Numbered from the whole stretch's first letter, positions 1 to 63,376 are shown. The stretch is DNA of 63,376 nucleotides, filler included, from Olpidium bornovanus S191 (GCA_017911155.1; 30 parts of 30 records of this genome joined end to end with filler, not necessarily neighbours in it); one strand, 5' to 3'. Notes: generated from the letters alone by a model not told the origin. Numbers and translations are program-made.

Positions 1-36855: not shown

Positions 36856-39506
36856 TCACATCCGCTGCAGCGGTTTTAGTCCGATCATGCGCATCGCGTT
36901 GCCCAGGGTGACGCATGCCGCCTGGTACAAGCATGCGCGGGCATGGGCCAGCTCGCGCGGCTGGTTGGCGACCCAGATAGACTCCCAAGCAACGGACACC
37001 TGGTGGGAGACGCGGAACGCGTATGTGCACACCGTGCACGGCTCGAGATTGCTCTGCGCTGCGCGGACGACATCAGGCCAGTCGGCCAGCACGGACACGA
37101 GGGCAAGCGTCGCCTTTTCGGTGAGGAGGCTCAGGTCCGCCTCCATCACGTTGGGCGCGAATCCATTCTGCTCGACGAACGTGCGCTCCACCGAGCACAG
37201 CCGTGCATGGGCGTATTGCAGGTAAGGTCCGGTGTCCCCCTCGAACGACAGCATGCGCTTCCAATCGAAGGAATAGTTCTTGATGCGGCGAGCCTGCATG
37301 TCCTGCACGATGATTGCGGTGATCCCCACGCAATCTGCTACAACCTCTGGGAACTGTATCTGGGCGTACTTATCGGGATTGCCTTTCATCACCTCGTGCA
37401 TCGTCTCTCCGGCGTTGTCAAGCATGTCTTCCAGGAACACAACGTTACCACGGCGGGGGGCCATGCCGAGAACCATACCGTGATTGACGTGCAAGCAGCT
37501 GGTAGCAAAAGGGAATCCGGCTAGTTCGAGGATTTTGAACAGCTGCTTCAGGTGAAGATCCTGCTGGCTCGCTACCACGTAAATCATCTTGTCAAACTTG
37601 TATCGCTCGTGCCGCTCCATCGCCGCACCGATGTCACGGGTGATGTACAGAGTTGTCCCATCCGACTTCTGCACGATTGCCTTGCCCATCTTGTACTCAG
37701 TGAGGTCGATGATCTCGGCGCCCTCTGACGGTATTAAAAGGTCCTTATCTCGCAAAATCTTAATCGCACGATACATGGCATCGGTCACCTGCGACTCCCC
37801 GGAGTATACGTCAAACTCGACACCGAGGCGAGCGTAAATTTTTTTGTACTTCTCGATAGACAAATCGCGGAAACGAGACCATAGCTTGAGTGACTCGGCA
37901 TCGCCTAAAAAACATAAAGAAGTAGGAGTGTCTGAATATGGAAAACATGGATGTCTGGTTCCCAACTTTGTCCCTGGAGCTGCGCTAACCATCCTCCATC
38001 TGTTTGAAGTATGCCCGAGCCTCGTCATGAATGCTCGGATCCGTTTCTGCTTCGGCATTAATCTTGACGTAGACGTCGAACAAGTGCTTGATAGGATCTG
38101 CAGCCAACTCTTCTTCGGAACCAAAGCGCTTATAACCGACAGCGAGCAAGCCTCCAAACAAAAACCCGAAATCAACAAACAAATCAATTCGAATGGATGA
38201 AAAAATGGAAAACGAAAAACAGAGGGTAAAACAAACACCACTGACCATATTGCTTCCCCCAATCGCCAAGGTAATTCATGGCGATGGCGGTCCACCCGCT
38301 GGCAACATGGATGTTCTTTACAAAGTTGCCGATAATTGTACTGCGAAGGTGACCGGCATGAAAGGGCTTTGCAATGTTTGGGCTGCTGAATTCGACAATG
38401 ATGCGCTTGCCCTTCCCGGAAGAATTCGAACCATATTTCTCTCGCATGGTACCGATAAGCTTCCGCAGGACCAACTCTATACGCTTATCCTGGGCGGTTA
38501 CAAAATTGATGAACGGCCCTTTGCAGTTCGTGTTGGTGATATACTCATTGCAGGCAAACTGGGGGATGCAAAAAGTATTGAATAATCGGTAAGCATTCGA
38601 CAGGAGACAGGGTGGCCCGCCTCGCAGGAAAGATGGGGAATGTCGGCAAAGCGTTGGCGCCCAGCACACAACGGCGATCACCTTCTCGCTGAACTCCTTC
38701 GCGAGTTGTATCGGATTTCCACTCAGACGGAGCTTAGGTACGGCCATGGCGTAGTCACCAAGGTCGTTGCCCTTCGGAATGTCAATCATGTCAATGATTT
38801 TCTCGGCGGGAACCTCTGTGAGACGCGACATTTCCGACGCGATCATGTTGCGATAGAAGTCGTGCATGTTGGTATGCGGCTCAGTACCGGGTAGCTCAGA
38901 AACGCTGGCTGACGCGTCGCCGGCGCCACCGCCGCCCGGGCACTCCTTCGCGGCTTCGGCGAGGCGCGCATCGACGACCTCCACGGCATGCTTAGCCTCC
39001 GGAAGAGCTTCGACAATCTCCATCCAGGTGTTTATATTCGGCGAGAATTGTTTCCTGTCCTTCTTAGCGCGAAGCACCGCCCACGCCGCAAAGTCCGCGA
39101 TAGTTCGCGCCGGTGTCCCAGCAAGGAACGCCGGGTGGGGTTTGGAAGGCGACGCGGCGAGCAGCCTGTCGAGGAGCGCGACGAGGTCATCCAGCCGCGC
39201 GGCGTCCCTGTTCGCGAGCCGCACCGCCTCCAAAACTTCGTCCACAAGCGGGCCCGCTGTGGAGCCCGCCGTCTCGTCGTACAATTCCGTCCCAGACGTC
39301 GCGCTCGCCTCCCGGGCGAAGAATCGGAGAATGTTCACGCCGGTCGGCGCCGGACCCTTCGCCCCCGGCCGGAGCAAGGACGTGTCAACCGACGCAGGAG
39401 CGACCGTAAGCTTGAGCGGCTTTTGGGGCCCTGGCGCAGAAGCGCAGCAGGCGTACACCGCGACGTGGGCATAGGGCGGCGCCGACGCCGAGAAAAGCAG
39501 CTCCAT
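36856..39506 (-). CDS. RARS: Arginyl-tRNA synthetase with N-terminal GST-like domain, complete, 4 exons
   Basis: Exons about 39506-38682, 38558-38246, 38151-37990, 37904-36856; EFSSPNIAKPFHAGHLRSTIIGN, NYLGDWGKQYG, DGTTLYITRDIGAA, YVVASQQDLH, FEGDTGPYLQYAHARL, GLKPLQRM-stop. Confidence 0.97.
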
Positions 39507-41164
39507 CTCCGAGGCCTAAAAGGACGGCGTTGTTCGGAAGTTGTTTAGGACTCGTGGTGGCGGGTGGGGGGGAGGAGGGGCAACTCTGTTGAGTCTTTTG
39601 GAGCCGGAAGGAGAACTGAGGAGAACCCGCAGCGAGCCCGTGTGAACAGAGCCCAAGGAAGGAAGGTATTTGAGGCGTCACGTTGCCATCTCTGCTAGGC
39701 CTAATTTACTCGCGGCCTATTTCCACCTTTTCACCTTTACTTCCACCAAAATCCGCTCGAGAACGTCACGCGGTCAGCGTGTGCTGGCGCCTTTTTTTTG
39801 CGCAGCTCAAGGCCATATGGGTTCACTACTTCCGCCTCGGGGAGCTTTACTGCTTCCTCAGAGGTGACCCCAGGGTCACCGCTGTTACCAGCCCGGAGAA
39901 GATAGTCCCCGTCAAAAAGATTCATCGTAAAGTCTGCGGCGAATCTGCAAATCCTGCGGATCTGCAAATCTTATGGTCACCCTTCGCCTTGGCTTTTCTG
40001 CGCTGTCGCTGTCGCAGTTGTCATTGACAGCTTCCAGGATTTGTCCGCCATACTCCTCCTTCGAGTCCCCTTCTGTTGAAATGTCCTTCCCTTCGCTGTC
40101 TGTTTTGGGGAGTTACCGTCATCTTCAGCTTCCTCACTGAACTCCTCCGTTCCGTCCCACTCCCCCGTTTGTGGCGACGCATCCGAGTCCGCTCCTTCAA
40201 AATCATCATGTGCCCCCATGGATCCCGCTCGCCCTTCAGCGCCGAAATGGGTGTTATGGTCGTTGCAGGCCAACCCGCGAATCTCTTCACAACACAAGAA
40301 CCAACTGCTGCGTCTACAGCAACCACTCAAGCGGGATCTGAATAATACTCCGAATCAACGGGCCCGACGTTTTGAAAAGCGATCGCCCAAACCCGAGAAA
40401 ATATTGCAGACAGGCGCGCGCTTTAGAAGGAGTATCCGGTCGGCCAGGCACAACTTGGGAAGGAGTGGCGGTGGGGGGGGTTCACCTGTCGGGACCAAAA
40501 ACCCGGTAACAACGACAACCGAGAGAAATATGAAATATGTTCGGAGCGAAAAAGCAGTGATGTCGCAGGACGCCACTCCACTCGGACGGCAGCAAAGCCC
40601 ACGTGGGATGCAACACTGCGGGTTTGGGGCGGGGAAGGTTGCCAATAAACTTTTGGTGTCACGTGACATTGGGAGGTATGTTGCGGCTCCTCCCGCAAAT
40701 GAGCGAACCGCGAGCAGGAATTTTTTATTTTGGTTCTTAAGGATCCACGTGGGCACGCCCACCACCCCCCCTCCCCTCGGCTCCCCTGCCCCTCCTCCAT
40801 CCTGCAGCCCCGACCCAACCCGCCCATTCCCCAACTTTGCCTCCTCTTTCCCCTTCTCCCGCCGCAACAAATCTCCGCCTGTCTTGCGCAAGACTCCGTG
40901 GTAATTATCTCCCCGCCAGGGATGTCTGTTGAGTAATCCCACCATCTCCGCACAACCGTTCATCGGCTGCGCTGACTTCAGCAACTAAAGGAAAAGATTC
41001 ATTTCTCGCTTTCGTCCGTCCCCGCTTGCGATCCGCTGCGTGCAACTGCGGGGCCGGACCGTTGTTCTACTACCTGCAAACAAGGCTAACTCAAACCTCC
41101 CACGCACTACCCGCTAGCGCTTAATCTCTTACAGCAAAGTCAGTCGACGACTGGCTCGCAAGTA

Positions 41165-42978
41165 ATGCTATTCTCGCGAACGTTACTGGTGGCGACAGCA
41201 GCGGCGTCCTCATGCTTGATAGTCAATCTCGAAGCTGCGACCGGTATGTACAACCTGATTCCCTTGGATAATTGTCGTCCCGCAATGAGAAATTTGCACG
41301 CCGTCGTCGTCAAAGAATAACGCAGCATTTGCGCCCGCAGCTCAGCTGGTGTTCGCCTGTTACGCCGACTCAGGTTTTCCGGGAGCACCGCAGGCGGTGG
41401 CTGTACGTGCTTTTTGCTTTGTTTTAGAGATGTTCGGGTGCGGCGACGGTAAACGGGGCAAGAGAGATGAGATTGACCGGTAAATGTTTGGCTTGCAGAA
41501 CGAAGCGGAGTGCCGTAAGCAGTGCGCAGCCTCGCCGTTCGCCGCCATTCAAGTCAGGCTGGTGGGCTTGGCCGTCAACGGGCTCTGTCGGTGCGGAAAT
41601 GAACCTCCGGCGGTATGTTTCTCGGCCCCCGGGTGTTATCGTCCGTTTCCCGGACGAGCAGGCTGGCTGATGCGCGCGAAACGTTTTGGTTCTGCGCAGG
41701 GCGCGCAAAACGGAGTGTGCTCTACTCCCTGTGCGACTGGAGGAAACTGCGGCGGAACGTAAGTTTGGCGGGTGCTGGGGGCATGCGGCCGGCCTCGCTG
41801 GAGAGGGATGGCGTTCTTAGCGGCTAACGTTTCTCGCATTCGCTGACGCCTTCGGAATCGCGGAATCCGGCACACGCTCTCACAGCGGCGTGGAAGCGAT
41901 CTTGGACATCGCCGCCGGGGACCCCGCTCCGCAACCGAATCCCGCCGAGCCCGCGCTTCCGGCGCGCGGCCTTGTGGCGCCTAGCCTTTTGGCACCCGCA
42001 CTTGAAACGCCCGCCCTTGGAGCGCCCGCCCTTGGAGCGCCCGCCCTTGGAGCGCCCGCCCTTGGAGCGCCCGCCCTTGGAACACCCGCAGTTGCGGCGC
42101 CCAACGGCACCTCGACCGGCTTGCCCGCGCCACCAACCGCTGCTCCTATTCCGGCCCGTCAGCCGAGGCAGCCGGTGCGGCCGACGAATGAGACCGTCGC
42201 CTCTCCTACGGTCACGAAGCAGGTCCGCACCGCTCCGACCGAAAGCTCCGGCGGGCTCCCTTCGTCTCTGCTGATAACCGGCGGGACCATTTTGGGCGTG
42301 ATCCTCCTCGTGCCGTTCGTGGTCGTGAGCTGTCTCCGGTACCAGCGCCGGCGGGTCAACGCTGAGAAGCCCGAGTTGCCCTACAACTCCACCGCGAAGA
42401 GATTGCGTCCCGTGTCGTCAACCATGTTTCTGGAGGAGCCGCCCGCGTTTCCAGAAATGCGGGCCTCACGCGGCAGCGTGAACTCCCCCTCCCCCGTGAG
42501 CTCGGCGTACCGCATGCAGCCGAACTACCCCCATGCCCCGTCGCCGTCGCCGTTGTCGCTGGGTCCGACGGGGATGGGGGGCTATTTCGTCCCCACCAAC
42601 ACTCATTCCGTCTACTCCCGCCCGGTCTCGAAAACGTCGTCCTCGTTTTCATCCCAGGGCTCCCAGAATCCGCCTGACGGGCACATCCCGGCTTCGCAGC
42701 CGCTTGCGTTCAACCACAGCGTCGCGCCGCAGGTCCCTGTGGTCGCGAGCACCACCATCTACGCAAGCGACTACGGCGGCTACGACGAGGTCTCGCCCGG
42801 CCCCGCCCAGTCTCAGGTGTACATCGGGGCCGGAAACAATCTCAACATTGTCCCCCAGCTCCCCTTCGACATCGATTACGACAACTTCAACGGCGTCGTC
42901 CCGACCCCGGAGCTGTCGTCTGGTCCGTACATAACCAACCCGGAGCAGGAGGAGACGGGCCACTACGCACCACCGTGA
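41165..42978 (+). CDS. WSC-domain single-pass membrane protein (cell-wall sensor-like)
   Basis: Signal peptide MLFSRTLLVATAAASSCLIV; Cys pattern ECRKQC..GLCRCGN..CSTPC...NCGG; Pro/Ala stalk; TM LLITGGTILGVILLVPFVVVSCL then RYQRRR. Small 5' exons not fully resolved. Confidence 0.75.
42005..42085 (+). repeat. 15-bp coding tandem repeat (ALGAP, about 5 copies)
   Basis: gcccgcccttggagc repeated in frame. Confidence 0.92.
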
Positions 42979-44354
42979 GCCTACCCCGCCTCCCTCCTTT
43001 CTCCTCCTTCTCCCGCGCGCGCACGGTGATTTTGCTCCGGTTTAGGCTTGGCGCTTGGCGGCCGGAAACCAAAAAAAAGTAAAAGAAAGTAAAAAAAAAA
43101 AAAAAAAAAGTCCACGCCGCGAAGATCGAAACCGCAAATCGGTGCGACCCGCAAAGAAATGCATCCACAAATGCCAGAACGGAGCTTTCCGCGTCCGCTC
43201 TTTAATATATCCGCTCTGCTTGTGACCATTTTAGCATAATACAATTGGCGGTTTAACGCGTGCGCGAACAGCCTCTTGAATCTCAAGAGTTGCTCGCGTT
43301 TCCGCAGCCGCACTTTCTCATCCCCCTTTCCCTTCCTCACATCCTTTCCTCACTTTCTGGCCCCGACCAGAAATTACGGTAATTTATGAAAACGAAACCA
43401 ATTAGAGTGCATTCAACAAAAATAACGCTAAGTGTGTTCCTGGTGGTTCCAGGCTTGCTATAGCCGAATCCGGCGAGCTGGGAAAGTGGAGCTGTTTGTG
43501 GTGGTGGTGGTTGTGAGACCGGGGCTTCAAACGGCGAGTGTTCCTACGAGGCGTGCTGGTTACTGGAGGGGGCGCAGGCCACCCGCCCGTCGCACGACCG
43601 CACTGTACAGGTGCAGCGCATTTTGCCGTGGCGCGTTTGGCAAGAACTTCCAGAACACCCGGCGAAACGCTCCCCGGGCGTTTTCGGCGGCCAAATTCGC
43701 TGTAAAGCCAGCGCGTACACCACTCAAATCCCGCCCTTCATTGCTGCGCCGCGGCGCCTTCCCCAAAGCATTGTGCAAGCGTCGGTGGGAACAAAGAAAG
43801 AAAGCATCACGGGCTGCACAGATGCGTTCCGAGCTCAGACCTTTCACAGCGCCAACCCCCACCCCAGCTTCGGCGCTACACGCGATCTGCAGAGAGTTTG
43901 GGCCCCACGCACACATGACCTGATGGCTTTGGCCTGGATCGCTTTTGCCCCCGGCGAGAGAAGTCGGGCTCGCTGAGTCCATGCAGTTTGATCTTCCCCC
44001 TGCCTCCGCCCCGCGAAAAACACACAGACACACACAAAAAAAAATACCCGATGTGTTCGCTCTGCCCGCCAAGGGAAACTCACAAAAGACTTCCCGCTCG
44101 GTCCAAGTTCAGTGGTGCGTTCGGTCTTTTACCTTCCGTCAGCCAGGTGGCGTGGCCGCACTCTGCGCGCAGTGCCGACGGATCCCGACCTCGCCGGAGA
44201 GTACGGGACACGTGCCCGCAATTCCCTCAGGCACGGGCACGGCGGCAGCCCGGTTTTCACAGTGCAGTTTTAGGGGGGATGCGCAGAGACACTGCCGAGT
44301 AGATGAGGAGGGCGCGCGTTTGTAGCGCGCCGTGGTGAGGCGCATTCACTCGAG

Positions 44355-44575
44355 CGCGTTCCCTTTCGCCGCAGCTGACTGGGTGCAGAGATGCTTGTCT
44401 CTGTGACGAGTTCGTTCCCTCTAACCGGGCCTACCCGGTTGGAGAGAAGCGTGCCTCTCGTGCCGAGCGCGTTTACTCTCACTAAGGCCGGGCGTTTGCA
44501 GAGAAGCGTGACTCTGTGGAACGCGTTCCCGCTCACTAAGGCCTGCTTCTGCAGAGAAGCTCGCTTCTCTCTCTC
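44355..44575. repeat. Degenerate tandem repeat of about 55 bp, 4 copies
   Basis: Units begin ga(g/a)cgcgtt and contain tgcagagaagc; two contain ctcactaaggcc. Confidence 0.7.
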
Positions 44576-45275
44576 GACGTCCATTGGACGCACATGNNNN
44601 NNNNNNNNNNNNNNNNNNNNNNNNNNNNNNNNNNNNNNNNTTAATTAATTAANNNNNNNNNNNNNNNNNNNNNNNNNNNNNNNNNNNNNNNNNNNNCATG
44701 AGCGGTGCGCCCGGTGGCGTGCCCCCGCCGCGCCTCCCAGCACATCCCCGCGCTGTAGAATGAAATACGGCAACCCACGGCCGATGTGCCTATCAATCAA
44801 GCACAGCACGGTCTTGCCATATCCGCATTCCATCAGTCTCACAAAAACGGCCAACATAACCAGCTTCTGCCACGTGCTGCCGCCAAACTTTTCTGTTTTC
44901 GTTCGTGCATTCGGGGCGAGAGGGTTAAACCTTACTCCGGTTGCACCTAATCTTCAAAGGATCTCATCCGTGTCCAGGAGTAAACACCGGTTTTGGCGCG
45001 CCAGCCACCGGGGTGGTCCTTCGAGGCGCCACTGTCGCAAAGTAGGGTGAATCTCTAGCGCACACAGTCTCACATCCGTTCGAATTTGCGTCGAAGGAAA
45101 GTCAAAAAGGCCGGGCTTTTTTTTTTCTTGACGTTCGGCGATTTCCACGCCAATTAGCGCAGCACGTGTTCCCGATTGTCCATTTGTGGGTTTCGAGCGT
45201 GCAGTTTCCTTAAAGGCCACATCTCGGGGCCGGTTGTATTTCCAAAACCGCGAAACGTTGCGGGGTTCGATTAGT

Positions 45276-45750
45276 TTATTTTTGGAGGGAATACGACGCC
45301 GTTGCACTCGTGCCGCACCAGGGGCAGAGCTTCTGTGACATCACAAATCGGTTCCAGTCATCCTTGTTGGCGTAGCGGCCGCACGATGAGCACTTAACCT
45401 TATTCCTCAACAGTGGATACCCTAGAATCTCGCGGAAAAGACGGGGCGGGGGGGGGAGGGAAGTCAATATTTTACATTTACCGGTCGGTCTTATCTGTGG
45501 TCGAAGGAGGGCAGGGGAAGGGGATGAAAGCCCTCCTTCGGCTTCTGGTTTTCCCACCTGTGACGATGCACGGTTCCGACCGATCGCCGCAGCTGTAGCA
45601 CGTCAATGAGGCCTCGTATATGCGCTTGTTGCAAGATTCGCACTCCCGGGTCGCGAGCTCCTGAGACACCTTTTGATCCAGTGAGACAGCCAGGACCCAT
45701 TCCCGCGCTTCTTCCCGTTTTGCTTCCTGGAAAGAACGGAAGGGGAAAAG
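45276..45750 (-). CDS. IFT172: Intraflagellar transport protein 172, last two exons
   Basis: EEAREWVLAVSLDQKVSQEL; YEASL; PCIVTGYPLLRNK; ANKDDWNRFVM; WCG. Confidence 0.9.
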
Positions 45751-45858
45751 NNNNNNNNNNNNNNNNNNNNNNNNNNNNNNNNNNNNNNNNNNNNTTAATT
45801 AATTAANNNNNNNNNNNNNNNNNNNNNNNNNNNNNNNNNNNNNNNNNNNNCTCTCCTC

Positions 45859-45928
<70 letters not shown>

Positions 45929-46022
45929 AAGTCCCGTGAGGGGCCCCGGGGCCGGGCCGGCCCACACCCGGCCCCTTCTTATCCCCTTTTCCCCTTTTCC
46001 CCCGTCGTCTCGTCCTCCTCAC

Positions 46023-46870
46023 CTGTCTCTGCTTCTCCATCACGGCCTCCAGGTGGGCGTTCCGCAGCGTCGCCTCGTCCAGCTGCCGCCGGAGCTCGTT
46101 CGCGAGGTCGTCCTTGACGGCCAGCGCCTGCCGGACGCGGTGCTCCACCACCTCGAGCGCCTCGGCCTTTGCGCGGTCGAGCTCCTCCATCTCGGCGCGG
46201 TGCCGCCGCTTCGCCGCCTCCGCCTGCTCCTGCTGCCGCGCGAGCTGGTTCTGCAGCGACTCGAACACCGTCGCCCGCTGCGTGAGCTGGTCCTCGAACT
46301 CGCGGCCTGAACGACAAAAGAAACGACGACGACGACGACAACAGCAACAACAACAACAACGAAAAATTAAGAAAAAAATTACTGTCCAGGTTAGAAAAGA
46401 GGCAAAGCGGGGGGAACTGGGAAAAACAAAACAGCAGTTTAAATTATTTTTTTCTTTAAGGAAAAAAAAAAAAAAAAATGAAAAACCCCCACGTATGGTC
46501 TCGGACAGGGCCTGCTCGTCCTGCCTGAGCCTGGCCAGCTCGGTCCTCTGCTGCCTGACGACGTTGTCGCGGGCGAGCGACTCGTGCTGGAGCCGCATGA
46601 CCTCCTTCTGCAGGGCCCGCTTCTGCCCGTCGGCCTGCTCCGCGGCCTTCTCCGCCCCGACCGCCCGGTCCAGCGCGAGCCCCGCCTGGTCGCGCAGCTG
46701 CCGGACCTCGTCCGCGTGGTGCGCCCGCAGCCGCTCGACCTCCATGCGGTGCCGCCGCCCGGCCTCGCTGGCGTTCGAGTCCGTCTCGGACTCCAGCCGG
46801 AGTATCACCATCTCGATCTCCGCGTCCCGCTCCTGCGTGAGCTTTTCCCGCAGCTGCTTCTGCGAGGCGG
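46023..46870 (-). CDS. CEP131: Centrosomal protein CEP131/AZI1-like C-terminal coiled coil (partial)
   Basis: RDAEIEMVILRLESE and LEVVEHRVRQALAVKDDLANELRRQLDEATLRNAHLEAVME resemble the CEP131 C-terminus as I recall it. Confidence 0.7.
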
Positions 46871-46888
46871 GAGGGAAGGCGGGGGGGG

Positions 46889-46923
<35 letters not shown>

Positions 46924-47350
46924 AAGGGGGGGAGGGCGAGCGCTCGCGCGCGCGCNNNNNNNNNNNNNNNNNNNNNNNNNNNNNNNNNNNNNNNNNNNNT
47001 TAATTAATTAANNNNNNNNNNNNNNNNNNNNNNNNNNNNNNNNNNNNNNNNNNNNAGGAAGAGAGAAAGAGAGAGAGAGAGGTTCGGTAGGATCCGTCAA
47101 ATCCCTCCGGAGTAACGTTCAGATCTGCCGTGTGAGGAGGTTTTTTTTATAATTTTTTTTTTCTTTGTAATGCATGGGGAGAGTGGACGAACGGCCCCCT
47201 ACTCCTTCCGCTTTCTGGCCCTCACCCGCACCCGCCCGCACCACACACAGACACACACACACAGACACACACACACACACACACGCACGCACGCACCTGG
47301 GCAACGAGAAACGCGCCAGGGCGAGAGGGCGACACAACGCCAGATCCCTG

Positions 47351-48333
47351 ATGCTCCCGGCGTCGCCGCACGGGGCAGCGGCCAGAGGAGGAGGAGGAGG
47401 AGGAGCGGGTTCGCCGCTGCTGTCGGCCGGCGGCGCCGCGGTTGGCGGCGCCGCCCTGGTGTCACCAATGCACCCGCCGCCGCTCGGGGCATCTACGCCC
47501 CAACCGGCGTGGACGCCACCTACCCCAGTGACGCTGCCGTTTTTGGGTGCTGCCCCACCTCTTTCGCCGGCAACGCCGGGCGCTTTGGACTGGGTCGAGT
47601 ACAAGAGCGCCGAAGGGAAACCGTACTGGTGCGTGTTGGGCGACGCGAGCCCGCAACACTCGTGGCTGTACGGAACCTTGGGGTCCCAAACTGACGCGGA
47701 AACCACCACGAATACGCCTGCTCGTTGTTGCAGGTACAACAAGTCCACCAAGAAGAGCTCGTGGGATAAACCAGACGAACTGAAGACTCCAGAGGAGGTA
47801 ACCAGCCGCCCGAGGGTTCACCTTCCCGTGACCAGTGGACCTTTTCGTCGCTGACGTCGTTTCTTCGACGCCGGTGTGTAACCAGAGAGCGAAGGATGCC
47901 TCACCGTGGAAAGAGTTCAAAAACTCGGAAGGAAAGGCGTATTATTACAACACACAGACAAAGGTAACGACTTGGGACATTCCTGCTGAATATAAAGGTA
48001 TGAACATACATGGAAAACACGTGTCCTGCCCGTGGGCGTGCATCCTTTATTCGCTTTGCGCGACGCTCATTGCGCGTTTGCCTGAAAAACGTCAAAATTG
48101 CAGAACTTCTGGAACGGTTGCCTCCTTCACGACCAACGCGGCCGATGCCGACGCCGGTAACGCTGTTACCGCCCGGGCCTGCTCTCACTCCGGTAATGAC
48201 TGCCCCCGTCCCGTCACCGGTTGGTACACCCAGCCCCGCGACTGTTGGAAGCGCGAACGCGATACCGCTTGGACAAAAAGGGCGACTAGTAGGCGGTACA
48301 CCTGTGCCTATCCAGCCTAGCCCGATGGGCATG
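47351..48333 (+). CDS. PRP40: PRP40-like U1 snRNP protein, N-terminal tandem WW domains (partial)
   Basis: WVEYKSAEGKPYW|YNKSTKKSSWDKPDELKTPEE|RAKDASPWKEFKNSEGKAYYYNTQTKVTTWDIP. Confidence 0.88.
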
Positions 48334-48433
48334 NNNNNNNNNNNNNNNNNNNNNNNNNNNNNNNNNNNNNNNNNNNNTTAATTAATTAANNNNNNNNNNN
48401 NNNNNNNNNNNNNNNNNNNNNNNNNNNNNNNNN

Positions 48434-48836
48434 AGGCTTTGTTGCAATGCATAACAGCAAACCAATCTCCTGGAGGTGAGCCTGACAGAAATGCGTTACG
48501 ACTTCGTCGTGCAAGGTTTGCCGCCGGGTCCGCCGCTGGGCTGGAGATGGCATGGGTATGATCGGTCTTCAAGGCCATCGACCCCAATGTCATCAAGAAG
48601 CCAACGCCACTCCGCATAGACAACAACGGAGCTACGGAGCTTGCAACCAACAACAAGATCAAAAAGATCCAAGCACATTGATATCAGGTACTCATTTGAA
48701 GCCGTGCACCGCGGACGAAACCATTCAGACCAATCACGTCGCCTCCGCTGAGAGTCCAGTTGACCTCCCCCCGAAGCCGCTGGTGAAGGACAAGTTCACC
48801 ATGATGCTTGGCATGGGCGACACTCAGGGCGGGCGC
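48434..48836 (+). mobile_element. Degenerate Ty1/Copia retrotransposon, RNase H end plus putative polypurine tract
   Basis: Across stops and frameshifts: GFVAMHNSKPISWR..QKCVTTSS, PTPLRIDNNGATELA, SKHIDIRY, DLPPKPLVKDKF; then AGGGCGGGCGC followed by TG at 48837. Confidence 0.85.
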
Positions 48837-49313
48837 TGAACAACAAACTGCCTAGGTCGTCCCCCAGGAAGGAAACATGATTACAACCTTGCAAATTTTG
48901 CGAGGACCATGGGTTACGGCGCCCGCGATGAGAATCGTCGGAGAAAACGGGGGGATGGGGCTCAGGCCGAATCGAAGCGCATCTCTAGCGGCAGGAATAC
49001 GTCTTCCCATAAAGCCCCCACAGAACTCCCCGCTACAAAAAGTCCTCAGCCACAAAAGACTAGAAGCAGATAGCGGAAGGACGGCTTCCCCGCGGAGACT
49101 TGTTGAAAAGGCCTTCAACCGTCTTGAGCTCTGCGTCTTCCTGTTAATCGCGACGCCCCTTTCCTCGCCTCCCCTTCCTCCCGAGAAAAAGAGGAGCTTT
49201 TTTTTTCGTCGGCGCGTCGCACCAAAAAAAAAACACTGGCGGTTTACTTCCGCACGCACCCACTTTTCCCCTTCCCTTTCCCTCTTCCGCTTCCCCCTCG
49301 CCAACCCCCCTCG

Positions 49314-49357
<44 letters not shown>

Positions 49358-49359
49358 AC

Positions 49360-49402
<43 letters not shown>

Positions 49403-49439
49403 CGCCCCCCGGGGGCGCGCGCGCGTGCGCGCACGTTAC

Positions 49440-60275: not shown

Positions 60276-62011
60276 TTAGTTTCCGTGCATCTCGCTGGCG
60301 ACGTCGGACCAGCTGCACTCGGACGCGACGGTGAGGGCCTCGTGCGGGTCGTTGGCGGCAACGCTTCTCGCGCTCGGCGAACCCATTTCGGGATGACCGA
60401 CGGATCCGAACCCGCTCTCCTCGTCGGCCTTCGCCGCCGAGGCGGCGGACAGAGGCGACGAGACGGCCGCGGCCGCGTTCTCCCTGCCGTTGGCGACGGG
60501 GGAAGAGCGGGACGCGGCGGAGTCGGTGGACGCCGAACTTCCGTTACGGCAGCCGTCGCGCAGTCCCTCCCGGCCCGGGGAGCCGCCGTTCCCGCCGCCG
60601 GGTAGAGGCGCGACGCTCGCCAACATCAGCGCCTCCCGTTCGAAAGCGAGTCCGTTCGCGCACGAGCGGTCGGCGGGCGGCGGCGGCGGCGGCGGCGCCG
60701 AAGCCGGGCGGGGAAGCGGGGCAGGCGAAGCGGCGGCGGCGGGGGGGAAGCCGTTCTCGGCGCACTCGTCGCCGCCGGAATTTCCGGCGAGGAGGACCCC
60801 GCGCCCCGGAAACGCCGAGTTCCCGGATTCCGGCGCAAGCGACAGGCTGCGCGATGCGACGCGGGCGGCAAGGTCTTCAAGTGCGCGCTCCTGGTCGGCG
60901 AGCGAGGCCCACCTGCGCTCGATCTCCTGCTCCAGGGCGTTCAGATACGACAGCTCCGACTGCAGCTCTTCCTCGCCCCGTTCCGGCACGCGGCGGAGTT
61001 TCTGCATCATCAGGGGGCCACCCCCACCGGCCTTGTCAGTGGTCGAGACAGCGGCATCGTTGACGGAGGTAGTATTCGCGTCATTATTAGGGGCACCCTC
61101 AAACATCATTGTCATATTTGACTTCGTCTCGTATTGAGGCATCTCCCTGAGGTCAATCATGTCAACCTAGCGGTGGGAAGATCAAATAGCGGGGCACCAG
61201 ATTCAGAATCGTATTTGGGGGCATACCAACTTTGGGGAGTGCGCGAGACTGACGTCGGAAGCAGGCGGAACTCGGCTCTGCTGTGGCTGATCGGCGACAC
61301 ATTCCTGCATCAAGTAACGAACACTGTCGTTGCGAAGCTCGGGAAGGCGGGTTAGCGCGTAAGCGGAAAAACTGTGAGCAGGAAAACCCGCGGCCAGGCG
61401 GGGCAATAGCTCGGACCTTGCGTCGAGGTCTCCGTCGAAACTCTGGACGATGAACAAGGCCACGCCGGGGTCGACGGCGGGAAATACTTCGCGCAGGCGG
61501 CGAGATTTGTCGGCGTTGGTCTACAGTGTCGACGGCCCGTTCCGCACGCACCGTACGGGCCGGAGGTTGAGCGCACGGAAACGGGGCACACTATTCCCTT
61601 CACACCCCCCCCCCCGCCGCCCCTCCTCCTTCCCCGGGGTCAACGCCCGTTACACCCCAGGGCTTCGCGCGGCAAATTTGCGTTGGCTTCAACAGGGCCA
61701 CAAGTTCCCTCTCTCCGGCGACGTACCATACACTCATCCAGATCGCTGCGGCGGTCCTCGCTGCGCCGGCGCTGCCTCGGCCCATCCCCGCCCGCCCGCG
61801 CGTCGAACCCGGACGTGCTCGCGGTGTCCGTGCCACCCCTGCCCCCACCGCCTCCCTCTCTCCGTTTCTCGTTCCGTTCAGGCCCCGGCGAAGCATAACT
61901 GTTAGTGTGTGGCTGCTCACGAGCATTCTGCGGCTTGACGACATGATAAAGAAGTACCCCGGCTCCGACGACAATCGCGCACTTGACGAAAGCAACTATT
62001 ACGCTCGCCAT
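60276..62011 (-). CDS. Membrane-anchored CUE-domain protein with downstream coiled coil
   Basis: N-terminal hydrophobic VIVAFVKCAIVVGAGVLLYHVV; spliced RLREVFPAVDPGVALFIVQSFDGDLDA|SVRYLMQ fits the CUE consensus (FP motif); coiled coil ELSYLNALEQEIERRWASLADQERALEDL. Confidence 0.6.
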
Positions 62012-62507
62012 ACGATCGTTTCGCCAAAACCTCAGAAGTTCCGAAAGGGACGCGCCGGTCGACAAACGCGAGACGGTTTTGCCGGGAAAGCGGGAAGGGG
62101 AGGAGGGAAACTGGCGGGGTGAGTCACGTGATCTACTGCCAACCGGCTCCTAATGTTTCTGAGTCGGGAAAGCCCCCGGCCTGGGCAAGTGCGACCGCTA
62201 AGGAAAATCTCGTTCTGACCCAGAAAATCCGGGAAATTGCTCTGCATTCCACCATTTAAAAGGCAGAATGCATGCNNNNNNNNNNNNNNNNNNNNNNNNN
62301 NNNNNNNNNNNNNNNNNNNTTAATTAATTAANNNNNNNNNNNNNNNNNNNNNNNNNNNNNNNNNNNNNNNNNNNNCCATCGGGTCAATCATCCAATGGAC
62401 GAGACGAGACGAGGTTTCTTTTTTGTTCTGCTGTCCTCTAGGCTAGCAAGTCTTTCCTATGGATGAGATCGCTTGGAAACCGTAACTTCCGTAACTTCTT
62501 AAGTCGC

Positions 62508-62780
62508 TCAATAGACCCCCTTCTTATATCCCTTTCCCTTGCCGTAGCCCCAGCCCCCCTTCTTGCCGAAGCCTTTCTTGCCGAAGCCTTTCTTGCCCTT
62601 GCCCTTGCCCCTCCCGAAACCGTAGCCTCCGTAGCCCTTGCCCTTGCCCTTGCCGAAGCCGTAACCGCCAAGGGGGAAAGGCTCCGGGGCGGGAGCCGGA
62701 GCGGGGTCAGGGTGGGGCTCGGCGCAGCTGACCTGGGCGAGGACGGCGATGGCGACGGCAATGATTACGGCAAACTTCAT
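62508..62780 (-). CDS. Secreted prepro-peptide: signal peptide, (X-Pro)8 propeptide, 54-aa Gly/Lys/aromatic cationic peptide
   Basis: Intronless ATG-to-TGA ORF MKFAVIIAVAIAVLAQVSCA-EPHPDPAPAPAPEPFP-LGGYGFGKGKGKGYGGYGFGRGKGKGKKGFGKKGFGKKGGWGYGKGKGYKKGVY; A at -3; varied synonymous codons argue against a simple DNA repeat. Confidence 0.9.
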   Translation of the reverse strand: MKFAVIIAVAIAVLAQVSCAEPHPDPAPAPAPEPFPLGGYGFGKGKGKGYGGYGFGRGKGKGKKGFGKKGFGKKGGWGYGKGKGYKKGVY

Positions 62781-63061
62781 CTTTTGCTTTTTTTGTGTGT
62801 ATTTGGCTTTCGGGAGACCTGGCGGAACGGGCTGAGGGAAGCCTTTGTTCGGTGAAGGGTGGTTTTTGCGGTGAAACGCCGCGCGAAGTTAAGCAGTCGG
62901 TTAGAGGGGAAAGGAGGTTGGAGATTTCGCCGACAGTCGAGCACCGCCTGCCCAGGGTTTGGCGGGAGGACAATCGAGGCCGCTTGGCGCCGCGGAGTCC
63001 CGCGCGGAGGTTACTTGGGCTTTTTACTTCCTTTTTTTTTTGTCTCTCCGCCGGCTCTGCC

Positions 63062-63179
63062 TGCGACCGGATGCGCCAGGAAAAACAGGTGCCCCACTCA
63101 CCTATTCGTCCGGTGGGTCAGCGACCGGATGCGCCAGGAAAAACAGGTGCCCCACTCACCTATTCGTCCGGTGGTCAGG
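63062..63179. repeat. 59-bp tandem duplication upstream of the secreted peptide gene
   Basis: gcgaccggatgcgccaggaaaaacaggtgccccactcacctattcgtccggtgg twice. Confidence 0.95.
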
Positions 63180-63227
63180 TTTTGTGGAATGGGCGGTGGA
63201 GAATGCCGGGACGGCGCGCGTCCGCGC

Positions 63228-63240
63228 GGTTTATATATGA
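63228..63240 (-). promoter_or_regulatory. Candidate TATA box (TATATAAAA on minus strand) for the secreted peptide gene
   Basis: Isolated AT-rich ttttatatat in GC-rich flank, about 450 bp upstream of the ATG, correct orientation. Confidence 0.45.
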
Positions 63241-63376
63241 CCCGGCGGCGCTCGGCGGCTTTTTTGGCGCCGCCCTTTGCCCAAGCTTTTTCGCGCGCGC
63301 ACGGTGTGTTCCCATCGTCAGCTGCCGCGTCGCGCGCCGCACCCCCCCCCCCCCCCCCCCCCCGCGAGCCAGGCCC

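Follow-up and report, generated by a model that had tools for sequence, protein, structure and literature searches.

A spliced, strongly transcribed gene for a predicted secreted glycine- and lysine-rich polycation preceded by eight in-register X-Pro pairs

Results

A two-exon gene on the minus strand

The window, meaning the whole stretch of DNA, is 63,376 nt long, and the piece examined here (62376-63376) carries a 90-codon, ATG-start open reading frame (ORF) on the minus strand at 62508-62780. This ORF belongs to a real, spliced and strongly transcribed gene of two exons. A TATA box read from the sequence (TATATAAA; 63230-63237, minus strand) would act as the promoter element; the RNA contig that reaches furthest ends 43 nt downstream of it, at 63194. 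Exon 1 (63102-63194, minus strand) is a non-coding 5' leader without ATG, delimited by a contig of RNA run X1 that covers 63101-63194 and continues at 62841; its true 5' end is at 63194 or further upstream. It is followed by a 259-nt intron in the 5'UTR (62843-63101, minus strand; GTGAGT...AAAG), recognized from the RNA joint between 62841 and 63101 and from the drop in depth across it, and then by the 62-nt 5'UTR part of exon 2 (62781-62842, minus strand), which was placed from the RNA contigs and the sequence and also lacks an ATG. The ATG of the ORF is the first in the mRNA, both leader exons being free of ATG, and it has an A at position -3.

The intron is documented by RNA from two independent studies. 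One RNA contig (run X1, study P1) links 62841 to 63101 with a joint depth of 770, and the 259 nt that it skips end, with the cut placed at +1, in CT..AC on the plus strand, equivalent to GT..AG on the minus strand, the orientation of the ORF. The junction 62842|63102 is present in RNA contigs of X1 (P1) and of X7 (study P3), and X7 has a loose end at 62844 (ATTCGTCCG) that continues into exon 1, at plus-strand 63104-63112 or at the copy 63161-63169. The word depth of run X1 was ~1400 on the exons (62522-62844) versus 11.5 in the intron (62842-63040), and RNA depth differed ~400-fold between studies (~1400 in one versus 3 in another). A 6% sample of the raw reads of RNA runs X21 and X15 gave no read on the piece, but the organism may have been missing from that sample, and this outcome carries no weight. 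The first-pass annotation had staked its reading on the existence of a transcript, and spliced, abundant RNA was indeed found (X1 and X7, with X2 over the 3' part). The GC3 of the ORF is 0.80, compared with a GC of 0.61 for the whole piece, and the sole strain difference within the ORF, at 62556, is synonymous (GGG>GGA, Gly75). The gene was present in runs of three studies labelled with one organism, and in soil metagenome and metatranscriptome runs. Because the intron is spliced and no prokaryotic relative was found in 185,579 genomes, a bacterial contaminant is excluded.

Downstream of the TGA stop codon (62508-62510, minus strand), the 3'UTR (62376-62507, minus strand) is truncated by the edge of the piece and was traced in runs X2, X5 and X9; the fraction of words recovered over 62376-62525 was 0.31 in RNA run X2, and 0.77 and 0.39 in DNA runs X5 and X9. 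Run X1 has nothing on 62376-62521, its contig ending at 62522, 12 nt short of the stop codon; the simplest guess is a possible strain difference at the C-terminus or in the 3'UTR. The 3'UTR also contains, at 62476-62493, an 18-nt relic (repeat family D4) that is identical at 16 of 18 positions to the YGGYGF-coding repeat of the CDS and is out of frame with the ORF, which hints that the coding repeat array was formerly longer.

The leader itself is duplicated. A 58-nt tandem duplication (63044-63101 and 63102-63159; 84% identity; repeat family D2) doubles the 5' splice donor, so that GACGAATAG|GTGAGTGGGG is present in two identical copies; a 52-nt exact repeat links 63064-63115 with 63122-63173. 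Exon 1 has about half the depth of exon 2 (770 versus 1433), as would fit if both donors may be in use. One X1 contig extends past 63194 by 19 letters that repeat the exon 2/exon 1 junction; that strain may have one more leader unit upstream, or the assembly may have looped through the 52-nt repeat. An Rfam match to sul1 inside the leader repeat (63104-63156, minus strand) scored 24.8 bits, below the gathering score of 36.2, and was taken as chance. Further upstream, ~105 nt from the TATA box and at the piece edge, there is a run of 22 C at 63342-63363 (22 G on the gene strand). On the opposite strand, a Leu/Ala-rich ORF of 130 codons (62463-62855, plus strand) was rejected, given that the splice signals and the TATA box set the minus strand; mirror ORFs of this kind are typical of GC-rich repeats.

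A three-part protein with ordered repeats

The translation falls into three parts. Codons 1-20 (62721-62780, minus strand) specify a predicted signal peptide of textbook form (MKFAVIIAVAIAVLAQVSCA), with the n-region MK, a hydrophobic core of 13 residues and S-C-A at -3 to -1, the cleavage site being placed by the -3/-1 rule. Residues 1-23 weakly match the myticin prepro signal region in Pfam (E 0.25, under threshold). Codons 21-36 (62673-62720, minus strand) encode eight X-Pro pairs with a net charge of -3 (EP HP DP AP AP AP EP FP), followed by Leu; proline occupies all eight even positions, no pair has a proline directly after it, and the register holds without a break between the predicted signal cut and the residue with which the Gly-rich part begins. 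Shuffling the 16 residues of this pro-region would place Pro at every even position with a probability of 1/12870. No two of the three Ala-Pro pairs share both codons (GCT CCG, GCT CCC and GCC CCG), indicating that the X-Pro periodicity is a property of the protein and not a fresh slippage repeat of the DNA.

Codons 37-90 (62511-62672, minus strand) encode the 54-residue Gly/Lys/aromatic polycation, hereafter the mature part, within which there are internal repeats of 15 nt and 39 nt (families D1 and D3). It consists of 25 G, 15 K, 1 R, 6 Y, 4 F, 1 W, 1 L and 1 V, with no D, E, C or H (G 46%, K 28%, aromatic 20%), and its tyrosines adjoin Lys or Gly. Its net charge is +16, its mass 5489 Da and its pI 10.4. 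Strict G-X alternation covers 35 of the 54 residues, compared with a mean of 4.2 in shuffled sequences, and none of 20000 shuffles reached 35; four KK pairs occur at mature positions 27, 32, 37 and 50, and GFGKK occurs twice. Both the pro-region and the mature part are ordered patterns that go beyond compositional bias. In the AlphaFold2 model, a helix at residues 3-18 is the only secondary structure (pLDDT 51-57), and since structure appears for the signal helix alone, the mature product is probably a flexible, disordered polycation. The first-pass annotation had described a 20-residue signal-like segment, eight X-Pro pairs and a 54-residue segment of this composition with a charge of about +16, and the translation agrees with that description residue for residue.

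Searches for relatives

No convincing homologue emerged among the collections searched, as judged from sequence comparison. In a Pfam scan of the protein, nothing rose above the curated cut-offs, the best being Myticin-prepro with 12 bits (cut-off 28.5) and Keratin_2_head with 9 bits (cut-off 28.2). A word-indexed search of 5.8 billion proteins contained neither the protein itself nor a relative; an Actinobacteria-like Pro/Ala-rich protein in that search (P0001, E 0.46) was set aside as a chance match. An exact look-up of the protein in public assemblies returned no gene with this product on record, and the gene appears to be missing from public annotation. Back-translated scans gave 423 pattern matches in JGI metagenome contigs and 279 in 185,579 bacterial and archaeal genomes, none of which was confirmed, so that the latter set yielded no prokaryotic relative or contaminant source. 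An exact scan of metagenome contigs with the duplicated 5' leader gave no match, and no paper on this design in zoosporic fungi was found in the literature.

Four matches were returned by phmmer from 1.84 billion representatives. The top one (P0002, E 1.2e-15) was rejected as a low-complexity artefact, being a 5020-aa E/K/P-rich repeat protein matched over 13 weak stretches. The other three, one from Penaeus indicus (P0003) and two metagenome proteins, share the same three-part layout with E values of 3.7e-5 to 6.3e-4, values that are to be read in the light of the low complexity of the sequences. BLASTP with composition adjustment against P0004 gave an E value of 4.9, and we therefore treated these look-alikes as analogues in design. 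In the ESM Atlas, the whole protein and the mature part retrieved only low-score Gly-rich look-alikes (0.5-0.71), under the level reached by shuffled sequences; those nearest to the mature part were structural Gly-rich proteins, namely cuticle and keratin-associated proteins (low scores of 0.5-0.63), and the plant glycine-rich wall proteins PF07172 were also among the look-alikes (low score of 0.65). It had been suggested beforehand that no characterised fungal family has this design, and this view is borne out by the absence of a Pfam family, of a named fungal relative and of the protein itself from the large collections. Likewise, Pfam, phmmer and the 185,579 prokaryote genomes offered neither a described family nor a contaminant genome in which to place it.

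Look-alikes in decapods and metagenomes

A profile built from the phmmer matches added ~30 look-alikes. The named ones are 'holotricin-3-like' peptides of Penaeus species and 'neuropeptide-like protein 29' of Cherax (P0008), the Penaeus indicus protein P0003 being XP_063597306.1; the others are unnamed peptides on AT-rich metagenome contigs. These names are automatic, and none of the retrieved look-alikes was found to be characterised; three short strings from their pro-regions occurred in no open-access paper. The look-alike contigs have 31-40% GC, compared with 61% for this piece, indicating that they come from quite different organisms.

The look-alikes are 60-100 aa long and have the same order of parts: a signal peptide, 4-11 in-register X-Pro/X-Ala pairs and a peptide of 30-55 aa with 40-59% Gly, many F/Y/W, basic residues, G-X alternation and almost no acidic residues. 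In ~35 of 37 look-alikes, Pro or Ala stands at every second pro-region position (for example AP EA DP NA EA DP, and MP DP DP VA DP). Two of them (P0027 and P0029) are multi-peptide precursors in which an X-Pro/X-Ala spacer comes straight after Lys-Arg between the peptide copies. Alpha-factor and hymenoptaecin have this layout too, and for them trimming by a dipeptidyl aminopeptidase is the accepted interpretation (PMC3415428; pmid 7002560 as cited in PMC5778000). The differences from our protein are nonetheless consistent. The basic residues of the look-alikes are Arg/His (0 K in nearly all), whereas here they are Lys (15 K, 1 R, 0 H); Ala often takes the place of Pro in their pairs, whereas the pairs here are Pro-only; and their pro-region nearly always ends in Asp-Pro before F/W, whereas here it ends in Phe-Pro before Leu. 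Because the homology evidence is equivocal, because Lys replaces Arg/His and because the Asp-Pro-aromatic junction is missing, we do not claim membership in the decapod 'holotricin-3-like' class for this protein. Many of the look-alike mature peptides end in Gly-Arg, and locus L003 (of L001-L006) carries a second small Gly/Arg-rich ORF at 3984-4154.

From these comparisons, the combination of a signal peptide, in-register X-Pro pairs and a Gly-rich polycation is a recurring natural design, which already exists in animals and is largely undescribed there. The first-pass annotation knew of no characterised fungal family with this design; its gene proved to be real and expressed and its three-part layout recurs, and the decapod look-alikes show that the design as such has a precedent.

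Discussion

A candidate dipeptidyl-trimmed pre-pro-peptide

By analogy with known precursors, we propose that the protein is a pre-pro-peptide whose X-Pro pairs would be removed by a Ste13/DPP-IV-type dipeptidyl aminopeptidase, leaving a disordered 5.5-kDa polycation with affinity for the anionic surfaces of microbes, and we put the probability of this reading at roughly 0.4. Signal peptidase would cut after Ala20; of the alternative signal cuts, the one after Ser18 keeps the X-Pro register and the one after Ala15 loses it. Positive charge directly after a signal peptide impedes export, and the eight X-Pro pairs would, while the chain is being translocated, hold the +16 segment off the signal peptide as a neutral-to-acidic spacer. 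The pairs would then be stripped, two residues per step, by a membrane-bound S9B dipeptidyl aminopeptidase (Ste13/DPP-IV type), and a 54-residue, unstructured, G-X-alternating polycation with LGGYGFG at its N-terminus would be released. Outside the cell, the Lys and aromatic side chains of this peptide would attach it to polyanionic surfaces; its likeliest targets would be the envelopes of competing microbes, with an action akin to that of the arthropod glycine-rich host-defence peptides.

Processing of this type has precedents. In the glycine-rich peptide hymenoptaecin and in yeast alpha-factor, Kex2 is read as making a first cut, after which a dipeptidyl aminopeptidase takes off the E/D-A/P pairs (PMC3415428); Kreil et al. 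showed in 1980 that promelittin is trimmed stepwise (pmid 7002560, as cited in PMC5778000), and the processing of fungal toxins and pheromones by proline-specific peptidases is reported in PMC8469457. The parity rule of the look-alikes is one that a dipeptidyl aminopeptidase demands of its substrate and that a simple Pro-rich linker has no need of. In Artemia, a glycine-rich cationic peptide was found to bind both membrane mimetics and bacteria and to render them permeable (PMC12387859). We favour a defence-type product because all of the design look-alikes fall in a class named after glycine-rich antimicrobial peptides, and because crustacean cationic glycine-rich peptides bind and permeabilise bacteria (PMC12387859; PMC5031766).

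Several observations weigh against a trimmed antimicrobial peptide. The likeness to the animal peptides may be one of composition only (BLASTP E 4.9), and the details differ, with Lys here versus Arg/His in the animal peptides and a Phe-Pro-Leu versus an Asp-Pro-aromatic junction. A pro-region of charge -3 is too weak to neutralise +16, so that a peptide kept inactive until it is trimmed is not self-evident. In addition, (X-Pro)n segments are also known as permanent rigid linkers, and the Atlas features of the mature part lie nearest to structural Gly-rich proteins (0.5-0.63).

Alternative explanations

The main rival to the antimicrobial reading, which we consider conceivable though rather unlikely, is that the product is a small, basic Tyr/Lys/Gly-rich protein serving as an adhesive on the surface or as a cross-linked component of the wall, where it would be cured by DOPA or dityrosine cross-links or held by charge. 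Such a protein would resemble the tubeworm cement proteins Pc-1/Pc-2 or mussel foot proteins 3 and 5, and its X-Pro part would perhaps be removed and perhaps be kept. The composition of the 54-mer suits this role (G 46%, K 28% and aromatic 20%, Lys rather than Arg, Tyr beside Lys or Gly), as does the precedent of Pc-1/Pc-2, which are basic, highly repetitive and built from few amino-acid types, with Tyr converted to DOPA (PMC4275877). The G-X alternation (35/54) would, in an extended chain, turn every side chain to the same side, much as in a silk-like sheet; the contrast in RNA depth between studies (1400 versus 3) is consistent with a stage-specific structural product; and the Atlas features lean weakly towards cuticle and keratin-associated proteins. 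On the other hand, no homology to adhesive or wall proteins appeared in the 5.8 billion-protein, phmmer and profile searches, the Tyr count is just 6, and every design look-alike found belongs to a class whose NCBI names derive from antimicrobial peptides; moreover, we know of no adhesive with a dipeptidyl-type pro-region. In a related and improbable alternative, the X-Pro segment would be kept for good, as a short rod of the polyproline-II type or a module for hydroxyproline glycosylation, as known from the hydroxyproline-rich wall proteins of algae and plants, and would carry a Gly/Lys/Tyr cross-linking tail. In its favour, (X-Pro)n repeats often serve as rigid linkers and glycomodules, algal-type wall chemistry would be compatible with the 1-kb piece taken alone, and the Atlas look-alikes include the PF07172 plant wall proteins, at a low score of 0.65. 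Sixteen residues are short for such a module, though, and contain no Ser-Pro or Pro-Pro motifs; its bounds coincide exactly with the predicted signal cut and the first Gly-rich residue, and the substitution of Ala for Pro in the look-alikes, with parity preserved, suits a peptidase substrate better than a rod.

The four Lys-Lys pairs at mature positions 27, 32, 37 and 50, together with the two occurrences of GFGKK, raise the question of a multi-peptide precursor, in which a basic-residue protease would cut at these pairs to release short signal peptides that include two GFG(KK) copies. True multi-peptide precursors exist among the look-alikes (P0027 and P0029), but these use Lys-Arg with a new X-Pro/Ala spacer after it, an arrangement absent from this protein. 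Lys-Lys is a poor Kex2-type site, and the resulting fragments would be tiny and nearly featureless, making this a very improbable account. Least probable of all, with only a slight chance in our view, is that the transcript is real and the ORF untranslated or without function, as a low-complexity frame in a GC-rich repeat. GC-rich low-complexity DNA does open long frames on both strands, as the 130-codon frame on the opposite strand illustrates; the protein is missing from the public collections searched, the X1 contig ends 12 nt before the stop codon, and there is no X1 on 62376-62521. Against these points stand the splice orientation and the TATA box, which set the minus strand, the opening of the ORF by the first AUG, which has a good context, and by a signal sequence of classical form, the GC3 of 0.80 and the synonymous strain difference, and the writing of the ordered X-Pro and G-X patterns with varied codons.

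Implications

What is known is that the design occurs in animals; what would be new, as far as sequence can tell, is its Lys-based form in an unexpected lineage and its absence from the protein collections searched. We tentatively suggest, with more doubt than assurance, that a eukaryote outside the animals with GC-rich DNA (if the first-pass annotation is right, a zoosporic fungus) has arrived independently at the recipe of animal venom and immune peptides, in a Lys-based version, and makes an abundant secreted peptide for defence or competition. If so, no earlier peptide of this design would be known beyond animals, and the class to which it points would be a largely undescribed one, given that its animal look-alikes have either no name or an automatic one. 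Dipeptidyl trimming combined with a glycine-rich polycation would then be a convergent way of exporting a highly charged peptide safely, extending well beyond insects, crustaceans and frogs, and soil microbial eukaryotes would make abundant gene-encoded peptides of the defence type that genome annotation has missed. The gene described here combines a 5'UTR intron with a low-complexity frame of 90 codons, and its product was found in none of the large protein collections. The search also exposed ~35 animal and metagenomic peptides with a strict parity rule in the pro-region. The 54-mer is short and easily made, and microbe binding and wet adhesion could be told apart by simple assays.

Comparison with known systems

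With respect to structural proteins, Pc-1/Pc-2 and mussel foot proteins 3/5 are secreted, basic, repetitive and dominated by Gly/Lys/Tyr (PMC4275877), as is this predicted-secreted peptide, but they have no X-Pro pro-region, their higher Tyr content is turned to DOPA and they are products of animal glands; no sequence match to them was found in the protein searches. Armadillidin, Artemia AfRgly1 and the nematode NLP-29 group are, according to PMC5031766 and PMC12387859, cationic, Gly/aromatic-rich and flexible peptides that bind membranes or surfaces, and their sequences and lineages are unrelated to this protein. The text of the armadillidin family paper (PMC7017220) contains no term for a dipeptidyl-type pro-region.

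The closest parallels in processing are promelittin, yeast alpha-factor (Ste13), hymenoptaecin and apidaecin, in which X-Pro/X-Ala pairs stand directly before the active peptide and, on the published reading, come off one pair after another (PMC3415428; pmid 7002560 as cited in PMC5778000), hymenoptaecin being likewise a glycine-rich defence peptide. None of these dipeptidyl-trimmed precursors is related in sequence to this protein, and their pairs are X-Pro/X-Ala, whereas those here are Pro-only. In alpha-factor and hymenoptaecin, the spacer comprises 2-3 pairs after a Lys-Arg or Arg-Arg cut, whereas this protein has eight pairs, which directly follow the signal peptide, as they do in promelittin. 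By analogy, we suggest that the protein would work like the precursors of melittin, alpha-factor and hymenoptaecin while looking like the decapod 'holotricin-3-like' peptides.
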